A stretch of 64,000 nt of DNA. Origin: Bacteroidota bacterium. Lineage in GTDB: Bacteria > Bacteroidota > Bacteroidia > AKYH767-A > OLB10. Numbering within the stretch: position 1 is the first letter of the stretch; each line of letters starts with the position of its first letter. Both the position numbers and the translations under genes were made by a program. The stretch covers positions 6,530 through 70,529 of the forward strand of contig JBKCHO010000014.1 in assembly GCA_046302815.1 (NCBI GenBank), written 5' to 3'. Below the pieces are notes generated by a model. The model had not been told where the DNA came from, did no database searches, and worked only from the letters and a program-made list of their open reading frames with translations. Below are positions 1 to 64,000 of this stretch, one piece after another.

Positions 1-471
1 CCATCCTTCAATTTGGCTATAAGCCAATCAGGACCCACGCTCATATCCCAACAACCAACTGGTCCATACCAATGGATCAATTGTGCCACAGGCCAGCCTA
101 TGCCCGGAGCAACTGGACAGTTCTTTACGGCTACGGCCAATGGACAATATGCGGCCGTGCTAACTCAAGGAGGTTGTAGTGATACTTCCGTTTGCGTAAC
201 TGTAACAGGAATCAGCACAGGGTTGATGGAGAGTGAGCAACCATTACTTTCAATAATGCCTATGCCGTTTGATGACCAACTGACAATATCGATTCAAGAC
301 GGAAAATCGGCTCAACTTCTCATCAGCGATCTATCAGGAAGAGTCGTAATAAGGGATTTTGAAGTCGTTGGAGGTGAAACCAAAACCATTTCTACAGAAA
401 AACTAGGAAGCGGTATTTATCTGTTGCGCTCGGTAGATGGAACTATACGGCTGAAAGTAATCCGCAAATAG
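1..471 (+). CDS. T9SS type A sorting (CTD) domain protein, C-terminal fragment; 5' end lies outside the window
   Basis: Frame is open from base 1. It has a Cys-containing Ig-like segment followed by a typical CTD (PMPFDDQLTI...ISDLSGRVV...LGSGIYLL...KVIRK). Confidence 0.8.
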   Translation, partial: PSFNLAISQSGPTLISQQPTGPYQWINCATGQPMPGATGQFFTATANGQYAAVLTQGGCSDTSVCVTVTGISTGLMESEQPLLSIMPMPFDDQLTISIQDGKSAQLLISDLSGRVVIRDFEVVGGETKTISTEKLGSGIYLLRSVDGTIRLKVIRK

Positions 472-504
472 CAACGACTTTCTTTTACAAAAGATTGGTC
501 AGTA

Positions 505-2466
505 TTACTTGTTCAACAAGTAACGCTTGATGAATTCTACTGTGGCATAAAACTGGAAGTCGACATTGTTTTTCTTCCTAAAACCATGCCCTTCATCTTT
601 TGCCTCTAGATACCATACTGGTTTGCCTGTGCTATTCAGGGTATTGAACATTTGTTCCGCTTCAGTTCGAGGAACTCTCGGATCGTTACCGCCTTGCACA
701 ATGAACAAAGGTTTGGAAATAGATGATGCATTGTTGTTAGGGGATATTTTTTCAAGGAAGGCATTCATTTTGGGATCACGCTCATCTCCATACTCCACCC
801 GTCGCAAATCACGACGATAATCCTCTGTATTTTTCAGGAATGTAACAAAGTTGGAAATGCCCACAACATCAATGGCGCATCGTATTTTATCTGCATACAT
901 AACAGAAACAGCAAGTGACATATAGCCGCCATAACTTCCACCCGTTACCATGATTCGATCTTTGTCGAGATCGGGTTGTGTGGAAATCCAATCAATTAAT
1001 GCGCCAATATCCTTAACGGAATTCTCTCTTAGATATCCATTGTCAAGCGTGACAAATTTTTTGCCGTAACCCGTAGATCCTCTAACATTGGGGTAAATGA
1101 TGGCGATGCCTAATTCCTCTAAAAAATAATTGTTTCGCCCTTGAAATCCAGGTCTCGATTGGGATTCTGGTCCACCATGTATATTAATAATAACGGGTCT
1201 CTTTCCAGTAAATTTAGAATTTGGACGATACAGAAAGCCGGATATTTCCAATCCATCAAAACTTTTCCATCGTATCAACTCTTCGTCCCTCAGGTTTGAA
1301 GCCACGATTCCTCCTAACTCGCTCTCAGTCCATCGCTCTACTTTAAATGTTTCAAAAGAATATGTGTATATATCTGAATTGTTGCTTGCCGAGGAGAATC
1401 CGAACACAAAGTCTTCACTTTTCGGCCTCCAAGATGCTCCGCCTATTTGCCCCTTTGGCAAGGATGTAATGGGCTGCCATGTAAGGTTGACAGTTTCGAG
1501 CACATAAACCTTTCCCAGTCCATCCTCGTTGGTAGTAAACAATATTCTAGTACCATCATCTTTCAAATCATATCCGGCCACATCCCACTTGATGTCGCTG
1601 GTCAGATAACGAATATCGGATCCATCCGCATTCATGCGCGCCAAACGCCTGTAATCGCTACCAAAATCCGTTATGAAAAAGATATGTTTGCCATCGATGC
1701 TGTATCGGGCAGATCCATTTACCACCTTTTCCTTTTTCGAAGAGGGTCCGATTTCTAACTTGGTTTTGGAAATCACATCATAAACATACAAATGACTCTC
1801 ATTAACCGATAGTCCTTCAGAGATCAATATTTTTTTCTCATCAGCAGACCAGTCGTTTATATTCCAGCCACCCCCTTTCACCTCCATCACCATTGATGCA
1901 GAAGCAGGATCCATTGGACGCATCATCCAGATATCGCGATCGGCTCCATTGCGTCTCGTGGAAGAAAATAAAATACGATCACCTGTCTTGTTCCATCGAA
2001 TATTTCCATTTTGAGAGCGACCGCCATCTGATATCAATGTGGTTCGACCGTCTGACAAATCATAACGGTACATTTGTGCAAACTCATTGCCGCCGACATC
2101 CCTGGTAAAGATGAAATAATTCCCGCTTGTTGGCTCAAAGGTGGCATTGGCAACAGGTTCTTCGAAAAAGGTGATTTGCGTGCGGGCACCCATGGGATTT
2201 TTCAAGTAATGCAATTGGGCCGTATTTCCAAATCTTGTCGTGATAAGCATTTCCCTACGAGTAGGATGCCAATCAACCGCTGAGGCGGATCTGGACTCTG
2301 TATATCGACGAACTTCGGTTGCTATTTCTGTAGAGAGCTCGGGGATATTTTTAACAATTAGATTGTCTCCAGGTCTAATGATAGCCGTCTTCTGAGCTTG
2401 GATAGAAGCGTTTACCAATAAGAACAATGAAGCCGTAACAAAAGGCTTAAATGGAATTGCTTTCAT
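505..2466 (-). CDS. S9 family (prolyl oligopeptidase/acylaminoacyl-peptidase-like) serine peptidase, secreted
   Basis: Signal peptide, beta-propeller region, IHGGPESQ, nucleophile GGSYGG, Asp in GGNDPRV and His in EGHGF. Confidence 0.9.
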   Translation of the reverse strand: MKAIPFKPFVTASLFLLVNASIQAQKTAIIRPGDNLIVKNIPELSTEIATEVRRYTESRSASAVDWHPTRREMLITTRFGNTAQLHYLKNPMGARTQITFFEEPVANATFEPTSGNYFIFTRDVGGNEFAQMYRYDLSDGRTTLISDGGRSQNGNIRWNKTGDRILFSSTRRNGADRDIWMMRPMDPASASMVMEVKGGGWNINDWSADEKKILISEGLSVNESHLYVYDVISKTKLEIGPSSKKEKVVNGSARYSIDGKHIFFITDFGSDYRRLARMNADGSDIRYLTSDIKWDVAGYDLKDDGTRILFTTNEDGLGKVYVLETVNLTWQPITSLPKGQIGGASWRPKSEDFVFGFSSASNNSDIYTYSFETFKVERWTESELGGIVASNLRDEELIRWKSFDGLEISGFLYRPNSKFTGKRPVIINIHGGPESQSRPGFQGRNNYFLEELGIAIIYPNVRGSTGYGKKFVTLDNGYLRENSVKDIGALIDWISTQPDLDKDRIMVTGGSYGGYMSLAVSVMYADKIRCAIDVVGISNFVTFLKNTEDYRRDLRRVEYGDERDPKMNAFLEKISPNNNASSISKPLFIVQGGNDPRVPRTEAEQMFNTLNSTGKPVWYLEAKDEGHGFRKKNNVDFQFYATVEFIKRYLLNK

Positions 2467-2586
2467 ATTATTATTTGAATTTTGAATATCATAAACATCA
2501 AAAATGTCATTTGGTTTTCCTTGCCGAGTGCCCTTAACGAGGTTTAATAAGTAACCGATTCCGAGTTGTCTTTAAAATCCCGAAAG

Positions 2587-3015
2587 TCATCTTAAACCCA
2601 ACAATAGGTTTTCCTGAGCTCTCATCCTTTGGCTCTGTTGTTTGGTCGTATCCTTTTCTCCACACAGATGCAGCAATCCATGTGCCATGACCCTATGCAA
2701 CTCTTCCTTGAAGGATGTGCCATAATCTTGGGTATTGGCTCTGACCCTTTCTATGCTGATGTACATTTCTCCATTGATTTTGGAGCTGTTTGAATCCCCA
2801 TCAGGGAAAGTGATTATATCTGTATTATAGTCGTGCGCAAGAAATTTCTTATTGATTTTCCGAAGAAAAGCATCATTGCAAAAAATATAAGTGATAGAGC
2901 CTATTCTTCTTTTTTTTGCCTTTGCACAAGCATGAAGCCAAAGCCTTACCTTTCCTTTGTCACGGAGCAGGAACTCCACCCCTTCGTTGAAGAATAAAAT
3001 AACCTCTTGCGTCAT
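2587..3015 (-). CDS. ybeY: rRNA maturation endoribonuclease YbeY
   Basis: HDYNTDIITF and the metal-binding motif HRVMAHGLLHLCG (HxxxHGxLHLxG). Confidence 0.93.
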   Translation of the reverse strand: MTQEVILFFNEGVEFLLRDKGKVRLWLHACAKAKKRRIGSITYIFCNDAFLRKINKKFLAHDYNTDIITFPDGDSNSSKINGEMYISIERVRANTQDYGTSFKEELHRVMAHGLLHLCGEKDTTKQQSQRMRAQENLLLGLR

Positions 3016-3016
3016 C

Positions 3017-3436
3017 CTAAATGGTGGCTATGACCTTCAGCTCTATGGCAATTGGGGTAGGAAGGCAATTGATTTCAACTGTAGTCCGACAAGGATTGGC
3101 ATCTTTGAAATATTCGGCATATAATCGGTTGTAAATGGCAAAGTCATCTTTCATGTTGGTCAGAAAGACCTGGACATCCACCATGTTTTCCCATTTGGAT
3201 CCGGCTTCCTCCAAAATGGCTTTTACATTTTTAAAAACCGAATGGCATTGCGCTTCTATGTCATAGGAAACAATGTTGCCTTTGTCATCGAGATTGACAC
3301 CTGGTATTTTCTTAGTGCCTCGCTCACGGGGACCTACACCCGATAAGAAAAGCAAATTCCCTACGCGACGGGCATGAGGATAAGCTCCTACAGGCTCTGG
3401 AGCCTTAGAGGAATTGATAGCTGAGTTATCTGACAT
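3017..3436 (-). CDS. RidA/YjgF family protein (2-aminomuconate deaminase-like)
   Basis: APEPVGAYPHARRVGNLLFLSG, NPCRTTVEI with the conserved Arg, and IELKVIA C-terminus. Confidence 0.88.
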   Translation of the reverse strand: MSDNSAINSSKAPEPVGAYPHARRVGNLLFLSGVGPRERGTKKIPGVNLDDKGNIVSYDIEAQCHSVFKNVKAILEEAGSKWENMVDVQVFLTNMKDDFAIYNRLYAEYFKDANPCRTTVEINCLPTPIAIELKVIATI

Positions 3437-3533
3437 ATACTTGGCTTTGAGATTACAAATCTAAACATTAGACCAAAAAAGTATGGGTAATTCGAAAGGG
3501 TTTGTACATTTGATTAGCAAACATTGAATTATT

Positions 3534-4730
3534 ATGAAAAAATTCATTTATGTAGCCCTTGCGTTCCTTTGCTTTTTGGGGTATTCCTGCAAAAAGTATG
3601 ACCCCATAGAGCCTGGCAACAATCCCATTCCACCGCCAGATCCACAAGAGGAAAAATTGCGGATGAACCAGATTCAAATTATTGCATCCCACAACAGCTA
3701 CCGGCAGATGACTACGGACACCGTTTTCGCCTTTCTTTTAACGGTTCAAGCTTTGATACCACCGCAATATGATCCAACAACTTTGGATTATGATCACTTG
3801 CCGATAGAAGTTCAGATGAGCCAGCATGGAGTAAGGGGACTGGAACTTGACATCTATAATGACCCGACTGGCACCGCATTCGCCGACCGATTTGCAAATT
3901 CTTATGTCGGCCTGCCGGTGGCATCCGGAATTCTAGAGTTGAGCCAACCAGGCATGAAACTGTTGCACATTAAGGATGTAGACTATAACAGCCTTTTCCC
4001 AACTTTTAAATTAGCCCTTCAAGCCATCAAATCGTGGTCGCAATCTAAACCGAACCATTTGCCCTTGTTTGTAAATGTTGAAACCAAGTCCGACTCGCCA
4101 GGAGATGACCCATTTCTACTTTCTCAAGGATTCACACCTGCCCCCAACTGGGATGCAGCTGCCGCTGAAGCCTTGGAACAGGAAGTACGGGATGTTTTTG
4201 GCCCCGATCTAAATGGATTATTCACTCCCGACATGCTTAGGGGACCTTACACCTCTTTAGAGGAAGCGGCCCTACAAGGAAATTGGCCGTTTCTTAATGA
4301 ATGCAGGGGTAAAATCGTATTTATTATGGAAGGGAACGCCGTGACTTTTTACAAACAAGGACATCCATCTTTAACCGGAAGGTCTATGTTTGTGTATGAT
4401 GAGCCCGGACAACCTGAAGCGGCTTTTGTTCTTCGAAATGACGCTAGATCCGATAGCACTCAAATAAGGAGCTTGGTGGAGGTTGGATACATGGTAAGAA
4501 CTAGGTGTGACGCAGGAACTATTGAAGCTAGATTGGGGGATTATTCGGGCATGTACGCCGCCTTCGCATCTGGTGCGCAAATACTATCCACCGACTATTA
4601 TCGACCAGATGCTCGAGCCGGACAACCTGGCTGGTCCAACTACCAAGTGAAGTTTCCCGGGGGATACATAGGACGAAAAAATCCAGTGAATGCAATTGAA
4701 ATCAATGCAGACGAGGGTTTAACAGACTGA
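3534..4730 (+). CDS. Lipoprotein of the PI-PLC-like phosphodiesterase family (Ca-dependent bacterial PI-PLC-like)
   Basis: Lipobox LGYSC, SHNSY, GVRGLELDI, LLHIKDVD, and SGAQILSTDY. Confidence 0.75.
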   Translation: MKKFIYVALAFLCFLGYSCKKYDPIEPGNNPIPPPDPQEEKLRMNQIQIIASHNSYRQMTTDTVFAFLLTVQALIPPQYDPTTLDYDHLPIEVQMSQHGVRGLELDIYNDPTGTAFADRFANSYVGLPVASGILELSQPGMKLLHIKDVDYNSLFPTFKLALQAIKSWSQSKPNHLPLFVNVETKSDSPGDDPFLLSQGFTPAPNWDAAAAEALEQEVRDVFGPDLNGLFTPDMLRGPYTSLEEAALQGNWPFLNECRGKIVFIMEGNAVTFYKQGHPSLTGRSMFVYDEPGQPEAAFVLRNDARSDSTQIRSLVEVGYMVRTRCDAGTIEARLGDYSGMYAAFASGAQILSTDYYRPDARAGQPGWSNYQVKFPGGYIGRKNPVNAIEINADEGLTD

Positions 4731-4753
4731 GCCACGAGTGGGTGCAACTTTTG

Positions 4754-4790
4754 AACAAACCCGGACCAAATGGTTCGGGTTTGTTATTTT
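4754..4790 (+). terminator. Intrinsic terminator after the PI-PLC-like gene
   Basis: Hairpin AACAAACCCGGACCA / TGGTTCGGGTTTGTT followed by ATTTT. Confidence 0.7.
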
Positions 4791-4835
4791 TGATATGTAA
4801 CTCAACACTTTAAAAGTGTCATATTCTGTCAATAC

Positions 4836-6443
4836 ATGGATTCCATAGTTTTCTTAGTAGCTGGAATGTTGTCCGGAGCGCTAATTGTTTTTTTCTACTT
4901 CAAAAGCAAATCGAACGGCGAGTCGATTCCTAAATCGGATTACCTGGAATTGGATCAACGATTCAGAGAGTTGGAACTTGCACATGCCAAATCCATTAGT
5001 GTGGATAAGGTGCAGAACGAATATGTTTCGAAAGAGCTGTACGAAAGCCTGAAGTCGAGCAGCGACCGGAACACATCCGAGCTGGATCTCTTGAAATCGG
5101 AATATTCTAAGCAACAACAGCAAATCGTACACCTAACTGGAGCTACCATGGATCGCCAAGAAGTGGAAGCCAAATTCATATTGAGAACCGCATATCAAGA
5201 GATACTGAACAAACTGCAAGAGAGAGAATCACTATTGAAGGAAAAAGAGGAAACTGTAATACAACTGAGCAAACAACTTACCTCGGCCCTTGAGAAGGAA
5301 ATCCATCTCAATGAAAAAATTGGCCTTTTCAATCAAGAACTGGAAAACCTCCGACAGCAATCGCAACAAATGTTCCGCAATCTTGCCGGTGAAATACTTG
5401 AAGAAAAGAAAAAGCTATTTGTGGATGAGAACAAAAAAGAGCTGGGAACCATTATGGATCCTCTGAAAACACAGCTGAACGATTTCCGCGAAAAAATCGA
5501 GTCGACTCGCCGGGAAGATATCAAAGACCTTACTACTTTGAAAGGTGAAATCGAATCCTTACAAAAGCTGAATACACAATTAAGTGAGGATGCGCGCAAG
5601 TTGGCTACGGCGCTGAAAGCAGATGTCAAGATGCAAGGCAATTGGGGAGAAGACAGGCTCCACATGATATTACAATCGGAAGGATTGGAGCGCTATATCG
5701 ACTACAACCGCGAAGCTCATGTATATGATGATGAGCAGGAGCGTAACCGCAGGCCTGATTTCGTACTCAATTTGCCTGAGGGCAGATGCCTGGTCATTGA
5801 CAGCAAGGTTTCATTGACCGCCTATGTGGAATACCATAATGCCGATACTCAAGAGAAGCGCCAGGCAGCCCTGCAAGCACACATTAAAAGCGTAACCGAT
5901 CATATTGAAAAACTTGGCGACAAGAACTATCATGCCTTGGCGAACATGAAAACACCCGACTATGTATTTATGTTCATGCCAGTTGAATCGGCTCTGACCT
6001 TAGTGCTTAATGAAAACCCTGATGTATTCAATAAGGCCTTGAACCGCAAAATCGTATTGATCACTCCAAATAATCTAGTAGCGACCCTTAAAGTCATCAA
6101 GCTGCTTTGGCAAAAAGAGAATCAAATCAAAAATGTAGATGAGATTTTCCGTCAGTGCGGAGCCCTTTACGACAAGTTTGTCGCTTTTTTGGAGCAAATG
6201 AACAAGATGTCGGAAGGTTTGGACACTGCCCGTTCAGCCTATAAAGCAGCTATGGATCATTTGTCAACCGGATCTAAAAAGGGCAGCACCATCATTGGCC
6301 GATTTGAAAACATAAGACAGCTGGAAGCCAAGGCCAACAAGAAGATGCCACCTAACTTCCTTAATGAAATCAGTTTGTTGCCTGATGACATCATAGATGG
6401 TGAAGCCCAGGACCTGACTGAATCAAGCCCACAAGATTCTTGA
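4836..6443 (+). CDS. rmuC: DNA recombination protein RmuC family
   Basis: N-terminal TM anchor, long coiled coil, QGNWGE, RPDFVLNLP..IDSKVSL (PD-(D/E)xK-like), and PDYVFMFMPVE. Confidence 0.88.
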   Translation: MDSIVFLVAGMLSGALIVFFYFKSKSNGESIPKSDYLELDQRFRELELAHAKSISVDKVQNEYVSKELYESLKSSSDRNTSELDLLKSEYSKQQQQIVHLTGATMDRQEVEAKFILRTAYQEILNKLQERESLLKEKEETVIQLSKQLTSALEKEIHLNEKIGLFNQELENLRQQSQQMFRNLAGEILEEKKKLFVDENKKELGTIMDPLKTQLNDFREKIESTRREDIKDLTTLKGEIESLQKLNTQLSEDARKLATALKADVKMQGNWGEDRLHMILQSEGLERYIDYNREAHVYDDEQERNRRPDFVLNLPEGRCLVIDSKVSLTAYVEYHNADTQEKRQAALQAHIKSVTDHIEKLGDKNYHALANMKTPDYVFMFMPVESALTLVLNENPDVFNKALNRKIVLITPNNLVATLKVIKLLWQKENQIKNVDEIFRQCGALYDKFVAFLEQMNKMSEGLDTARSAYKAAMDHLSTGSKKGSTIIGRFENIRQLEAKANKKMPPNFLNEISLLPDDIIDGEAQDLTESSPQDS

Positions 6444-6445
6444 TT

Positions 6446-6769
6446 TTATTTTCGAGCGATTGACTTGATGTTTTCGTAGGCGCATTTTACAGCATCAGCG
6501 AATAAACTCTTAGGTATGTTTGGAAAAATGAAAAGCGTCCATCCATAAGATCCGTTTTTATTGGGCACTTTATAAATGGCGTCAGGAAATAGGCTGCAAA
6601 AAACATCCTGGTCAATCATGCTCAGCCGCAAACAGGATCGGTTCTCCAATTCGTTTATAGTGGCAAACACACGACCTGACTTACGAAAGGTTCTGATGTG
6701 CCTGCGCCTCCCCTCCCGAACTTGCTGTAATTTCATGATGATATAGGCTGCTTGATCCTGATTAACCAT
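6446..6769 (-). CDS. MmcQ/YjbR family protein; probable start MVNQ at 6769
   Basis: TFRKSGRVFATINE, IDQDVFC and YKVPNKNGSYGWT resemble Bacteroidota YjbR-like proteins. Confidence 0.65.
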   Translation of the reverse strand: MVNQDQAAYIIMKLQQVREGRRRHIRTFRKSGRVFATINELENRSCLRLSMIDQDVFCSLFPDAIYKVPNKNGSYGWTLFIFPNIPKSLFADAVKCAYENIKSIARK

Positions 6770-6807
6770 CGTATTTTTATTTACTTTGCTGCAAAGAAAA
6801 TCCATCC

Positions 6808-6978
6808 ATGGCTAAAAACAAACAAGAGTGTCCGTCATGCGCCATGATGATCGACAACGGATTGGATGAATGTCCAATTTGCGGCTATGAGTTCCCTAAA
6901 CAGGCATCCAGCATCAAATGGGTTGCCATACTGCTTTTGGTGGTCATTGCCTTTTATTTCATTTTAAGGATTATTTAA
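6808..6978 (+). CDS. 56-aa zinc-ribbon (CxxC-x12-CxxC) protein with a C-terminal TM helix; missing from the ORF track
   Basis: Translated by hand: MAKNKQECPSCAMMIDNGLDECPICGYEFPKQASSIKWVAILLLVVIAFYFILRII*. Confidence 0.75.
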   Translation: MAKNKQECPSCAMMIDNGLDECPICGYEFPKQASSIKWVAILLLVVIAFYFILRII

Positions 6979-7017
6979 TCGTCCGACATTTTTTGTCAAA
7001 CTATTTTTTGAGTGCTT

Positions 7018-7048
7018 ATTGCTTTTTAAAAACCGTGATGTATATTTG
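7018..7048 (+). promoter_or_regulatory. Bacteroidota housekeeping promoter (-33/-7)
   Basis: TATATTTG at 7041-7048 matches TAnnTTTG. ATTG lies 19 nt upstream. The promoter sits directly before the riboswitch P1. Confidence 0.7.
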
Positions 7049-7051
7049 CAG

Positions 7052-7145
7052 CGCATTCCGAGTTTCCATGCTTCATTGCGTGGCGCCAACCGAGACGGAA
7101 CTACGGTGGTAAAATAATGCGGACCTGGCCAGGTCAAAAATTCCG
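7052..7145 (+). promoter_or_regulatory. SAM-I/IV-variant riboswitch aptamer (copy 1)
   Basis: P1 CGCATT(7052-57)/AATGCG(7116-21); J1/2 CCGAG; P2 CCATGC/GCGTGG; P3 CCAACCG/CGGTGG with the AA/U SAM-binding internal loop; no P4; P5 GACCT/AGGTC; PK2 between loop CGGAA(7096-7100) and TTCCG(7141-45). Confidence 0.82.
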
Positions 7146-7356
7146 GGAAATCCCCCGAATACTATCATTGTTCCGTCGCGTTTGCACCGACCTGGTGTGC
7201 ATTTGAATCATTTGTCTGTCACATTGATACAAAGATGTGATGGGCTTATCAAAATGCTCATGCTCATTTTGAACCCGCATCTTGTACACAAACAACGATG
7301 AATTAAAAATTTCAGTAATTATATTCTTAAGGAAGAACAACTAAAAACTCTGACAG

Positions 7357-7569
7357 ATGAAAAACGAAACGAAAAAAAAGAAAAAGATTTTATTCTTAGA
7401 CGAGACTAGGCCAATAAAGCCGTCAAGGACATACTCAGAAGTGATGCGTTCTTGGGATGAAGAATTGTTGTCATTAAATCTCATTACGCCGGGGCAATTA
7501 ATGAAGGAACCGCCGAGCCAACCAGACGATACGATAAAAGTAAAATTCATAAAAAAATCTAAAAAATAA
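7357..7569 (+). CDS. Hypothetical 70-aa Lys-rich protein (orfA), paralog of 8004..8216
   Basis: ATG start behind an A-rich leader. It aligns without gaps to 8004..8216 at ~43/70 identity by hand count, which supports coding status. Confidence 0.7.
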   Translation: MKNETKKKKKILFLDETRPIKPSRTYSEVMRSWDEELLSLNLITPGQLMKEPPSQPDDTIKVKFIKKSKK

Positions 7570-7616
7570 TAATGGCCACATAAATTAACTTATATAATCA
7601 TAAACCCAAAGAAAAA

Positions 7617-7943
7617 ATGAAAAATCACAAAGCAAAATCACAAAAGGTCCGTTCAGAAAAAGTAGATGACAAAAAATATAATTCCTCCAAGCAGGAAGCC
7701 TACATCGAATCCATCCTTCAAGTGTTGAAACAAAAAATGCTTGAATCTCAAGAACGAAAGTCCCAATTGCCCCTGTTTATCCGCAGCACGGAAGATATGA
7801 TGAAAATAATAAACGATAAGAAAGATAAGCAAAGGCATATCGTCCGCAATCAAGCAAACATTACTGCTTTTTTCCAAAAAAGGTCAGAAATGACTGCACG
7901 AACAAAAAAGGAACAAACTGATGAATCGTCAACGGAAATTTGA
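7617..7943 (+). CDS. Hypothetical 108-aa basic, probably helical protein (orfB)
   Basis: ATG behind an A-rich leader, co-oriented between the two paralogs. No recognisable motif. Confidence 0.55.
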   Translation: MKNHKAKSQKVRSEKVDDKKYNSSKQEAYIESILQVLKQKMLESQERKSQLPLFIRSTEDMMKIINDKKDKQRHIVRNQANITAFFQKRSEMTARTKKEQTDESSTEI

Positions 7944-8003
7944 AAGACATCAAATGCATTTCCTTTAAAAATAATTATCATACAAAATTAAAATCTGAAT
8001 AAA

Positions 8004-8216
8004 ATGAAAAACAAAATGAAGAAAAAGAAAAAGATTTTCTTTCACGACGCGACAAAACCGCCGAAACCGTCAAGGACATACTCAGAGGATATGCGTAAAT
8101 TAGATGAAATACTATTGTCTCTTAATCTTATTTCCCCAGAGAATTTAAAAAATCCGCCACCAGAAAACCATGACAATACCATAACGGTTACATTTATTCG
8201 ACGACCAACCAAGTAA
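8004..8216 (+). CDS. Hypothetical 70-aa Lys-rich protein (orfA'), paralog of 7357..7569
   Basis: Shares KKKKKI, KPSRTYSE.MR, LLSLNLI.P and D.TI.V.FI with orfA. Confidence 0.7.
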   Translation: MKNKMKKKKKIFFHDATKPPKPSRTYSEDMRKLDEILLSLNLISPENLKNPPPENHDNTITVTFIRRPTK

Positions 8217-8279
8217 ATCAGCTCTTGACCCTCTATCAGACCATGAAAAATGATTGAATCATAATACCCGAAAATAAAC

Positions 8280-8381
8280 CGCATCCAGAGTTCACTGCAT
8301 GTCAGTGATGCCAACCGGCCCAGTGCGCCCGGTGGAAAATTGATGCGCCATGGGATGTAAATCATCTCACCATGGAAGCGC
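8280..8381 (+). promoter_or_regulatory. SAM-I/IV-variant riboswitch aptamer (copy 2), upstream of metK
   Basis: P1 CGCATC(8280-85)/GATGCG(8342-47); J1/2 CAGAG; P2 TCACTG/CAGTGA; P3 CCAACCGG/CCGGTGG with the AA/U loop; P5 CCATGG-GATG..CATC-CCATGG; possible PK2 GCGC(8325-28)/GCGC(8378-81). Position upstream of metK is typical for SAM riboswitches. Confidence 0.88.
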
Positions 8382-8389
8382 CGTGCTAC

Positions 8390-8426
8390 AGCCCCTGTTC
8401 CGCGGAAGCCGGCAGGGGCTTCTTGT
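8390..8426 (+). terminator. Riboswitch-associated terminator hairpin before metK
   Basis: AGCCCCTG(8390-97)/CAGGGGCT(8413-20) followed by TCTTGT; imperfect U tract. Confidence 0.65.
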
Positions 8427-8467
8427 ATCTAAATCAAATCATAATAACAACCTAAAAACAAAGAACC

Positions 8468-9946
8468 ATGACAACAAATCCACGCCTGATTACTTCCGAA
8501 GCGGTTTCGGAAGGCCACCCAGACAAACTCGCAGATCGCATATCCGATGCCATCTTGGATGCATACCTGGAGGTTGATCCAAAAGCCAAAGTAGCATGTG
8601 AAACCCTGATCACCACGGGTAAAGTGATTATTGCCGGTGAGATATCGGCAACTGGCAAGCCTGCAAATACATTGATTGAAATAGCTCGTGAAGTGCTAAG
8701 GCAAACAGGATATACATCCGAAGCCGTCGGCTTCAACTGTGATACCGCTACCTATATCGACCTTACACACTCCCAAAGTCCTGAGATCTCCTCTAGTGTT
8801 GAACACGGAGGGGCAGGTGATCAAGGCGTGATGTTCGGATTTGCCTGTGATGAAACACCGCAGCTCATGCCGTTAGCGATCACCATCAGCCATGAGATAC
8901 TGGAAGCATTGACGGAAAAAAGGAAATCCGGAGAGATGCCATTCCTTCGACCAGATGCAAAATCACAGGTGACCATCCGCTATGAATATGGTCAACCAAC
9001 AGCGGCACATGTGGTGATTGTATCCACCCAACACGATGAAACGATTGAGCGCAGCCGATTACGAAATATCATAGAGGATCAAGTGGTGAGTCCTATTCTT
9101 CGAAAACATTTTGGAACCGGCAATGCAATGGTCATCGTAAATCCATCAGGTAGCTTTACGATTGGAGGCCCTCATGGAGATACAGGATTAACAGGTCGAA
9201 AGATCATTGTAGACTCCTATGGTGGTGCTTGTCCACATGGAGGAGGTGCGTTTTCGGGGAAAGATGCCAGCAAGGTGGACCGGTCGGCAGCATACATGGC
9301 GCGGTACATCGCCAAACATGTCGTTGCAGCAGGACTCGCCACCAAGTGTACCGTCCAGCTTAGCTATGGCATAGCCATAGACTCCCCCATATCCATTGAC
9401 GTGGACCTCTATGGAAGCTCCGTATATGTCGATAGCGGCGTTTCAAATGCATGCAAACGAATCTTCGACCTGCGCCCATCCAAGATTGCAGAAAAACTCG
9501 GACTGAACAAACCGATTTTCGCCGCAACAGCATCTGGTGGACATTTCGGAAGAGAGGAATTTCCATGGGAGCAACTGGACCCTGGTATCATTGCGGCTTT
9601 ACAATCGGATGAGGAGACACGAATGGACAAGGTTGAGCTGGAGCGGAGAGAACGGGCGCGAAAAGAACATGAAGGAAAACAAAAATACGCGTTACTTCCA
9701 ACGCAGGAACTCATCAATACATTCAATAAGATTGGTAGTATGGAGTTTGAAACCATTCCTCCCAGCGCAATGCTTGCAATCAAGTTCATCCACCATGAAC
9801 TCTTCCAACGAGGAATCAACTGCGACCTGATCAATCAGCGGAATGAAGCGGGCAATATCACGGGATGCACCTTCACCATTCCCATAAGAATTGAAGACAT
9901 TGATGGCAGACCAACCTTGGTAAGGGCGAATGGAGAAATGGAATAA
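8468..9946 (+). CDS. metK: S-adenosylmethionine synthetase with a ~107-aa C-terminal extension
   Basis: SEAVSEGHPDK, ACET, AGE, GAGDQG, RPDAKSQV, GDTGLTGRK, GGGAFSGKD, KVDRSAAY and FPWE (residues 365-368) are all present. The ORF then continues to residue 492. Confidence 0.93.
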   Translation: MTTNPRLITSEAVSEGHPDKLADRISDAILDAYLEVDPKAKVACETLITTGKVIIAGEISATGKPANTLIEIAREVLRQTGYTSEAVGFNCDTATYIDLTHSQSPEISSSVEHGGAGDQGVMFGFACDETPQLMPLAITISHEILEALTEKRKSGEMPFLRPDAKSQVTIRYEYGQPTAAHVVIVSTQHDETIERSRLRNIIEDQVVSPILRKHFGTGNAMVIVNPSGSFTIGGPHGDTGLTGRKIIVDSYGGACPHGGGAFSGKDASKVDRSAAYMARYIAKHVVAAGLATKCTVQLSYGIAIDSPISIDVDLYGSSVYVDSGVSNACKRIFDLRPSKIAEKLGLNKPIFAATASGGHFGREEFPWEQLDPGIIAALQSDEETRMDKVELERRERARKEHEGKQKYALLPTQELINTFNKIGSMEFETIPPSAMLAIKFIHHELFQRGINCDLINQRNEAGNITGCTFTIPIRIEDIDGRPTLVRANGEME

Positions 9947-9958
9947 CCGTCAGTTGCA

Positions 9959-10354
9959 ATGAAAATGGAAAGAGATGAATTGAAGAAACAGCTTGAGCTA
10001 TTCAAAAAGGAGTATCAACAAATATTTGGTAAAATGACCGACCAGAAGTTAGTGGACTCCCACAACAGTGCTTGCAAAATAAAAGCATGGGGCTTGTTCG
10101 TTGCCGTTTATACCGAAGCAAGGAAGGAAGAGCTGCTGAAACGTTTTCCCGATACCACAAACGTAATCGAAAAAAAAGGTCATGAATCCTATTCTTACAG
10201 CTTACGACCGCGAGGTGTTTGGATCGCATATATCAACGGGGTGAAAACCTTGGCTTGCTCCGAGCTTGACGACCAGCCTCCAACCAAACCGAAAACAGAG
10301 CCCTTTAACAAGGATCCGGATGGACATCAACTGGATTCTATGAGCTTGAACTGA
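9959..10354 (+). CDS. Hypothetical 131-aa protein (orfC), probably cotranscribed with metK
   Basis: Starts 12 nt after the metK stop. Its N-terminal half shares a residue pattern with the MetK extension. Confidence 0.7.
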   Translation: MKMERDELKKQLELFKKEYQQIFGKMTDQKLVDSHNSACKIKAWGLFVAVYTEARKEELLKRFPDTTNVIEKKGHESYSYSLRPRGVWIAYINGVKTLACSELDDQPPTKPKTEPFNKDPDGHQLDSMSLN

Positions 10355-10427
10355 TTGAATCGCCTGTAAAACCCTTGTTTTTTGATTAACTTTAAAACTT
10401 TGGGGCTTTAGATTGTTATTACTGAGC

Positions 10428-11531
10428 ATGCGCACTGGTTATAAGTTCATTCCTTACGAAGCAGCTGACGAATCTCCATTCGACAAGCTCTTCGGCATAT
10501 TCAAAGAGCTGATTGTCCATACCTCGGGCGACTTCGACGAGGCTATAGATTGGCTGCGTGAGTTGGACAAGGAATACCAATTGACCAACGAGGCTTATAC
10601 CATTGATGATTTCATCGAGGATTTGAAAAAGCGGGGCTATATCCGAGAAGCGGGTGCCGAGCCGGGCTCTGGTGGAGCCCTGACCGCCAAAATGGAGCGA
10701 GTTATCCGGCAATCGGCCTTGGAGCAAATATTCAAAAACCTGAAGCGAGCAGGATCGGGAAACCACCAAACCTCCTATACGGGTTCTGGTGATGAACATA
10801 CCGGCGAACTACGCGATTTTCGATTTGGTGATTCTTTGGAGCAGATACACATGCCCGAGAGTCTGCGGAAAGCCCAAATTGCTCATGGGATTGACGATTT
10901 CCAAATCAGTGAACAGGATTTGGTTGTTGAAGACACATTTCATAAATCGCAGATGAGCACCGTGCTCATGATCGATATCAGCCATAGCATGATCCTGTAC
11001 GGTGAAGATCGAATCACCCCTGCCAAAAAGGTGGCCATGGCCTTGGCTGAACTCATTCGCACGCGATATCCTAAAGACACTTTGGACATCATTGTTTTTG
11101 GGAACGATGCCTGGCCCGTTACCTTGAAAGAACTGCCCTATCTGCAAGTGGGACCCTATCACACCAACACCGTTGCAGGGCTGCAGCTGGCGATGGATAT
11201 TCTTCGCAGAAAAAGAAACACCAATAAGCAAATATTCATGATCACCGATGGCAAGCCCAGCTGCCTTCGCAACAGGGATGGCACCTATTATTTCAATTCA
11301 AACGGACTGGATCAGTCCATTGTTGACCGCTGTTACGCTGAAGCCATGCAAGCCCGCAAATTGCACATCCCCATCACCACATTCATGATTGCCCGCGATC
11401 CATACTTGCAGCAATTCGTGAGCAATTTCACAGAAGCCAATCAAGGCAAAGCCTATTTTGCCGGACTGAAAGGATTGGGGCAAATGATCTATGAAGACTA
11501 TCGAAAGAGTAGAAGAAGAAAATCGCTCTGA
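10428..11531 (+). CDS. VWA domain protein; probable start MRTGY
   Basis: MIDAS-type motif DISHS (DxSxS), HTNTVAGL and IFMITDG. Confidence 0.85.
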   Translation: MRTGYKFIPYEAADESPFDKLFGIFKELIVHTSGDFDEAIDWLRELDKEYQLTNEAYTIDDFIEDLKKRGYIREAGAEPGSGGALTAKMERVIRQSALEQIFKNLKRAGSGNHQTSYTGSGDEHTGELRDFRFGDSLEQIHMPESLRKAQIAHGIDDFQISEQDLVVEDTFHKSQMSTVLMIDISHSMILYGEDRITPAKKVAMALAELIRTRYPKDTLDIIVFGNDAWPVTLKELPYLQVGPYHTNTVAGLQLAMDILRRKRNTNKQIFMITDGKPSCLRNRDGTYYFNSNGLDQSIVDRCYAEAMQARKLHIPITTFMIARDPYLQQFVSNFTEANQGKAYFAGLKGLGQMIYEDYRKSRRRKSL

Positions 11532-11557
11532 AAAACCCCTACCGAAAACTCGAAAAA

Positions 11558-13024
11558 ATGAACCTAACTGAAATCAACACCCTTGGCGAATTAAAAAAAC
11601 ATGTTGCTCCAAAGCCGCATGAAGGCATCAAAGAAGAATTGCGTCGCAACCTCATAGCTGCATTGAAGAACGGTGACAATCCGTTTGAAGGAATTCATGG
11701 TTATGAAGATACTGTTATCCCAGAACTTCAACGGGCAATTCTTTCCAAGCACAACATCAACCTACTTGGTTTACGCGGACAAGCCAAAACCCGCATTGCG
11801 CGGATGATGGTGAATCTTTTGGATGAGTGGATGCCGATTGTTGCCGGTTCGGAAGTGAACGATGACCCGTTCAGTCCTTTGTCGAGATACGCCAAAGACA
11901 CCATCGCAAAATTGGGAGATGAAACTCCAATTTCCTGGATACATAGAAACGATCGCTTTGTGGAAAAACTCGCCACACCCGATGTTACTGTGGCAGATCT
12001 GATCGGTGATGTGGATCCCATCAAAGCCGCCAACATGAAGCTGTCTTATGCCGATGAGCGCGTCATCCATTTTGGAATGATTCCCCGAGCCAACCGCTGC
12101 ATATTTGTGATCAATGAGCTGCCCGACCTGCAAGCCCGCATTCAAGTGGCGCTGTTCAATATCTTACAGGAAGGAGACATCCAGATCCGCGGATTCAAAT
12201 TGAGATTTCCATTGGACATGCAATTTATTTTCACTGCCAACCCAGAAGATTATACGAACCGAGGCAGTATCGTTACCCCTTTGAAAGATCGTATTGGATC
12301 ACAAATATTGACGCACTATCCGGATTCGGTTGAGGTAGCTGCTAAGATAACTTCACAGGAAATCCGAACCGAAAAGCAAGAACATATCTATATTCCAACA
12401 TTGGCCACCATTCTGATAGAGCAGATTGCATTCGAGGCTCGCCAAAGCGAATATGTGGATGTGAAGAGCGGTGTCAGCGCGAGAATGAGCATTTCTGCAA
12501 TGGAAAATCTAATCAGCGCCGCCGAATTACGCGCATTGAAATACGGTTTGAAGCAAACATCCATCCGCCTTAGCGATTTCCTCGCCATTATTCCTGCATT
12601 GACGGGAAAGATGGAGATTGCGTACGAAGGTGAACAGGAGGGTGCTCGCTTTGTTGCAGAACATCTGATACGACAAGCGATTAAGTCTACTTTCGAAGCA
12701 ATTTTTCCGAAAATAACAAAATTGCAAAAACAAGATGTTGTCGGACCTTATCAAGAAGTTATAGAATGGTTCGCTAATGCTGATGAGGATTTCGAACTCA
12801 CCGAAAATATGGACGATAAATCGTACCATGCACAACTCAATAAAATCATTTCGCTAACACGGTTGGTGGACAAATATCACCCTGTAAAAAATCCGGGAGA
12901 TAAGGCTTTGTTACAAGAGATGATTCTTTGGTCATTAGTTGAACACAAGAAGCTGAGCCAGGTCAAAGTTGACCAAGGCGTTGGTTACTCCGGCGGTTTG
13001 AACGAACTGCTGAAGGGATTGTAG
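11558..13024 (+). CDS. AAA+ ATPase, Mg-chelatase/MoxR-related partner of the VWA protein
   Basis: Walker A variant GLRGQAKT, Walker B variant FVINE, FTANPEDY and PLKDRI. Confidence 0.85.
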   Translation: MNLTEINTLGELKKHVAPKPHEGIKEELRRNLIAALKNGDNPFEGIHGYEDTVIPELQRAILSKHNINLLGLRGQAKTRIARMMVNLLDEWMPIVAGSEVNDDPFSPLSRYAKDTIAKLGDETPISWIHRNDRFVEKLATPDVTVADLIGDVDPIKAANMKLSYADERVIHFGMIPRANRCIFVINELPDLQARIQVALFNILQEGDIQIRGFKLRFPLDMQFIFTANPEDYTNRGSIVTPLKDRIGSQILTHYPDSVEVAAKITSQEIRTEKQEHIYIPTLATILIEQIAFEARQSEYVDVKSGVSARMSISAMENLISAAELRALKYGLKQTSIRLSDFLAIIPALTGKMEIAYEGEQEGARFVAEHLIRQAIKSTFEAIFPKITKLQKQDVVGPYQEVIEWFANADEDFELTENMDDKSYHAQLNKIISLTRLVDKYHPVKNPGDKALLQEMILWSLVEHKKLSQVKVDQGVGYSGGLNELLKGL

Positions 13025-13063
13025 ACCTTTTTATTCTTGAACATATTTGAATTTGTCTAAAAG

Positions 13064-13093
13064 AAAAAGGCCTGTTTTGATACAGGCCTTTTT
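13064..13093. terminator. Bidirectional intrinsic terminator
   Basis: AAAAAGGCCTG-TTTTGATA-CAGGCCTTTTT between convergent genes. Confidence 0.85.
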
Positions 13094-13115
13094 GATGCTT
13101 GAATTTCAAAGTTAT

Positions 13116-15560
13116 TTATTGCTTTATGAATCGAGCTGACCGGATCGAACCATTGAATTCAGCTTGAAGATAATAAATGCCCAGTGGTAAAGATGAAACA
13201 TCGATGCCCAATTGGCTCTCGCCCATGGTAACATCCCCCTCGGATGTGTAAACGATTCTTCCACTGATATCCATTATCGCAATCCTTGCTTTCGAATCGA
13301 GAGTAGATTTGAATTGCACTATTAGTTTTTCGGACACAATATTTGGATTCACGCTCATCTCAACCATGTCCGATTCCATTCCTGATTCGCCAATATCCCT
13401 GCACGGGAATGTGATAGCCAGACTGCGATATGCACTTGAACCACAAGCATTGTTGGCGCGAACACTTACATTACCTGTGGATGTTTTGAAATTCACAAAC
13501 ACATTTGCGAATGAGGTTACCAAAGCTGTGCTACTCGATGTAACAGTTCCCGCCTGGATACGCGCTCCTGATGGAACAGTCCAACGGTAAGATGTTGCGC
13601 TTGGCACCGGTGCAATACTGTAGGGAACACCTTGCTGATTCCTACAAGGTGTTGTTGTTCCAGTGATTGGTCCAGGTAAAGCTGGTATTCTGGCTATGGA
13701 TAAAGTCCTGGCCGAGCTGGTTCCACAAGCATTAGTGGCGGTTACAGATAAGGTGAGTGCAGTAGTTCCTGAAGTAAATGAAGCCGTAATCGCACTTGTT
13801 CCTTGCCCTGTAGTTACAGTACCATTTGTAGAGGATAAGGTCCAATTGTAGGAGGTGACAGTGCTGTCGGCAACCACGCTATATGGTATGCCAGTAACAG
13901 AGCAAGCGCCAGTAGTAGGGCCTGTAATAATCGACGGAGCTGCAGGAATATTCCTACTAACAGCAACAGATGCACTACCGCTGGAACCACATGCATTGAC
14001 TGCCGCTACAGTGATGTTACCAGATGCAGGGAAGCTGGTTCCAAAAGAAACAGAAATGGCGTTTGTACCCTGCCCAGATGTGATGGTCGCACCTGTTGGC
14101 ACAACCCAATTATACGATGTGGCTCCAGAAACAGCTGCTACACTAAATGTGCGAATGTTACCTGGACAAATCAAATTGCTGCCACCACCAATGGCAACTG
14201 CACCTGGAGTTGGAGGCGTTGGACAACTCACACAAGAAGTCAAGCATGCGGCATTGTTGATGGCATTCACCATCACGGAAGTGGGCTGAGGCCCGAATCC
14301 ATTATTGAAGTTGATACCAACACCATTGACTAAATGGCAATAGCTCATGATGGTTCCAGCAACTGGAAGCGGTCCTGCGGCGCACGAACCTGAATTGTAT
14401 CCAGCAGCTGGACCACAACCATCGATTCGAGTGTTGTTTCCATTCCAAACACAATCATGTGTATGTCGGGAACCTAAAAGGTGTCCGCCTTCATGCGTGA
14501 CAACCTCAACAGACCATGAATAAGTTGGTACATTTTGGTAAGTAGAGTTGATCGCGCTATAGCCCATCTTGTATTGATTCGATGTGGAACAAAGTCCATT
14601 CACATAGGCAACTCCACCTCCACCATTGTATCCGATCAGCATGGCCAAATCACCAGCAAAAGAAGTCCGGTATGCGCCGAACTGATTCAAATAGTTGGAA
14701 GTAGTAGTTCCGGTGTACGGATCAGTTGTATCCCAAATAAACAAGGTTTGAAGCGTTGTGGAAATACCATCGTTGTTGTACAATGTGTTGACTTGATTGA
14801 ATAGCCCTTGCATATAGGTGTTCACTGCTGACAAACTTCCCTTTTGGTTGTATATATCTTGGTCTGTTTCCCAATACCAATCAACACACTTGGTAGTTAA
14901 AGTTCCTGGAGGAACAGGCTCTAATCGCAAGGCTTCTTCAGGAAGCGGATTGGCTAGAATTGATGTGTTGGCACCACAGGTGTAAGAATGACTTGCTGCA
15001 ATTTCCTTATCATTAAACACTACATGCCGACCTGATGCATCATTGGCCAAACGACCAACCACAAAATTTCCTTGATCATTGCTGATTATGGCCATGATAT
15101 CATTTTGCGTGATAGTCATGCTGACCACTGAACGGTAATCGTCTTCAACAATACCTTGGTAGTGGGCGATTCCCTTGGTGCCATCAAACCTAGTCCCACT
15201 GCTTGTGATCACTTGAAAACCCTCGGAAAGGATATCGACCTTATACATCACCAACCGAAAGGTTCCTTGATCAGCAGGAATCGTTGTAGCAAAAAACTCT
15301 GGAAAGACCTCACCAATTCCGATGTTTCGGAGCGACTCGAATTCCAAAATCTTGTGGTTAATACCTGACTGGAGCAGCTGCTCAGAAACAGGCTGAAAGG
15401 ACTCTTTGAAAAGCTGTTGCTCTTCAAATGAAACTTGTCGGTCTAATAGTTTTCTTACTTCCCTACCGATTCTACCATGGTTCTCCAATGAAGTATTTCC
15501 CGCATAAACAGGAAATAAAGGTAGCCATGCAAATACGAAACAGATAATCGCTTTTTTCAT
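13116..15560 (-). CDS. M12B/reprolysin-like zinc metallopeptidase with PKD-like repeats and T9SS CTD; start MKKAII
   Basis: Signal peptide, HEGGHLLGSRH (HExxHxxGxxH), Met-turn GTIMSYC, three Y.W....G..I..GQGT..I.V.F repeats, and a CTD. Confidence 0.88.
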   Translation of the reverse strand: MKKAIICFVFAWLPLFPVYAGNTSLENHGRIGREVRKLLDRQVSFEEQQLFKESFQPVSEQLLQSGINHKILEFESLRNIGIGEVFPEFFATTIPADQGTFRLVMYKVDILSEGFQVITSSGTRFDGTKGIAHYQGIVEDDYRSVVSMTITQNDIMAIISNDQGNFVVGRLANDASGRHVVFNDKEIAASHSYTCGANTSILANPLPEEALRLEPVPPGTLTTKCVDWYWETDQDIYNQKGSLSAVNTYMQGLFNQVNTLYNNDGISTTLQTLFIWDTTDPYTGTTTSNYLNQFGAYRTSFAGDLAMLIGYNGGGGVAYVNGLCSTSNQYKMGYSAINSTYQNVPTYSWSVEVVTHEGGHLLGSRHTHDCVWNGNNTRIDGCGPAAGYNSGSCAAGPLPVAGTIMSYCHLVNGVGINFNNGFGPQPTSVMVNAINNAACLTSCVSCPTPPTPGAVAIGGGSNLICPGNIRTFSVAAVSGATSYNWVVPTGATITSGQGTNAISVSFGTSFPASGNITVAAVNACGSSGSASVAVSRNIPAAPSIITGPTTGACSVTGIPYSVVADSTVTSYNWTLSSTNGTVTTGQGTSAITASFTSGTTALTLSVTATNACGTSSARTLSIARIPALPGPITGTTTPCRNQQGVPYSIAPVPSATSYRWTVPSGARIQAGTVTSSSTALVTSFANVFVNFKTSTGNVSVRANNACGSSAYRSLAITFPCRDIGESGMESDMVEMSVNPNIVSEKLIVQFKSTLDSKARIAIMDISGRIVYTSEGDVTMGESQLGIDVSSLPLGIYYLQAEFNGSIRSARFIKQ

Positions 15561-15724
15561 AAATAGTGATTTTGTTAAATCGAATATAAATAGGTCAATA
15601 TGCAATGTAATGCTCCACAAGCCTTTTGTCAATAAGTTTCGGGTTTTGACGCTTGGCCAGCAGTGATTATCAATGCAAAAGCAATGTGCTGAATAAATAA
15701 GATATTCGTTTTGTAAACGATTAT

Positions 15725-17701
15725 CTACCCGTTTGAAGCTCGTTCCACAAAATACATATCCATGGATCCCCTGTTTTTTATTTCTATCAATCCCCTACTC
15801 TCGCTGTTGAATTCGGATGAAAGTAATTTCATGGTAGCGGCACTTACATTAACTTTTCCGGGCTCACCTGATGATTCCATTCGAGATGCTATGTTCACAT
15901 CATCGCCCCATAAGTCGAATTGGAACTTTTTGGTTCCTACGACACCAGAAACTACGGTTCCCGAATGCAATCCGATTCGTATTTCAAAGGTCTTGCCACC
16001 AATTTGGCCTACATCTCTAAATCTATCTGACATGAACTGCCGTATTTCCAAGGCAGCGCTAACCATGTCCAATGCATGATTGGGGTTAGGTAAAGGCAAA
16101 CCAGAAACACACATGTACGCATCGCCAATCGTTTTGATTTTTTCTATGCGATACTTACCAATGATTGCATCAAAGGCTTTGAAGCAATGGTCGATTTCAG
16201 CAACCAGCTGCTCGGGCGTTAGTTCGGCGCTGATTCCTGTGAAGTTGCGAAAATCGGTGAACATGATGGTAACCTCATCGTGCTTGCGAACTTTTGCAAC
16301 ACCAAGCTTTTTCAATTCGTTGGCGGTCTCCTCCGGAAGGATGTTTAGCAAAAGCTCCTCGCTCCGTTTCTTCTCCTTGGCAATGCGGTTGCGCTGGCGC
16401 ATCAATACAATCGAGAAACCCAAAACAAGCGCCAATACGGCGAAGGTATAATTGCGTATCAATTTTTGCCTTTCAATGACAAGCTCCATTTCGGCACGCT
16501 GTTGTTTTTTTTGTAGATCACTGATTTTCCTAGAGGACTCTAAACCAAAAACGCTATCGCGGACCTGGAAAAACAGTTTGTGGTTTTTGAGCGCCTCCGG
16601 TATGTTGCCATTGCCCTCATAGGCCTTTGACAACAACTCATAAATGTCGGATAACTCTTTTTTCATACCCAATGATTCGGCACCCTTTGCAGCTTCCTCC
16701 AAAAAAACAATTGCATCGGTCCATCTGCCTTCCTCGACTCTTATCTCCCCAATTCCCTTTCGACACCAAACGGCCGCGAATGGGTCGTCTAGCCGTATGG
16801 CATCGGCCAATGCAGATTGCCTCAAATGCAATGCAGAGTCACGAACAAGTGACTGTACATTTGAACTGCTAGCGCCAGGCAAACTTCCAAATATGGAGAA
16901 TGCAGAATCCGGTGGCAGCTTTGAAACAGCAAAAAAGATGTTGCTCAGATTGAATATCGAATACATTTCACCTCTTTCATTACCCATTAATTTCCGAAGC
17001 CGCAGACTTTCCTTATGGTAACCATAGGATGCCAAATAATTCTTCATATAAAAACTGACCATGCCCAAATTATTGTTGGACTGCGCCAAGCCAGAGGAAT
17101 CGTCCAACTCGCTACGCAAATCCAAACTCAATCGATGATATTGGAGCGCGTTTTCGTTGTCCTTCATGGCTTCATATACAACCCCCACATTGTTGTAGCT
17201 CTCGGCAAGCTTGTCCTTGTTTTCCGCTTTTTTACTCTGTTCAATATTGGCCAAAAAGCGCTCCAACGATTCTGCGTAGCGACTTCTTTGATAGAGGGCT
17301 ACGCCAGCCGCATCGTTGGCCTTGTATGACAAATCGAACAGGCCGCTTTTGGTGGCCGCTTTTCCAACAGAGTCATACAGCGAAAGTCCCCTTTCAAAAG
17401 CATTCGACCAAACCAACAATTCCGCTTTGAATAGCTCCGACACCAACACTTCTGATTTATTGTTGGATTGCAGCGCCATATTCACGGCCTTTTCTGCCAA
17501 ACCCAATGCTTTGGAGGTATCCTTGTCCTGGCGAGCTTTTTCGGCCTCCGATCGAATCTTTTCAATGTAACTTAAGCCAGAGTTAGATTCCTGCGCCCGA
17601 GGCTCAAAAACAAAAAAATGGATAAAGATGAATAAGACTGCCCAGTGCCGGGGCATGCAATAGACTGATTTCGACAAAGAGTGCATCTCGAAAGGACTCA
17701 T
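15725..17701 (-). CDS. Membrane-anchored TPR-sensor class III adenylate/guanylate cyclase; start may be slightly downstream
   Basis: TPR repeats (LAESYNNVGVVY, LAQSNNNLGMV), one TM helix, MFTDFRNFT, EKIKTIGDAYM and FDLWGDDVNIASRME. Confidence 0.9.
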   Translation of the reverse strand: MSPFEMHSLSKSVYCMPRHWAVLFIFIHFFVFEPRAQESNSGLSYIEKIRSEAEKARQDKDTSKALGLAEKAVNMALQSNNKSEVLVSELFKAELLVWSNAFERGLSLYDSVGKAATKSGLFDLSYKANDAAGVALYQRSRYAESLERFLANIEQSKKAENKDKLAESYNNVGVVYEAMKDNENALQYHRLSLDLRSELDDSSGLAQSNNNLGMVSFYMKNYLASYGYHKESLRLRKLMGNERGEMYSIFNLSNIFFAVSKLPPDSAFSIFGSLPGASSSNVQSLVRDSALHLRQSALADAIRLDDPFAAVWCRKGIGEIRVEEGRWTDAIVFLEEAAKGAESLGMKKELSDIYELLSKAYEGNGNIPEALKNHKLFFQVRDSVFGLESSRKISDLQKKQQRAEMELVIERQKLIRNYTFAVLALVLGFSIVLMRQRNRIAKEKKRSEELLLNILPEETANELKKLGVAKVRKHDEVTIMFTDFRNFTGISAELTPEQLVAEIDHCFKAFDAIIGKYRIEKIKTIGDAYMCVSGLPLPNPNHALDMVSAALEIRQFMSDRFRDVGQIGGKTFEIRIGLHSGTVVSGVVGTKKFQFDLWGDDVNIASRMESSGEPGKVNVSAATMKLLSSEFNSESRGLIEIKNRGSMDMYFVERASNG

Positions 17702-17825
17702 GATACAAAGAAAGCAAAGCCAAAGCCTTGTATCAAGGGGAAGTCAAGACAATTAACCTATTGACACGCGATGACATTTGCCGTAAATTTGCTTTGGGTT
17801 CCTACGCCCTGATAAAACCTGAATC

Positions 17826-20501
17826 ATGAAAACGACGCTTACTGGGCTTTTCGCCTGTATAATTATGATGTGTTTCGCCCCGTCTTCAAGCAAAGGCCAA
17901 ACACTACCCTCAAACTATACCTTCACCCAATTCTCCCAAAGCTATTCGCCAATTACCGGAGGAACATTGCATGGAACTCCTACCAACGACGACCAAATTT
18001 TCTCGGCCATTCCTTTAGGATTTTTCATCGCATACAATGGTGCATCTTACAACTCCATTGGGATTAGTCCAAACGGTTATATTTGGTTTGGAACAAATCC
18101 TACAGGAAACACCTATACTCCAATTTCAACCACTGCCGCCTCATCCGGAATTATTTCAGCACTGGGCCGCAACCTCGAAAGCCGTTCTGCAGCCGGCGGA
18201 GGTGAATTACGGTCCCAGCTACAAGGAACGGCTCCCAACAGGATTTTCACCATCCAATGGAAAAACTACCAACGATTCAGCTCCGGCACTTCCGACAACG
18301 GCGATATTTTCAATTTCCAAATAAGATTATTTGAGTACAACCAATCCATTGAAATCGTTTATGGCAATATGACGGCATCTGCTAATGGAACTGCTCAAGT
18401 GGGGTTACGGGGTAATATCAATACCAATTTCATGAACCGCATAGTCAATTCCACCAACTTATGGAACGCTTCCATTGCCGGTGGGGTAAATACGGCTTCC
18501 GTTTCCTATACAACCAGTCGTTTGCCCATTGCAGGACAAACTTACAAATGGACTCCAACCAGTTTGCTTAACACCAGCATTAACGGTGGCGCAGTAGATA
18601 CTACATCCAGCTACAACGGCGATCAGGTGTCTACCTCTACCACATCCACAGCAACGGTTTCATCCGAAGGAGGCATCAACAGTTTGGGCATACAGCGTTT
18701 TGTGAATGGTGCCTCGCAGCCTTGGGCTGCCATGACGAAATTATCTGGAGACGACACCTCTGGCACTTGGCAGATTCAAGTGCCAACCATTACACAAAGC
18801 GCCGATGTGGTTTACATTTACCGCATCATCAATCCAAGCCGCTTTTTCCTATTTACCGATCCAATTGCATTTGAAGTGAATTATCTGCGAAACAAGGCAA
18901 CCGATGATGTCCAAATTGCCGACAATGCGCAGGGAAACGGCATCAACCTTTCTGCGCAAGCGAGTGTAACCAATGTAAAAATCACTGAACTGATTTTGGA
19001 TGCTCAAGCTGGAGGATGTCAAATCAACCAGCCCTTTACAACAAATCCAAACGCACAATACTTTGAGTTAACCAACTTGGCTTCAGCCAACGCTTCATTG
19101 GGTGGATTTGTTTTCAAAACATTTGATGAAACTGGTCAAGTGCACGAATTGACTTTCCCAGAACCCTTTGAGTTATTATCGGGTGATCGCATCGTAATTG
19201 CTACCGGAGGATCTAACGGACAACAAGCAAGCGGCAACTCTCAAATGCATTATTTTGAACTTGGAGGAGACCCATTAACTTCCAGTATCGGCATTGCACT
19301 TTACAATCCACACGGAGAAATAATGGATGCCGTATCATTAAATGGTTTCCGTTTTCCCGCATCATCAGGGGTCAGGATTGTACACTGGTATGGTCAATTG
19401 AACACAAGCGCTTGTGGACTAAGCAGGCTTACCATGACAGACCATAACAACCAAACGGATTGGGGGTCTGAAATAAGCTCCATGGGAAATATGAATCCAG
19501 GTCTTTCCAGTACAGCTACACCCCTGGTTTATCAATGGCATTCACCCGACATCAACGGCTGGACTGCCACTGGACGCGAAGTACAACTTCCTGTTCTGTC
19601 AACGGGTAGTTACAAAGTTTACTCCACCGTTCAGGATAATGGGTATGCTGCTGCCGATTCCCTTGTTGTAACCATCTATGGTGCTGCATCTCCTGATGTA
19701 GACTTTTCAGCTACCCTTACCCAACCTTATCCGATGGAAGTTGTAACATTGCTTTCATCTACCACCAATTTCCCAGATAGCCTTCGATGGACCATTACTC
19801 CGGGAAGCCACTCCTATGCAAATGGAACCAGTGCACAGCATCCAAACGCAGTTGTTAACTTCCAAACGCCCGGCTTTTATACCATTTCGCTTCAAGCATA
19901 CAACTCTTCGGGAGTAGGATCTAAAGTTAAAACTGATTTTATTGAAGTGCTTCCATTTGTTGGTAACTGTGTGAAACCAACTGGCGTTACCATTTCAAAC
20001 ATTACAACCAATTCTGCATTGGTTACCTGGAATCGAGGATATTTTGCCGACAGCATGCAGGTTCGTTATCAAAACCTGCAGGGCCAAGCATTATCACTAA
20101 ACGCCTTCTCATCCACAAATCAATTACTTATAAACAACTTGAGTTCCGGTACAAGTTATGGCGTTCGCATTAAACCTTGGTGCAACGGGGCTCCATCCGA
20201 TGATTTTACGGCACGGGTTAGTTTTGTAACCAATGGAGCCAGGCTTTCGATGGATGATCCGATGCCTGCAATTGCATTTCACCCAAACCCGGCAGCTCCT
20301 GGTGAGACCCTGCATTTTACGAGCACCGAGTCAAGTGAGCAGGAAGTTGCCCTTATGGATTTGGCTGGCAGGATTTGCTACCGAGCACTACTGCATGAAA
20401 GCGGACAATTGAATTTACCGAGCAACCTGAAGCCTGGTGTTTACATGTTATCCGTTAAATCCGAAGGCTACAATTCTATTCATAGATTCGTTATTCGTTA
20501 A
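17826..20501 (+). CDS. T9SS cargo protein with lamin-tail-like, PKD and FN3 domains
   Basis: Signal peptide; YFELTN..SLGGF (LTD-like); PDVDFSA..YTISLQAYN (PKD); PTGVTISNITTNSALVTW (FN3); CTD HPNPA..DLAGR..PGVYML. Confidence 0.78.
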   Translation: MKTTLTGLFACIIMMCFAPSSSKGQTLPSNYTFTQFSQSYSPITGGTLHGTPTNDDQIFSAIPLGFFIAYNGASYNSIGISPNGYIWFGTNPTGNTYTPISTTAASSGIISALGRNLESRSAAGGGELRSQLQGTAPNRIFTIQWKNYQRFSSGTSDNGDIFNFQIRLFEYNQSIEIVYGNMTASANGTAQVGLRGNINTNFMNRIVNSTNLWNASIAGGVNTASVSYTTSRLPIAGQTYKWTPTSLLNTSINGGAVDTTSSYNGDQVSTSTTSTATVSSEGGINSLGIQRFVNGASQPWAAMTKLSGDDTSGTWQIQVPTITQSADVVYIYRIINPSRFFLFTDPIAFEVNYLRNKATDDVQIADNAQGNGINLSAQASVTNVKITELILDAQAGGCQINQPFTTNPNAQYFELTNLASANASLGGFVFKTFDETGQVHELTFPEPFELLSGDRIVIATGGSNGQQASGNSQMHYFELGGDPLTSSIGIALYNPHGEIMDAVSLNGFRFPASSGVRIVHWYGQLNTSACGLSRLTMTDHNNQTDWGSEISSMGNMNPGLSSTATPLVYQWHSPDINGWTATGREVQLPVLSTGSYKVYSTVQDNGYAAADSLVVTIYGAASPDVDFSATLTQPYPMEVVTLLSSTTNFPDSLRWTITPGSHSYANGTSAQHPNAVVNFQTPGFYTISLQAYNSSGVGSKVKTDFIEVLPFVGNCVKPTGVTISNITTNSALVTWNRGYFADSMQVRYQNLQGQALSLNAFSSTNQLLINNLSSGTSYGVRIKPWCNGAPSDDFTARVSFVTNGARLSMDDPMPAIAFHPNPAAPGETLHFTSTESSEQEVALMDLAGRICYRALLHESGQLNLPSNLKPGVYMLSVKSEGYNSIHRFVIR

Positions 20502-20625
20502 TTTTATTCTAAGTACACACCGCCTTTAACGAATCATCTAGGTTTATTATCTAATCAAATAGTGCCATAAACCAAATTGGGGACTGAAACACCCTGGTTT
20601 AGTACTATTAGGTTATCTTCGCAGC

Positions 20626-21372
20626 ATGTTTGGAGGAATTTTCGAAGATCCGCTTTTTGCGCTGGCTGTCATCGGCAACCTGGTACTAATTGAAACCTTA
20701 TTATCCATAGACAATGCCGCTGTTTTGGCAACAATGGTCATGGATTTGCCTGAAAAGGAGAGGCGTCGCGCCCTTCGTTATGGAATCATAGGTGCGTATG
20801 TGTTTCGCGGACTCGCACTGATTACAGCCTCGTGGCTCATATCCATTTGGTGGCTTAAGCCCCTAGGTGGATTGTATCTATTAATACTTGGACTGAAATA
20901 TTTTTACACCAAGTATACCCCGCAAAAAGAGGATGATGTGCTCAATAAAGCCGAAAGACCACTCTATAAATGGCTAACAAGCATTATCAGCCCGTTTTGG
21001 TCTACTGTCATTTTGGTTGAGTTGATGGATCTGGCCTTTTCAATAGACAATGTATTCGCCGCTGTAGCTTTCACTGATAACATTTGGCTGATTTGTATCG
21101 GGGTGTTTATTGGAATCCTATCCATGCGGTATGTGGCACAGGGCTTTGTTAAACTAATTGAAAAGTATCCCTACTTACAAACATCCGCGTTCATCGTGGT
21201 AACTGTCTTGGGACTCAAACTCTCCCTTTCCGTTGTGGAACATATTTGGCCCGAATCAGGAATGGCCAAGGTACTTTCCGACCACAATGCCGACATGATG
21301 TTCAGCGTTTTGACATTGGTGCTTTTTTTCAGTCCGATTGTAATCGCCAAGTTGGAAAAAAGCCCGAAATAA
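20626..21372 (+). CDS. TerC/Alx family membrane protein
   Basis: IETLLSIDNAAVL and ELMDLAFSIDNVFAA, with multiple TM helices. Confidence 0.88.
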   Translation: MFGGIFEDPLFALAVIGNLVLIETLLSIDNAAVLATMVMDLPEKERRRALRYGIIGAYVFRGLALITASWLISIWWLKPLGGLYLLILGLKYFYTKYTPQKEDDVLNKAERPLYKWLTSIISPFWSTVILVELMDLAFSIDNVFAAVAFTDNIWLICIGVFIGILSMRYVAQGFVKLIEKYPYLQTSAFIVVTVLGLKLSLSVVEHIWPESGMAKVLSDHNADMMFSVLTLVLFFSPIVIAKLEKSPK

Positions 21373-21416
21373 GACCGCGTTGAATATTACGCACCGCTTC
21401 TGTTGCAGCCAATCTG

Positions 21417-22109
21417 TCACAATTCTTCAAAACCCACATCAAGCAGTGGGTAACGGTGCCATCCTCTGAAATCGAAATGCCACCACTCTGTTGGGAAAAT
21501 CCTGAAACCAAAGCGAGTCATCAAGGATTGCAGGAGCTTTCTGTTTGCTATAGCCTCGTCTGTTGCTCGTCGGCTGAATGCATGCGCCTTTCTGGTGAAA
21601 TCATCATAAGGCGTGGGCATTTCTAATAAAGTCTTGTCGCAATAGCGAACCAGTCCCACATCAACAGCACATCCCCTGTTGTGTCTGGAACCCTGCCGGG
21701 GATCGGCCACATACCTCCTATCGGTTGCGGCGTTCCAAAACTCAACGGTGACTGAATAAGGCCTGTATCCGTCATAGAAAACCAAGCCCAATCCTAACTT
21801 GCGTAATGAGTCCTCCACCATCCTGATTGCTTCGGCAGCTGGTTTTACAAGGTAAGCAGCCTTCCTATTGTACATGGGTTTGCCCATGAAGTTACAGGCT
21901 GAAGCATATCTGATATCCAAAAAAATGCCCGGCACAACACTGTCAACACGAACCAGCTTTAAATCCTCTTTCAGGCCAGCATAATGCGAAGCGTCACAGA
22001 CCCTGGCTCCATATCGACTTCTTTTCTGCGCTTGAGATGTTGAGGATATATTCAATGCGATAAACAGCGAAATCAGGAAACCACAATTAAAGTTCAAATG
22101 GGCTCTCAT
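21417..22109 (-). CDS. ddpX: D-Ala-D-Ala dipeptidase (M15D, VanX/DdpX family)
   Basis: LDIRYA..NF, YDGYRP, SRHNRGCAVD and EWWHFD. Confidence 0.88.
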   Translation of the reverse strand: MRAHLNFNCGFLISLFIALNISSTSQAQKRSRYGARVCDASHYAGLKEDLKLVRVDSVVPGIFLDIRYASACNFMGKPMYNRKAAYLVKPAAEAIRMVEDSLRKLGLGLVFYDGYRPYSVTVEFWNAATDRRYVADPRQGSRHNRGCAVDVGLVRYCDKTLLEMPTPYDDFTRKAHAFSRRATDEAIANRKLLQSLMTRFGFRIFPTEWWHFDFRGWHRYPLLDVGFEEL

Positions 22110-22250
22110 GGCTTATAATCCATTGGATTTGATGGCAAAATAACCTAAAAGGAAGCCTAGGTTCGACTCCCTATCAGGAAGGGTTTTCGACAAAGCCATG
22201 TTTATCTCTCTCTGTGGTTTTTGTTAACTTCGCCATTCCTTTTTCACCAC

Positions 22251-25200
22251 ATGAAATACACTGAATACAAGAAGCTTGACCTTCCGGGAATAGGAAAAGA
22301 CATTTTGCAAAAATGGCAGGATGACTGCGTTTTCGAGAAGAGCATTTCCTCCCGTGAAGGAAAGCAGCCTTTCAATTTTTATGAGGGCCCTCCCTCGGCC
22401 AACGGACTTCCCGGCATTCACCATGTAATGGCTCGATCCATCAAAGACATCTTTTGCCGTTATAAAACACTTAAAGGTTATCAGGTAAAGCGCAAAGGCG
22501 GATGGGATACCCACGGGCTTCCCATCGAACTCAGTGTAGAAAAAACATTAGGAATTACCAAGGAGGATATAGGCAAAAAGATTTCGATTGAAGATTACAA
22601 CAAAGCCTGCCGCAAGGAGGTGATGAAATACAAGGAGGTCTGGGATGACTTGACCAGGAAAATGGGATATTGGGTGGATTTGGACAGCCCCTATATCACC
22701 TTCGAAAACGATTACATAGAATCGGTTTGGAATCTCCTCAAAAAGCTGTTTGAAAAAGACCTTTTGTACAAAGGGTATACCATCCAGCCATTCTCTCCAG
22801 CTGCCGGCACCGGATTGAGTTCCCACGAGCTCAATCAGCCTGGCGCTTATAGAATGGTCAAGGATACTTCGATTGTCGCCCAGTTCAAAGTAAAGCGTGA
22901 TACGAAATCTGAGTTCCTATTTGAAAAAGCAGGTGGCGATGTTTATTTCTTGGCATGGACAACCACCCCATGGACTCTGCCTGGCAACTGCGCTTTGGCT
23001 GTTGGGGAAAAAATCGATTATGAACTCATTCGCACCTTCAACCCCTATACAGCCGAAGCCATAAGTGTGGTGTTGGCATCCGACCTCGTTGCAAAGTATT
23101 TCCAAGAGAAGGGAAAAGATCTGCTTGAGGATGGTTTCAAATCGGGCGACAAGGTTCTTCCTTGGAAAAGCCTTGGAAAATTCAAGGGAGCCAAATTACT
23201 AGACATCGCATACGACCAACTATTGCCCTATGTAAAGCCTCAAGGAAAGGCATTTGTGGTTATTCCAGGAGATTTTGTTACTACAGATGATGGAACGGGC
23301 ATTGTGCATACCGCCTCTGTTTTCGGTGCCGATGACTTTAGGGTTTGTAAGGAGAATGGAATCAGTTCCATTTTGGTGCAGGATGCTTCCGGACAATTAT
23401 CCCCGGTTGTAGATAAGCAAGGTCGTTTCGTTAAAGAGATTACCGATTTCTCTGGAGAGTATGTCAAAGAAGGATATCTCTCTGAAAAAGAAAAAGAGGA
23501 TGAGCGAATCAAACAAGGACGCGACAAATACTTAAGCGTAGATGAACGAATCGCCATCAAACTGAAATCGGAAAACAAGGCGTTCAAGGTTGAAAAATAC
23601 GAACACTCGTATCCGCATTGTTGGAGAACCGATAAGCCTGTGCTCTATTATCCGCTCGATTCTTGGTTCATCAAAACAACAGCTTGTAAGGATCGATTGA
23701 TTGAACTAAATAAAACCATCAACTGGAAACCAGAATCAACTGGTACAGGTAGATTCGGAAACTGGCTCGAAAACCTGGTGGATTGGAATCTGAGCCGATC
23801 CCGCTTTTGGGGCATACCCCTTCCTGTTTGGACGAGTGAGGACAAAAGCGAGCAAATATGTATCGGATCCGTTGAAGAATTGAGGAACGAGCTTAATAAA
23901 GCAAAAGCAGCCGGCATACAAAACAACTTCGAAATAGCGTCTGGAGATTTCGATTTGCACAGGCCTTATGTTGATGAAATCGTTCTGGTTTCAAGCTCAG
24001 GCAAGAAGCTGTTCCGCGAAAGCGATCTCATTGATGTTTGGTTCGATTCGGGAGCAATGCCTTACGCACAGTGGCACTTCCCTTTCGAAAATCAAGAAGC
24101 CTTTAAAAACGCATTCCCTGCTGATTTCATTGCGGAGGGCGTTGACCAAACTCGGGGATGGTTCTTCACACTACACGCGATCGCCGTGATGTTGTTCGAT
24201 AGTGTGGCATTCAAGAATGTTGTATCCAACGGCCTTGTCTTGGATAAGAACGGCAATAAGATGTCGAAGCGACTTGGTAATGCTGTGGACCCTTTTGAAA
24301 CACTTGCCAAATATGGCCCCGACAGCACACGATGGTACATGATTTCCAATGCGCAACCATGGGACAACCTTAGATTCAACGAAGAAGGCATTGTTGATGT
24401 GCAACGGAAGTTTTTCGGCACCCTACATAACACCTACTCTTTTTTCGCACTATACGCGAACATTGATGGCTTCACTCACAAGGAGCCATTGATACCTGTT
24501 GAGAACAGACCTGAAATCGACCAGTGGATCATATCGGAATTACACTCCCTGATCAAGGAAGTGGATGCTAGCTATGCGGACTATGAGCCAACCAAGGCTG
24601 CACGCGCTATTCAACACTTCACAGATGAACACTTAAGCAACTGGTATGTGCGATTGTGCAGACGCCGGTTCTGGAAAGGCGAATACACTTCCGACAAAAT
24701 CGCAGCATATCAAACGCTATATCATTGTTTGGAATCCTTGAGTTTGTTAATGTCTCCCATTGCGCCATTCTTTGCCGATCGTTTGTTTCTTGATCTAAAT
24801 GGCATCACGCAGAGACTTGATTCCTCATCGGTACACCTGGCCGACTTCCCTTTGTGCAACGAAAATTGGATTGATAAATCTCTTGAAGAGCGCATGGAGC
24901 TTGCACAGCAACTTTCATCCATGACCCTGGCCCTCCGCAAAAAAGTTAACATACGAGTTCGACAACCGCTCGCAAAAATACTTATCCCTGTTGATGAACC
25001 AGGACTCCAATCTAAGATCGAGGCAGTACAAGGATTGATTGCAGCCGAGGTAAATGTCAAAGAGCTTTCATTCATATCCGGCGAGGACAATATCCTAGTG
25101 AAAAAAGCCAAACCCAATTTTAAAGTATTGGGTAAAAAGGCAGGAGCTTTGATGAAAGAAATCGCCGATAAGGTCTCGCAATTGAGCCAAGAACAAATTA

Positions 25201-25628
25201 GATCGTTTGAAACCACGGGAAGCTTAGCTGTTGATTTAGAAAGCGGACCCTTTACACTTGTACCAGAGGATGTGGAAGTCAGCTCCCAAGATGTTCCAGG
25301 CTGGGAAGTAAACTCAAATGGTCGACTCACTGTTGCACTTGATACAACCATTACTCCAGCCTTGAAAAACGAAGGCATTGCTCGGGAGCTGGTAAATAGG
25401 GTCCAAAACATCCGCAAGGACAAAGGGTTCGAGGTAACTGATCGTATATCCCTGGTTATCAGCCACCATCCGGAAGTAAAGGCCGCAGTTGAGCAGAATA
25501 TGGAGTATATTTGCAGTGAGATACTAGCTTCATCGTTAACCATGGTGGAACTTCTCGCGGAAAACGAGTCTGAAGAATTAGAGTTGGATGACCAAATCCG
25601 TGTGAGATCCACTATCAAAAAATCATAG
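22251..25628 (+). CDS. ileS: Isoleucine-tRNA ligase (IleRS2 type); probable start MKYTEY
   Basis: YEGPPSANGLPGIHH, GWDTHGLP, AWTTTPWTLP, DWNLSRSRFWG, EGVDQTRGWF and KMSKR. Confidence 0.97.
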   Translation: MKYTEYKKLDLPGIGKDILQKWQDDCVFEKSISSREGKQPFNFYEGPPSANGLPGIHHVMARSIKDIFCRYKTLKGYQVKRKGGWDTHGLPIELSVEKTLGITKEDIGKKISIEDYNKACRKEVMKYKEVWDDLTRKMGYWVDLDSPYITFENDYIESVWNLLKKLFEKDLLYKGYTIQPFSPAAGTGLSSHELNQPGAYRMVKDTSIVAQFKVKRDTKSEFLFEKAGGDVYFLAWTTTPWTLPGNCALAVGEKIDYELIRTFNPYTAEAISVVLASDLVAKYFQEKGKDLLEDGFKSGDKVLPWKSLGKFKGAKLLDIAYDQLLPYVKPQGKAFVVIPGDFVTTDDGTGIVHTASVFGADDFRVCKENGISSILVQDASGQLSPVVDKQGRFVKEITDFSGEYVKEGYLSEKEKEDERIKQGRDKYLSVDERIAIKLKSENKAFKVEKYEHSYPHCWRTDKPVLYYPLDSWFIKTTACKDRLIELNKTINWKPESTGTGRFGNWLENLVDWNLSRSRFWGIPLPVWTSEDKSEQICIGSVEELRNELNKAKAAGIQNNFEIASGDFDLHRPYVDEIVLVSSSGKKLFRESDLIDVWFDSGAMPYAQWHFPFENQEAFKNAFPADFIAEGVDQTRGWFFTLHAIAVMLFDSVAFKNVVSNGLVLDKNGNKMSKRLGNAVDPFETLAKYGPDSTRWYMISNAQPWDNLRFNEEGIVDVQRKFFGTLHNTYSFFALYANIDGFTHKEPLIPVENRPEIDQWIISELHSLIKEVDASYADYEPTKAARAIQHFTDEHLSNWYVRLCRRRFWKGEYTSDKIAAYQTLYHCLESLSLLMSPIAPFFADRLFLDLNGITQRLDSSSVHLADFPLCNENWIDKSLEERMELAQQLSSMTLALRKKVNIRVRQPLAKILIPVDEPGLQSKIEAVQGLIAAEVNVKELSFISGEDNILVKKAKPNFKVLGKKAGALMKEIADKVSQLSQEQIRSFETTGSLAVDLESGPFTLVPEDVEVSSQDVPGWEVNSNGRLTVALDTTITPALKNEGIARELVNRVQNIRKDKGFEVTDRISLVISHHPEVKAAVEQNMEYICSEILASSLTMVELLAENESEELELDDQIRVRSTIKKS

Positions 25629-25630
25629 CC

Positions 25631-26017
25631 ATGGCCGGAGAAAAGACACGCTACAGCGATTCGGAACTACAAGAGTTCAAAGAGCTGATTTTGCAAAAAC
25701 TCGAAAACGCTCGTCACGAATTGACAAACCTTCAAGCACAATTGAACAGCTCCAACGAACATGGTACCGACGATACCGCTAGCACCTTCAAAGTACTTGA
25801 AGATGGATCCGATACCCTGGCCAAGGAAGAGGCGGGACAGTTGGCAGCCAGGCAGCGCAAATTCATCGAGCAGCTCGAAAACGCACTTATCCGTATTGAA
25901 AACAAAACCTACGGCGTTTGCCGTGTATCCGGCAAGTTGATTCCAAAGGAGCGTTTACGCGCAGTGCCTCATACCACTCAGAGCATCGAGGCCAAATTGA
26001 ATCAATACAAGGACTGA
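25631..26017 (+). CDS. TraR/DksA family transcription factor
   Basis: Coiled coil followed by ALIRIENKTYGVCRVSGKLIPKERLRAVP, in the conserved ileS-dksA-lspA order. Confidence 0.88.
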   Translation: MAGEKTRYSDSELQEFKELILQKLENARHELTNLQAQLNSSNEHGTDDTASTFKVLEDGSDTLAKEEAGQLAARQRKFIEQLENALIRIENKTYGVCRVSGKLIPKERLRAVPHTTQSIEAKLNQYKD

Positions 26018-26040
26018 CCCTATTTTCCAACTGATGGAGC

Positions 26041-26706
26041 ATGAGTACCATCAGCAAAAGCAACTTTCCCATGCATCCAGGCATGCGCCGTCCATTGCTG
26101 CTTATCTTGCTTGTTTTGGTGGTAGACCAAACGCTAAAGTTTTGGATCAAAACCAATATGTATTTAGGCCAAGAATACCATGTTGCAGGCAACTGGTTCA
26201 TCATACATTTTACCGAAAACAATGGCATGGCTTTCGGGCTGGAATTCGCCGGTGAATATGGCAAGCTTTTTCTAAGTCTCTTTCGAATTGTGGCCGTCTG
26301 CGGAATTGGTTGGTATCTCTTTAAACTCGTAAAAGAGTCGGTGCATCCTCTGCTTATTACATCCATGTCATTGATCCTCGCGGGAGCTATTGGTAACATT
26401 ATAGACAGTGCTTTTTATGGCATGTTGTTTTCATCCAGCGATTTTCGATTGGCCGAATTTCTTCCTGCCGATGGTGGATACTCCAGTTTTCTTCACGGCA
26501 AAGTGGTTGACATGTTCTATTTCCCCATTTTTTCAGGATTTTTTCCAGATTGGGTTCCGTTTTGGGGAGGTGACTACTTCATCTTTTTCCGTCCCGTATT
26601 CAACATTGCAGACGCTTCGATCAGCATTGGCGTCGGTTTGATATTGGTTTTCCAAGCGGTGATTTTCAAGAAACCGATCACCGAGTCAGAAACCAAGAGT
26701 GAATAA
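26041..26706 (+). CDS. lspA: Lipoprotein signal peptidase II
   Basis: VDQTLK, ENNGMAFG, GAIGNIID, GKVVDM and PVFNIADASI. Confidence 0.93.
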   Translation: MSTISKSNFPMHPGMRRPLLLILLVLVVDQTLKFWIKTNMYLGQEYHVAGNWFIIHFTENNGMAFGLEFAGEYGKLFLSLFRIVAVCGIGWYLFKLVKESVHPLLITSMSLILAGAIGNIIDSAFYGMLFSSSDFRLAEFLPADGGYSSFLHGKVVDMFYFPIFSGFFPDWVPFWGGDYFIFFRPVFNIADASISIGVGLILVFQAVIFKKPITESETKSE

Positions 26707-26778
26707 AAGCGCTTTCCTATTTACTTAGAGGAGCTTTATTCGTATTTTTACGACAAGTCGCCTGTAAAACCTAACCAT

Positions 26779-27921
26779 ATGAAATGCTCCTTGAAAATTT
26801 ACCGTGAAACCGATTCAGAAAATATTGCCGGTCCTGCTCCCGCAAATGATACACAAGCTCAATTGGTGATTTGCATGGGATCCCGATCTGCTTTAGAGAA
26901 CCATTCCAAATTGGATGAGATTAGGAAGACCTATCCAAAGGCCAAAGTGGCCTATTGCTCAACCAGTGGCGAAATATTCAATCATGAGGTTGTAGATGAT
27001 TCTATTGTAGCCACCATTTTGGAGTTTGAATCCACTACAATTCAAACCGCCATGGTAAACATCTCCTCGTTTTCATCAAGCAAAGAAGCTGCACTTTCTT
27101 TGACCAAAACCCTGCCATCAGAAGGGTTGAGATATATATTGGTGCTATCTGATGGCGGCAAGGTTAATGGTAGCGAATTGGTCAAGGGATTCAACGAGGG
27201 AACCTCAAACGATGTACTTGTTACAGGAGGATTGGCCGGCGATGGAACCGCCTTTCAATCTACTTTGGTCGGATTGGACGATTATCCTGCAGAGGGAACC
27301 ATTTTGGCAATTGGCTTTTACGGGAATAAGTTGGTGGTTTCGCATGGGTCCATGGGCGGCTGGGAAAGTTTTGGACCGGAGCGGACTGTAACCAAATCCA
27401 TTGGCAACAAACTTTTCGAAATAGATGATAAAAGCGCCTTGTCATTGTATAAAACCTACTTGGGTGATGAATCCAAGAACCTACCTGCTTCAGCCTTGCT
27501 CTTCCCATTGTCTATACTAACCCCGGAAAACGAAAAGCCTGTGGTTCGAACCATTTTATCAATTTCTGAAGAGGAAGGAAGCATGACCTTTGCAGGAGAT
27601 ATTCCCTCAGGCGCCAAGGCTCGTTTCATGAAGGCTAACTTCGACAAACTGACTTCCGCTGCATATGATGCCGCGTCACAAACGATGAGCAATGAAATCG
27701 CAAAGCCTGTTTGGGCGCTTCTAGTTAGCTGTGTCGGAAGGAAAATCATTTTGGGCCCAAGAACGGAGGAGGAAGTGGAAGCTGTACGCGAATTTTATGG
27801 CGACGCTACCCTTCTCTCCGGATTTTATTCCTACGGTGAGATTTCACCACTGATAGAAGATCCATCCGGCTGTGCATTTCACAATCAAACGATGACCATT
27901 ACATCATTCTATGAGTTATAA
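26779..27921 (+). CDS. FIST N/FIST C domain sensor protein (NosP-like)
   Basis: CSTSGEI, VLSDG..VNGS, GGLAGDG, FAGDIP, SCVGR, GFYSYGEI and HNQTMT. Confidence 0.92.
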   Translation: MKCSLKIYRETDSENIAGPAPANDTQAQLVICMGSRSALENHSKLDEIRKTYPKAKVAYCSTSGEIFNHEVVDDSIVATILEFESTTIQTAMVNISSFSSSKEAALSLTKTLPSEGLRYILVLSDGGKVNGSELVKGFNEGTSNDVLVTGGLAGDGTAFQSTLVGLDDYPAEGTILAIGFYGNKLVVSHGSMGGWESFGPERTVTKSIGNKLFEIDDKSALSLYKTYLGDESKNLPASALLFPLSILTPENEKPVVRTILSISEEEGSMTFAGDIPSGAKARFMKANFDKLTSAAYDAASQTMSNEIAKPVWALLVSCVGRKIILGPRTEEEVEAVREFYGDATLLSGFYSYGEISPLIEDPSGCAFHNQTMTITSFYEL

Positions 27922-30109
27922 CAGGCTTTTAAGCCGACAAATCCGCAAGCACTTACCGGATGATATGAAAGATCATCCTGCTTTGACTGAATTCTTGCAA
28001 GCGGTTAACGAATCATATCAAGCCTTCGAAAAAGATAAGGCTCTTGCTGAACGCGCTTTCAGCCTCAGTGAATCGGAATATATCGAAATCAATGAGAGAT
28101 TAAATAAAGAGTTGTTACTGAAAAGCCAATCGGCAAATTTGATTCGCGAAACGATCGGCATTTTAGGAGAAGACGAAATTACACCCACGGACGACATCGG
28201 CGCCCTGACCAACCAGTTGTACAGGCAGGCTGCCCTAGCCAGCCAAAACGATGAAATTATCAACTCACTGATAAGCTCCTACGGCACAGGCATCGTGTTT
28301 GAAAACCCCGAGGGCAAAATCATACTGGTGAACCAAACCTTTTGCGATTTGATGACACCAGGGCACACCTCTGCGGAGTTGATGTCGGACCAACAAATTG
28401 CCATCCTCACCAAGTTACGCGACTCGTTCGCAAATCCAGAATCGGTTATAGCCAACTCCATACAAATGCGCCAAGCCAAGACCATGGTCATTGGTGACAA
28501 CATCTTATTGAAAGACGGCCGGTTTATCGAGCGCAACTATATTCCGGTGCAATCAGATGAGGGTTTTAAAGGTCACCTTTGGGCATTCAACGATATCACT
28601 GAAAAAAAGAAATTGGAAGAAGCATTGATTCGTGAGAAAAACTTCACGGAGGGAATCTTAAACAACATCCCAGCTGATATTGCCGTGTTCGACATGGAGC
28701 ACAAATACCTTTTCGTGAACCCAACGGGTATCCGAGACGAGTTGATGAGAAAATGGATCATAGGCAAGGACGACTTCGACTATTGTAAGTTCAAAGGAAT
28801 TGGAACCGAATTGGCCCAAAAACGCAGAGATACCTTTAACACTGTCGTACAAAGTAAAAAATCCTTGGAATACCTTGATGAATTCAAGAAAAAAGATGGT
28901 GGTAATGTGTATGTGTATCGAAAGTTCTTCCCAGTAATGATCGAAAATGAAGTTAAGTATGTAATCGGTTATGGAGTGGATGTATCTACTGTTGTGGAGG
29001 CCGAAAGCAAAATCAAAAAGCAAAAGGCTTTCTACGAAAACATGTTGGACATGATGCCTATTGATGTTGGGGTGCTGGACAACCAATTCAGGTTTGTTTA
29101 CCTGAATAAAAAAGCCGTCAAGCGGGATGAAATAAGGGAATGGCTGATTGGAAAAACGGAAAACGACTTTGTAGAGAAGACCGGGAAAGGTGGAGAGTTA
29201 ACCGCCCGAAGGCTGCATATGATGCAACAGGCTGTTGATTCAGGACACATCCAGCAGTGGAGAGAAACCTACCGGGAAGGAGCCCTCGATGAACTGCATG
29301 TACTTAGGACCATTAGTCCATATACTGGATTGGACGAAGAAAAGTACCTACTTGCTACCGGGAGCGATGTAACGGCTATTGCACTTGCCGAGAAGGAGCT
29401 GAAGACAAAAAACGATGCATTGGAAAAAACCAATACGGAGCTTGATAGGTTTGTATACAGCACCTCTCATGATTTGCGGGCACCACTCACATCTGTGCTA
29501 GGTCTAATACGAATTATTGAAATGAATATTCCGCAGTCTGAAACTAAGCAGCATGACCGGATTCAAATGATGAAGCAATCGGTACGCAAACTGGATGATT
29601 TTATTGCGGAGATCTTAGATTATTCTAGAAATGCCAGGTCTGAAATAGCCAACGAACCGGTAGATGTACAAGCCATATTCAATGAGGTTTGCGATAACCT
29701 CAACTTTATGGAAGGCAGCGGAAACATGGAGATAAAACTAGAATTAGATTCCTCCCAAAAATTCTTCTCGGACAAAAGAAGGATCAAAGTCATTATTTCA
29801 AATTTGGTTTCGAATGCCATCAAATACCAGGACTTGAAAAAAGAGAGCCGTTTCGTGAAAGTCCGACTGAAATCCCTTCAAAAAGAAATGGAGCTTTGCG
29901 TTGAGGACAACGGAATTGGTATAACCCCCGAGAATCAAAAAAGGATATTCGAGATGTTTTACCGAGCCACCAGTCTATCCACAGGTTCCGGTCTGGGCTT
30001 GTATATCGTCAAAGAGACTATAGATAAGTTAGGGGGCTCTATTTCGGTTGAATCAACGCATGGGGAGGGCTCGCTTTTCAAAGTAAAAATCCCTAACTTT
30101 GGTATATGA
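27911..30109 (+). CDS. Cytoplasmic multi-PAS sensor histidine kinase
   Basis: Three PAS-like domains; H-box SHDLRAPL; NLVSNAIKY; EDNGIGI; GSGLGLYIV. Overlaps the FIST gene end. Confidence 0.93.
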   Translation: MSYNRLLSRQIRKHLPDDMKDHPALTEFLQAVNESYQAFEKDKALAERAFSLSESEYIEINERLNKELLLKSQSANLIRETIGILGEDEITPTDDIGALTNQLYRQAALASQNDEIINSLISSYGTGIVFENPEGKIILVNQTFCDLMTPGHTSAELMSDQQIAILTKLRDSFANPESVIANSIQMRQAKTMVIGDNILLKDGRFIERNYIPVQSDEGFKGHLWAFNDITEKKKLEEALIREKNFTEGILNNIPADIAVFDMEHKYLFVNPTGIRDELMRKWIIGKDDFDYCKFKGIGTELAQKRRDTFNTVVQSKKSLEYLDEFKKKDGGNVYVYRKFFPVMIENEVKYVIGYGVDVSTVVEAESKIKKQKAFYENMLDMMPIDVGVLDNQFRFVYLNKKAVKRDEIREWLIGKTENDFVEKTGKGGELTARRLHMMQQAVDSGHIQQWRETYREGALDELHVLRTISPYTGLDEEKYLLATGSDVTAIALAEKELKTKNDALEKTNTELDRFVYSTSHDLRAPLTSVLGLIRIIEMNIPQSETKQHDRIQMMKQSVRKLDDFIAEILDYSRNARSEIANEPVDVQAIFNEVCDNLNFMEGSGNMEIKLELDSSQKFFSDKRRIKVIISNLVSNAIKYQDLKKESRFVKVRLKSLQKEMELCVEDNGIGITPENQKRIFEMFYRATSLSTGSGLGLYIVKETIDKLGGSISVESTHGEGSLFKVKIPNFGI

Positions 30110-30504
30110 GTACGGCTGAAAAGGCAAAAGAGGTACATATCATCGATGACAACGACATCGACGCCTATATCTCCCAGCACTTGTTGGAAGAGCTCGGCGT
30201 ATCCGAAAAAATCACATGTAGTACCAATGGTCAGGATGCACTTGCTTATCTGAAATCATTGGGAGCGGAACAGCCTGATATCATTTTCTTGGATGTGAGA
30301 ATGCCTGTGATGAACGGCTTCGAATTCTTGGAAGCCTACACGAAAATGGTCCAGGGATATCAACAAAGACCCGCCATTTACATGCTTACCTCCTCAAGTG
30401 ATCCTTTTGATGTGGAGAAGGCCCGAGGTAATCCTATGGTGAAAAAATATTTTAGTAAGCCTTTGAGCCCTGAAATCATACAAGTAATCCTAGGTAACGC
30501 GTAA
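30106..30504 (+). CDS. Single-domain response regulator receiver
   Basis: IIDDNDID, IIFLDVRMP (phosphoacceptor Asp), LTSS and SKP. ATGA overlap with the kinase. Confidence 0.92.
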   Translation: MSTAEKAKEVHIIDDNDIDAYISQHLLEELGVSEKITCSTNGQDALAYLKSLGAEQPDIIFLDVRMPVMNGFEFLEAYTKMVQGYQQRPAIYMLTSSSDPFDVEKARGNPMVKKYFSKPLSPEIIQVILGNA

Positions 30505-30507
30505 AGG

Positions 30508-31533
30508 CTATCGCCCCTCGTAAATCGCCTTTGACAATTCCGATATTACAGATCTGAGATTGTCCCGGTTGTATCCCTTGGTCATAATGGTAACCAGATA
30601 ATGTCCGTTGGGTGCGTAAACGATTCCAGACTCATGCCATTGTTTTATCTCTTGCATTCCATACTCGCCGAACTTGCGAGGAACCAAAATATCCTTTGGA
30701 AGCAACTTGGTCAGTCCTTCGTTGAAAGAGCTTTCGGCCAGTAAAGACAATACGGCTTCCGAATTCCGCTCATTGAGCCAGGTTCCATTATATAAAACAT
30801 GCAAAAACTTTGAATAGTCTATCACATTAGATGTGTACGACAGGTCATGCATATCTGGAATGGGTTGGTCTAATTCACGGTATAATTTGTGCAACGATTC
30901 ATAATCTATTTGGTAGTTGATAAGAGAAGTACTGTAATTATCCGAATCTTTAAGCACTCTACGAATAAGCTCCGACATGGAATAGGATTGTCCAGGTTTG
31001 ATGGGATCCACCTCAAATGTTTGACTAGGTACTCCCTGCATCGATGGATCAAAAAAGATTTTCCTGTCCATTACTCCTGGACTTTTTTCATCCAGCTTAA
31101 AAAAACTCATGCAAACCGGAAGCTTTATCAGGCTTCCTGGTGTATAAGGTTCGTTGCCATTAATGGCAAACCAAGCACCCGATTTCAGATCCATGTAATA
31201 AACGGAAGCAGCGGAAGTCGTTCTTTGGGCGTTATAGCCCGAAATCATAGCATTGATCTTGCTTTTCAAGCCATCCAACTGTTGAGATTCACCTCTTGGA
31301 TCAGTCAAAAGCAACTTGTTCACCAACTTGTTGCTGGGAGATCGCAACACTCGGATGTTGTTCTCTGAAGTCGTAGCACGATCCTGGCTGGGACTGGTTT
31401 CATGGGCCCCGGACTCGCAAGCACTAAATGAAAAGGCTAAAATGAAAAGGAATCCTGTGAGTAATCGGTAAGCACCCTTTTTGAAGGGCAGTAAACACTT
31501 TTGGTTCATGTCTGTAAGTATGTTGATGATCAC
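30508..31533 (-). CDS. Class A beta-lactamase-like serine hydrolase, predicted lipoprotein
   Basis: SxxK (GSLIK), SDN and KFG at the KTG position; HESGIVY; lipobox-like FSAC. Confidence 0.78.
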   Translation of the reverse strand: MIINILTDMNQKCLLPFKKGAYRLLTGFLFILAFSFSACESGAHETSPSQDRATTSENNIRVLRSPSNKLVNKLLLTDPRGESQQLDGLKSKINAMISGYNAQRTTSAASVYYMDLKSGAWFAINGNEPYTPGSLIKLPVCMSFFKLDEKSPGVMDRKIFFDPSMQGVPSQTFEVDPIKPGQSYSMSELIRRVLKDSDNYSTSLINYQIDYESLHKLYRELDQPIPDMHDLSYTSNVIDYSKFLHVLYNGTWLNERNSEAVLSLLAESSFNEGLTKLLPKDILVPRKFGEYGMQEIKQWHESGIVYAPNGHYLVTIMTKGYNRDNLRSVISELSKAIYEGR

Positions 31534-31588
31534 AATTCATTACAGACTTGTTGGCTAGATGTTGCAAATATACAAAAAAGTTGATTTC

Positions 31589-33217
31589 CTATTTGGAGGC
31601 TGAAACCTGCAGGGCTTTTTTAAACATGGGGTCGGACTGCAACCAGACCGGATAAAATCCCTCGCCCCTGAAAAGTTGTCTTGAAATTTGTGCCTTTATC
31701 TGGTTTTTCAAATAGGGTGCAGCACCCGTAATCTCCTCGGGCTTGAATGATGCGTCTGACAATTTTGGCACCGATCTTGTGAATGAGGTATAGATGGCAT
31801 CCGTAACGGCGAATCCTTTGATAAACGCATCAACATCCTTAAACTTTTGAAGTTGCGCTCTTTCGCTATCCACGAACATATAAACGAAATCAGATACGGC
31901 CCCTCCGGCAAGTGAGGCGATTAGGAAACTATTATCGTTGTCTGTGGTATCTATTGGTACAAAAACATCAGGCATAATTCCACCACCACCATAAACGATT
32001 TTTCCTCCCGGTGTAGTGTATTTTAGTGAGTCGGGGAAACGAATCGAATCCGGATTCAATAATTCACTATGACCAACTCGGTCGTTCAACTCCATGTTAT
32101 AGCTTTCCACACCATCCTCGTAAGGCTTTTGAATACTTCGACCTGTAGGTGTGAAATATCGGGCGATGGTTAACCGTATGGCAGAGCCATCTGGTAGAAG
32201 CGTTTGTTCTTGGACAAGCCCTTTCCCAAAAGACCTTCTGCCGATGATGGTGCCACGATCCCAATCCTGCAATGCACCTGACAAAACCTCCGATGCAGAA
32301 GCAGAACCTTCATCTATCATGACCACAACGGGAGTAGATTCGAATAGTCCTCCCGAAGTAGAAGTGTAATCTGTTCGTGGCCTCGATTTTCCCTGTGTGT
32401 AAACAATCGATTTGCCCTCCGATATGAACTCATCGGCGATTTTTGTGGCTGCATCCAAGTAACCACCAGGGTTTCCCCTCAGGTCGATGATGATACGCTT
32501 CATTCCTGATGATTTCAATTTGGTTGAAGCTTTTATGAACTCATCATAGGTGGTGGCGGCAAACCTACTGATTCGCACATATCCCGTTTCCTTGTCAACC
32601 ATAAAGGAGGCGTCCAGTGAGTAGATAGGAATCCTACCCCGGGTGATGGTAAAATCCAAAAGCCTAGGAGAGCCTCGTCTGTAAACCTTAACCTTCACTT
32701 TGGTTCCTCCCTGTCCGCGCAGTTTCTTCATCACATCGTTATTGGTGATACCTATGCCAGCAACCAATGTGTCATTTACTTTAACGATGCGATCTCCAGA
32801 GCGGATACCCACATTCTCGGAAGGGCCGCCGGCGATGGCACTCACCACCATGATCGTGTCATCCTGTATATGGAACTCCACTCCAATTCCTTCAAAATTT
32901 CCTTCGAGAGGCTCGTTGGCCGCATTGAAATCAGATGCAGTAATGTAAGTAGAATGCGGATCGAGGGACTGAAGCATTTTGTCAATTGACATATCGGTGA
33001 GCTTTTCCTTGTCAACCGTATCTACATACTCCTGCTCGATGTAAGAAATGATATCATTGATCTTGTTGAACCCATTGGGGCCGATGGAAAAAAAAGAGGA
33101 TTCACCTGCGGTGGGTGATTGCAATCTGGTACCGATATAAATACCTACACAAAGTACCAAGGCAAAAGCCAAAGGCATAAAGGCGTACTTCTTGGAAGGC
33201 TTGTTGGATTCCATCAT
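31589..33217 (-). CDS. S41 family C-terminal processing peptidase (CtpA/Prc)
   Basis: LDPHS, PDZ domain (GIGVEF), IDLRGNPGG, SASASE and FGKGLVQ. Confidence 0.93.
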   Translation of the reverse strand: MMESNKPSKKYAFMPLAFALVLCVGIYIGTRLQSPTAGESSFFSIGPNGFNKINDIISYIEQEYVDTVDKEKLTDMSIDKMLQSLDPHSTYITASDFNAANEPLEGNFEGIGVEFHIQDDTIMVVSAIAGGPSENVGIRSGDRIVKVNDTLVAGIGITNNDVMKKLRGQGGTKVKVKVYRRGSPRLLDFTITRGRIPIYSLDASFMVDKETGYVRISRFAATTYDEFIKASTKLKSSGMKRIIIDLRGNPGGYLDAATKIADEFISEGKSIVYTQGKSRPRTDYTSTSGGLFESTPVVVMIDEGSASASEVLSGALQDWDRGTIIGRRSFGKGLVQEQTLLPDGSAIRLTIARYFTPTGRSIQKPYEDGVESYNMELNDRVGHSELLNPDSIRFPDSLKYTTPGGKIVYGGGGIMPDVFVPIDTTDNDNSFLIASLAGGAVSDFVYMFVDSERAQLQKFKDVDAFIKGFAVTDAIYTSFTRSVPKLSDASFKPEEITGAAPYLKNQIKAQISRQLFRGEGFYPVWLQSDPMFKKALQVSASK

Positions 33218-33224
33218 GTCAACA

Positions 33225-33686
33225 TTAAACCGCGGACTGGTATTTCACCACCTCCACATTGAATTTTCGAAGGAATTCTACCCCCTCATCCGTTTCTATA
33301 CCCTTGTACTCAGCATAGGAGTTCAAAAAAACCACTTTACGGATTCCTGTTGTAAAAATAACTCTGGCACATGCAAGACAAGGGGAGAGCGTCACATACA
33401 ATGTAGCTCCTTCGATTTGAAGGTTGTTTTTTGCAGCGTAAAGGATTGCGTTTTCCTCAGCGTGAATAGCAAGCGAACAGCCTCCTTTGCGATCACGGGC
33501 ACAACCTGTTTCAGGCCACTCTTGATCGCAGTTGTGCGTTCCGGCCGGAGGGCCATTGTATCCAAGGGAAATGATCCTGGTATCCTTGGTCAAAACAGCG
33601 CCCACGCTGATCTTCACACAATGGGAGCGTGAAGCTAGCTTTTGGGCCAACTCCATATATATGTCGTCGAAAGTGGGCTTATTCAT
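33225..33686 (-). CDS. dCMP deaminase family protein
   Basis: LGYNGPP, HAEENAI and SPCLAC (Zn ligands). Confidence 0.9.
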   Translation of the reverse strand: MNKPTFDDIYMELAQKLASRSHCVKISVGAVLTKDTRIISLGYNGPPAGTHNCDQEWPETGCARDRKGGCSLAIHAEENAILYAAKNNLQIEGATLYVTLSPCLACARVIFTTGIRKVVFLNSYAEYKGIETDEGVEFLRKFNVEVVKYQSAV

Positions 33687-33785
33687 GGGAACACAAAAAT
33701 AAGAATAGATTATTCAGTCTAAGTTGCTCATCGCACGACAAGTGTCATAGATCTTTGAAGTAGCTTTATATATATTTACCGTCTT

Positions 33786-35570
33786 ATGCGACTCAAGGCA
33801 TTGGTATTCATGTGGATGGTAGGTGTGCCTGCTGTTGCTTTCGCGCAAAGTGACACAAGCAACTCGGCCTTATTTTACCAGAAATTGCAACGAAGGGCTG
33901 AAAGCAAGAAGCTAACATTCTTCCTATATAAGGTTTTTTTCAATGTCCCAAACGAAGAGGACCTTGATTCTTTGGTCAAAGAAACACGCAATTATGAGGG
34001 AAAGTTCATCCGCAAGGTGATTATACGCACACGCGAACCTTTTGGCACTTCATTAAGTGATTCGATTGAAAAATCGAGAAGTATATTCCAAAAAACAGCA
34101 AATGCTCTTCATTTCAGAACCAGAGTAAAAGCCATTGACAATTTATTGCTTTTTAGCGAAGGTCAGGAACTTGATGCACTGGAACTGGAGGAAACCGAGA
34201 GATTGATTCGCACATCCGGGTTCATAAGGGATGTCAAAATCCAGGTTGTTGATGTAAATAAAGACTCCGTAGATGTTTTCGTGGATACGCGTGATTTGTG
34301 GACCTTCAAAACTTCAGCCACGGTTTCGAGTTCAAGCACTAGATGGAAATTCACAGGATATAATTTATTTGGGATGGGGCATCGCATGAGCAATGAATTC
34401 AAGTGGTTCAATAGCAATTCGAATTTGCTGTCTCCAGAATGGTCTGGATATTATTTGATACCTTCCCTAGCTGGATCCTTTGCATCTGCAAAATTGGATT
34501 ACCAAATAATAGGTGAGAATAGAAGCATAGGATTATTTGTAGACCGCCCTTTCATCACCTCGTTCGCTGAATGGGCCGGAGGCGCCCATGTGACCAGGTA
34601 TTTTAAAAATGAGACCATAAGAATTACTGCATCCAAATCAGAACCGTTTAAAAAAGAAGGTTTCAGTTATGGTGGATGGATTGGTCGATCGATTATGCTG
34701 AAGAAAGGTGAAACCAAAGAGCAAAGGTCGACTCGAATAGCGGTTGCGGGGTCTATTAGTGTGGATGAGTGCAGCCGTTTGACCACCGCCGATCAAACTA
34801 CATCTGAGTTGCTAGCTACAACTAAAACTTATCTGATTTCGACTGGGTATTCCAATAGAAAATATATCGAAGATCAATATATCTTTCAGTTCGGAGAGCA
34901 GGAGGATGTTCCTTCAGGAAGAAAGTTGCAAATCACTTCAGGTTTTGAACAAAAATCGTCGGGGCATAGGCCCTACCTAGGTGCCACACTTGGTATCGGA
35001 GGTTATGTTGCCAACCAATTTTTTTTGGCACAGCAACTCGATGCAGGAACATTCATAAAATCTGGAGAATACCAGGATGCCATGTTGCGATGGCGCACTT
35101 TTTGGTATTCGCCTTTGATCGAAGTAGGCGAATGGAAATTACGACTGTTTGGTGAAATGAACTATGCTAAATACTTGAATCAAACCAAATATCAGCCATT
35201 GAATTTGCAACAGGACAAGTTGTTGCCCGGCTACAAGTACAATTCCCCGGAGGGACTAGAAAGGTTGGCAGCAAACATAACTCTAACCATTTTCAATCCG
35301 GTTGACTGGCTGGGATTCCGATTTACTCCACTGCTTTATGGAGCCGCAGGAATTATTGGAGATGGCGTAAACCCATTATCACGATCGAATTTGCTTGGAG
35401 TTTGGGGTTTGGGTTTAGCTATTTCAAACAAGTTCTTGGCGCAATCGGATTTCAAATTGGTATTGGCGTTTTTCCCAAACCAAACAGATTCATACCGTAT
35501 TGGTTCTATTAGTGCCTGGGAGTACGAATTCCGTGATTACGAATTTTCGAGACCTGAAGTGGTTTTTTAA
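33786..35570 (+). CDS. Outer membrane protein with POTRA-like region and beta-barrel (BamA/TamA-like)
   Basis: Signal peptide; LLFSEGQELD...EETERLIRT.GFIRDV..V...D.W POTRA-like pattern; aromatic-rich barrel ending in F. Confidence 0.6.
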   Translation: MRLKALVFMWMVGVPAVAFAQSDTSNSALFYQKLQRRAESKKLTFFLYKVFFNVPNEEDLDSLVKETRNYEGKFIRKVIIRTREPFGTSLSDSIEKSRSIFQKTANALHFRTRVKAIDNLLLFSEGQELDALELEETERLIRTSGFIRDVKIQVVDVNKDSVDVFVDTRDLWTFKTSATVSSSSTRWKFTGYNLFGMGHRMSNEFKWFNSNSNLLSPEWSGYYLIPSLAGSFASAKLDYQIIGENRSIGLFVDRPFITSFAEWAGGAHVTRYFKNETIRITASKSEPFKKEGFSYGGWIGRSIMLKKGETKEQRSTRIAVAGSISVDECSRLTTADQTTSELLATTKTYLISTGYSNRKYIEDQYIFQFGEQEDVPSGRKLQITSGFEQKSSGHRPYLGATLGIGGYVANQFFLAQQLDAGTFIKSGEYQDAMLRWRTFWYSPLIEVGEWKLRLFGEMNYAKYLNQTKYQPLNLQQDKLLPGYKYNSPEGLERLAANITLTIFNPVDWLGFRFTPLLYGAAGIIGDGVNPLSRSNLLGVWGLGLAISNKFLAQSDFKLVLAFFPNQTDSYRIGSISAWEYEFRDYEFSRPEVVF

Positions 35571-35615
35571 TTGGTAAAAACTATTTTTACCTTGAATAAC
35601 ACATCCTGTCACAAA

Positions 35616-37373
35616 ATGAAAATCCGTTTCTACCTCTTTTTAACTTACTCTTTATTGTTGGGGTTTTCGCAGGAGTCGAAATCGCAATGCATTCCAAACA
35701 CCACTTACTCGGGAGCAGGAATTTATCCCGATAGCCTTCCCGATGCCACTGCCGGTGTTACTTACGATCAGGATGTAACCTTCGTGATGCTCACAGACAC
35801 TCTGGGTTTGACTATTTTTGATTACCAGATAACCAATATCTCCGGGCTACCCATCGGCTTAAACTGGCAATGCAACAGCTTCCAAAACGGATGTGTGTAC
35901 GACCCGGCTGTAAACCTTTATGGCTGTGTGAAAATAAGTGGCACCCCGGTGGTTCCCGGCACCTTCACATTCACTGTAACAGTTGTGGCAGATGTTCAAC
36001 TGGCAGGACTACAGACCATCAATTTCGACAGACCATTAACCGTGTTGCCATCCAATGTTTCAAATCCCGGCTTCTCCATGACCAATAATGTTGGGTGCGC
36101 TCCTCTGAGTGTTTCATTCACCAACAATAATCCTGGGCAGGCCGCTTATTCTTGGGATTTTGGAAACGGTTTGCAGAGCAATGTCGAAAATCCACCCTCT
36201 CAAAATTATTCCACTCCAGGAACCTATGTGGTTACGCAAACCGTGACTCCAAATACCACACCCGACTACTACTTGACGAATGTTACTGTTTCCGGGATTC
36301 CCAACAATTACGGGGGGCCTATAGACGATCCCGACCCATACTTCCTGTTGTATGATCCGAGTGGAAGTCAGATTTACGATTCCAGGCCGGCATTAAACGG
36401 TGTCTTCCCTCCTATATCTTGGAACACACCCAACATACAATTAGCCAACGGAAATTATACAGTTCATGTTTGGGATGAAGATGGCGGTTTATTCGGAGGA
36501 GATGACGACTTAGGTGTTATTTCCTTTGCAGGACATGGAAATTCGGGAACGGCTACTGGAACTGTTGGAGGAGCATCGGGAACCTTGGTTGTGAACTATA
36601 CTATTTTTCAAACTCCCGTAGTGCCTTTGGTTGCCACCGACACCATACAGGTTTTTGCAACTCCTCCTCCGGCAAACATCGTTCCTAGTGGACCAACCAC
36701 CATTTGCGAAGGGGATTCTTTGAGCCTTTCTGTACCAGACACATCCAACAACATCCAATGGTACGAAAACGGTTCGCTGTTGGTCGGGACTACCGGCAAC
36801 ATTTTAGTTCCACTGACTTCAGGTAGTTATTCGGCTATCGCCACCTCCCCACAAGGGTGCACAGCCGGATCTAATGTATTAGCTGTAAACATCAATCCTC
36901 TTCCTACTAAACCAACCTTCTTTATCAATGGAAACACCTTCACAACAGGAGTTGCAGGATTGTCGTTGCAATGGTTTTTGAATGGAAGTCCCATCCCAGG
37001 CGCCAATTCCATTTCATATACTGCAACAGTTGGTGGCACCTATTTGCTCTGCGGAACAGATGTAAATGGCTGTGTGAACTGTAGCGACTCATTGGTGTTT
37101 TCCGGTGTTGGAATCAGTGAGTTGAAAGGAAATTCTTTTCAACTCTTTCCTAATCCCAGCAATGGAGAATTTTCCATTCTATGGAATGGTCCTTTGAAAT
37201 CAGAACCCATGCTCATTCAAATTAGCGACCTAACCGGAAGAATTGTTCATTCGGAAACACAAACAACCTCTTCCTCCATTTGGCTAAATACCAACCTTAG
37301 CCAAGGAACCTATATGGTTACCCTATCAATGAATGGCTTAACATCGAGGAGTAAATTAGTAGTTAAAAAATAG
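35616..37373 (+). CDS. T9SS cargo protein with PKD, C2-like and Ig-like domains; start MKIRFY
   Basis: Signal peptide; GCAPLSVSFTN..WDFGNG (PKD); DPDPYF..VWDED..DDDLG; CTD FPNPSNG..DLTGRIV..GTYMV. Confidence 0.8.
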   Translation: MKIRFYLFLTYSLLLGFSQESKSQCIPNTTYSGAGIYPDSLPDATAGVTYDQDVTFVMLTDTLGLTIFDYQITNISGLPIGLNWQCNSFQNGCVYDPAVNLYGCVKISGTPVVPGTFTFTVTVVADVQLAGLQTINFDRPLTVLPSNVSNPGFSMTNNVGCAPLSVSFTNNNPGQAAYSWDFGNGLQSNVENPPSQNYSTPGTYVVTQTVTPNTTPDYYLTNVTVSGIPNNYGGPIDDPDPYFLLYDPSGSQIYDSRPALNGVFPPISWNTPNIQLANGNYTVHVWDEDGGLFGGDDDLGVISFAGHGNSGTATGTVGGASGTLVVNYTIFQTPVVPLVATDTIQVFATPPPANIVPSGPTTICEGDSLSLSVPDTSNNIQWYENGSLLVGTTGNILVPLTSGSYSAIATSPQGCTAGSNVLAVNINPLPTKPTFFINGNTFTTGVAGLSLQWFLNGSPIPGANSISYTATVGGTYLLCGTDVNGCVNCSDSLVFSGVGISELKGNSFQLFPNPSNGEFSILWNGPLKSEPMLIQISDLTGRIVHSETQTTSSSIWLNTNLSQGTYMVTLSMNGLTSRSKLVVKK

Positions 37374-37379
37374 CGCCCC

Positions 37380-37802
37380 ATGGCTGAGAATGAAATTCCC
37401 AATGCGAGCACAGGATTCATCATTCCAGATTATTTCTACCGTGTAATTGTTTTTACTTTTCTCCACGATCCTGCGAGTGGCGAATTCTTACCCGATATGC
37501 AAGAGGAGGAGTTCAAATCAGAAAACTTGCTGGAAAGCAAAGAACGAGCGCTAAGGTATTTCATGGATGTGGTCACAACGCTTCTGAAAGATGGCAAGTA
37601 CATACTGCCTTACAAAGGAGAAATCGATTGGCATAAATGCATTCCGGAGGGATATAAAGTTTGCTTGTCATTGATTTGCACAAAACCAGATGGTTCCGAA
37701 GATGATTATATGCTGATTGGAGGCTCCGATGAGGAAATGGCGGACGCACGGATGGAGGAAGAAATTACCATGGTGATTTACAGAAAGTCCGGGAGGATGT
37801 GA
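37380..37802 (+). CDS. Hypothetical acidic protein
   Basis: 140-aa ORF starting 6 nt after the upstream gene; no recognisable motif. Confidence 0.55.
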   Translation: MAENEIPNASTGFIIPDYFYRVIVFTFLHDPASGEFLPDMQEEEFKSENLLESKERALRYFMDVVTTLLKDGKYILPYKGEIDWHKCIPEGYKVCLSLICTKPDGSEDDYMLIGGSDEEMADARMEEEITMVIYRKSGRM

Positions 37803-37866
37803 TGAGCCTAATGACACACATTTGCCATAACCTGTTCTGATTTTTATTACCTTCGCATTCCTGTTT

Positions 37867-37950
37867 GCCCGGGTGGCGGAATTGGTAGACGCGCTGGTCT
37901 CAAACACCAGTGATAGCAATATCGTATCGGTTCGACCCCGATCCCGGGTA
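37867..37950 (+). tRNA. tRNA-Leu(CAA)
   Basis: Acceptor stem GCCCGGG/CCCGGGT plus discriminator A; D-loop GGAATTGGTAGAC; anticodon arm CTGGT-CTCAAAC-ACCAG; long variable arm; T-arm ATCGG-TTCGACC-CCGAT. CCA is not encoded. Confidence 0.96.
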
Positions 37951-37957
37951 CTCAAAT

Positions 37958-37985
37958 AAAGCCATGGAATTCCATGGCTTTTTTG
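37958..37985 (+). terminator. Terminator after the tRNA
   Basis: AAAGCCATGG-AATT-CCATGGCTTT followed by a T tract. Confidence 0.8.
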
Positions 37986-38166
37986 TTGCCATCCCCACGC
38001 AATCGGCCTCGCCCATGTAACTCCAAGGTTCATCTTTCCGTTCAAAAAAATGTCGAAAAATTTCTTGTTCATTTGGTTCAACCTGCCTATTTTTCAAAAA
38101 ACAATTTGATAGAGCACTTTTTTGTTGCAAACAATTGGAAATAACGCTTATAGTATACTGCGTGTA

Positions 38167-41100
38167 ATGACATGCAATCAAAATTTCCTGAATAGGATTT
38201 TGCTTCTTGTGCTTTTGGGGGTTGGATGCCCATTTGTCATTCATATAGCTTGTGGTCAATCTACTACGATTATAAGCCCAGCAGGAGATGGCGGCTTCGA
38301 AACCGGGACAAGTTGGGCCACGAATGGTTGGACCGTAGCGAATGGCGCAAATACCTCCAACCGCTGGTTCGTCGGTACCGCGGCCACTGGTTTCACAGGC
38401 ACTCAATGTGCTTATATAGGAACGGGGGCGGCCAACAACAATTATGATCCCCTAGTCACCTCAGTAGCTCACTTTTACCGCGACATCTTTGTTCCCGCCG
38501 GACAACCTAACCTCACGCTTACCTTCAGCTGGAAAGGATTCGGGGAAAGTGGCTACGACTACATTCGGGTATATGTGGTTCCAAATACGACCACACCGGT
38601 GGCCGGCACATTGTTGGCAGCTGGTCAAGTTGGTGGCGATTACAACTTGAGCTCAACATGGCAAAATGCCACAATCACTCTACCGACCACTTTTGCAGGA
38701 ACTACGCAAAGGCTTGTTTTTTCTTGGAGAAACGATGCTAGTGTGGGAACAAATCCCGCCGGAGCGGTTGACAATATTTCGCTTGTATCCTCTGCTTCGG
38801 GAGGTTCATGTTCCCAGCTGCTAGGAAGTGGCGTTATCAATGTGGCTTCATTACCATACAACTCGGGAACTGGAACCACTTGCGGTTCCGGAAACGACTT
38901 GACAGCAAACAATACGACCGCCTGCGGATCCAATTTGTATTTGGGTGGTGATGATCAAGTCTGGGTATTTACACCTGCAACCACTGGGTCTGTTGCTATC
39001 GACCTTAACGCACCATCAGCATCCTACACAGGCCTTATGCTTTACCAAGGTTGTCCTGTTTCCTCCGTAGGAGGCGCCGTTTGTGTTGCACAAACTCAAA
39101 GTTCCACAGGTAGCAAAACGCTTTGTGCTACTGTAACGGCCAATGTAACCTATTATCTGGTTTTGGATTCGTGGCCCTCTCCCACTTGTAACTCATATAC
39201 AAACTTATCTATATCCGCTCCTTCCACAGGTGGAGGGGGTCCATCCTGTGCATCATTGATGGGAACGGGATTCACAACCATAGCCTCATTGCCATACAAT
39301 TCCGGATCAGGAACCACATGTGGCCAGGTAAATGATCTTACCTCCACCAATACAGCTGCATGCGGAGCGACTTATTACCTCGACGGAGAAGATCAAGTTT
39401 GGTCATTTACCCCCTCTGCCACGGGACAGATCACCATTGACCTGAACGCACCAACTGCGACTTACACCGGACTCATGCTTTATCAGGGATGTCCGACTTC
39501 AGGTCCTTGCGGCGGAGCATCTACTGCCACTTGTATTGCTCAGAGCCAAAGTTTCGCTGGAAGTAAATCCATTTGCGTAAATGTCACCGCCAATGTAACC
39601 TATTATCTGGTCTTGGACTCATGGCCTTCGCCTGCATGTAATCCTTACACCAATCTTTCCATATCTGCTGTTACCTCTGGAGCGAATGGCTCCGTTTGTA
39701 GCAACGCCATTGCCATCGGGGCATTACCTTACTCGATTAATGGACACACCACTGCATGCGCCGGGAATGATTACACCCCCACAACTGCTGGAATCTGCAA
39801 TGCAACTTTTGCTGCTGGCGAAGATCGGGTGTACGCCTTCAGCGTCACTTCCCCACAATGCATTGGAGTTACTCTCACAAGTGCCAGCAGCAACGATATT
39901 GGATTCTCGGTGTACCAAGGATGCCCTGGAGCAGCAGGAAGCGTTTGTATCGGAAGTAGTGGTGGCGCCACATTGGGAACTTTGTCTGGAACAGTTACTC
40001 TCCCGTCCGCAGGCAGTTACTATATCATTATCGACTCCCAAAACCCAACCACATCGGTTTCATACAATCTCCAGGTTACCTCCTTCGGTTCTGGAGCTCC
40101 AAACGACAGGCCCTTCCAAGCCGTTGCCCTTTCTTTCAACATTACCATGCCGGGAAACAATAGTTGCTCTGGAAATACAGACGAACCCACCAATCCTGGT
40201 TGTTTTGGACCTGTAGGAGGAAATGCACTCAACACGGTTTGGTACAGCTTTACAGCTCCAGCCTCGGGATGTGTGAGGCTGCGCACCGGCGTTGGAACGC
40301 TTTCTAACACGCAAATCGCTGTATATGGTCCCGTAATAGGTACCATTGCTCAAGGCGCAGGCCCTTCTCTTCCTCTAGTTGCATGCAATGATGACCTGCC
40401 ACCTTGCGGAAACAATATTTATCCATCCTCAGCACTGAATTTGACGGGCCTTACTCCAGGAATGACCTACTATGTTTCTGTTGATGGCTATGGAGGACAA
40501 ACCGGATCCTTTACGATGTACATTATGGATTCGGGTGTTGGAGGCACAATACCATTCCCTCCCACACCGGGTCAAGATTGTTCATTGGCTTTCCCTGTTT
40601 GTGATGCCAACATTTCCGTTCCAAACCCTGGACCACAGGCCGTAGGAAACAATTGCGAATTTGGAAGCGGCATCAATTGCCTTGCTTCGGGTGAGCGTGG
40701 TTCTTATTGGTACAAAATCAATATTGCATCCAACGGATTCCTTGAATTCGATATTGTGCCCAATGACTGGCCAGGAGCACCATCGACCACTGCAACTGAT
40801 TATGATTTTGCTGTGTGGAGAACAAGAACTGCTGGAACTCCCGGTCCAGCCGATTGCAATAATCTAGCTACAATTCCTCCAGTAGCCTGCAACTACAGCT
40901 TTCTGGGAGTTACTGGATGTTTCGGAGCAATTGCTGGAACCGCACCAGCAGCCTACCCTGGATTCGGCGGAGCATATCAACCTAGAATTGCCGTCAGCGC
41001 TGGAGACGAATACCTAATCGTCGTCAGTAATTTTACAAACAGTACTTCTGGATTTGTTCTGAATTTCAGCAACAACACACCCTTGCAAGCCTCTCCTCCA

Positions 41101-42924
41101 ACAGGAGGTACCTTGGTGTGGACAGGTTCTTTGAACACCGATTGGTTTAATCCCGAAAACTGGGGAGGGTGTGCCATTCCCAGTTGCATCTACAGTGTTG
41201 CCATTCCACCTGTATCGAACCAACCATCCATCACTGGCACAACAGCCACCTGTGGAAGTATGGATATTTCAGCGGGAGCCACATTGACCTTGAGTGCAAA
41301 CTCACAACTGAAAATCTGTAATAATTTCATGAATAACGGAGCCATTAATGCTCAAACAGGCTCAACCCTGTTGATGCAAAGTGATTCCGTTTTGCAAAAC
41401 CAATTTATTTCTGGAAGCCTAACAGGAGCCAATCGCTTATGGAATCTTACCATCAATAAACCTGCGACAAATGGCGGGAACACTGTTGTGCTAAACAACG
41501 ATTTGGAAAATGCAGGTAACTTCACCGTAGGTGCATCTCCCACTTATGCAGGCGGCATATTCAACGCAGCAAGTAGATACCATAAAGTGGGTGGCAATTT
41601 CAATATCTTCTATTCAGCAAGTCCCTATGCAACTTACAGTGCGGCAGGAAATACTTTGGAGTTCAATGGCACAGCTGCACAAAACTACTTCAACCGAGGC
41701 GCTCTTAACAACATTGTGATGAATCATACCGGGCCAGGACTTACTTTGGGTAACAGCGGTGTGGCCGACTGGATGGTGGTTACAGGTATTCTTACTTTAA
41801 ACCAAGGAAAGATTATCACCTCGGCTGCCAATCGTGTTAATGTAATCAACAACGCACCTACGGCTGTAACCAGCGGAACCACTACCAGCTTTGTTGATGG
41901 AAATCTTAGAAGGTCATTTGCTGCCACAGGAGGATCCTACGATTTCCCCGTAGGCACCACTGCCAAAGGATTTCAAAGGATCAATTTCAATTTCCCAGGT
42001 GGCAACGACAGAAGCTATGCAATTGCATCATTTGTAAACACATCACCTGGAACTCCTAGTCCCGTGCTTGGGCCGGAATGCCTATACAGCATGTACGACC
42101 AGTCGCCTTTGAACAACGGCTACTGGCTTATAAGTGCCGTACCCTCCACCGGTACTGCGGGTTTTACGACAACTGCCTACCCAACCAACTACACAAATGC
42201 AACAGCAGGTTTCACCTTAATGCGTAGAGCCAACGGCACTTCCACCTGGGGACTAGAAGGAACTTGTGTGTTCCCGGGACCCATTACGGCTATACAGCGT
42301 ACCGGCATGACCACCATGGCAACGAATACGGGTTTTGCTGTTGCTCAATCCCTTTCTCCATTGCCAATAGAATTACTTGACCTAAGTGCTAGGGGTCAGG
42401 ATAACCATATTTTATTGGAATGGTCAACTGCGAGTGAGACAAATAATTCAGGATTTGAAATCATGAGAAGTGTAAATGGCGCCGATTTCGAAAAAATAAG
42501 TTGGATGGATGGCCATGGTAATTCGAACCAAATTTTGAATTACCAATTCAAGGATTTTGATGTGAACTCCAACGAGGCCTATTATTATCGTCTTAACCAG
42601 ATTGATTTCGATGGTACTGCAACTCTTACAGAAATTGTTACTGCCAAATTGAACTCCTCTAATGTGCAGATATCGGCTTGGCCAAACCCATTCCAAAATA
42701 GCACCAACATTGTATTGAATTTGGACAAATCGGCATCCACCGAGATATTTATCGTAAACACTCTAGGCCAAGTCGTTGCTGAACTTTCTAAAGGCCAATT
42801 GGATGCAGGCTCACACTTTTTCCTTTTTGATCTTGAAAAGAGCGGCTGTGAATCAGGTGTTTACACGGTCATTTTGCGTATTGATGATCAAATGGAGCAC
42901 CTTAGAATAGTTTCAAGAGATTGA
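38167..42924 (+). CDS. Large (~1585 aa) Cys-rich repeat T9SS cargo protein, adhesin-like; start uncertain (38122 or 38167)
   Basis: Signal peptide; tandem ~146-150-aa Cys-rich beta-sandwich repeats; PLPIELL..LEWSTASETNNSGFEIMRS..YYRLNQIDFDG pre-CTD module; CTD WPNPF. Confidence 0.85.
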   Translation: MTCNQNFLNRILLLVLLGVGCPFVIHIACGQSTTIISPAGDGGFETGTSWATNGWTVANGANTSNRWFVGTAATGFTGTQCAYIGTGAANNNYDPLVTSVAHFYRDIFVPAGQPNLTLTFSWKGFGESGYDYIRVYVVPNTTTPVAGTLLAAGQVGGDYNLSSTWQNATITLPTTFAGTTQRLVFSWRNDASVGTNPAGAVDNISLVSSASGGSCSQLLGSGVINVASLPYNSGTGTTCGSGNDLTANNTTACGSNLYLGGDDQVWVFTPATTGSVAIDLNAPSASYTGLMLYQGCPVSSVGGAVCVAQTQSSTGSKTLCATVTANVTYYLVLDSWPSPTCNSYTNLSISAPSTGGGGPSCASLMGTGFTTIASLPYNSGSGTTCGQVNDLTSTNTAACGATYYLDGEDQVWSFTPSATGQITIDLNAPTATYTGLMLYQGCPTSGPCGGASTATCIAQSQSFAGSKSICVNVTANVTYYLVLDSWPSPACNPYTNLSISAVTSGANGSVCSNAIAIGALPYSINGHTTACAGNDYTPTTAGICNATFAAGEDRVYAFSVTSPQCIGVTLTSASSNDIGFSVYQGCPGAAGSVCIGSSGGATLGTLSGTVTLPSAGSYYIIIDSQNPTTSVSYNLQVTSFGSGAPNDRPFQAVALSFNITMPGNNSCSGNTDEPTNPGCFGPVGGNALNTVWYSFTAPASGCVRLRTGVGTLSNTQIAVYGPVIGTIAQGAGPSLPLVACNDDLPPCGNNIYPSSALNLTGLTPGMTYYVSVDGYGGQTGSFTMYIMDSGVGGTIPFPPTPGQDCSLAFPVCDANISVPNPGPQAVGNNCEFGSGINCLASGERGSYWYKINIASNGFLEFDIVPNDWPGAPSTTATDYDFAVWRTRTAGTPGPADCNNLATIPPVACNYSFLGVTGCFGAIAGTAPAAYPGFGGAYQPRIAVSAGDEYLIVVSNFTNSTSGFVLNFSNNTPLQASPPTGGTLVWTGSLNTDWFNPENWGGCAIPSCIYSVAIPPVSNQPSITGTTATCGSMDISAGATLTLSANSQLKICNNFMNNGAINAQTGSTLLMQSDSVLQNQFISGSLTGANRLWNLTINKPATNGGNTVVLNNDLENAGNFTVGASPTYAGGIFNAASRYHKVGGNFNIFYSASPYATYSAAGNTLEFNGTAAQNYFNRGALNNIVMNHTGPGLTLGNSGVADWMVVTGILTLNQGKIITSAANRVNVINNAPTAVTSGTTTSFVDGNLRRSFAATGGSYDFPVGTTAKGFQRINFNFPGGNDRSYAIASFVNTSPGTPSPVLGPECLYSMYDQSPLNNGYWLISAVPSTGTAGFTTTAYPTNYTNATAGFTLMRRANGTSTWGLEGTCVFPGPITAIQRTGMTTMATNTGFAVAQSLSPLPIELLDLSARGQDNHILLEWSTASETNNSGFEIMRSVNGADFEKISWMDGHGNSNQILNYQFKDFDVNSNEAYYYRLNQIDFDGTATLTEIVTAKLNSSNVQISAWPNPFQNSTNIVLNLDKSASTEIFIVNTLGQVVAELSKGQLDAGSHFFLFDLEKSGCESGVYTVILRIDDQMEHLRIVSRD

Positions 42925-43058
42925 TTATCAAAATAATTTGATGCAGCTTACAACTTGCCTCAGCCTTGTTAGAATTTCAGAAAGGCTTTATTTTCAGCGA
43001 AAAACCTTTGAAATAAGCGCGTTTTTTAGTTACTTTGCAGCCCTTTGAAAAACAGGGC

Positions 43059-43994
43059 ATGGCCAGAGAAGTAAAAATATTTTCAGGAACCGCTTCCAGA
43101 TACCTCGCCGAGCAGATTGCCGAACAATACGGCGCTCCTCTTGGTGATGTGATTGTTAGTCGCTTTTCTGACGGAGAGATGTCGCCCTACTTTGATGAAA
43201 GTGTCAGAGGTTGTGATGTCTTCATCATCCAATCCACCTTTTCTCCTTCAGAGAATCTTTTTGAACTTCTTCTTTTAATAGACGCTGCCAAGAGGGCTTC
43301 AGCACATTACATCACTGCCGTGATTCCGTATTTCGGCTATGCCCGATCTGACCGCAAGGACAAACCCAGGGTGGCTATTGGATCCAAACTGGTTGCCAAT
43401 CTACTGAGTGCCGCCGGTGTCACTAGGGTCATGACAATGGATTTACATGCTCCCCAGATACAAGGCTTCTTCGATGTGCCTGTAGACCACCTTGATGCCT
43501 CAAGCGTTTTCGTGCCATATATCAAGAGCCTAAACCTGGATAACCTGATTATTGCCGCGCCAGACATGGGTGGTGTACATAGGGCTCGAGAATATGCCAA
43601 GTATTTCAGTGCAGACATGGTCATTTGCGATAAGCATCGCAAAAGGGCCAACGAAGTTGAGGGCATGACCCTTATTGGTGATGTGGTTGGCAAGAATGTC
43701 GTTCTGGTAGACGATATCGTTGATACAGCTGGCACACTTTCCAAAGCTGCACAAATGATTATGGATCGAGGAGCGAATAGTGTAAGAGCATTCTGCACAC
43801 ATCCTGTTTTGTCTGGCAGAGCCTATGAGCGCGTCGAAGAATCGGCTCTCACCGAACTCATCGTTTGTGATACAATTCCATTGCGTCAGCAATCACCAAA
43901 GATTACCGCGTTGCCTACCGCTGAGTTGTTCGCCAAAGCTATCCAAAGGGTTTATTCATATAAATCCATCAGTACCTTATTCATCAAAGCATAA
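43059..43994 (+). CDS. prs: Ribose-phosphate pyrophosphokinase; start MAREV
   Basis: FSDGE, PYFGYARSDRK, MDLHAPQIQGFF and VDDIVDTAGT. Confidence 0.97.
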   Translation: MAREVKIFSGTASRYLAEQIAEQYGAPLGDVIVSRFSDGEMSPYFDESVRGCDVFIIQSTFSPSENLFELLLLIDAAKRASAHYITAVIPYFGYARSDRKDKPRVAIGSKLVANLLSAAGVTRVMTMDLHAPQIQGFFDVPVDHLDASSVFVPYIKSLNLDNLIIAAPDMGGVHRAREYAKYFSADMVICDKHRKRANEVEGMTLIGDVVGKNVVLVDDIVDTAGTLSKAAQMIMDRGANSVRAFCTHPVLSGRAYERVEESALTELIVCDTIPLRQQSPKITALPTAELFAKAIQRVYSYKSISTLFIKA

Positions 43995-44022
43995 AAACCC
44001 ATTCATTCAATACTTACCAGTC

Positions 44023-44607
44023 ATGAAATCATTTCAACTTACCGGAACAAAGAGAACCGTATTAACGAAGCAGGAAACCAAAAAGCTGCGGGATGCAGAC
44101 ATGGTTCCATGTGTGCTGTATGGCGGTTCCGAAAATGTGCATTTCTCAGCACCAACCCTAGACTTCAGGGGCCTGGTTTACACTCCGGAAGTGTTTACCG
44201 TTAATATCGATATCGATGGTAAAACCCACCAAGCTGTCATGCAGGAGATACAATTTCATCCTGTAACCGATAAGCTCATGCACATCGATTTCTTGGAAAT
44301 CAATCCCGGAAAACCTGTCGTGATAAACCTTCCCGTTAAAATAAACGGAACATCCGAAGGTCAGCGTCAAGGTGGTAAACTAGTTACCAAGGTGCGCAAA
44401 CTGAAAGTTCGCTCCCTAATCAACCATTTGCCTGACGCGGTCAATGTGGATATCAACGCTCTTCAAATTGGCCAGTCTATTCGTGTTGGTGATTTGAAAA
44501 TCGAAGGTGTTGAGTTCCTTGATTCTCCTAACAACATCCTAGTTGGTATTCGTACTACCAGGAATGTCGTTGAGAATCCAGCAGCCGACGCCAAAGCATC
44601 CAAATAA
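44023..44607 (+). CDS. rplY: 50S ribosomal protein L25/Ctc; start MKSFQ
   Basis: VPCVLYG, EIQFHPVTDKLMHIDF and GQSIRVGDL; prs-rplY-pth synteny. Confidence 0.96.
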   Translation: MKSFQLTGTKRTVLTKQETKKLRDADMVPCVLYGGSENVHFSAPTLDFRGLVYTPEVFTVNIDIDGKTHQAVMQEIQFHPVTDKLMHIDFLEINPGKPVVINLPVKINGTSEGQRQGGKLVTKVRKLKVRSLINHLPDAVNVDINALQIGQSIRVGDLKIEGVEFLDSPNNILVGIRTTRNVVENPAADAKASK

Positions 44608-44629
44608 TAACAACTAAATACGACCATCC

Positions 44630-45190
44630 TTGAAATTCCTGGTGGTTGGTTTGGGAAATCCCGGAGCCGAATATGCCCACACAAGGCATAACATCGGCTT
44701 CGATGTTTTGGATGAGATAGCCAAAAAATCAAACGGTGTGTTCACCCAAGAGAGGCACGGTTTAATTTGCAGAATCAAAATCCGCGGCAAAGTTGCCATC
44801 CTACTCAAGCCAAACACCTTCATGAATCTGAGTGGTAAGGCTGTCAATTATTGGATGCAACAGGAGCATGTTCCTCTCAATAACTTGTTGGTTGTTACCG
44901 ACGACCTAGCACTACCTCCAGGAACCATCCGAATTCGACTCAAGGGAAGCGACGGGGGTCACAACGGTCTGAAAAGCATCAACGAAACATTGAATACCAC
45001 CGAATACGCCCGATTGCGTTTCGGCATTGGAAGCGACTTTCCAAAAGGACATCAGGCCGATTATGTATTGAGTGTTTGGGGTGAAGATCAAGCACTTACA
45101 GTTGCAGAAAAAACCCAAAAGGCCGTAGAGGCCATCACCCAGTACATTGGTTCCGGACCCGTATTTGCCATGAACCAATTCAATGATTAA
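44630..45190 (+). CDS. pth: Peptidyl-tRNA hydrolase; TTG start
   Basis: VGLGNPG, TRHNIGF, KPNTFMNLSG, GGHNGLKSI and RLRFGIG. Confidence 0.97.
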   Translation: MKFLVVGLGNPGAEYAHTRHNIGFDVLDEIAKKSNGVFTQERHGLICRIKIRGKVAILLKPNTFMNLSGKAVNYWMQQEHVPLNNLLVVTDDLALPPGTIRIRLKGSDGGHNGLKSINETLNTTEYARLRFGIGSDFPKGHQADYVLSVWGEDQALTVAEKTQKAVEAITQYIGSGPVFAMNQFND

Positions 45191-45278
45191 TAAACTTGTT
45201 CAATCTGTTTGGTACATGATTTGTTGACTTGAAACTAAAAAAGCTTTAATTTGTACTTATAAATACCTTACTATTAAA

Positions 45279-46079
45279 ATGAAAAAACAACTACTCGCAA
45301 CCGTTTTATCGATAACCTCCCTCTTTTTTGGATCAGGAATTAATGCCCAAAATATCATTTTGAGTACGGGTTTTGACAACTACCAGGGGACTGCAGCATC
45401 CGTACCTGCGGGATTCAATATCTCTTGGAATTGTAACTCCACGCTTGATACGGCCTGTATAACCAACTCCTTTTACACCACCAATACCAATTTCGGCGCT
45501 TCAGCACCCTCCTACAAATTCGGTATCGATGGGGCAACCATTGTAACCCCAATGGTATCAAGTGCCGACTCCATCACCTTTTGGGGCAAAGGCCAGAATG
45601 TATCTGGACCCAGCACATTGATTATTTCATCAAGCCCTGATAATGTCAATTGGACGGTAGTAACCTCTTTGAGCAATCTGCCCAACAACTCATCTACAAC
45701 CTTCAGTGTACCCTTGCAGCAATTCACTGGCTATTTGAAATTCTTTTACGATAAGGATTTTGGAAACTTGAGTTTTGATGATTTAAAGGTTTACAGTAGT
45801 GTGGTAGGCATTGCCGAAACTGGCACTCGTGAAGAAATCGCAGTTTATCCTTCTCCAACTTCAGGACCAATCAACATCCGAATCTCTTCCAAGTCCACAA
45901 CTGATCCCTATGTTGAGGCTTTCGATATGTTGGGCAACAAAGTATATGCCGCATACCCCGAGCGTCGCGGAAAAGGAATTTACAACCTCGATTTATCAGA
46001 CAAAAACAAAGGATTCTATTTCCTTAAGATCCGAACCGGAAACCAAGTCGTTTCCCGTCGCGTTACCATTACAAACTGA
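45279..46079 (+). CDS. Small T9SS cargo protein (one beta-sandwich domain plus CTD)
   Basis: Signal peptide; FDDLKV end of a beta-sandwich; CTD YPSPTSG..DMLGNKV..KGFYFLKI. Confidence 0.75.
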   Translation: MKKQLLATVLSITSLFFGSGINAQNIILSTGFDNYQGTAASVPAGFNISWNCNSTLDTACITNSFYTTNTNFGASAPSYKFGIDGATIVTPMVSSADSITFWGKGQNVSGPSTLIISSSPDNVNWTVVTSLSNLPNNSSTTFSVPLQQFTGYLKFFYDKDFGNLSFDDLKVYSSVVGIAETGTREEIAVYPSPTSGPINIRISSKSTTDPYVEAFDMLGNKVYAAYPERRGKGIYNLDLSDKNKGFYFLKIRTGNQVVSRRVTITN

Positions 46080-46094
46080 TAAAAAGTTTACAGC

Positions 46095-46127
46095 AAAAAA
46101 AAAGGTCCTCTTCGAGGACCTTTTTTT
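46095..46127. terminator. Bidirectional intrinsic terminator
   Basis: A-run-GGTCCTC-TTC-GAGGACC-T-run between convergent genes. Confidence 0.88.
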
Positions 46128-46140
46128 ATGATCAGCCTGT

Positions 46141-47673
46141 TTAAAGACGAGGCGATCTGAAAGCTGTATTCAACATAGATCCTATTGAAGATATCTGAAC
46201 TCGTTCCTGCTTCATTGAATCCCTGTGACGGATAGTGACTGTGTGGTCCTCGGTTGTTTGATGATCCACCGTGATACAAACGGGTGTTCCAATGGCATCT
46301 TGCCTTCTATATCTTTTACCTATGGAATCTTTCTCATCGTATTGACACATGTAATCCGACTTTAAGGAATCCATAATCTCCCTGGCCTTCTCGGGCAATC
46401 CATCCTTTTTAACCAATGGAAGCACAGCCACCTTAACCGGAGCAAGAAACGCTGGGATTCGAAGCACAACGCGCTCGGAGCCATCTTCAAGCTTTTCCTC
46501 TGTATATGCGTATGACATGACTGCCAAAAACAATCGATCAAGCCCAACGGATGTCTCAACAACATACGGAACATAGCTTTCATTAAGTTCGGGGTCGAAG
46601 TATTGTAGCTTTTTACCGGAGAAAGACTCGTGTGACTTCAGATCGAAATCCGTACGAGAATGGATTCCCTCCAGCTCCTTGAATCCAAACGGGAACATGA
46701 ACTCAATATCACACGCCGCATTGGCATAATGGGCCAGCTTAATGTGATCGTGAAAGCGGTGGCACCCCTCGTCAAAACCAAGGGATCTATGCCATTTCAT
46801 TCTGGTGTTTTTCCAATATTCATACCACTGCATTTCGGTGCCGGGCTTTACAAAAAACTGCATCTCCATTTGCTCAAACTCTCGCATACGGAAAATGAAC
46901 TGTCTAGCCACTATTTCATTTCGGAAGGCCTTCCCGGTCTGTGCTATTCCAAAGGGCACCTTCATTCGACCTGTCTTATGCACATTTAAAAAATTCACAA
47001 ATATGCCCTGTGCGGTCTCAGGCCTAAGGTATAAAGCAGATGACTCCTCACTAACGGATCCCATCTGGGTTGAAAACATCAAATTGAACTGTCGTACATC
47101 CGTCCAGTTTCGTGTGCCAGATACAGGACATACGATTTCCAAATCAATGATAATTTGCTTCACCGCATCCATATCGGAAGCATCCATTGCGGATTTGAAA
47201 CGATTATTGATGTCGTTTATCTTAGCTTGATTCTCTAGTACCCTAGGATTTGTTCCTCTGAATTGGTCTTCATTGAAAGCGTCCCCGAATCGTTCACGAG
47301 CCTTTGAAACCTCCTTATTGATTTTGGTTTCAATCTTGGCAACATGGTCCTCTATCAAAACATCCGCACGGTAACGCTTCTTTGAATCCTTGTTGTCGAT
47401 GAGCGGATCGTTGAAAGCATCCACATGGCCTGAAGCCTTCCAAGTGGTTGGATGCATGAATATGGCCGCATCTATTCCCACAATATTCTCATGCAACCTG
47501 GTCATTGAATTCCACCAGTAGGACCTGATATTGTTTTTCAGTTCAGAGCCGTATTGACCGTAGTCGTAAACAGCACTCAATCCATCATAAATCTCACTTG
47601 ATGGAAATACAAATCCGTACTCCTTGCAGTGGGAGACCAGATTTTTGAATAAGTCATCGTTGTTGGCAGCCAT
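46141..47673 (-). CDS. glyS: Glycine-tRNA ligase, homodimeric (alpha2) type
   Basis: SEIYDG, YLRPETAQGIF, FRNEI, FRMREFEQME, ELEGIHSRTDFDL and IGKRYRRQD. Confidence 0.96.
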   Translation of the reverse strand: MAANNDDLFKNLVSHCKEYGFVFPSSEIYDGLSAVYDYGQYGSELKNNIRSYWWNSMTRLHENIVGIDAAIFMHPTTWKASGHVDAFNDPLIDNKDSKKRYRADVLIEDHVAKIETKINKEVSKARERFGDAFNEDQFRGTNPRVLENQAKINDINNRFKSAMDASDMDAVKQIIIDLEIVCPVSGTRNWTDVRQFNLMFSTQMGSVSEESSALYLRPETAQGIFVNFLNVHKTGRMKVPFGIAQTGKAFRNEIVARQFIFRMREFEQMEMQFFVKPGTEMQWYEYWKNTRMKWHRSLGFDEGCHRFHDHIKLAHYANAACDIEFMFPFGFKELEGIHSRTDFDLKSHESFSGKKLQYFDPELNESYVPYVVETSVGLDRLFLAVMSYAYTEEKLEDGSERVVLRIPAFLAPVKVAVLPLVKKDGLPEKAREIMDSLKSDYMCQYDEKDSIGKRYRRQDAIGTPVCITVDHQTTEDHTVTIRHRDSMKQERVQISSIGSMLNTAFRSPRL

Positions 47674-47796
47674 GCAGCAAAATTAGGAATTATGCTTCAC
47701 AACCAACCGCCCCTACAAAGAGAAGCAACATGACTAATGCAAATCCAAGGCTCTGCCTATCAAAAACTAAATAAACGAGAATCTTTCATGACTCGG

Positions 47797-48855
47797 TCAT
47801 TTCGAGCCCCAGAGCCGCTGTACGCCTCTTCGAAAATCCAATTTGTATGCTAGTTCGAGTGCAATGAAACTGTGTGCATCCTTACTTGATGGATTACCCC
47901 TTGGGCTCATGCCTACTCCGTTTGGATTTCCACGACCCAAACCGGTAGGATCAGAAATATACAATGCCAACTCCTGTTTAATCGGATCTCCAGAATATGT
48001 AGAGGCGATTTCACTATAAGTTGGATACCTGTTGCTTACATCATCTATTAAATCGGTGAAAAACATATAATATCCGAATTCCATTGAGGCGGTCAAACTC
48101 TTGGAAAGGCCATAGCGCAGTCCAAAACCCAAGGGAATTGCCAAATTCACCATTTTACTTTTCTTGGTCAATTTACCCTCAACCGTTGCGGAACCGCCTT
48201 CTGTTATCCAATCATTCAATTCAGTTTCATATTCGCCATCTTTTTCAATTATGTTTCCTTCACTACCTGGTCCCCCATAGGCTATATCACGAATGGTGCC
48301 ATCAGGCCAATAATGATATCTGTTGTTTATATCGATATCTCCATTGAACAAATCGGCCTTTGGCGCTCCGTAATAAGCACCAATGCCCGTGAAAAAGAAA
48401 AACGCCGGAGGCTGTAAATGGAGCGGAACCCTAGGGTTCTTGTAATAGGTATATGTGACATGAGTGGAAATTCCAAATAGATCATTTCTGAACCCGATAC
48501 CCCGTCCATAATTACGAAGCTCAAAGCCTTCTCTTCCTCCGTAAGGAATCACCTCATCCAGTTGCAATCGGTTCCAAGAAAGCCTTATTTCAGCTGATAC
48601 TGGACGATAAAATTGTCCAGAATAAGACCCGGGTTTCAGAAAATTCCTAAAAGTAACAGCAACTCCTGGTTGCGTGGAGTTTGACTTAAACCAATCGTCA
48701 TGACCCAAATCCCCGTAATAATTAGTAATCCCACTGGAGAGTCCTATTTCTACTGGGCTCTGCGCTGTGGATTTTCCAAAATAAAGCAGCGATAGTGAAA
48801 CAAGCAATAAGTTCCTTGTCATGGCAATTGTTTGATAAGGTTTTATCAATACCAA
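47797..48855 (-). CDS. Outer membrane beta-barrel protein (PorT/DUF6089-like); start may be MTRN at 48822
   Basis: Signal peptide, G.TNYYGDL, IPLGFGLRY, and TDLIDDVS..GNPSSKD pattern. Confidence 0.62.
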   Translation of the reverse strand: MVLIKPYQTIAMTRNLLLVSLSLLYFGKSTAQSPVEIGLSSGITNYYGDLGHDDWFKSNSTQPGVAVTFRNFLKPGSYSGQFYRPVSAEIRLSWNRLQLDEVIPYGGREGFELRNYGRGIGFRNDLFGISTHVTYTYYKNPRVPLHLQPPAFFFFTGIGAYYGAPKADLFNGDIDINNRYHYWPDGTIRDIAYGGPGSEGNIIEKDGEYETELNDWITEGGSATVEGKLTKKSKMVNLAIPLGFGLRYGLSKSLTASMEFGYYMFFTDLIDDVSNRYPTYSEIASTYSGDPIKQELALYISDPTGLGRGNPNGVGMSPRGNPSSKDAHSFIALELAYKLDFRRGVQRLWGSK

Positions 48856-48907
48856 TGTAGAGAAAACGAACTAAAAAAACAACTGACTAAAGTCAGTTTT
48901 GCCCGAT

Positions 48908-49654
48908 TTATTCGATACGGTATAGTATGGGCTTGGAGGGGCTGGCATCATTCTCCAAGGCCGTCACCATCAAATTCAAAAGATAATCGCCGTCTTTGAT
49001 TTCATTATCAATAAAAACCAATTCTGAAATGGTGGCACCATGTCGGGGTGCTTCCGGATAATTCCAAAAAACATGGTGGGCGGCCAGTTTCCCCTCATCT
49101 TGTTCTCTGTCGATGGAAGGTAAGTCTATTAGCAAATGTAGGATGCCTCTGTCCACGAGAAGTCGGGCTGCATCTACAGACAAATAGGGAGGGTTGGAAT
49201 TCGAATACTGAGCCTTTTTTTTCTGATCGCCATTTGGAAGGGTTCTGATTGCTACGGCAGTGGCTCCTTTGTGTAAATTCCAACCAGCCACCTGTTCAGA
49301 AGTAATTACTTTATCGTTGCCCATAACCATGGGCGAAACTGTTACCAGAGAGCACAAGGCAAAGAAATGTTTCAGCTCCTTGTTCAGGGAATGACATTCC
49401 TTACTGATATGTCCCATACATTCAGTGTGAGTTCCATTCCCATGTGGATTCAAATAAACATTCTTGAAATTTACGGGGCCTCCCTTGGTCACATCTCCAA
49501 TCCAATCACCCATTATCACCGGCTCTATACGAACAGGTCCGCAATACCATGCATTGACCGTATTGATTCCCGCCTCAAGCGGAATTGAAATATCAAGAGG
49601 CTTCGAAAAATCCACCTGGATCTCAAACCCGGAAATGTTTATTGCTGCTCTCAT
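48908..49654 (-). CDS. Cyclase family metal-dependent hydrolase (kynurenine formamidase-like)
   Basis: PHGNGTHTE (HxGTHxD/E), IDLPSID, AHH and ISEL. Confidence 0.85.
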   Translation of the reverse strand: MRAAINISGFEIQVDFSKPLDISIPLEAGINTVNAWYCGPVRIEPVIMGDWIGDVTKGGPVNFKNVYLNPHGNGTHTECMGHISKECHSLNKELKHFFALCSLVTVSPMVMGNDKVITSEQVAGWNLHKGATAVAIRTLPNGDQKKKAQYSNSNPPYLSVDAARLLVDRGILHLLIDLPSIDREQDEGKLAAHHVFWNYPEAPRHGATISELVFIDNEIKDGDYLLNLMVTALENDASPSKPILYRIE

Positions 49655-49726
49655 GTTGATGTGAATTTAGAAATAAATTCCGAAAATATTAATCCTGACT
49701 TTCATTCAAAAACCAAAAGCATTGAA

Positions 49727-50851
49727 TCAAACTATAAACAGGTCGGAGGCGATGCGGTCGGCTAAATGCTGTCCGCTTCTACTAAGAGAGTAATGTCCGT
49801 TTTTTAGTATGATATGTCCTGAATCAAGATACTGTTTGACATTTTCATTGAAGTGGATTTCGAATTCCTTGCCGTAGTTTCGGCAGATGTGATCTAGAGA
49901 AACCCCATCAATGGTTCTCAATCGTGTCATCACATGCTCATTATACTTATCTTTGATAGACAGAATCTCACTCGTATAGCTTAGATTTCCGCTTTGCAAG
50001 AATCGGATATAGGTGGCGTTATTAGGTACATTCCAACTTCTTTCCATGCCGTTGTATGAATGTGCGGATGGACCTAAGCCAATATAACTTGTGTTGTTCC
50101 AGTATCGACTGTTGTGTCTGGAACGGAAGCCCGGTTTGGCGAAATTCGAAATCTCATAATGCTCGAAACCGTGTGCTATAGCCGCATCCATCAGATATGA
50201 AAACTGTTCAGCATACGCCTCATCGGGTTCGGGCAACACATGGCGGCTTAGGACAGCCTTATGTAGCATGGTTTTAGGCTCTATTGTTAACCCGTAGCAG
50301 GACAAGTGTTTTACAGGCAAGGAAAATGCTTGCTCCAAGTTAGTCGCCCACTTACCAATGCCAGAGCCAGGGATTCCGTAAATGAGATCAATGGTGATAT
50401 TGTCAAATCCGATCTCTGCAGAATCATAGACAGAACGAATCGCCTGGGATGAATCATGGGCACGGTTCATGAAAACAAGTTCGGAATCGTGGAAAGACTG
50501 CACTCCAATACTCAACCGATTAATCGGAGTGGATTTCAATTCCGTTAATTTGATTTTATCCAAATCATCGGGGTTGGCCTCCAAAGTGCATTCAAAACTC
50601 TCCGATAACGAAAAATTCTTGTGGATTGAATTGAAGATCCGATCTAGTGACTCCAAAGACAAAAGCGAAGGAGTGCCTCCGCCAAAATACACGGTCTCTA
50701 TTGGTGTTCCCTTGGGGAGATAACCATTGCGCAAATTCATTTCCAAACAAATGGCATCCACCATTTGATGCATAGAATCCGTATTGACTGAAAAATGAAA
50801 ATCGCAATAATTACACGACTTTTTACAAAATGGGATGTGGATATATATCAA
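49727..50851 (-). CDS. hemW: Radical SAM heme chaperone HemW; TTG start
   Basis: YIHIPFC, CKKSCNYC, YFGGGTPS, EANPDD, SIGVQSF, YEISNFA and HN..YW. Confidence 0.92.
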   Translation of the reverse strand: MIYIHIPFCKKSCNYCDFHFSVNTDSMHQMVDAICLEMNLRNGYLPKGTPIETVYFGGGTPSLLSLESLDRIFNSIHKNFSLSESFECTLEANPDDLDKIKLTELKSTPINRLSIGVQSFHDSELVFMNRAHDSSQAIRSVYDSAEIGFDNITIDLIYGIPGSGIGKWATNLEQAFSLPVKHLSCYGLTIEPKTMLHKAVLSRHVLPEPDEAYAEQFSYLMDAAIAHGFEHYEISNFAKPGFRSRHNSRYWNNTSYIGLGPSAHSYNGMERSWNVPNNATYIRFLQSGNLSYTSEILSIKDKYNEHVMTRLRTIDGVSLDHICRNYGKEFEIHFNENVKQYLDSGHIILKNGHYSLSRSGQHLADRIASDLFIV

Positions 50852-50883
50852 GACACTGATGCGTTTCTAAAATAAGCAAGTCC

Positions 50884-52050
50884 TCAACCCTGCTTTGGCA
50901 AGACTATTCGGAAGGTGGTGCCTTTGTTTTGTTCAGAGCTCTTCACGAAAATTTTGCCTCCGTGGTATTCCTCAACGATGCGCTTGGATAGCGAAAGTCC
51001 AAGTCCCCAGCCACGACTCTTGGAAGTGAAGCCGGGCTTAAAAACCGTTTGATATTTTGATTTTGGAATACCCTTGCCGGTATCCGAAACATCGATATAA
51101 ACGAATTGTGATTGATCGGTTACGGTAACATTCAATGAACCCTGACCTTCCATGGCATCTACAGCATTCTTAAACAGATTTTCCAAAACCCATTCGAAAA
51201 GAGGAATATTCATAGGAGCCATTACATCGTGAGACGATGGTTGGTTCAAATGGAATTGGACTTTAGAGGATGTTCGAGGCGAAAAATATTCGATAGACTT
51301 CTGCACCACTTGTCCTACGCTTTCCTTCTTCAAAGAAGGGGCGGAGCCGATTTTGGAGAAACGCTCGGATATGGTGTTCAGCCTGTTCACATCCTTCTCG
51401 ATTTCGGTAGCAGGTCCTCCAGGGCCTTCCTTTGATTTGAGATATTCAACCCATGCCATCAATGAAGACAATGGCGTTCCTAATTGGTGGGCAGTCTCTT
51501 TGGCCATTCCCACCCAAACCTGATTTTGTTCGGCTTTGCGCGAGGTACTGAAAGCTAAATATGAAACCAACAGAAACAAGCTGATTACCCCTAGTTGGAA
51601 ATATGGATATAATCGCAACTGACGGATCAGCAAAGAATCCCTGTAGTAGACATAATTCTTGTCTCCCGGATTACCGAAAACAATTTCAATGGGCTCTCGC
51701 TCTGACCGCATCTCCTCGATTTGGGATTGAATCCAAGCCTTGTCTTCTAATTTTGTTGAGTCAAGATTCCGGGATGAAATATAATTGTTCTTGGAATCCG
51801 TTAGCAGCATAGGTATGGTACTGTTGCTTCGTAACACCTCTAAAGCAAAACCCATATCGCCCGCCTCAACCACTGGGTCGCTCAACTGTTTGACCGCTTC
51901 AGCCCACAACTCCACATTCTGTTTTTCCTGTTCCGAGAGCTTGGCCACCAGCGAATTGGTATACCACATGGAAGATAGGCCAATACCCAAAGCTATGACC
52001 AACAAAGCAAGCTTCCAGCGCTGTTTTCTAGTGTAGATGTTTACGGGCAT
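50884..52050 (-). CDS. Membrane sensor histidine kinase (no adjacent response regulator)
   Basis: Two TM helices; AHQLGTPL; ENLFKNAVDAM; DTGKGI; GWGLGL. Confidence 0.92.
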   Translation of the reverse strand: MPVNIYTRKQRWKLALLVIALGIGLSSMWYTNSLVAKLSEQEKQNVELWAEAVKQLSDPVVEAGDMGFALEVLRSNSTIPMLLTDSKNNYISSRNLDSTKLEDKAWIQSQIEEMRSEREPIEIVFGNPGDKNYVYYRDSLLIRQLRLYPYFQLGVISLFLLVSYLAFSTSRKAEQNQVWVGMAKETAHQLGTPLSSLMAWVEYLKSKEGPGGPATEIEKDVNRLNTISERFSKIGSAPSLKKESVGQVVQKSIEYFSPRTSSKVQFHLNQPSSHDVMAPMNIPLFEWVLENLFKNAVDAMEGQGSLNVTVTDQSQFVYIDVSDTGKGIPKSKYQTVFKPGFTSKSRGWGLGLSLSKRIVEEYHGGKIFVKSSEQNKGTTFRIVLPKQG

Positions 52051-52086
52051 AACGGCATGTTCGTGGCAAAGATATGATTGTATGGT

Positions 52087-54627
52087 TTACTCATCGGTTT
52101 CCAGCTCCAGCTCTTTCACCTTGATTTCTTCTTTTTTGACCTGACCAGAAGGTTTTTCTTCCTCATCCCTATTGCCTCCAAACTCCTTTTTCAAAAGATC
52201 TCTGATAGTATTACGCTCCTTACGGATTTCCTCAGTGATCCTTTGTTCGGTTCCTTTTCGATCCCAAGTGAATTTGGGATCGGTTGCTGAACCTTTCATT
52301 GAAAGGAAGATTCTTGGACGACCCAGCCCATCGTCTTCAATGGTTCCAAACTCTGTATTCATCTGTCGAACCTTTCTTCCTATTATCTGAGATAGATAAA
52401 GACCCAAATGGTAATCAACCATATTGTCAAATGTGTGCGTTCCGCTTGCCGTAAGGTCCATTGCCGAGCTTCTGATATCCATTACCGGAATGATAATTTT
52501 GCGATCTCTGATTTCAATGGTATTGGTCAGATTTGAAAACCGAATGGTTTCCAAATCGGATCCCTTTAAATATTTGGATAAGGCGAGCATGGGTTTAAAT
52601 TGTATCAACTCCCCGTTTTCAATCGTTATGTCCCCTTTGGCGAATACCGATTTTTCATCGAGGTTCAGTTGCTTGTCCCAGCGAGATGAAAAATCCACTT
52701 TAGCGGAAAGCCTACCCTTCAAGTTTCTATCAACCAATGTGGTTTGTCCGAAATTTCCCATCTGTTGAAACAGCCGGCTTATGTCAACATTCCTAATTTG
52801 AGCTACACATGATGTTCTTACGCTGTCGACGGAACTTTCATCGATGGAGCCAGACAACCGTATCTCTCCACCGCAAGTTGAAAACTCCAAACCTGGGGAG
52901 GAAACCTTGGATTCAGAAACCACAATGGTCCCGTCTATCGAAGTAGAATTGAATTTCCGAAAGGTCAAACTTCCTATTGAAACATCTAAAACGAATCGAT
53001 GCTTATCGGTTAAGTCCAATGAGAAGGTGTCGGATTTACTAGAGCCTCCGGCTAAAATCTCATCTAGGTCAACCTTGTCGCTTTTAAATGCTGCCTCAAC
53101 CTCAATACGCTGATCGTCTAACAGGAAATATGACATCAGGTTGTTGAAGCTTCCGGTAACAGTAAAATCGGTGTTGCCAATGCGACCAGCCAAGGATTCC
53201 AAGACCATGTCATTGCCTCTCAAATGAAGTATTCCGTTCAAGCCACTCATTCCAGTCTGACTGCCTTTCCAAACAAAGCCGGCGTTGGCAAAACGAATGG
53301 AACCGGAGGAGCGATAGGTTGATTTTTCTTTGGCTATTCCATTGAATGAAATATCAGCGCTGATGCTTCCTTGTAGGGCTTCTATGGTGTCGGGCTTGTA
53401 GAACCTACTTAAAACATCCAGGTCTGCATCCAATTTGAGAGTCAAATCCAACTTGGGATTGGAGAAGTCCTCGAGATTCATGTTCAATTGGAAGGGTGCG
53501 CCTTCAAGATTGGCCGCGATAGACTTCAAGACAAGACTCTCGTAAGGAGCTGCATTACTTTTCCGGCTAATGAAAGTGCCGCTTCCATTGAGCTCAGAGA
53601 TGTTGTAGTTGGTGCCCTCGGGGTTGGCTTTGGCATTTCTTGCAGTAAAATCCAATTTGAAAACAGGAGTGTATCCATCTCCTACCCGACCCTTGATGTT
53701 CCCTTTGAAGGTGATATCTCCACTGCAGTTGAATTCCGCAAATTTTCCAATCACAGATTTTGGAAGCAGGGAAATCAAGGAGGCAATATCCGCATCCTTG
53801 GATGAAAAATCCAAATTCATCTCCGTTTGCTTGCCCTTTGTGTTGATATCACCACCTATCAGAAATTGCATCCCCGAAAGCTTGACCTTACTTTCACCTA
53901 TTTGATAGGTGCCCGACTTATTGTCGACCTCGATAGAGGCGAGTATCTCACATGGTTTACCATCAACATATCTGACACCGGAGATCAAGACGGATGCAGA
54001 CCGCATAGTCGCTTCGAGGCTTGCCGAATACTTGTCTGTGGAGATGTCTCCACCTAATTCACCTTCATCGATGTGGAAACGGTATGTTTGGTTGGACTTT
54101 CGATTGAGATATTCGAATTTGGTATTAGTAATCAAAATGGTTTTAAGATCGACCTTCATACCTCCCTCACCGGAAGTGGTGTCTTCCTTGAAAATATCAT
54201 AATTGTTGCGCCCTTTTCGATCTGTAAAGATGTTTACCGAAGCATCTTCCAGTTCCACTCCCCTGAGTTTAACATTACCCGTGAACAGATCCCAGAGTCG
54301 GAATTGGAATCCGATAAAACCTGCATTTAGCAAACTGGGGTCGTCCTCAAATCCTGTAGGATTGGACACCATAACATCCTTGAAACGGACAGATGCGTTG
54401 GGAAAAGAGGAAAAAACGGTGAATTCCATTTCACGAACATCAACGCGTGCTTTCAGCCTTGCGTTTACAGCATTCACAACCGAGATGCGGAGGGCATCTC
54501 CGTAGATGAAAGTAATCAACCATCCAATCAAACCGACCACAACCGAAAACAATCCCATCCACAATAGGATTTTCGAGAGTCTTTTACGGGAAGGTTTTTC
54601 GTCAACTGAATGTTGAAACTCGCTCAC
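52087..54627 (-). CDS. AsmA-like (repeating beta-groove) protein
   Basis: N-terminal TM anchor, long beta-rich body, and AsmA-like C-terminal GTHTFDN..DY pattern. Confidence 0.72.
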   Translation of the reverse strand: MSEFQHSVDEKPSRKRLSKILLWMGLFSVVVGLIGWLITFIYGDALRISVVNAVNARLKARVDVREMEFTVFSSFPNASVRFKDVMVSNPTGFEDDPSLLNAGFIGFQFRLWDLFTGNVKLRGVELEDASVNIFTDRKGRNNYDIFKEDTTSGEGGMKVDLKTILITNTKFEYLNRKSNQTYRFHIDEGELGGDISTDKYSASLEATMRSASVLISGVRYVDGKPCEILASIEVDNKSGTYQIGESKVKLSGMQFLIGGDINTKGKQTEMNLDFSSKDADIASLISLLPKSVIGKFAEFNCSGDITFKGNIKGRVGDGYTPVFKLDFTARNAKANPEGTNYNISELNGSGTFISRKSNAAPYESLVLKSIAANLEGAPFQLNMNLEDFSNPKLDLTLKLDADLDVLSRFYKPDTIEALQGSISADISFNGIAKEKSTYRSSGSIRFANAGFVWKGSQTGMSGLNGILHLRGNDMVLESLAGRIGNTDFTVTGSFNNLMSYFLLDDQRIEVEAAFKSDKVDLDEILAGGSSKSDTFSLDLTDKHRFVLDVSIGSLTFRKFNSTSIDGTIVVSESKVSSPGLEFSTCGGEIRLSGSIDESSVDSVRTSCVAQIRNVDISRLFQQMGNFGQTTLVDRNLKGRLSAKVDFSSRWDKQLNLDEKSVFAKGDITIENGELIQFKPMLALSKYLKGSDLETIRFSNLTNTIEIRDRKIIIPVMDIRSSAMDLTASGTHTFDNMVDYHLGLYLSQIIGRKVRQMNTEFGTIEDDGLGRPRIFLSMKGSATDPKFTWDRKGTEQRITEEIRKERNTIRDLLKKEFGGNRDEEEKPSGQVKKEEIKVKELELETDE

Positions 54628-54695
54628 CTGATAGAAATGCGGTTAGTCCTTTTTTATTGTGTTGAATACCTAAATGTCGGTCATGTTTACAGACC

Positions 54696-54727
54696 AAAAA
54701 AAGGGGCCCGCTGTTGCAAGGGCCCCG
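54696..54727 (-). terminator. Terminator after sod
   Basis: On the minus strand: GGGGCCC-loop-GGGCCCC-TTTTTTT. Confidence 0.8.
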
Positions 54728-54730
54728 AAA

Positions 54731-55336
54731 TTATTTGGCAGAAAACCTGGCCGAGACCTCTCCCCAATTTACGATATTCCAAAACGAAGCGATGTAGTCG
54801 GGTCTGCGGTTTTGGTAATTAAGGTAATAGGCGTGTTCCCATACATCCAATCCCAAAATTGGAGTACCCTTCACTTCGGCAATATCCATCAAAGGATTAT
54901 CTTGGTTGGGGGTGGATGCTACTTCAAGTTTGCCATCTGACTTCTTGACCAACCATGCCCACCCGGAGCCAAATCTAGTAGCACCTGCCGTGGAGAAGCG
55001 GGACTTGAACTCATCAAATGAACCGAAAGCGGATTGTATAGCCTCCAAGAGTTCGCCCGTGGGGGCCCCTCCCCCCGCTGGAGAAAGCACTTTCCAAAAC
55101 AAATCGTGGTTGTAGTGCCCGCCTCCATTATTTCTTACCGCCATAGGGTATTTGGATATGTTTTTACAGATCTCCTCAATGGAAAGCTGCTCTGCATCGG
55201 TTCCGGAAATAGCGTTATTTAAGTTGGTAACATAGGCTTGATGGTGTTTCCCATGATGTATTTCCATGGTACGGGCATCAATATTGGGTTCTAGGGCGTT
55301 AAACGAATAAGGAAGTGCGGGTAATTCAAAAGCCAT
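54731..55336 (-). CDS. sodA: Superoxide dismutase, Mn-type signature (may be cambialistic)
   Basis: [28 protein letters not shown] and DVWEHAYY. The GGH and QD residues point to the Mn type. Confidence 0.93.
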
Positions 55337-55470
55337 GATTTTCAGTATTTTAAGGGTTTTAAAACAGGTTGTAAAGGGTTCTCAAAGTTAACAAAATGAA
55401 CTTTGGAGAGGTTGGATTGGGCCTCCAAAAAAAAATTTTAAGCCGTTGGTTACGATATGATTAAATCCTC

Positions 55471-55478
55471 TATATTTG
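55471..55478 (+). promoter_or_regulatory. Bacteroidota -7 promoter element
   Basis: TATATTTG 33 nt upstream of the small lipoprotein start. Confidence 0.6.
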
Positions 55479-55511
55479 CGCCACAAAACTTAATCTAAAA
55501 CCAACAACACA

Positions 55512-55733
55512 ATGAAAAAAGTATTTGCTGTACTAGCTGTAGCTGGTATGTTCGCATTCGTAGCTTGTGGTCCTAAGGCTGAAGAAGCTACTACTGAGAC
55601 CACTGACTCTGCTGCAACTGTAGAAGCTGCTCCTGTAGTAGAAGAAGCTGCTCCTGCTCCAATGGATTCAGCTGCTGCTGCTGCTCCTGCAGACTCTGCT
55701 GCTGCTGCTCCTGCTGCTGCTCCTGCAAAGTAA
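55512..55733 (+). CDS. Small Ala/Pro/Glu-rich lipoprotein
   Basis: MKKVFAVLAVAGMFAFVAC lipobox, low-complexity tail, strong GCT/ACT/GTA codon bias, and its own promoter and terminator. Confidence 0.85.
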   Translation: MKKVFAVLAVAGMFAFVACGPKAEEATTETTDSAATVEAAPVVEEAAPAPMDSAAAAAPADSAAAAPAAAPAK

Positions 55734-55754
55734 TAATGGCCTTAGGGCTATTAG

Positions 55755-55786
55755 AAAAAACCCCGATGGATCCGTCGGGGTTTTTT
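55755..55786. terminator. Bidirectional intrinsic terminator
   Basis: AAAAAA-CCCCGATG-GATC-CGTCGGGG-TTTTTT. Confidence 0.85.
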
Positions 55787-55811
55787 GTTTTTTATAGAAT
55801 CGAAAGAGGAA

Positions 55812-56600
55812 TTAAAGGCTTCCCGTTCGACCACCATCCACAGGTACATTGATACCCGTGATGTAGGATGCGGCCGGTGATGCCAAAAAAGCGATTGCGT
55901 TTGCAATCTCTTCAGGTTTTGCGAAGCGTCCCATAGGTATCTCCGCGATCATTTCATTTTGTAAGTCAACTACGGTCTTACCCGTTTTTGAGGATTTTGC
56001 CTCCATTAAGGAGGATAGTCTACCCGTAGAGGTAGCTCCAGGCAGAACATTATTCACTGTAATACCGGCTGAAGCTACTTCCATCGATAAGGTTTTCGCC
56101 CAATTGGCAACAGCCGCTCGAATGGTATTCGATACACCCAAGCCCTTCAATGGCTGTTTAACAGAAGTGGAGATTACATTGATGATGCGACCATAACCAG
56201 ATTCCCGCATCCCAGGTATCAATGCCTGCGCCATGATGTGATTGCAAACCAAATGCTGACGGAATGTAGCTTCAAACTGCTCGATTCCGGCATCCACAAT
56301 CGGACCTCCTGATGGTCCGCCTGTGTTATTAACCAGAATATGCGCGCGATTACCTTTGGCAAGCCAATCCTCAATAGCCTTCTTGACTTGATTCGGATCG
56401 GAAAAATCAGCGACAATATAACCATGTTGGACATCGGAAACAGGTGAAAGCTCATTAAATGCTTCTTGTAACGCCTGCTCATTACGCGCCACTAAAGTGA
56501 CTGCGGCGCCGAGCGAGCTCAGCTCGCGGGCAGCGGCCAAGCCGATGCCTTGTGTGCTTCCGCACACAACGGCGCACTTACCTGACAGAGAAAGATTCAT
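55812..56600 (-). CDS. SDR family oxidoreductase
   Basis: GSTQGIG, LVNNTGGP, SNTIRA in place of YxxxK, NNVLPG and ITGINVPVDGG. Confidence 0.9.
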   Translation of the reverse strand: MNLSLSGKCAVVCGSTQGIGLAAARELSSLGAAVTLVARNEQALQEAFNELSPVSDVQHGYIVADFSDPNQVKKAIEDWLAKGNRAHILVNNTGGPSGGPIVDAGIEQFEATFRQHLVCNHIMAQALIPGMRESGYGRIINVISTSVKQPLKGLGVSNTIRAAVANWAKTLSMEVASAGITVNNVLPGATSTGRLSSLMEAKSSKTGKTVVDLQNEMIAEIPMGRFAKPEEIANAIAFLASPAASYITGINVPVDGGRTGSL

Positions 56601-56683
56601 GTTGTAAAGATAAATAAGATGAGGTTTGAACCTTTGTGCATTTTTCCATTAATTTGTGGTGCACCTTTTTAACACCTTCAGCC

Positions 56684-57211
56684 ATGCCCATAGCCTCACC
56701 ATTCAATTTCAAAAAGTGGATTGATGAAAACCGCCATCTGCTAAAACCGCCTGTAGGCAATAAGGTCGTTTATAAACCCGAACAAGACTTCATCGTCATG
56801 GTGGTAGGTGGTCCCAATTCAAGAAAAGACTACCACTATAATGAAACAGAGGAGTTCTTCTACCAACTTGAAGGAGATATTCAAGTAAAAATTCAAGAAG
56901 ACGGACAACCACGAACCATTGAAATCAAAGAGGGTGATGTTTTTCTACTACCAGCACGCACTCCACACTCGCCGCAACGAGGCCCCAACACAGTAGGCCT
57001 GGTCATGGAAGTACACCGCCGTCCAGGGATGAAAGACCGCCTACAGTGGTATTGCGAGAAATGCAACAACCTGATGCATGAAGGAATCCTTGAATTGAAG
57101 GATATTGAAACAGAACTAAAGGCGGCAATGGAGCAATATTACTCATCCACTGATCTTCGTACCTGCAAGCAATGCGGAACAGTCATGGAACCACCCCAAA
57201 AACTGGCTTAG
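56684..57211 (+). CDS. nbaC: 3-hydroxyanthranilate 3,4-dioxygenase; start MPIAS
   Basis: VGGPNSRKDYHYNETEEFFYQ, PHSPQR, and rubredoxin-like CEKC..CKQC. Confidence 0.95.
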   Translation: MPIASPFNFKKWIDENRHLLKPPVGNKVVYKPEQDFIVMVVGGPNSRKDYHYNETEEFFYQLEGDIQVKIQEDGQPRTIEIKEGDVFLLPARTPHSPQRGPNTVGLVMEVHRRPGMKDRLQWYCEKCNNLMHEGILELKDIETELKAAMEQYYSSTDLRTCKQCGTVMEPPQKLA

Positions 57212-57233
57212 TCCCTGACGGAGTTAATACAAA

Positions 57234-58424
57234 TCAATCTTGATTGAACTCCCTCGACTGGGGATACATCAGTTGGTGCTTTTGCCTGACCAAGGCGGTT
57301 AGTTTTTCCCTGAGCAATGCGATGTTAACCCCCTCGGCCGCGGAGATGAAAACAGAATCGATATTATCTTTGGCAATCCAAGAATTTTGCAACTCCTCCA
57401 AACTAATGTTTTCACGAACCGCAGGCGTCAGGTCATCAGCTTCCTTTTCTATAAAACGATAAGCGTCGATTTTATTAAAAACCATCAACACTTTCTTGTC
57501 GGCTGCACCAATGTCCGCGAGCGTCTGATTCACCACATCGATTTGATCCTCGAAATTGGGATGCGAAATGTCAACCACATGCAACAGGATATCGGCCTCC
57601 CTGACTTCATCCAAAGTGCTCTTGAAAGATTCAACAAGATTATGTGGAAGCTTCCTGATGAACCCGACCGTGTCTGATAGCAAAAAGGGGATGTTTCCAT
57701 AAACCACCTTTCGAACCGTTGTATCCAAAGTGGCAAAGAGCTTGTTCTCTGCAAAAACATCCGACTTGCTCAAAAGATTCATAAGGGTAGATTTACCAAC
57801 ATTCGTATATCCTACCAAAGCAACCCTGACCATGTTTTCCCTCGACTTGCGCCGCGTAAAGTTTTGCTTGTCGATTTCCCTCAACTTCTCCTTCAGCCGG
57901 GTCAACTTGTCACGAATAACCCTTCTATCAGTTTCAATCTCCGTTTCACCAGGACCTCTCATACCTATGCCTCCCCGTTGCTTCTCCAAGTGGGTCCACA
58001 TACGGGTCAATCGTGGAAGAAGATATTGATATTGCGCCAACTCAACCTGCGTTCTAGCTTGCGCCGTCCGGGCCCTACTAGCAAAAATATCAAGGATGAG
58101 CGTGGTGCGATCCAATACCCTACAGCCCAAAGGCTTTTCTAAGTTCCTAAGCTGCGATGGTGTCAATTCATCATCAAAAATTACAATAGAAACGCCATTC
58201 GCTTTGACAAAGACCGCAACTTCTTCCAATTTGCCTTTACCGAGATAGGTTCGTGGGTCGGGATACTCCAATTTTTGAACAAACCGTTTTAAAGTGACAG
58301 CCCCGGCAGTATGAGCCAAAAACTCTAACTCATCCAAATACTCATGCGTACGGGCATCTGTTTGCCCTTGCCGACAAACCGCAACAAGCACAACCTTTTC
58401 TTCAGACTTAACGGATGACAACAT
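57234..58424 (-). CDS. hflX: GTPase HflX
   Basis: LELAQYQYLLPRL, GPGETEIETDRR, GYTNVGKS, LFATLDTT, DTVGF and NKID. Confidence 0.97.
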   Translation of the reverse strand: MLSSVKSEEKVVLVAVCRQGQTDARTHEYLDELEFLAHTAGAVTLKRFVQKLEYPDPRTYLGKGKLEEVAVFVKANGVSIVIFDDELTPSQLRNLEKPLGCRVLDRTTLILDIFASRARTAQARTQVELAQYQYLLPRLTRMWTHLEKQRGGIGMRGPGETEIETDRRVIRDKLTRLKEKLREIDKQNFTRRKSRENMVRVALVGYTNVGKSTLMNLLSKSDVFAENKLFATLDTTVRKVVYGNIPFLLSDTVGFIRKLPHNLVESFKSTLDEVREADILLHVVDISHPNFEDQIDVVNQTLADIGAADKKVLMVFNKIDAYRFIEKEADDLTPAVRENISLEELQNSWIAKDNIDSVFISAAEGVNIALLREKLTALVRQKHQLMYPQSREFNQD

Positions 58425-58496
58425 GGGAAGAAACCACCATTAGATGAATGGCGCCTTTTAATGGGATAGAAAAATCGCTTACTGGCAAGTGATGCA

Positions 58497-58955
58497 TCAA
58501 AGCCAACCCCTACCCTGCCCAACTTCCATGAAAGGCCATGGAATACGACTCAGTATCAAAATAAGGCCAATTAAATAGAAAACAAAGATCTTTTGGAATT
58601 TCACAGCATCCGATGTTGCTTTTTTGGCCAATATGTGCCCCAAGGTGATCAAAACGATTCCAATTATCATCGTTAACAAATGCTCAACGGCCCAAAAACG
58701 AAGCAATGGATCCTTCATAGCCTCTCCCATATTAGCCAAGGCAGCAGATACTGTTCCATTCATCATATAGAGCATCAAGCCGATAACCAATTGCAAATGG
58801 GCAGAAATCATGGTAAACAAGGACAGCTTGCGGTCCGTTGCATCGAAGACTCTACCTGATCTCTTACCGGTGAAGGCACGATAAATCATAACGAGCAAAA
58901 GAATCAACAAAACCCAACGAAGCAAGGAATGCAAATGGAGGAACCCTGTGTACAT
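58497..58955 (-). CDS. Four-TM membrane protein with conserved His residues (cytochrome b-like hypothetical); start MYTG
   Basis: HSLLRW, HLQL, VEHL and LGH in TM helices; RIPWP C-terminus. Confidence 0.65.
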   Translation of the reverse strand: MYTGFLHLHSLLRWVLLILLLVMIYRAFTGKRSGRVFDATDRKLSLFTMISAHLQLVIGLMLYMMNGTVSAALANMGEAMKDPLLRFWAVEHLLTMIIGIVLITLGHILAKKATSDAVKFQKIFVFYLIGLILILSRIPWPFMEVGQGRGWL

Positions 58956-59054
58956 GTTTATTAAGTTTGGATACCTCAAAAATAACAAACTAAGGGGAAA
59001 AACCTAATTTTGAGCAAACGCTTAGCCTCTTTCACCAAACTCCAGATTCAACCA

Positions 59055-62000
59055 ATGTCAAACGGCCTAATTTCAAAAAAAACCCTCCATCGATCCGGCA
59101 TACTCCTATCCATGTTCCTGATTGTTTACGCAACGGTAGCCCCAGTTGCATTCAGCCAGGCCACCTTCCCTGTCAATGGCATTCCCTATGAACCAAACCT
59201 TCGTTATGCGTTGACCAATGCAACGATTCATATAGACCATCAATCCAAATTAGACAGCGCTACCATTTTGTTTCGAGATGGGGTCATTGAAGAAGTGGGA
59301 AAGGGTTTGCAAATTCCAGCCGGTTCGATTGTACATGACTTGAAAGGCATGCATATTTATCCATCTTTCATCGACCCTTATTCGAACTATGGCATGCCCG
59401 CTCCCGACAAAGAAAAGTCGGAAGGTCGAAGGGGCCCGCAAATGAATTCCAACACAAAAGGAGCTTACTCCTGGAATCAGGCTTTGAAACCTGAAACGGA
59501 GGGCCACCGCCTATTTGCTACTAATGAAGACGCGGCAGAATCCTTAAGAAACGCAGGGTTCGGGATTGTTTTATCCCTACCTCAAGATGGAATCGCTCGA
59601 GGTAGCGGTTGTGTTGTGAGCCTGGGGTCCGGCAAGGAGAACGAATTGATGATTCGGGAAAAAGCAGCTACGGCATATTCATTCAAGAAGGGCTCATCCA
59701 AACAAGACTACCCTACTTCGGAAATGGGTGCCATTGCGCTTTTACGACAATCCTTCTTGGATGCACAATGGTATGCGGCTGGCGGTAACAAAGAAGAAAA
59801 GAATATCTCCATCCAAGGATGGATTGATAACAAGAGCCTTCCCATGTTCTTTGAATGCGACAACTACCTTCAATCATTGAGAGCAGACAAAATTGGCGAT
59901 GAATTCGGCGTCAGTTATGTGATTAAAGGGTCAGGTGATGAATACAAACGCATTGACGAAATCAAAAAAACCGGCAACACCTACATACTTCCATTGCGCT
60001 TCCCGGAGGCTTTCCAAGTTAATGACCCCTATGACTCGAGATATGTCACGCTTGAGGATTTGATACATTGGGAACAAGCACCATACAATGCGATTCAACT
60101 ACAAAAAGCAGGAATCAAAATTGCCTTTACCTCTCATGGCTTGAAAGACCCCGGTCAATTCATAAAACGACTACGACAGCTTAAGCAACTCGGCATGACC
60201 CCCGAAGCCATACTTAAAGCAACAATATATACCCCATCCGAACTGATTGGCTTGAATAATAGTCACGGCACTCTGCGCAAAGGATGGGCGGCAAATTTCA
60301 TTATCATTGATGGAGACCTCTTCGATGAAAAAAGCAACATTATTCAGAATTGGATAAAAGGCGCACCTTATCAGGTGAACAGTACAATGTCAACCAATAT
60401 TGGCGGGAATTATAAATTATCCGTCGGCAACAATGCCTTTGGCAGCCTGATGGTTTCTGGCAATGAATCCGAGGTGTCAGCCAAAGTTGTTGTTGGAACA
60501 GACACCACGAAGGCGCACATAGCTTATAAAAACGGCATCGTTACTTTAAACTTTGACTTAAGCAAAGGCGATCTAAAAGGCACCTACAACCTGACTGGCT
60601 ACAAAACCAAGAATGGTTTTGAAGGGAAGAATCTAGAGGGCAGTTCCTGGTCTATCGTATTTGAAGGGGACGACACCGTGCCCGCCAAGGCGGACTCATC
60701 GAACCAAGAGGCGATACCAAAAATCGGCAAGATTCGGTATCCCGCCATCGCCTATGGTTTCGAACAAATGCCCAAACAGGAAAACACCCTGATTAAAAAC
60801 GCCACCGTATGGACCAACGAGAAAGAAGGTGTTATTGAAAATACCGATGTGCTCATTCAAAATGGTAAAATTGCTGCTATTGGCAAAAACCTTCCTTCCG
60901 GAGATGCCAAAATCCTGGATGGATCTGGAATGCACCTCACCCCGGGTATCATCGACGAACACTCCCACATTGCTGTCAGTCAAAGCGTGAACGAATGTTC
61001 TCATTCCGTGACCTCTGAAGTAAGAATTGGCGATGTCATCGATCCAGATGATATCAATATTTACAGGCAACTTGCCGGAGGAGTAACCACATCCCAACTT
61101 TTGCATGGCTCTTGCAATCCTATCGGTGGACAATCCGGCATCATCAAGCTTCGCTGGGGCAAATCGGCTGAAGACATGAAATTTGAAGGGGCGCCTGGCT
61201 TCATCAAATTCGCATTGGGAGAAAATGTCAAACAATCGAACTGGGGAGATGACTTCAGGATCCGATATCCCCAAACAAGGATGGGGGTAGAGCAAGTGTA
61301 TGTTGATGCCTTTACAAGAGCCATTGAATATGACAAGAAACGAAAGGCCAGCATAGGAAAGAAAACCCCGGAATTGTTTCGTCGCGACTTACGGTTGGAA
61401 GCGCTAGCTGAAATAATGAATAAATCCAGACACATCACCTGCCACTCTTATCAGCAAGGGGAAATCACCATGCTGATGCGCGTTGCCGATTCTCTGGGAT
61501 TCAAAGTAAATACCTTCACGCATATACTCGAAGGATACAAGGTGGCCGACACAATGAAGTCACATGGAGTAGGCGCATCCAGCTTCAGCGATTGGTGGGC
61601 TTACAAATACGAAGTAATTGAGGCGATACCCCAAAACGGATCCATCCTTCATGATGTTGGTGTAACAGTAGCCTTCAACTCTGATGATGCGGAGATGGCC
61701 AGGAGACTTAACCAGGAAGCCGCCAAAGCCGTTCGATACGGCGGAGTAAGTGAGGAAGAAGCCCTCAAATTCGTAACATTGAATCCCGCCAAACTTCTTC
61801 GAATCGATAACCGAGTAGGCAGCATCAAAGTGGGCAAGGACGCCGACATCGTACTTTGGACCGACCATCCTCTTTCCGTTTATGCCAAGGCAGATAAAAC
61901 CTTCATTGACGGAATCTGCTATTACGATTCGCAAACAGACAAACAATCAAGAAATGCAGTAGAACAAGAACGGATGCGTATTATCAACAACATGCGTAAT

Positions 62001-62096
62001 GCATCCAAAAAAGGAGGCTCCGATTCGAGACCGGCTTCCTTTAAAAGCCAGAGGCTTTTCCATTGCATGGATGATGAAGATGACCACCAACATTAA
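59055..62096 (+). CDS. Secreted double-domain amidohydrolase family protein; start uncertain
   Basis: Two amidohydrolase folds. The C-terminal one has PGIIDEHSH, AGGVTT, TCHSY, FTHILE, FNSDD, TLNPAKLL and GKDADIV. Confidence 0.85.
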   Translation: MSNGLISKKTLHRSGILLSMFLIVYATVAPVAFSQATFPVNGIPYEPNLRYALTNATIHIDHQSKLDSATILFRDGVIEEVGKGLQIPAGSIVHDLKGMHIYPSFIDPYSNYGMPAPDKEKSEGRRGPQMNSNTKGAYSWNQALKPETEGHRLFATNEDAAESLRNAGFGIVLSLPQDGIARGSGCVVSLGSGKENELMIREKAATAYSFKKGSSKQDYPTSEMGAIALLRQSFLDAQWYAAGGNKEEKNISIQGWIDNKSLPMFFECDNYLQSLRADKIGDEFGVSYVIKGSGDEYKRIDEIKKTGNTYILPLRFPEAFQVNDPYDSRYVTLEDLIHWEQAPYNAIQLQKAGIKIAFTSHGLKDPGQFIKRLRQLKQLGMTPEAILKATIYTPSELIGLNNSHGTLRKGWAANFIIIDGDLFDEKSNIIQNWIKGAPYQVNSTMSTNIGGNYKLSVGNNAFGSLMVSGNESEVSAKVVVGTDTTKAHIAYKNGIVTLNFDLSKGDLKGTYNLTGYKTKNGFEGKNLEGSSWSIVFEGDDTVPAKADSSNQEAIPKIGKIRYPAIAYGFEQMPKQENTLIKNATVWTNEKEGVIENTDVLIQNGKIAAIGKNLPSGDAKILDGSGMHLTPGIIDEHSHIAVSQSVNECSHSVTSEVRIGDVIDPDDINIYRQLAGGVTTSQLLHGSCNPIGGQSGIIKLRWGKSAEDMKFEGAPGFIKFALGENVKQSNWGDDFRIRYPQTRMGVEQVYVDAFTRAIEYDKKRKASIGKKTPELFRRDLRLEALAEIMNKSRHITCHSYQQGEITMLMRVADSLGFKVNTFTHILEGYKVADTMKSHGVGASSFSDWWAYKYEVIEAIPQNGSILHDVGVTVAFNSDDAEMARRLNQEAAKAVRYGGVSEEEALKFVTLNPAKLLRIDNRVGSIKVGKDADIVLWTDHPLSVYAKADKTFIDGICYYDSQTDKQSRNAVEQERMRIINNMRNASKKGGSDSRPASFKSQRLFHCMDDEDDHQH

Positions 62097-62144
62097 TTGA
62101 TATTTCACCTGTTCATTAAAAACCGTTTTTTCAAAATAAGCTCC

Positions 62145-63455
62145 ATGAAAACCCCAATAGTTATAACGCTGCTTTTGACATGCTTTTTTTCACAAGCACA
62201 AAACCCAGTGCCAGCACAAAAACAAACCAAACGAATCCTATTGATGAATGGCCGTCTACATGTAGGCAACGGCACCGTTATAGAAAACAGTGCGGTTGGA
62301 TTTGCCGATGGAAAGATCAATCTGGTTGGAGATGCCACAACCATTCGAATAAATCGCAATGAATTCGACACCATCATTGATGTGTCTGGCAAAAATGTGT
62401 ATCCAGGACTTATCGCCTTGAACACCACTCTTGGTCTCAATGAAATCGAGTCTGTGAGGGCAACACACGATTACACCGAAACAGGCATCCTGAACCCATC
62501 CATAAGATCTATAATTGCATATAATACCGATTCCAAAGTAATACCTACGGTAAGAAGCAATGGTGTAATGATGGCCCAAGTAGTACCCAAGGCAGGATTT
62601 GTTTCTCCCAGCATAAGTGGCCAGTCGTCGGTTGTACAACTAGACGCCTGGAATTACGAGGATGCCATTTACAAGGCCGATAACGCGATTCATTTGCATT
62701 GGCCTTCCATGCGCATCAACCGTTCAGATGAGCCAGGGCAAGAGGAAAAGCAACGATCCGCTATAGACCGCAACATTCGCGAGATACATAAACTCTTTCA
62801 TGAAGCCAAAGCTTATGCAGCCATTCAATCGTATCCCGAGAAGAACATACATCTGGAATCGATGAGAGGCCTTTTTAGTCAGAGCAAGAAACTCTTTATC
62901 CATTGCAATGCAGCCAAAGAGATAATTGCCGCCACAGCGTTTTGCAAGGAATTCGGAATCGATTTGGTGCTAGTTGGAGCCCAAGAGGCGCATTTAGTGA
63001 CCGGACTTTTGAAAGAAAGGAACATTCCTGTAGTGGTAGTTGAAACGCATCGCCTACCATCTACTAGCGATGAGCAAATAGATATGCCATTCTCACTACC
63101 AAGCATCCTGCAAAAAGCCAATATCCCGTTTGCAATCGCTGTTCCTGAATTCTGGCAGGTCAGGAACCTCTCTTACCAAGCTGGAACAGCTGCCGCCTAC
63201 GGACTTACCAAGGAACAAGCGGTACAAGCCATTACCCTGTCTGCCGCTGAAATATTGGGAATTGCACAAACCGCAGGATCCATAGAATCCGGGAAAGATG
63301 CTACGCTAGTGGTTGTAAAAGGGGATATTTTGGATGTCCGAACCAGCGAAATTGAGAAAGCCTTCATACAAGGCAGAACCATTGATTTGGATAACATCCA
63401 ATCTCAATTGAATCGCAAGTACAGGTCTAAATACGGTCTGAAAGAAGACATGTAA
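62145..63455 (+). CDS. Secreted amidohydrolase-fold protein lacking HxH; start MKTPI
   Basis: IDVSGKNVYPGLIA, AITLSAAEILG and GSIESGKDATLV. Confidence 0.82.
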   Translation: MKTPIVITLLLTCFFSQAQNPVPAQKQTKRILLMNGRLHVGNGTVIENSAVGFADGKINLVGDATTIRINRNEFDTIIDVSGKNVYPGLIALNTTLGLNEIESVRATHDYTETGILNPSIRSIIAYNTDSKVIPTVRSNGVMMAQVVPKAGFVSPSISGQSSVVQLDAWNYEDAIYKADNAIHLHWPSMRINRSDEPGQEEKQRSAIDRNIREIHKLFHEAKAYAAIQSYPEKNIHLESMRGLFSQSKKLFIHCNAAKEIIAATAFCKEFGIDLVLVGAQEAHLVTGLLKERNIPVVVVETHRLPSTSDEQIDMPFSLPSILQKANIPFAIAVPEFWQVRNLSYQAGTAAAYGLTKEQAVQAITLSAAEILGIAQTAGSIESGKDATLVVVKGDILDVRTSEIEKAFIQGRTIDLDNIQSQLNRKYRSKYGLKEDM

Positions 63456-63506
63456 GGCTAGTTCCTTTAGCCCACTATGTGGAGCCAATTCATATCTTTG
63501 CCTGAG

Positions 63507-64000
63507 ATGCAGAGGATTGGCTTCTTTCGCTTTCTTTTAAAATCATGGTTTTGGGCCTTGCCGCTCTTCATGCTTTTCATGTTTCCCATCGTTTCCATTG
63601 GACAAGAATCATTGTTGATAGAACCTGTTCCTTTAGCGGAAGAGTCCATAGAACAGGAAGGCTCCTTTTTTAATCCTTCGGTACAAAAAGCAGTTCTAGA
63701 AAATCCCGGAAGATCCTCGCTGGAAAAATTACTGCAATCCGCCATCAAGTCGAATAATAAAACACAATTAGCCAACACGGCAATTCAATTGGCATGGATT
63801 GAATATGGAGAAGGGAGTAATGCAAAATCCCTGGAGATGTCGAACACCGCATTAAATGCCATCCTTGACGCAGGAAATGCTGCCAATACCGGTTTGTGCG
63901 AGCTGCTTGTGGCTTGGTTTCAAATAAAAATGAACCAATCGGACGAAGCCCTTAAAACAACACAAGCCATTATCTCCGGCGGCAGGGCCAATATCCCAAA
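63507..64000 (+). CDS. N-terminal fragment of a secreted or membrane helical (TPR-like) protein that runs off the window; missing from the ORF track
   Basis: Frame is open from ATG 63477/63507 to the end. TATCTTTG lies just upstream of 63507. A hydrophobic signal segment is followed by amphipathic helices. Confidence 0.55.
   Translation, partial: MQRIGFFRFLLKSWFWALPLFMLFMFPIVSIGQESLLIEPVPLAEESIEQEGSFFNPSVQKAVLENPGRSSLEKLLQSAIKSNNKTQLANTAIQLAWIEYGEGSNAKSLEMSNTALNAILDAGNAANTGLCELLVAWFQIKMNQSDEALKTTQAIISGGRANIP

Follow-up and report, generated by a model that had tools for sequence, protein, structure and literature searches.

Tandem riboswitches that answer to one ligand were reportedly described as pseudo-cooperative by Welz and Breaker in 2007. 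In mammals, MAT2A and MAT2B form a catalytic plus regulatory pair; we know of no regulatory domain that has been described for a bacterial MetK. The SAM-I/IV variant class of aptamers is characterised by a P2 that is a plain hairpin without internal loop (Weinberg et al. 2010, PMC2864571). A survey of tandem riboswitches lists SAM-I, SAM-II, SAM-II/SAM-V and SAM-II + SAM-I/IV tandems and no SAM-I/IV homotandem; pairs more than 300 nt apart were discarded by design (Sherlock et al. 2022, PMC9481103). It could, therefore, not see the layout described below, nor the interleaved arrays of another genus. [quoted passage not shown]

The cassette described here lies in the window, i.e., the whole stretch of 64,000 nt of Bacteroidota DNA that was analysed (Table 1). 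We consider it likely, with a probability of roughly 0.7, that it is an accessory, low-SAM-induced SAM-synthetase operon behind two serial riboswitches, with small genes added between them. Like the known tandems, it has two complete aptamers for the same predicted ligand in one leader, from which a sharper dose response is expected, and its relatives show the classic close spacing of ~127 nt. In contrast to them, the window has protein-coding genes between the switches, so that different genes of the presumed operon would see different numbers of checkpoints. With the Desulfobacca clusters it shares several riboswitches within a few kb and interleaved ORFs; its switches, however, are all assigned to one ligand and share one promoter motif.

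Table 1. Features of the cassette, in positions of the window
Feature	Position	Strand	Description
Bacteroidota -7 promoter motif	7041-7048	+	TATATTTG (TAnnTTTG); 4 nt 5' of aptamer 1 P1
SAM-I/IV aptamer 1	7048-7151	+	RF01725, 38.8 bits, model positions 1-99 of 99 (cmscan)
Riboswitch 1, candidate expression platform	7152-7260	+	predicted alternative pairings/hairpins
orfA	7357-7569	+	orphan; 70 aa, basic (pI 9.8), N-terminus rich in Lys
orfB	7617-7943	+	108 aa, basic (pI 9.8); orphan; core AYIESI...KSxLPLFIR...KI
orfA'	8004-8216	+	70 aa; orfA paralogue
SAM-I/IV aptamer 2	8276-8374 (element to 8385)	+	RF01725, 36.2 bits, model positions 1-99 of 99 (cmscan)
Riboswitch 2, predicted intrinsic terminator	8390-8430	+	13-bp G+C-rich stem (~8390-8420), then UCUUGUAUCU (UCUUGU)
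metK (accessory)	8468-9946	+	492 aa; TIGR01034, 495.9 bits; three MetK Pfam domains
orfC	9959-10354	+	131 aa; starts 13 nt after the metK stop; stand-alone tail-domain paralogue

An initial annotation, made from the sequence by eye, had placed SAM-I/IV aptamers at 7052-7145 and 8280-8381. Both are there: upstream of metK, cmscan aligns each to the full length of RF01725, though with scores 2-5 bits short of the gathering score of 41.1 bits, which is why a default whole-window Rfam scan lists neither. The shortfall is mainly due to a longer P2 that the model aligns poorly; the P2 of aptamer 1 exceeds that of the model. The aptamer 1 orthologues of four relatives pass the cut-off (44.8 bits in L009 and L026, 42.9 in L025, 41.8 in L014). 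In the 2.71-Mb genome these two are the sole SAM-I/IV matches, with genome-wide E values of 1e-4 and 4e-4. Helices P1, P2, P3 and P5 are present, as is the SAM-I-like core (GAG in J1/2, CCAACC...GGUGG in P3, an A-U-rich P1), and P2 has no internal loop. Aptamer 1 is built from P1 GCAUU/AAUGC, P2 CCAUGC/GCGUGG, the said P3 and P5 GACCU/AGGUC, aptamer 2 from P1 GCAUC/GAUGC, P2 UCACUG/CAGUGA, P3 CCAACCGG/CCGGUGG and a long P5 (CCAUGG..CCAUGG). A pseudoknot between P3 loop and 3' tail, as in the class, is possible in aptamer 1, where CGGAA (7104-7108) faces UUCCG (7141-7145) and relatives keep UCCG, with little variation for a covariation test; aptamer 2 differs in that its PK-2 complementarity is limited to GCGC/GCGC, again with little variation.

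RNAalifold shows P2 and P5 pairs kept via double changes. The P2 pairing of aptamer 1 is preserved by compensatory changes among seven orthologues; for aptamer 2 the consensus recovers P1, P2, P3 and P5, three pairs being kept via double changes. Aptamer 1 is 98, 84 and 86% identical to its relatives, as against 49, 39 and 23% at the 4-fold sites of the adjacent metK, the first figure of each series being the comparison with L005. For aptamer 2 the identity is 78-86% versus 23-49% at neutral sites. Judged by these comparisons, both aptamers are true SAM-I/IV-type elements under strong purifying selection; SAM binding is predicted.

The platforms of the two switches differ. The terminator that had been claimed after aptamer 2 is indeed found as a 13-bp hairpin, and it is kept in 7/7 orthologues, the only changes being G-U wobbles. 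Downstream of aptamer 1, the segment 7170-7177, GUUCCGUC, shows complementarity to GACGGAAC of P3, and RNAalifold finds among the seven orthologues a conserved alternative pairing that would open both P3 and P1. At this place, relatives that lack the inserted genes carry a hairpin of 11 bp, CUCAAUUGCAU/AUGCGAUUGAG. The window has a weak 5-bp hairpin (7184-7198), followed by a U-rich run, and a 12-bp hairpin at 7213-7247; L005 and L027 likewise have 5 bp only. Riboswitch 1 may therefore leak in the window or work in another way. As regards a platform of its own, riboswitch 2 thus has a conserved terminator; riboswitch 1 has the 11-bp hairpin in relatives and a weak version in the window.

The promoter at 7041 and the lack of a second TAnnTTTG before aptamer 2, both noticed at the outset, are borne out by a motif search: the strict motif has its sole match between 7000 and 8470 at this site, with none between 7049 and 8467. 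It recurs at the equivalent site before aptamer 1 in L005, L009, L014 and L025, thus in 5/5 loci checked including the window, and does not occur before aptamer 2 in any of the five. With 26 + strand matches in the 64 kb of the window (~1 per 2.5 kb per strand), however, TAnnTTTG is so sparse that the absence of a second one is weak evidence only.

The relatives differ in what lies between the aptamers. In L009, L014, L025 and L026 these are 127-128 nt apart, without any ORF of at least 20 codons; in L005 and L027, orfB stands alone in a gap of ~550 nt; and in the window, L007, L008 and L022, orfA-orfB-orfA' fills the interval, which measures 1124 nt in the window. The gene-free close tandem is found in the cassette's more distant relatives, one species of the same genus among them, which makes a SAM-I/IV homotandem the ancestral state. 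The small genes were inserted later in the window lineage, first orfB alone, then the set orfA-orfB-orfA'. Within the genus the presence of the cassette is patchy (3/6 species). Three loci (L009, L010, L025) share the neighbours of the window: a YjbR-like gene and a zinc-ribbon ORF upstream, VWA and AAA genes downstream. The initial annotation suggested that metK may pass two SAM switches about 1.1 kb apart. Its position behind both aptamers stands; the spacing is not a matter of design, since the ancestral one was ~127 nt.

The AT-richer block noted at 7357-8216 does contain the three ORFs, at 34% GC versus 44.5% for the window. OrfA and orfA' share 58% identity (E 3e-22; pS 0.72, pN 0.24, dN/dS 0.13). 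For orfA' the dN/dS values range from 0.13 to 0.23, for orfB versus L022 the value is 0.31, and for the small ORFs overall 0.13-0.38. By this measure they are real genes under purifying selection, yet they are orphans. OrfA has no match in Pfam, PHROG or NCBIfam; its family counts five members among 5.8 billion proteins, every one in this type of cassette, and no homologues of orfA or orfB were found outside the narrow lineage of the window. OrfB is single-copy in the genome. Its homologue in L027 has 128 aa and 33% identity; in the one from L005, a metagenome variant, codon 6 is a nonsense codon. Both genes are missing from the same-genus loci that retain the cassette (L009, L014, L025). A core role in MetK control, as had been suggested for the unknown small proteins, is therefore unlikely; they are a later insertion restricted to one lineage. 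In L023, a short metagenome contig, the VWA gene follows orfA' directly, aptamer 2, metK and orfC all being absent; unless this contig is chimeric, the block can exist without the synthetase. Our best guess is that orfA and orfB are young passengers using a SAM-gated, otherwise silent slot.

The cassette metK is an accessory second copy. The genome has a housekeeping metK elsewhere (contig C140; 424 aa, 48% identical to the cassette MetK), and at least two MetK matches occur in each of the 15 family genomes that hold the tail domain, one in most of the others. Its catalytic core is that of a standard bacterial MetK, far above the TIGR01034 cut-off of 309.4 bits, and the motifs GHPDK, GAGDQG, GGPHGDTGLTGRK (the GDTGLTGRK loop) and GGGAFSGKDxSKVDRS are invariant in the alignment. 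The core is, as far as these motifs tell, intact, standard and apparently active. The 107-aa extension ascribed to the enzyme is real: the Pfam domains (PF00438, PF02772, PF02773) end at residue 369, the compact core extends to residue ~385, and a tail domain follows at residues ~395-492 (DNA ~9650-9946).

The likeness of the tail to orfC, also claimed before, is confirmed by profile-profile comparison (hhalign, E 5.2e-6; via stand-alone proteins of another genus, E 9e-10 and 6.5e-9), not by direct BLASTP, which sees none (E 0.72). The confirming profiles take in relatives from other genera; with narrow alignments alone the score of 18.9 is weak, being matched by 5/300 column shuffles. OrfC itself finds a stand-alone protein of the other genus by BLASTP (E 1.8e-6). 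The family motif reads F..x(T/S)(D/N)xEL(I/V)xx(F/H/Y)N...W...R......E(L/F)xxR..D.S.I, where L, N and R are invariant in the alignment. A structure model of the tail (pLDDT 73.5) has three helices and four strands, and the helix positions match the predictions for orfC. Tail and orfC thus share one new, unnamed domain family; searches of the tail in Pfam, NCBIfam, PHROG, PDB sequences and Foldseek gave no match. The orfC family has seven members, and wherever the contig extends upstream the homologue lies directly 3' of a MetK of 487-496 aa. OrfC and tail domain travel with this MetK, as a regulatory subunit would, and in this they resemble MAT2B. The tail is, however, unrelated to MAT2B, and a regulatory role is conjectural. 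Our best guess, a conjecture, is that the two make up a regulatory or interaction module associated with MetK.

How might the operon work? The ancestral form would have had one promoter, two complete SAM-I/IV OFF-riboswitches ~127 nt apart, MetK-tail and orfC; in the window lineage orfB would have entered between the riboswitches first and orfA next, the latter then being duplicated. Transcription would start at ~7052. At high SAM, riboswitch 1 would halt most transcripts ahead of orfA; upon a drop of SAM the small genes would get transcribed. To reach metK-tail and orfC, the polymerase would then have to get through riboswitch 2 with its strong terminator as well. The proximal genes would thus be subject to a single SAM checkpoint and the synthetase to the product of two; its response, we propose, would therefore be steeper and its effective threshold lower. 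In line with this, metK is located 3' of both aptamers, and the only Bacteroidota motif lies before aptamer 1 in every relative examined. We infer that one transcript covers the cassette and that riboswitch 1 is an OFF switch in the window lineage; any functions of orfA, orfB, orfC and the tail are inferred too.

Alternatively, the cassette could consist of two independent units, the insertion having brought or created a promoter, so that riboswitch 1 controls orfA-orfB-orfA' only and riboswitch 2 metK-tail and orfC. Sherlock et al. (2022, PMC9481103) count gaps above 300 nt with intervening ORFs as functionally separate. This limit is exceeded in the window and in L005/L027, and respected in L009, L014, L025 and L026. 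Moreover, the gap in the window is AT-rich, a composition in which promoters easily arise, and just 5' of aptamer 2, at 8225-8254, there is an E. coli-type -35/-10 match (TTGACC-18-AATGAT). Such sigma-70-type matches, however, are no commoner than in shuffles, and their consensus is not the promoter type known from Bacteroidota. The missing second TAnnTTTG, in the window as in L005, speaks against two units, as does the lack of any terminator-like hairpin between orfA' and aptamer 2; arrays of another genus, too, have no motif before the MetK-proximal aptamer. We regard this separation as unlikely.

Even less probable is a riboswitch 1 that has become a relic, with a broken tandem, a decayed platform and small genes that are constitutive or silent, the block being a neutral or selfish passenger. 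The shortened hairpin after aptamer 1, the nonsense codon in L005, the variable copy number of the orfA-orfB unit (L022) and the narrow distribution of both genes would fit. Yet a relic would have drifted, which the 98% identity of aptamer 1 between window and L005 argues against; also the segment complementary to P3 is retained, and the dN/dS values of the small ORFs are low. That the cassette is a phage counter-measure, an inhibitor-resistant MetK turned on when SAM is destroyed by a phage lyase and assisted by the small proteins, can hardly be maintained. Low-SAM induction, accessory status and patchy presence are compatible with it in principle, but PADLOC has no match for MetK-tail, orfA, orfB, orfC or the downstream VWA/AAA genes (it matches only the RmuC domain encoded by rmuC next to the cassette), orfA, orfB and the tail domain have no phage homologues, the chromosomal neighbours are the same in three relatives, and phage MetKs come no closer to the cassette MetK than ~50%. 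The anti-phage idea of the initial annotation thus finds no support.

Serial gating, the reading we prefer, may extend beyond this lineage. SAM-I/IV arrays of 2-4 aptamers recur across the order. In another genus the sequence is promoter, two aptamers, a small gene, a third aptamer and a tailed MetK, and the small genes are unrelated to those of the window. Switch, small gene, switch, enzyme, realised in related genera with other small genes, looks like a recurring design. It is conceivable, if rather doubtful, that SAM-I/IV switches are stacked into "ladders" in this Bacteroidota family, 2-4 of them for the same ligand after a single promoter and small genes in between. If so, the SAM threshold would differ from gene to gene within the operon, and the tailed accessory MetK, being last, would be gated most tightly. 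The gaps would be transcribed in SAM starvation only and offer protected landing sites in which orphans like orfA and orfB originate or settle. A bacterial MetK would have its first described regulatory or partner module in the tail and the free paralogues of the tail, namely orfC and the proteins of 151-167 aa from the other genus. Among the family genomes with the tail domain, 15/15 have SAM-I/IV matches; 14 have at least two, and G062 has one at the threshold that was applied.

The two SAM-I/IV aptamers that the initial annotation had placed in the cassette are found at full length by a permissive Rfam scan, although both lie under the RF01725 gathering score of 41.1 bits. For this reason, nothing in the window reached that score when Rfam was run with default settings. 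In the entire 2.71-Mb assembly RF01725 matches these two aptamers only. SAM-I/IV is known from metagenomic data as a hybrid of SAM-I and SAM-IV without the P2 internal loop (PMC2864571). The classical SAM-I riboswitch is present in a single copy (locus L031, G000:C36:2547-2675; 68 bits) on another contig than the cassette, with genes for a Methyltransf_30 protein and a homocysteine S-methyltransferase behind it; SAM-II had no match in the genome search. From this lone SAM-I before methionine genes it follows that the native methionine regulon uses SAM-I and that SAM-I/IV is restricted to the accessory cassette. The five open reading frames are likewise present as first described.

Features of the SAM-gated cassette
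Feature	Position	Strand	Remarks
SAM-I/IV aptamer 1	7048-7151	+	RF01725, 38.8 bits, full length (permissive Rfam scan); genome-wide E 1e-4
orfA	7357-7569	+	ORF
orfB	7617-7943	+	ORF
orfA'	8004-8216	+	ORF; paralogue of orfA, 58% identity, E 3e-22
SAM-I/IV aptamer 2	8276-8374	+	RF01725, 36.2 bits, full length (permissive Rfam scan); genome-wide E 4e-4
metK	8468-9946	+	492 aa; TIGR01034 495.9 bits, cut-off 309.4; 3 of 3 Pfam domains match
orfC	9959-10354	+	ORF

The riboswitch-gated metK (48% GC) keeps every catalytic motif invariant in the alignment with relatives and is, to judge from its sequence, a bona fide methionine adenosyltransferase. It is accessory, since the genome has a second metK on contig C140, which encodes 424 aa of the long Bacteroidota type with 48% identity to the gated copy. 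All 15 family genomes that contain the tail domain (see below) have at least two MetK matches; most other members have one. ORFs of 362-389 aa (G059:C126, G060:C95, G061:C271:1691-1948, G011:C68:640-885) match the first ~85 positions only of the MetK C-terminal domain, with 67-74 bits, and may be a diverged MetK-like protein. In G061 and G011 a SAM-I/IV aptamer precedes them by ~4 kb on the same strand.

The MetK domains stop at residue 369, and about 107 residues lie beyond. This tail and orfC are, as profile comparison indicates, one new domain. BLASTP between them is not significant (E 0.72), and hhalign with close sequences only yielded a probability of 2.3% and a score of 18.9, which 5 of 300 column shuffles equalled. 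Genome searches later supplied tailed MetKs and stand-alone proteins of 151-167 aa, belonging to two further genera of the family, with which the profiles were enlarged. The tail then matched orfC with a probability of 86% (E 5.2e-6), which bears out the earlier view of orfC as the stand-alone counterpart of the MetK extension; the stand-alone proteins matched the tail with 96% (E 6.5e-9) and orfC with 96.5% (E 9e-10). BLASTP also joins orfC to one of the stand-alone proteins (E 1.8e-6). The alignments are shallow; that of 14 sequences displays a common motif with invariant Leu, Asn and Arg. AlphaFold places the helices alike (4-24, 28-39 and 48-63 in the tail; 2-25, 28-39 and 46-62 in orfC), with strands after them in both, at a pLDDT of 73.5 for the tail and a poor 55 for orfC. 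Foldseek with the two models against PDB and BFVD returned nothing below E 0.1, and TM stayed under 0.5. Sequence and profile searches for the tail domain in Pfam, NCBIfam, PHROGs, PADLOC and PDB were equally negative.

A word-indexed search with the tail returned three near-identical proteins only; the diverged fusions were missed and found later via orfC and genome searches. Exhaustive phmmer added one partial fusion and giant proteins with HYR repeats. The giants were judged spurious as homologues, their many-fold matches being to a short strand motif, AGNI.gC.F.v.v. In the window, the strand motif EAGNITGCTFTIPI (within 9785-9880, tail residues about 440-470) draws these cumulative phmmer matches (DEAGN..sCsFtVtV in the giants), and the likeness is judged to be convergence of a short strand motif, not homology.

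The tail domain is rare: sixteen of the 146 genomes of the order, in four genera, have it, and an even, phylum-wide sample of 400 genomes contributed one further weak match, a stand-alone ORF of 97 aa. The orfC homologues (n = 7) stand directly behind a MetK of 487-496 aa wherever the contig extends upstream. Because tail and orfC are paralogous and always occur with this MetK, the most economical idea is a homotypic interaction or a regulatory module on the accessory synthetase. Within the order, the domain is almost only seen fused to, or beside, a riboswitch-gated second MetK; this near-exclusive tie makes it a concrete candidate when a partner or regulator of bacterial MetK is sought.

The small genes between the switches form a block of 34% GC, against 44.5% in the window. 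By their substitution pattern all three are coding: orfA and orfA' differ with pS 0.72, pN 0.24 and dN/dS 0.13, and between the window and L022, a relative with the same gene set, dN/dS is 0.38 for orfA and 0.31 for orfB. The products are small, hydrophilic and basic (pI 9.8-10.1). A profile of orfA and orfA' found five proteins among 5.8 billion, every one from this type of cassette; the small genes are thus orphans. Neither orfA nor orfB has a match in Pfam, PHROGs, NCBIfam or PADLOC, or a further copy anywhere in the genome. The lack of other genomic copies led us to reject the block as a mobile element. A reading of orfB as a ribbon-helix-helix protein (LPLFIR strand plus helix) was dropped, being unsupported by any library or PDB. 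Presumably young and dispensable, orfA and orfB are likelier to be passengers that occupy a SAM-gated slot than parts of MetK control. The proposed action of the unknown proteins in MetK control would be more plausible for the tail and orfC, which always accompany this MetK, than for orfA and orfB.

Relatives were gathered by exact-protein look-ups, orfC homologues, one DNA-pattern scan and genome searches, and mostly consist of short metagenome contigs. For the cassette, the analysis shows which parts it has, how they are ordered and conserved, and in what sequence they evolved. In L009, L014, L025 and L026 (MetK 63-79% identical) the aptamers are separated by 127-128 nt without any ORF of at least 20 codons, and aptamer 1 attains 41.8-44.8 bits, over the gathering score. 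L005 and L027 (MetK 87-88% identical) have one orfB homologue in a gap of about 550 nt and another gene upstream than the window; the homologue is intact in L027 (128 aa) and has TAA at codon 6 in L005. That of L027 is 33% identical to orfB of the window, with a common core AYIESI...KSxLPLFIR...KI. The window, L007, L008 and L022 share orfA-orfB-orfA' in a gap of 1124 nt. L009 and L025 have the upstream neighbours of the window, the YjbR-like gene and the zinc-ribbon ORF; its downstream VWA and AAA_5 genes recur in L010 and L025. The simplest history would start from a SAM-I/IV homotandem, into which orfB and then orfA with its duplicate were inserted; the exact boundaries of insertion are not derivable, the spacers of the three states being no longer alignable. 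Three of the six species in the window's genus have the cassette.

The orfA-orfB unit (~647 nt) seems unstable, with variable copy number or gene conversion. Beyond orfA', L022 (853-1218) has a second copy of the 3' half of orfA, the spacer and the start of orfB, with TAA where the first orfB has Tyr. In L023 (1-520), a short metagenome contig, an orfA'-like gene (74 aa) is followed by ~140 nt of unrelated sequence and the VWA gene, and aptamer 2, metK and orfC are missing in between; either a deletion or replacement has arisen naturally here, or the contig was assembled as a chimera.

Some minor observations concern the surroundings. The zinc-ribbon ORF upstream of the promoter (56 aa; window 6808-6978, L009:1489-1570) is interrupted in L009 by an in-frame TAA at the codon that reads GAG in the window (...GYEF...), and perhaps not every relative maintains it as a gene. 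About 35 nt before aptamer 2, a conserved mini-ORF of six codons, MATRPP-stop, is seen in L009:1928-1948, L014:1649-1669 and L025:4256-4276, differing solely by synonymous third positions (GCC/GCG/GCT, ACA/ACC, CCT/CCA, CCG/CCA). Its Pro-Pro-stop end recalls stalling peptides. Short ORFs in a similar place, MKND-stop in the window (8244-8258) and MTEP-stop in L027, may be due to chance. The cassette is followed (10413-13024) by genes for a 372-aa protein with a VWA domain and a 488-aa ATPase of the AAA_5/MoxR-like type, whose position is conserved in L010, L023 and L025. The 58-nt gap between orfC and the VWA gene contains a near-consensus promoter motif, and neither protein has a PADLOC match.

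Both RNAs are evidently under selection. Compared with L005, L009 and L014, respectively, the four-fold degenerate sites of the window's metK are 49, 39 and 23% identical, and neutral sites are therefore near saturation. Aptamer 1 is 98, 84 and 86% identical, aptamer 2 86, 78 and 78%, and the terminator 85, 80 and 83%. Helices that vary stay paired: changes on both sides affect two pairs in P2 of aptamer 1 and three in P2 and P5 of aptamer 2. Identities far above those of the four-fold sites, together with the kept pairing, imply that both RNAs were maintained in all three states, the gene-bearing lineages included.

By established riboswitch behaviour, SAM-I/IV aptamers act as OFF switches, and terminator platforms halt transcription once ligand is bound. 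Given the spacing from TAnnTTTG to the start site in Bacteroidota, transcription presumably begins ~4 nt past the TATATTTG motif, with the initial base of P1. At high SAM, riboswitch 1 would halt most transcripts. With SAM falling, orfA-orfB-orfA' would be transcribed. To reach the tailed metK and orfC, a transcript would have to get past riboswitch 2 as well, whose terminator is a conserved hairpin of 13 bp; no convincing anti-terminator pairing could be derived for this switch. Distal read-through would be the product of two SAM-dependent probabilities and the proximal genes would follow a single-switch curve; such a product would make the response steeper, as for same-ligand tandems (PMC9481103).

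Riboswitch 1 is the weak point of this mechanism, because its hairpin, formerly of 11 bp, has only 5 bp in the window's lineage; a conserved segment able to unfold P3 and P1 is still present. The switch may be leaky there, or act via Rho or translation. That it is a relic is contradicted by the 98% conservation of aptamer 1 against saturated neutral sites. Transcription may also begin at an internal promoter before aptamer 2, where positions 8225-8254 match an E. coli-type promoter. No second TAnnTTTG had been seen by eye between the aptamers, and the motif is indeed absent over 1.4 kb downstream of the promoter, yet it is sparse and its absence weakly informative. The phage counter-defence, a speculation of the initial annotation, gained no support: orfA, orfB, orfC and the tail have no PADLOC match, a tblastn search of 50,697 phage records with orfA, orfB and the tail found nothing, and the best phage match of MetK reaches ~50%. 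A phage origin of the small genes and the tail was rejected likewise. The first description of the cassette is confirmed, and its interpretation partly supported.

Same-ligand tandem riboswitches are well known and are read as sharpening one response for one gene. Here, the parts of a tandem are spread along a putative operon, and the number of checkpoints would rise from one to two or three for successive genes. This would be a simple, RNA-only way to set different thresholds for one metabolite among genes of one transcript. The series from no gene via orfB to orfA-orfB-orfA', which we call dated, would further show the entry of new small genes into a regulated leader. A 2022 survey comprises tandems of SAM-I, SAM-II, SAM-II/SAM-V and mixed SAM-II plus SAM-I/IV, but no SAM-I/IV homotandem (PMC9481103). 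Its method admits gaps of up to 300 nt and leaves out pairs with genes between, which may therefore be under-counted. The ORF-separated clusters of Desulfobacca acetoxidans in the same survey differ in having mixed ligands and were read as independent devices. What our analysis appears to contribute are the gene insertions, the domain homology and the family-wide arrays.

Of the order's 146 genomes, 29 contain RF01725, spread over 12 of 40 genera and often in arrays: doubles 64-130 nt apart and one triple (G003). In another genus, g17, arrays comprise three or four aptamers, and the gaps of 470-850 nt between them are occupied by small genes for a stand-alone tail-domain protein or an unrelated protein of 105-120 aa; these arrays terminate in a tailed MetK of ~487 aa. 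With promoter motifs included, the order is promoter, two aptamers, small gene, aptamer, MetK-tail, the last aptamer having no motif before it. Apart from its different passenger gene, this architecture is that of the window. All 15 family genomes with the tail domain have SAM-I/IV matches, 14 of them at least two and G062 a single one at the threshold used.

The 105-120-aa family (MKPGSIV.CVDD...LPV+N+.Y.VR...PN....NGPPG..LEE..G....+SY.G......F+M.RF+EVLPP; L044 in G058:C8, L045, L046, L047, L049, L050) always stands immediately behind a SAM-I/IV aptamer or a pair of them. The family has no Pfam match and no member in the window's genome. Finally, a further uncharacterised gene set under putative SAM-I/IV control is seen at L052 (G142:C15, 1059-2906), where a SAM-I/IV tandem precedes two uncharacterised proteins of 131 and 339 aa, which share the N-terminal motif F..D.LYRQF.GLAS.L.

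Follow-up and report, generated by a model that had tools for sequence, protein, structure and literature searches.

In the original description of the SAM-I/SAM-IV variant riboswitches (RF01725; Weinberg et al. 2010, PMC2864571), the P2 helix is plain, i.e., it has neither the internal loop nor the K-turn of SAM-I. Tandem arrangements of riboswitches for the same ligand are also known: the portion of a 2022 review available for comparison (PMC9481103) includes TPP, SAM-I, and SAM-II doublets, the SAM-II/SAM-V arrangement of Pelagibacter, and mixed tandems of SAM-II with SAM-I/IV. In the pseudo-cooperative tandems that this text covers, two complete aptamers for one ligand stand in series on the same strand, the first right after the promoter, and each has its own downstream platform.

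The stretch of DNA analyzed here (64,000 nucleotides, hereafter the window) carries two SAM-I/IV aptamers on its forward strand, copy 1 at positions 7052 to 7145 and copy 2 at positions 8276 to 8382, the only such elements found in a scan of the 2.7-Mb genome. Unlike the known SAM-I/IV elements, copy 1 belongs to a Bacteroidota MAG lineage (the genome encodes a T9SS sorting domain), and the genes nearest to it encode small uncharacterized proteins and not methionine or SAM enzymes. As in the pseudo-cooperative tandems, the two complete aptamers lie in series on one strand, the first right after a promoter, each preceding a candidate platform. A homotypic SAM-I/IV doublet is, however, not among the tandem classes in the available portion of the review. 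The arrangement further differs from known tandems in that its members are ~1.1 kb apart with three translated genes between them, a nested mini-operon that the first switch would also regulate. What is new, then, is a homotypic SAM-I/IV pair or array in the metK leaders of this Bacteroidota family, split by translated genes; the doublet, and the arrays of three to four aptamers described below, are additions to the tandem riboswitch catalogue. We consider it reasonably probable that, taken as a whole, copy 1 is a functional switch with its own promoter, the upstream member of an ancient metK-leader pair that was later split by an insert of ORFs, and that it acts by attenuation.

A sequence-only reading had identified copy 1 as a SAM-I/IV aptamer with an intact SAM-binding core, and every feature that it listed was found where it had been placed. 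Read from the sequence, P1 pairs 7052-7057 with 7116-7121, J1/2 is CCGAG, P2 pairs CCAUGC (7066-7071) with GCGUGG (7078-7083), P3 (CCAACCG...CGGUGG) spans 7085-7110, P5 pairs 7122-7126 with 7131-7135, and the PK2 pseudoknot joins CGGAA (7096-7100) to UUCCG (7141-7145). Copy 1 thus shares with the described SAM-I/IV elements (PMC2864571) the P1-P2-P3 core with CCAACC/GGUGG and the J1/2 GA, a P2 without internal loop, a 3' hairpin after P1, a pseudoknot between the P3 loop and the 3' tail, and a position upstream of metK. The SAM-clan core is complete, including the A-U/U-A pairs of P1 and the bulged A in P3, and PK2 comes directly after an A-run, as in other family members.

The covariance-model search aligned 7048-7151 with all of the RF01725 model (positions 1-99 of 99) at 38.8 bits, 2.3 bits lower than the curated gathering score of 41.1. 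The E-value is 8e-5 when computed locally, 0.01 over the window, and 1e-4 over the whole genome. Its orthologues in two genomes of the same genus, G005 and G003, scored 42.9 bits, above the cutoff, and 39.5 bits, respectively. The shortfall of copy 1 is explained by its longer P2 and J1/2 and by the Rfam model, which misplaces P2 (marked "vvv" in the alignment). The stem itself is intact, a continuous 6-bp helix with a 6-nt loop (-8.8 kcal/mol), and differs from that of G005 by two compensatory pairs (CCAUGC/GCGUGG versus CCCUAC/GUGGGG). An Rfam scan of the window at the gathering threshold did not report copy 1; this negative is uninformative, since the same scan also missed a 52.8-bit tRNA that was found in E-value mode. 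The tRNA in question, at 37867-37950 (+), has a long variable arm. A weak His_leader-like match (33.4 bits; cutoff, 49) was also seen at 55751-55883 (-), ending in a hairpin with a U-tract.

Of ~43 SAM-I/IV aptamers gathered from this bacterial family, 32 were aligned. The 18 fixed pairs of P1, P3, and P5 are paired in 93.8% of cases, compared to 25-41% with slid partners; both sides change in seven of the 18, and the observed covariation score was reached by none of 500 shuffles. Copy 1 has all 24 invariant and all nine near-invariant columns of this alignment. The difference at the last P1 pair between copy 1 (U-A) and copy 2 (C-G), cited earlier as covariation, is real, and both states are common across the family (C-G in 15 sequences, U-A in 13, and U-G in 4). 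P2 hairpins form from unrelated sequences in all parts of the family. PK2 of copy 1, also noted earlier, is present and correctly placed, with family-wide support that is marginal, own versus shuffled tails giving P values of 0.025 to 0.17 according to the tail window used. Two flavors of aptamer can be distinguished: type A, with P1 GCAUU and J1/2 UCCGA, to which copy 1 conforms, and type B, with P1 GCAUC and J1/2 AGGA or CAGAG, to which copy 2 conforms. Judged by these sequence comparisons, copy 1 is a genuine SAM-I/IV aptamer with an intact core and would be expected to bind SAM. The Rfam cutoff hence misses true SAM-I/IV members in the clade of this bacterium.

Downstream of the aptamer lies an anti-aptamer segment (7160-7180, forward strand). 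Its distal part, GTTCCGTCGCG at 7170-7180, is complementary at 10 of 11 positions to the P3 5' strand and loop (7091-7101), as had been pointed out, and its proximal part, 7160-7166, to the P3 3' strand (7105-7111). The anti-P3 duplex (-22.7 kcal/mol, compared to -14.6 ± 2.6 in dinucleotide shuffles; P ~0.005) exceeds chance and is conserved, and the pairing is present in the full-length minimum-free-energy (MFE) fold of the window, G003, and G005, the substitutions of G005 in the anti-P3 segment (UACUAUC to UGUCAUC) preserving it. Cotranscriptional folding, proposed earlier as a check, returned a switch from aptamer to anti-aptamer. In stepwise folding the aptamer is the MFE structure through nt 7170. 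Once nt 7175 is included, the anti-aptamer fold replaces it, 7170-7177 pairing with the loop and 5' strand of P3 and 7160-7166 with the P3 3' strand; at nt 7200 and beyond, the P1 5' strand, now free, and J1/2 pair with 7189-7200, a stretch in the loop and 3' strand of the hairpin H2 described below. This anti-P1 complementarity is by itself not significant (P ~0.1), and P1 5' strand plus J1/2 (7053-7064) is the conserved partner of 7189-7200. The predicted advantage of the anti-aptamer fold over the aptamer fold without ligand is ~16 kcal/mol, implying that control is kinetic.

A short hairpin, H2, follows at 7183-7214 (forward strand). Its stem, UGCAC (7183-7187) with GUGCA (7197-7201), leads into an interrupted U-rich tract, UUUGAAUCAUUUGU. 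The hairpin had been singled out in the sequence-only reading; it is present and conserved, its top C-G pair being replaced by U-A in G005, in a comparison of only three divergent platform versions and hence of low covariation power. It is missing from the ligand-free folding path and appears once the aptamer is held in place; the longest fold computed (to 7260) has H2 in a shifted register even without the aptamer. With 5 bp, a 9-nt loop, -6.2 to -6.6 kcal/mol, and an interrupted U-tract, H2 compares poorly with the intrinsic terminators of E. coli or Bacillus, and "clean terminator" would overstate it; the promoter/terminator scan did not call it. Copy 1 thus has a significant anti-aptamer segment but a hairpin of only -6.6 kcal/mol, compared to -19.8 kcal/mol for that of copy 2.

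Two other platform arrangements were considered and rejected. GACCTGG at 7189-7195 does repeat the copy at 7122, as had been observed; its proposed competition for the P5 3' strand, CCAGGTC, was not borne out, the pairing not being conserved in G003 or G005 and P5 being formed in every predicted state. Translational control of orfA, the next ORF downstream (start at 7357, as previously indicated), does not fit a conserved platform that ends ~150 nt before the start codon, nor a first downstream gene that varies between loci.

Kinetic transcription attenuation at copy 1 is, on these folding predictions, the likely mechanism. The aptamer would fold first, and the ~30 nt of further transcription from 7146 to 7175 would be the time available for SAM to bind. 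Without SAM, the emerging 7160-7180 segment would invade P3, the freed P1 5' strand would capture 7189-7200, and, with the 7183-7201 hairpin blocked, RNA polymerase would read through. With SAM, P1, P3, and PK2 would be locked, the hairpin and its U-rich tract would form, and a fraction of the transcripts would end near 7205-7215, termination at H2 being the presumed output step.

The same architecture could conceivably work through Rho or an RNase, with SAM exposing the C-rich, unstructured 7146-7182 and H2 being incidental or a pause element. We rate this output as unlikely, if the strongest of the alternatives. Three points count in its favor: enterobacteria have well-established examples of Rho-dependent riboswitches (mgtA, ribB); H2 lacks the strength of a classical intrinsic terminator; and 7146-7182, fully paired in the ligand-free fold, is largely single-stranded in the aptamer-constrained one. 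It leaves aside, however, the conservation of H2 with its one compensatory pair in G005, and termination of the intrinsic kind seems to be the habit of the family: in G016, for instance, the first-position aptamer leads to an 8-bp stem followed by UCUUUAUUUUUU. Intrinsic attenuation is favored because first-position aptamers in relatives precede hairpins with U-rich tracts.

Copy 1 is preceded by a Bacteroidota-type promoter (7019-7048, forward strand) composed of a -33 TTG (7019-7021), a 19-nt spacer, and the -7 box TATATTTG (7041-7048). TTG/TAnnTTTG is the Bacteroidetes sigma-A promoter consensus, and the box is conserved in G005 (TACATTTG) and G003 (TAGTTTTG), its spacing to P1 unchanged. 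Immediately upstream of the promoter, at 6808-6978 (+), is a gene for a 56-aa zinc-ribbon membrane protein (UPF0547-like), a position conserved in G005 and in five metagenome contigs (L018 to L022); the upstream gene of G003 differs. The 7041-7048 box is the sole forward-strand TAnnTTTG between the zinc-ribbon gene and metK, and none occurs upstream of copy 2 in the window, an absence that does not exclude an internal promoter there. No hairpin with a U-tract was found between 7205 and 8280 in the promoter/terminator scan or by hairpin folding. The lone promoter box and the lack of a terminator support one transcript running from the first switch through the ORFs and the second switch into metK, and a single transcript from copy 1 into metK is what we infer from the sequence.

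Copy 2, the type B aptamer, matches RF01725 at 36.2 bits over 8276-8374, ending 94 nt upstream of metK; its orthologues in G005 and G003 score 27.2 bits. P1 pairs 8280-8285 with 8342-8347, P5 is extended, and GCGC/GCGC is a PK2 candidate. Its putative platform (8390-8429, forward strand) is terminator-like, a GC-rich 10-bp hairpin of -19.8 kcal/mol followed by UCUUGUAUC, and is kept in G005 and G003, the U·G pairs of the window being U-A in G005. The metK gene (8468-9946, forward strand) encodes a 492-aa SAM synthetase with the N-terminal, middle, and C-terminal S-AdoMet_synt Pfam domains (E values of 1e-33 to 1e-61) and a C-terminal extension of ~110 aa. Its best matches in the named-genome scan were from Acidobacteriota and others, at ≤55% identity, from which no conclusion was drawn; the scan supplied no related leaders. 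Next comes orfC (9959-10354, forward strand; 131 aa). A "domain X" links the MetK extension (9580-9946), orfC, and stand-alone, riboswitch-controlled ORFs of genus g7 (L105, L108, L110, L006), with pairwise E values of 1e-4 to 1e-8 (4e-5 to 6e-6 for orfC) in a small sequence set; neither orfC nor the extension could be assigned to a credible family with Pfam, NCBIfam, or PHROGs. The order of the proposed unit would be promoter, switch 1, orfA-orfB-orfA', switch 2, metK, orfC, with switch 1 gating all downstream genes and switch 2 gating metK again.

Comparison of orthologous loci indicates how this order arose. In G005 the sequence is rmuC, a yjbR-like gene, the zinc-ribbon gene, copy 1, 127 nt, copy 2, and metK, with no ORF between the two aptamers; in G003, copy 1 is followed by ~550 nt with an orfB remnant, copy 2, and metK. 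Three metagenome contigs (L018, L019, and L022) have copy 1, orfB, orfA', copy 2, and metK, and the window and L024 have copy 1, orfA, orfB, orfA', copy 2, and metK. The metK gene is downstream on the same strand in all of these loci. The A-then-B order, with the same flavors and adjacent aptamers, recurs in two sister genera of the family, g12 (64-nt spacer, then metK) and g7 (73-nt spacer; A, B, a 106-aa ORF, A, metK). The synteny series and the A-then-B order in g12 and g7 argue that the pair is ancient, that adjacency is ancestral, and that the ORFs are a derived insertion. The ~1-kb orfA-orfB-orfA' insert (roughly 7210-8225) has a GC content of 32-37%, compared to 42-50% in the flanks, consistent with a foreign origin as judged by composition.

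In G003, orfB is decayed (32% identity, two in-frame stops), yet the window and G003 share 93% identity over the aptamer and platform; in G005, where orfB is absent, the copy-1 leader is 81% identical. Because the leader is conserved where orfB is decayed or absent, selection on copy 1 appears to be independent of the ORFs, with metK as the ancestral target and the ORFs as passengers. On sequence comparison, then, the ancestral metK leader has an A-then-B pair, in which copy 1 is the upstream, type A partner. This overturns the framing of a switch placed in front of genes with no known methionine role: copy 1 is the first gate of the metK leader, and in G005 the aptamer pair sits directly upstream of metK. 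The loci form a series from an ancient tandem pair, through gene insertion between its members, to decay or retention of the insert.

Alternatively, there might be two independent units, copy 1 serving orfA-orfB-orfA' only and copy 2 plus metK having a promoter of their own in 8216-8276. The case for a second promoter is that its absence is judged by a single motif, that a near-consensus TAATTTG precedes copy 2 of G005 by 17 nt, and that a sigma-70-like match (TTGACC, 18 nt, AATGAT) occurs at 8225-8254; the number of such matches in the region, however, equals chance expectation. A SAM-I/IV aptamer may also serve orfA-family genes directly, as seen in an unrelated, 34%-GC metagenome contig (L122:908-1694), where a type A aptamer (47 bits) is followed by a 130-aa ORF and two orfA-family genes. 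(The 130-aa ORF is uncharacterized, and the second orfA-family gene is cut by the contig end.) Against two units stand the retention of copy 1 in G005 and G003, which have no intact ORF there to control, and the lack of anything terminator-like after orfA'. Moreover, in the multi-aptamer leaders examined, including those of sister genera, the TAnnTTTG box occurs only before the first aptamer of a unit, second or later aptamers being consistently without one; in g7, the aptamer before metK follows the 106-aa ORF with no promoter box. We therefore think separate units improbable and retain the single transcript as the preferred reading.

That copy 1 might be a functionless relic, left behind when the insertion parted it from metK, is very improbable: a subthreshold Rfam score and a weak terminator would suit a relic, but not an intact set of invariant core columns, a promoter, aptamer, and platform that are 81-93% identical over three species where the adjoining DNA is unalignable or decayed, or compensatory changes in P2 and H2. 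Least credible of all is a recent local duplication of copy 2 that accompanied the duplication of orfA/orfA', paralogues that do flank orfB, given that the flavors are distinct (GCAUU..UCCGAG in A, GCAUC..CAGAG in B) and that three genera carry both in the same order, an arrangement that G005 shows with no orfA present.

Turning to the inserted genes, orfA (7357-7569; 70 aa) encodes a small basic protein of a phage-associated family, orfB (7617-7943; 108 aa) a protein predicted to form a single long charged helix, and orfA' (8004-8216; 70 aa) a paralogue of orfA, all on the forward strand. The two orfA paralogues are 58% identical, with a dN/dS of ~0.13 at saturated dS, and substitutions in the orfA frame are biased to third codon positions (112/123/258 by position); by these two signs they are real genes. 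Pattern scanning of orfA used a 6-sequence subset, the full alignment of 16 sequences being too diverse for it. orfB is lineage restricted, with only four relatives among 5.8e9 proteins, all of 108 aa; its dN/dS is 0.3-0.57, with conservation over the C-terminal 80 residues. In the AlphaFold2 models, residues 5-106 of OrfB form a helix (pLDDT 82), and OrfA is mostly coil with one helix. Searches of Pfam, NCBIfam, and PHROGs left both proteins without a credible family. SAM repression of orfA and orfB, which had been proposed earlier, remains the natural reading: the ORFs lie downstream with nothing terminator-like between, and the L122 locus offers a parallel. Since that arrangement is independent of the window, SAM control of the orfA family seems to have arisen or been kept more than once. 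We conclude that orfA, orfB, and orfA' are probably SAM-repressed passengers inside the metK leader.

An exhaustive profile search recovered an orfA family of ~70-aa proteins with 17 cluster representatives. Members were found in 19 uncultivated viral contigs from IMG/VR (L130 to L148), the match lying at ~4001-4222 in each, and in all 19 the orfA-family ORF occupies the +1 frame of a giant ORF (at least 2300 aa). In nine of ten representatives this ORF is the longest alternative-frame open run, 72-79 codons compared to a median of 5-6, which makes it a candidate overprinted gene by sequence. With eight other contigs (L119, L120, and L123 to L128) included, the orfA-family ORFs are 70-75 aa long and lie in this frame within giant ORFs whose lengths run from 2300 to 2700 aa or more. 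The phage contigs with orfA-family members have a GC content of ~35%, and some are complete with terminal repeats. The orfA DNA of the window still resembles the giant-protein frame, which is interrupted there by stops. The deposited phage collection had no orfA match, no SAM-I/IV aptamer was found in the viral contigs with orfA homologues, and the phage loci carrying the orfA family had no orfB homologue.

These observations invite a broader conjecture, which we regard as doubtful: that the multi-aptamer metK leader is a landing pad capturing small foreign genes into a SAM starvation regulon, that orfA is a domesticated phage +1-frame ORF, and that at low SAM the targets of the orfA/orfB, domain X, and 106-aa proteins are MetK or SAM-dependent processes (restriction, phage defense). 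Landing inside a riboswitch leader would be a route for new genes to gain ready-made metabolite control. OrfA, OrfB, domain X, and the 106-aa family are in any case SAM-linked candidates, one of them tied to an overlapping gene in giant phage proteins, and the finding would gain weight if the small proteins do act in that manner.

The g7 metK leaders likewise nest small ORFs between aptamers, but the nested genes are unrelated to those of the window (the 106-aa and domain X families instead of orfA and orfB), and the insertion point is after B and not between A and B. Five such leaders (L105, which is G085:C8, and L106 to L109) contain 3-4 SAM-I/IV aptamers within 1-2 kb, in the order aptamer, 155-167-aa domain X ORF, aptamer, aptamer, 106-aa ORF, aptamer, and metK (487 aa). 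The 106-aa family, with the motif MKPGSIV.CVDD...GPPGV.LEE, is also found after a tandem pair in G005:C73. Elsewhere, SAM-I/IV aptamers of 53.8 bits (L005, which is G001:C271) and 54.5 bits (L113, which is G049:C68) directly precede a gene for an AAA+ ATPase of 483-523 aa with no obvious methionine role.

Follow-up and report, generated by a model that had tools for sequence, protein, structure and literature searches.

A riboswitch-associated second MetK of Bacteroidota carries a C-terminal domain of a small-protein family

Introduction

SAM synthetase (MetK) is an essential and nearly universal enzyme, which in bacteria is seen as a stand-alone homotetramer that is controlled mainly at the level of expression. 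Within a 64,000-nucleotide stretch of a Bacteroidota contig (JBKCHO010000014.1; hereafter the window), a metK reading frame continues in frame well beyond the end of the enzyme, raising the question of whether the additional segment is a genuine domain, how it came to be joined to MetK and what it may do there. A preliminary description of the window, made from the sequence alone, had proposed that an extra C-terminal domain of about 107 residues follows an intact enzyme. This study examined the enzyme core, the distribution and origin of the extension, its relatives elsewhere in the phylum and the leader RNA of the gene, and weighed the readings that these allow for the function of the domain.

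Results and Discussion

An intact MetK followed by an additional domain

The reading frame at positions 8468-9946 (+) encodes 492 aa, with residues 1-371 (8468..9580, +) forming the catalytic core of a short-type second metK paralog according to TIGR01034 and Pfam. The NCBIfam metK equivalog TIGR01034 matched residues 8-371 (profile positions 2-368 of 377) with a score of 495.9 bits, well above its cut-off of 309.4, and three Pfam domains were found in order, each above its gathering score (PF00438, residues 7-105; PF02772, 115-230; PF02773, 232-369). With the catalytic residues of MetK assigned from the E. coli enzyme, the active-site motifs GHPDK, GAGDQG, GDTGLTGRKIIVD (pattern D.G.TGRKII) and GGGAFSGKD were all located in the translation, in agreement with the preliminary description, and the MetK signature motifs are invariant in the four closest fusions.

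Solved bacterial MetKs align with the window protein up to residue 373 (best PDB match 5t8s, 398 bits). Since the alignment and the profile end at residues 371-373, about 115-120 residues lie beyond the enzyme; the proposed extension is therefore real, but slightly longer than the roughly 107 residues first given. Compared with bacterial MetKs such as 5t8s and the E. coli enzyme (PDB 1fug/1rg9), the window protein shares the full-length core of residues 8-371, the three domains and the signature motifs, whereas a typical MetK ends ~10 residues after FPWE (here residues 365-368) and the window protein runs ~120 further into a separate folded domain. The junction (residues 372-385; 9581..9622, +; LDPGIIAALQSDEETR) corresponds to the normal C-terminal helix of short MetKs: it is helical in the first AF2 model, and the unfused short MetKs of L051 (...LDEQIIKSLKSE) and L015 (...INNEIIKSIKANLLN) both end inside the equivalent segment. 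With the enzyme complete and the tail lacking any match in Pfam or NCBIfam, the claim of an extra C-terminal domain was upheld, and the sequence comparisons identify the 492-aa protein as an intact MetK plus a C-terminal member of a small-domain family, here called X.

Conservation and origin of the fusion

Residues 372-492 used as a query recovered three further clusters of MetK-plus-tail proteins, the tails of which are 88, 80 and 68% identical to that of the window; the same architecture was found in P0002-P0004, the fragment P0005, L003, L004 and L006, and the exact window protein is on record from two contigs. Against 1.84 billion representatives, phmmer returned one relative, the fragment P0005 (46% identity), the remaining matches being spurious HYR-like repeats. 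When 146 genomes of the order were scanned for metK, further second copies with long open frames came to light, and MetK-tail fusions were recognized in two additional genera of the window's family, g3 (L009, L010, L013, L014) and g17 (L008, L011, L012, P0014). The g3 and g17 tails are only 17-23% identical to the window tail, yet they are collinear with it, sharing the charged helix, the xxELIxxFN helix, a loop that often holds [AG]W, the EL..R helix, the element 'D.S.I' and the beta strands. A profile search of 83 genomes of the family detected the domain in 15 (3/6 in g1, 7/12 in g3 and 5/20 in g17); the fusion is also carried by the metagenome contigs L059-L061, and a metagenome scan with a narrow alignment gave four loci. 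The preliminary description had called for a search for other MetK fusions and had allowed that all homologs might encode the two parts separately, leaving the window gene as a one-off stop-loss; instead, the fusion is intact across three genera of one Bacteroidota family.

Between orthologs, dN/dS is 0.12-0.16 in the tail and 0.04-0.06 in the catalytic core; these values mark the tail as coding sequence under purifying selection, if weaker than that on the enzyme. The recurrence of the same architecture in independent assemblies likewise means that it is no sequencing artefact. In the MetK tree, all of the fusions fall into a single clade (83/86 support), a pattern that is consistent with one fusion event, and in the more distant Bacteroidia genome L051 a separate X gene lies 43 nt after a short MetK. 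The fusion may have arisen once, when a riboswitch-controlled metK that lay upstream of an X gene lost its stop codon, in which case L051 would represent the unfused state and the fusion junction would be the normal MetK C-terminal helix. The earlier suggestion of a recent fusion therefore stands as regards the fusion, given the adjacent separate genes in L051 and the single clade, but not as regards its age, given its presence in three genera with tail identities as low as those above.

Free copies of the domain

Directly behind the fusion gene, starting 12 nt after its stop codon, lies orfC (X'; 9959..10354, +), which encodes 131 aa and is a free-standing paralog of the extension. A direct BLASTP comparison of the two gave no signal (E 0.88); profile-profile comparison reached E 0.0022 with three orfC sequences, and hhalign with nine orfC sequences aligned 106 collinear columns at a probability of 85% and E 5.8e-6. 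As a non-circular comparison, an HMM made from family members of other genera only was searched against the 30,964 six-frame ORFs of the genome: orfC came first (E 3.8e-9), the MetK tail second at only E 0.046, and all others were no better than E 0.15. By these profile comparisons orfC and the extension are paralogs and both belong to the X family; orfC itself is conserved in P0015-P0021, L003 and L004.

A fused X and a second, free X occur together in 12 of the 15 fusion genomes, and in the inspected loci the free copy is found beside the fusion, as a 111-aa X' directly after it in g3 and as a ~150-167-aa X' about 1 kb from it in g17; in the fusion genome G066 no free X was seen. Outside this family, X was found solely as small proteins of 83-156 aa in Bacteroidia, adjoining metK or behind a SAM-I/IV riboswitch of their own. 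The gene adjoins metK in L046, L051 and L053 (in the order metK-aat-X-DUF3293 in L053) and follows its own aptamer in L047 (57.6 bits), L050 (48 bits), L052 (44.8 bits) and L058 (61 bits), of which L050 and L052 are monocistronic riboswitch-X units. The family is rare and patchy: of 400 genomes sampled from the class, 7 had X, and of 400 sampled from the phylum, 2 did. As in Rosetta-stone fusions, metK and X are separate neighbours in some genomes (L051, L046, L053) and fused in others (three genera of one family); the fusions here differ in that most retain a free paralog of their X domain alongside, which suggests that like domains pair and not simply that two subunits were consolidated.

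Predicted fold and relatives of X

Across its members, X comprises ~90-100 aa made up, in order, of a charged helix that varies between members, two helices carrying xxELIxxFN and EL..R, respectively, and a four-stranded sheet. With the 20-sequence family alignment A6, AF2 gave a model with a pLDDT of 85.4 and a pTM of 0.71; with five close sequences only, the pLDDT was 66. In the window protein, helix a0 (residues 386-408; 9623..9691, +) is rich in E/R/K (composition MDKVELERRERARKEHEGKQKYA) and is followed by the globular part (residues 409-492; 9692..9946, +) with helix a1 'QELINTFN', helix a2 'HELFQR' and four beta strands. Helices were predicted at protein residues 388-408, 412-423 and 432-447 (model residues 3-23, 27-38 and 47-62) and strands at 456-458, 464-467, 473-478 and 481-486 (model residues 71-73, 79-82, 88-93 and 96-101), so the model bears out the charged helix and subsequent globular segment of the preliminary description. 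Comparable charged helices are present in the g17 fusions, and a0 is probably a stiff spacer. N420 (the Asn of 'FN') and R448 (the Arg of 'EL..R') are invariant in 23 family sequences, and X as a whole has a few polar positions (N, R, E, D/S) with little or no variation. The window tail is a divergent member that has lost the family Trp and gained a 'TFTIPIRIEDIDG' segment.

Searches of Pfam, NCBIfam and PHROGs with many X members returned no match, nor did a profile search of PDB sequences. The Foldseek search that the preliminary description had proposed for the extension was run against PDB and BFVD and gave no significant relative for the model of pLDDT 85 (best E 0.57 in PDB and 0.25 in BFVD), and the first model, of pLDDT 66, gave noise only. 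To judge from these searches, X is a family that is named by none of the libraries searched (Pfam, NCBIfam, PHROGs, PDB, BFVD) and is not described in the literature. The preliminary description had known of no MetK with such an appendage, and none was found in the same libraries; a literature search likewise found no paper on a MetK carrying such a domain.

Three named identities were considered for the domain and rejected. A hyalin repeat (HYR) matches only ~40 residues (query 68-109), the matches are to repeat proteins and there is no Pfam HYR match; the HYR-like motif D.AGN..C.F.V.V. is specific to the window's genus and is missing from X members elsewhere. A winged helix-turn-helix was discarded, with no winged-helix protein among the top Foldseek matches of the pLDDT-85 model. 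MAT2B is a ~330-aa Rossmann-fold protein (SDR-like; RmlD substrate-binding family), whereas X has ~90 aa, no Pfam match and an entirely different predicted topology, and a MAT2B-type subunit was rejected accordingly.

A second metK behind tandem SAM-I/IV aptamers

Two metK genes are present in the genome (2.7 Mb, 95% complete). The canonical Bacteroidia-type metK lies on another contig and encodes 424 aa including the internal insert of the lineage, and no SAM-I/IV aptamer was found at this gene; the window protein, in contrast, is a distinct, riboswitch-associated paralog. In a maximum-likelihood tree of MetK, the canonical type is set apart with 100/100 support and the window gene falls among the short-type MetKs. 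The window's genus sits on a long stem branch of this tree (0.8 changes per site), which makes altered kinetics possible. Judged by the tree and the gene context, the frame at 8468-9946 is an extra, riboswitch-associated metK paralog of the short type. The second-copy status, the riboswitch association and the free-standing copies of the domain, orfC among them, all lie outside the finding of the preliminary description.

Two SAM-I/IV-like aptamers (RF01725) precede the gene and are the sole such matches in the 2.7-Mb genome. Aptamer 1 (7048..7151, +; 38.8 bits, E 6.7e-4) is the first of an ancestral tandem pair and aptamer 2 (8276..8374, +; 36.2 bits, E 0.0025) lies directly upstream of metK2-X; both score just below the RF01725 gathering score of 41.1 bits. 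The L004 ortholog of aptamer 1, which aligns with it base for base, is above the cut-off at 42.9 bits, and aptamer 2 aligns to the second aptamer of L004. Among 17 orthologous or analogous aptamers, 14 score 42.9-60.9 bits; the three under the cut-off are the second aptamer of L013 (40.2 bits) and the second aptamer of L004 and that of L060, neither of which was among the matches at E 0.1. Apart from L060, the other MetK2(-X) loci carry SAM-I/IV aptamers above the gathering score, often in tandem: L009 and L013 have two, L010, L011, L059 and L061 three, and L012 four, one of them directly before the free X' gene.

Downstream of aptamer 2, a GC-rich hairpin (AGCCCCUG...CAGGGGCU; 8390..8427, +) followed by UCUUGU is a candidate expression-platform terminator (RNA fold -21.9 kcal/mol, z = -1.86). 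Its sequence is conserved in L004, and it was not among the matches of a simple terminator scan; that it is the riboswitch terminator is plausible. Between the two aptamers, the window holds a ~1.1-kb block of ORFs, an AT-rich insertion (7357..8216, +; GC 0.34 vs ~0.47 in the flanks) with orfA (7357-7569), orfB (7617-7943) and orfA' (8004-8216), none of which has a Pfam match. The block is absent from L004, where the aptamers are ~130 nt apart, and this comparison places the three small ORFs outside the conserved module, splitting the aptamers.

Riboswitches placed ahead of metK are a classic arrangement (PMC2864571). The loci studied here share with it the aptamers in the leaders of short-type metK and free X genes, and differ from it in their tandem arrays of two to four and in the orphan small proteins, X and others, that are also found downstream.

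On the downstream side, a VWA gene (10413-11531) and an AAA+ gene (11558-13024) follow the cassette only in the window's genus, and the neighbours of the fusion in g3 and g17 are unrelated genes. The VWA and AAA+ genes were rejected as parts of the module, as they accompany the cassette in this genus alone and are far more conserved than it. An origin from a phage or mobile element was also rejected: no phage family matches, and the flanks are chromosomal.

Proposed role of X and alternative readings

Three separate kinds of genomic evidence, namely fusion, adjacency to metK and shared association with SAM-I/IV aptamers, tie X to SAM synthesis. The reading that we favour, and hold to be slightly more likely than not, is that metK and X were fused once, are under riboswitch control, and that X is a tethered accessory module of MetK which pairs with X' or another X. 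When SAM is low, the riboswitches would open and MetK2-X would be made along with free X'; X would be a protein-binding accessory module carried on the stiff, E/R/K-rich helix, most likely pairing with X' or another X, and this pairing may adjust how the SAM synthetase assembles, how stable it is or how active it is when SAM runs short, in the manner of a regulatory subunit. Taken by itself, the accessory or regulatory part of this reading is tentative, having somewhat less than an even chance. Bolder, and at the doubtful end of that range, is the proposal that X is the first accessory or regulatory subunit family to be described for a bacterial SAM synthetase, induced by SAM starvation through the SAM-I/IV riboswitches and acting fused or in trans, with fused-free pairing switching MetK assembly, stability or product inhibition.

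To our knowledge, bacterial MetKs have no described regulatory subunit. The mammalian MAT2A-MAT2B complex (4ndn, among the PDB matches of the window protein), in which a catalytic MetK homolog is joined by a regulatory beta subunit, provides a functional analogy only, that of a non-catalytic protein partner dedicated to SAM synthetase; X differs as a ~90-aa helix-plus-sheet domain with no detectable relation to MAT2B, which is attached to the enzyme in cis, occurs also as a free paralog and is riboswitch-associated.

Several observations weigh against the accessory reading. X often sits among other orphan small ORFs and is possibly one of several riders of these operons; in addition, the window aptamers are under the Rfam gathering threshold, the extension is divergent and G066 lacks a visible free X.

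Foremost among the alternatives, though unlikely, is that X senses SAM, methionine, SAH or a related metabolite, acting allosterically on MetK when fused and as a buffer or signal when free. The strict linkage of X to SAM riboswitches and metK and the near-invariant polar residues would suit such a sensor, but the predicted fold resembles no known ligand-binding fold in PDB or BFVD by Foldseek, and the retention of fused and free copies together is better explained by protein-protein pairing. In a slightly less probable alternative, X tethers the SAM synthetase to a SAM-consuming enzyme or complex, such as a methyltransferase or radical-SAM enzyme, and so channels scarce SAM to a priority client. 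A domain held out on a stiff charged helix, as modelled, is what would be expected of a reach-out binding module, and expression that appears from the gene context to occur only under the riboswitch would agree with it; against this, no conserved client gene is found nearby, the neighbours varying between genera.

It is also improbable that X has no functional connection with MetK, being a fast-evolving orphan small gene (immunity-like or selfish) whose fusion is tolerated baggage. Other orphan small ORFs do share the X operons (orfA, orfB and orfA' in the window; 122-aa and 106-aa ORFs and DUF3293 elsewhere), and the rarity and patchiness of the family fit such a rider. The association with metK or SAM-I/IV aptamers nevertheless recurs in unrelated families, including the monocistronic units of L050 and L052, and the fusion has been retained under purifying selection in three genera.

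We consider it most improbable that X binds nucleic acid in the manner of a winged helix and places MetK on DNA or RNA or feeds back on the operon leader. With helices that precede a beta hairpin, X does resemble a winged helix in the order of its elements, and the first, low-confidence model gave weak matches to TFE-alpha, DnaD-N and MarR-like proteins (E 1-4), but these are absent for the confident model. The net charge of X is not conserved either (pI 5.0-9.6 across members, the window's domain being acidic), which argues against a general nucleic-acid-binding role.

The preliminary description had also suggested that the domain might be made separately from the in-frame ATG at 9623 (codon 386), preceded by GAGGAG at 9611-9616. 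Both elements are present at these positions, but it is very hard to credit that X is mainly produced from M386 with GAGGAG as ribosome-binding site: orthologs carry V (P0003) or L (P0004, L003 and L004) at this codon, GAGGAG encodes the conserved 'EE' of DEETR, and orfC already supplies a free copy of the domain. The caveat attached to the suggestion, that Bacteroidota rarely use SD sequences, was well placed, as SD sequences are not recognized by Bacteroidota ribosomes (PMC7797042). Finally, although the two parts are separate adjacent genes in the distant relative L051, an assembly error or a one-off stop-codon loss with a functionless tail is practically negligible as an explanation of the long frame, given the intact fusion in many independent assemblies from three genera, the dN/dS of the tail and the record of the exact protein from two contigs.

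Conclusions

The combination of a conserved fusion, a free paralog and predicted riboswitch co-regulation makes X a testable candidate for a protein partner of a bacterial MetK. The practical payoff is modest, as the family is rare and restricted to uncultured Bacteroidota. For these organisms, the SAM-riboswitch regulon gains a new protein family, with a predicted fold that has no match, and the finding that the SAM-I/IV class precedes orphan small proteins, in arrays of up to four aptamers, is useful for understanding riboswitch logic.

Tandem SAM-I/IV aptamers

Across the 2.7-Mb genome carrying the window (G000), only two SAM-I/IV-like matches were detected, both within the cassette of metK2-X, the second, short-type metK with its C-terminal X domain (window 7048-7151 and 8276-8374); no riboswitch was detected in the 4.1 kb examined around the canonical metK on contig C140. 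The ~1.1 kb separating the two aptamers (7152-8275) is AT-rich (GC 0.34 vs 0.47) and holds a 108-aa ORF (7617-7943) with a Lys-rich 70-aa ORF on either side (7357-7569 and 8004-8216), the latter two being paralogs; none of the ORFs in this block has a family match, whereas in the sister species (L004) the two aptamers are adjacent.

Three tandem aptamers of one class are unusual. Among the related loci, arrays of three were found at L010:6159-6686, L011:387-1270, L059:88-615 and L061:1262-1791, and an array of four at L012:6345-7923, with every aptamer scoring above the Rfam gathering score; all five arrays precede metK2-X and the small genes next to it.

Variation in metK2-X

Within the window X domain, a genus-specific segment, NEAGNITGCTFTIPIRI (9800-9900, residues ~445-480), mimics the HYR-type repeat motif D.AGN..C.F.V.V, a resemblance that gave rise to spurious phmmer matches to giant repeat proteins. 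In genome G109, metK2-X is apparently split into two overlapping frames of 274 aa and 178 aa (L025:1468-2803) with the X end truncated; the locus is either a pseudogene with a frameshift or the product of a misassembly.

Neighbouring genes

Downstream of the window cassette, a 372-aa VWA-domain protein is paired with a 488-aa AAA+ ATPase of the MoxR/Mg-chelatase type (10413-13024); the pair appears very highly conserved across species of the genus when translations are compared by eye, and probably forms a separate housekeeping operon. The genes that follow on the reverse strand, encoding an M12B-like metalloprotease that carries PKD domains plus a T9SS sorting tail (13116-15632) and a TPR-adenylate/guanylate cyclase (15725-17701), are ordinary Bacteroidota genes.

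In genome G341, metK is followed by aat (Leu/Phe-tRNA protein transferase, PF03588), X and DUF3293 (PF11697) at L053:2-2127, the aat-X-DUF3293 segment being repeated on a second contig of that genome (L048:2-1092). Orphan small proteins other than X are likewise predicted to be under SAM-I/IV control. On two unrelated contigs, X shares its operon with a 122-aa ORF (L047:1696-2064 and L058:2620-2988), and a 106-aa ORF (L012:6563-6883) has two aptamers upstream; ORFs of ~95 aa that look related to these lie downstream of metK in L046 and L053. These small ORFs (122, 106 and ~95 aa) have no Pfam matches.
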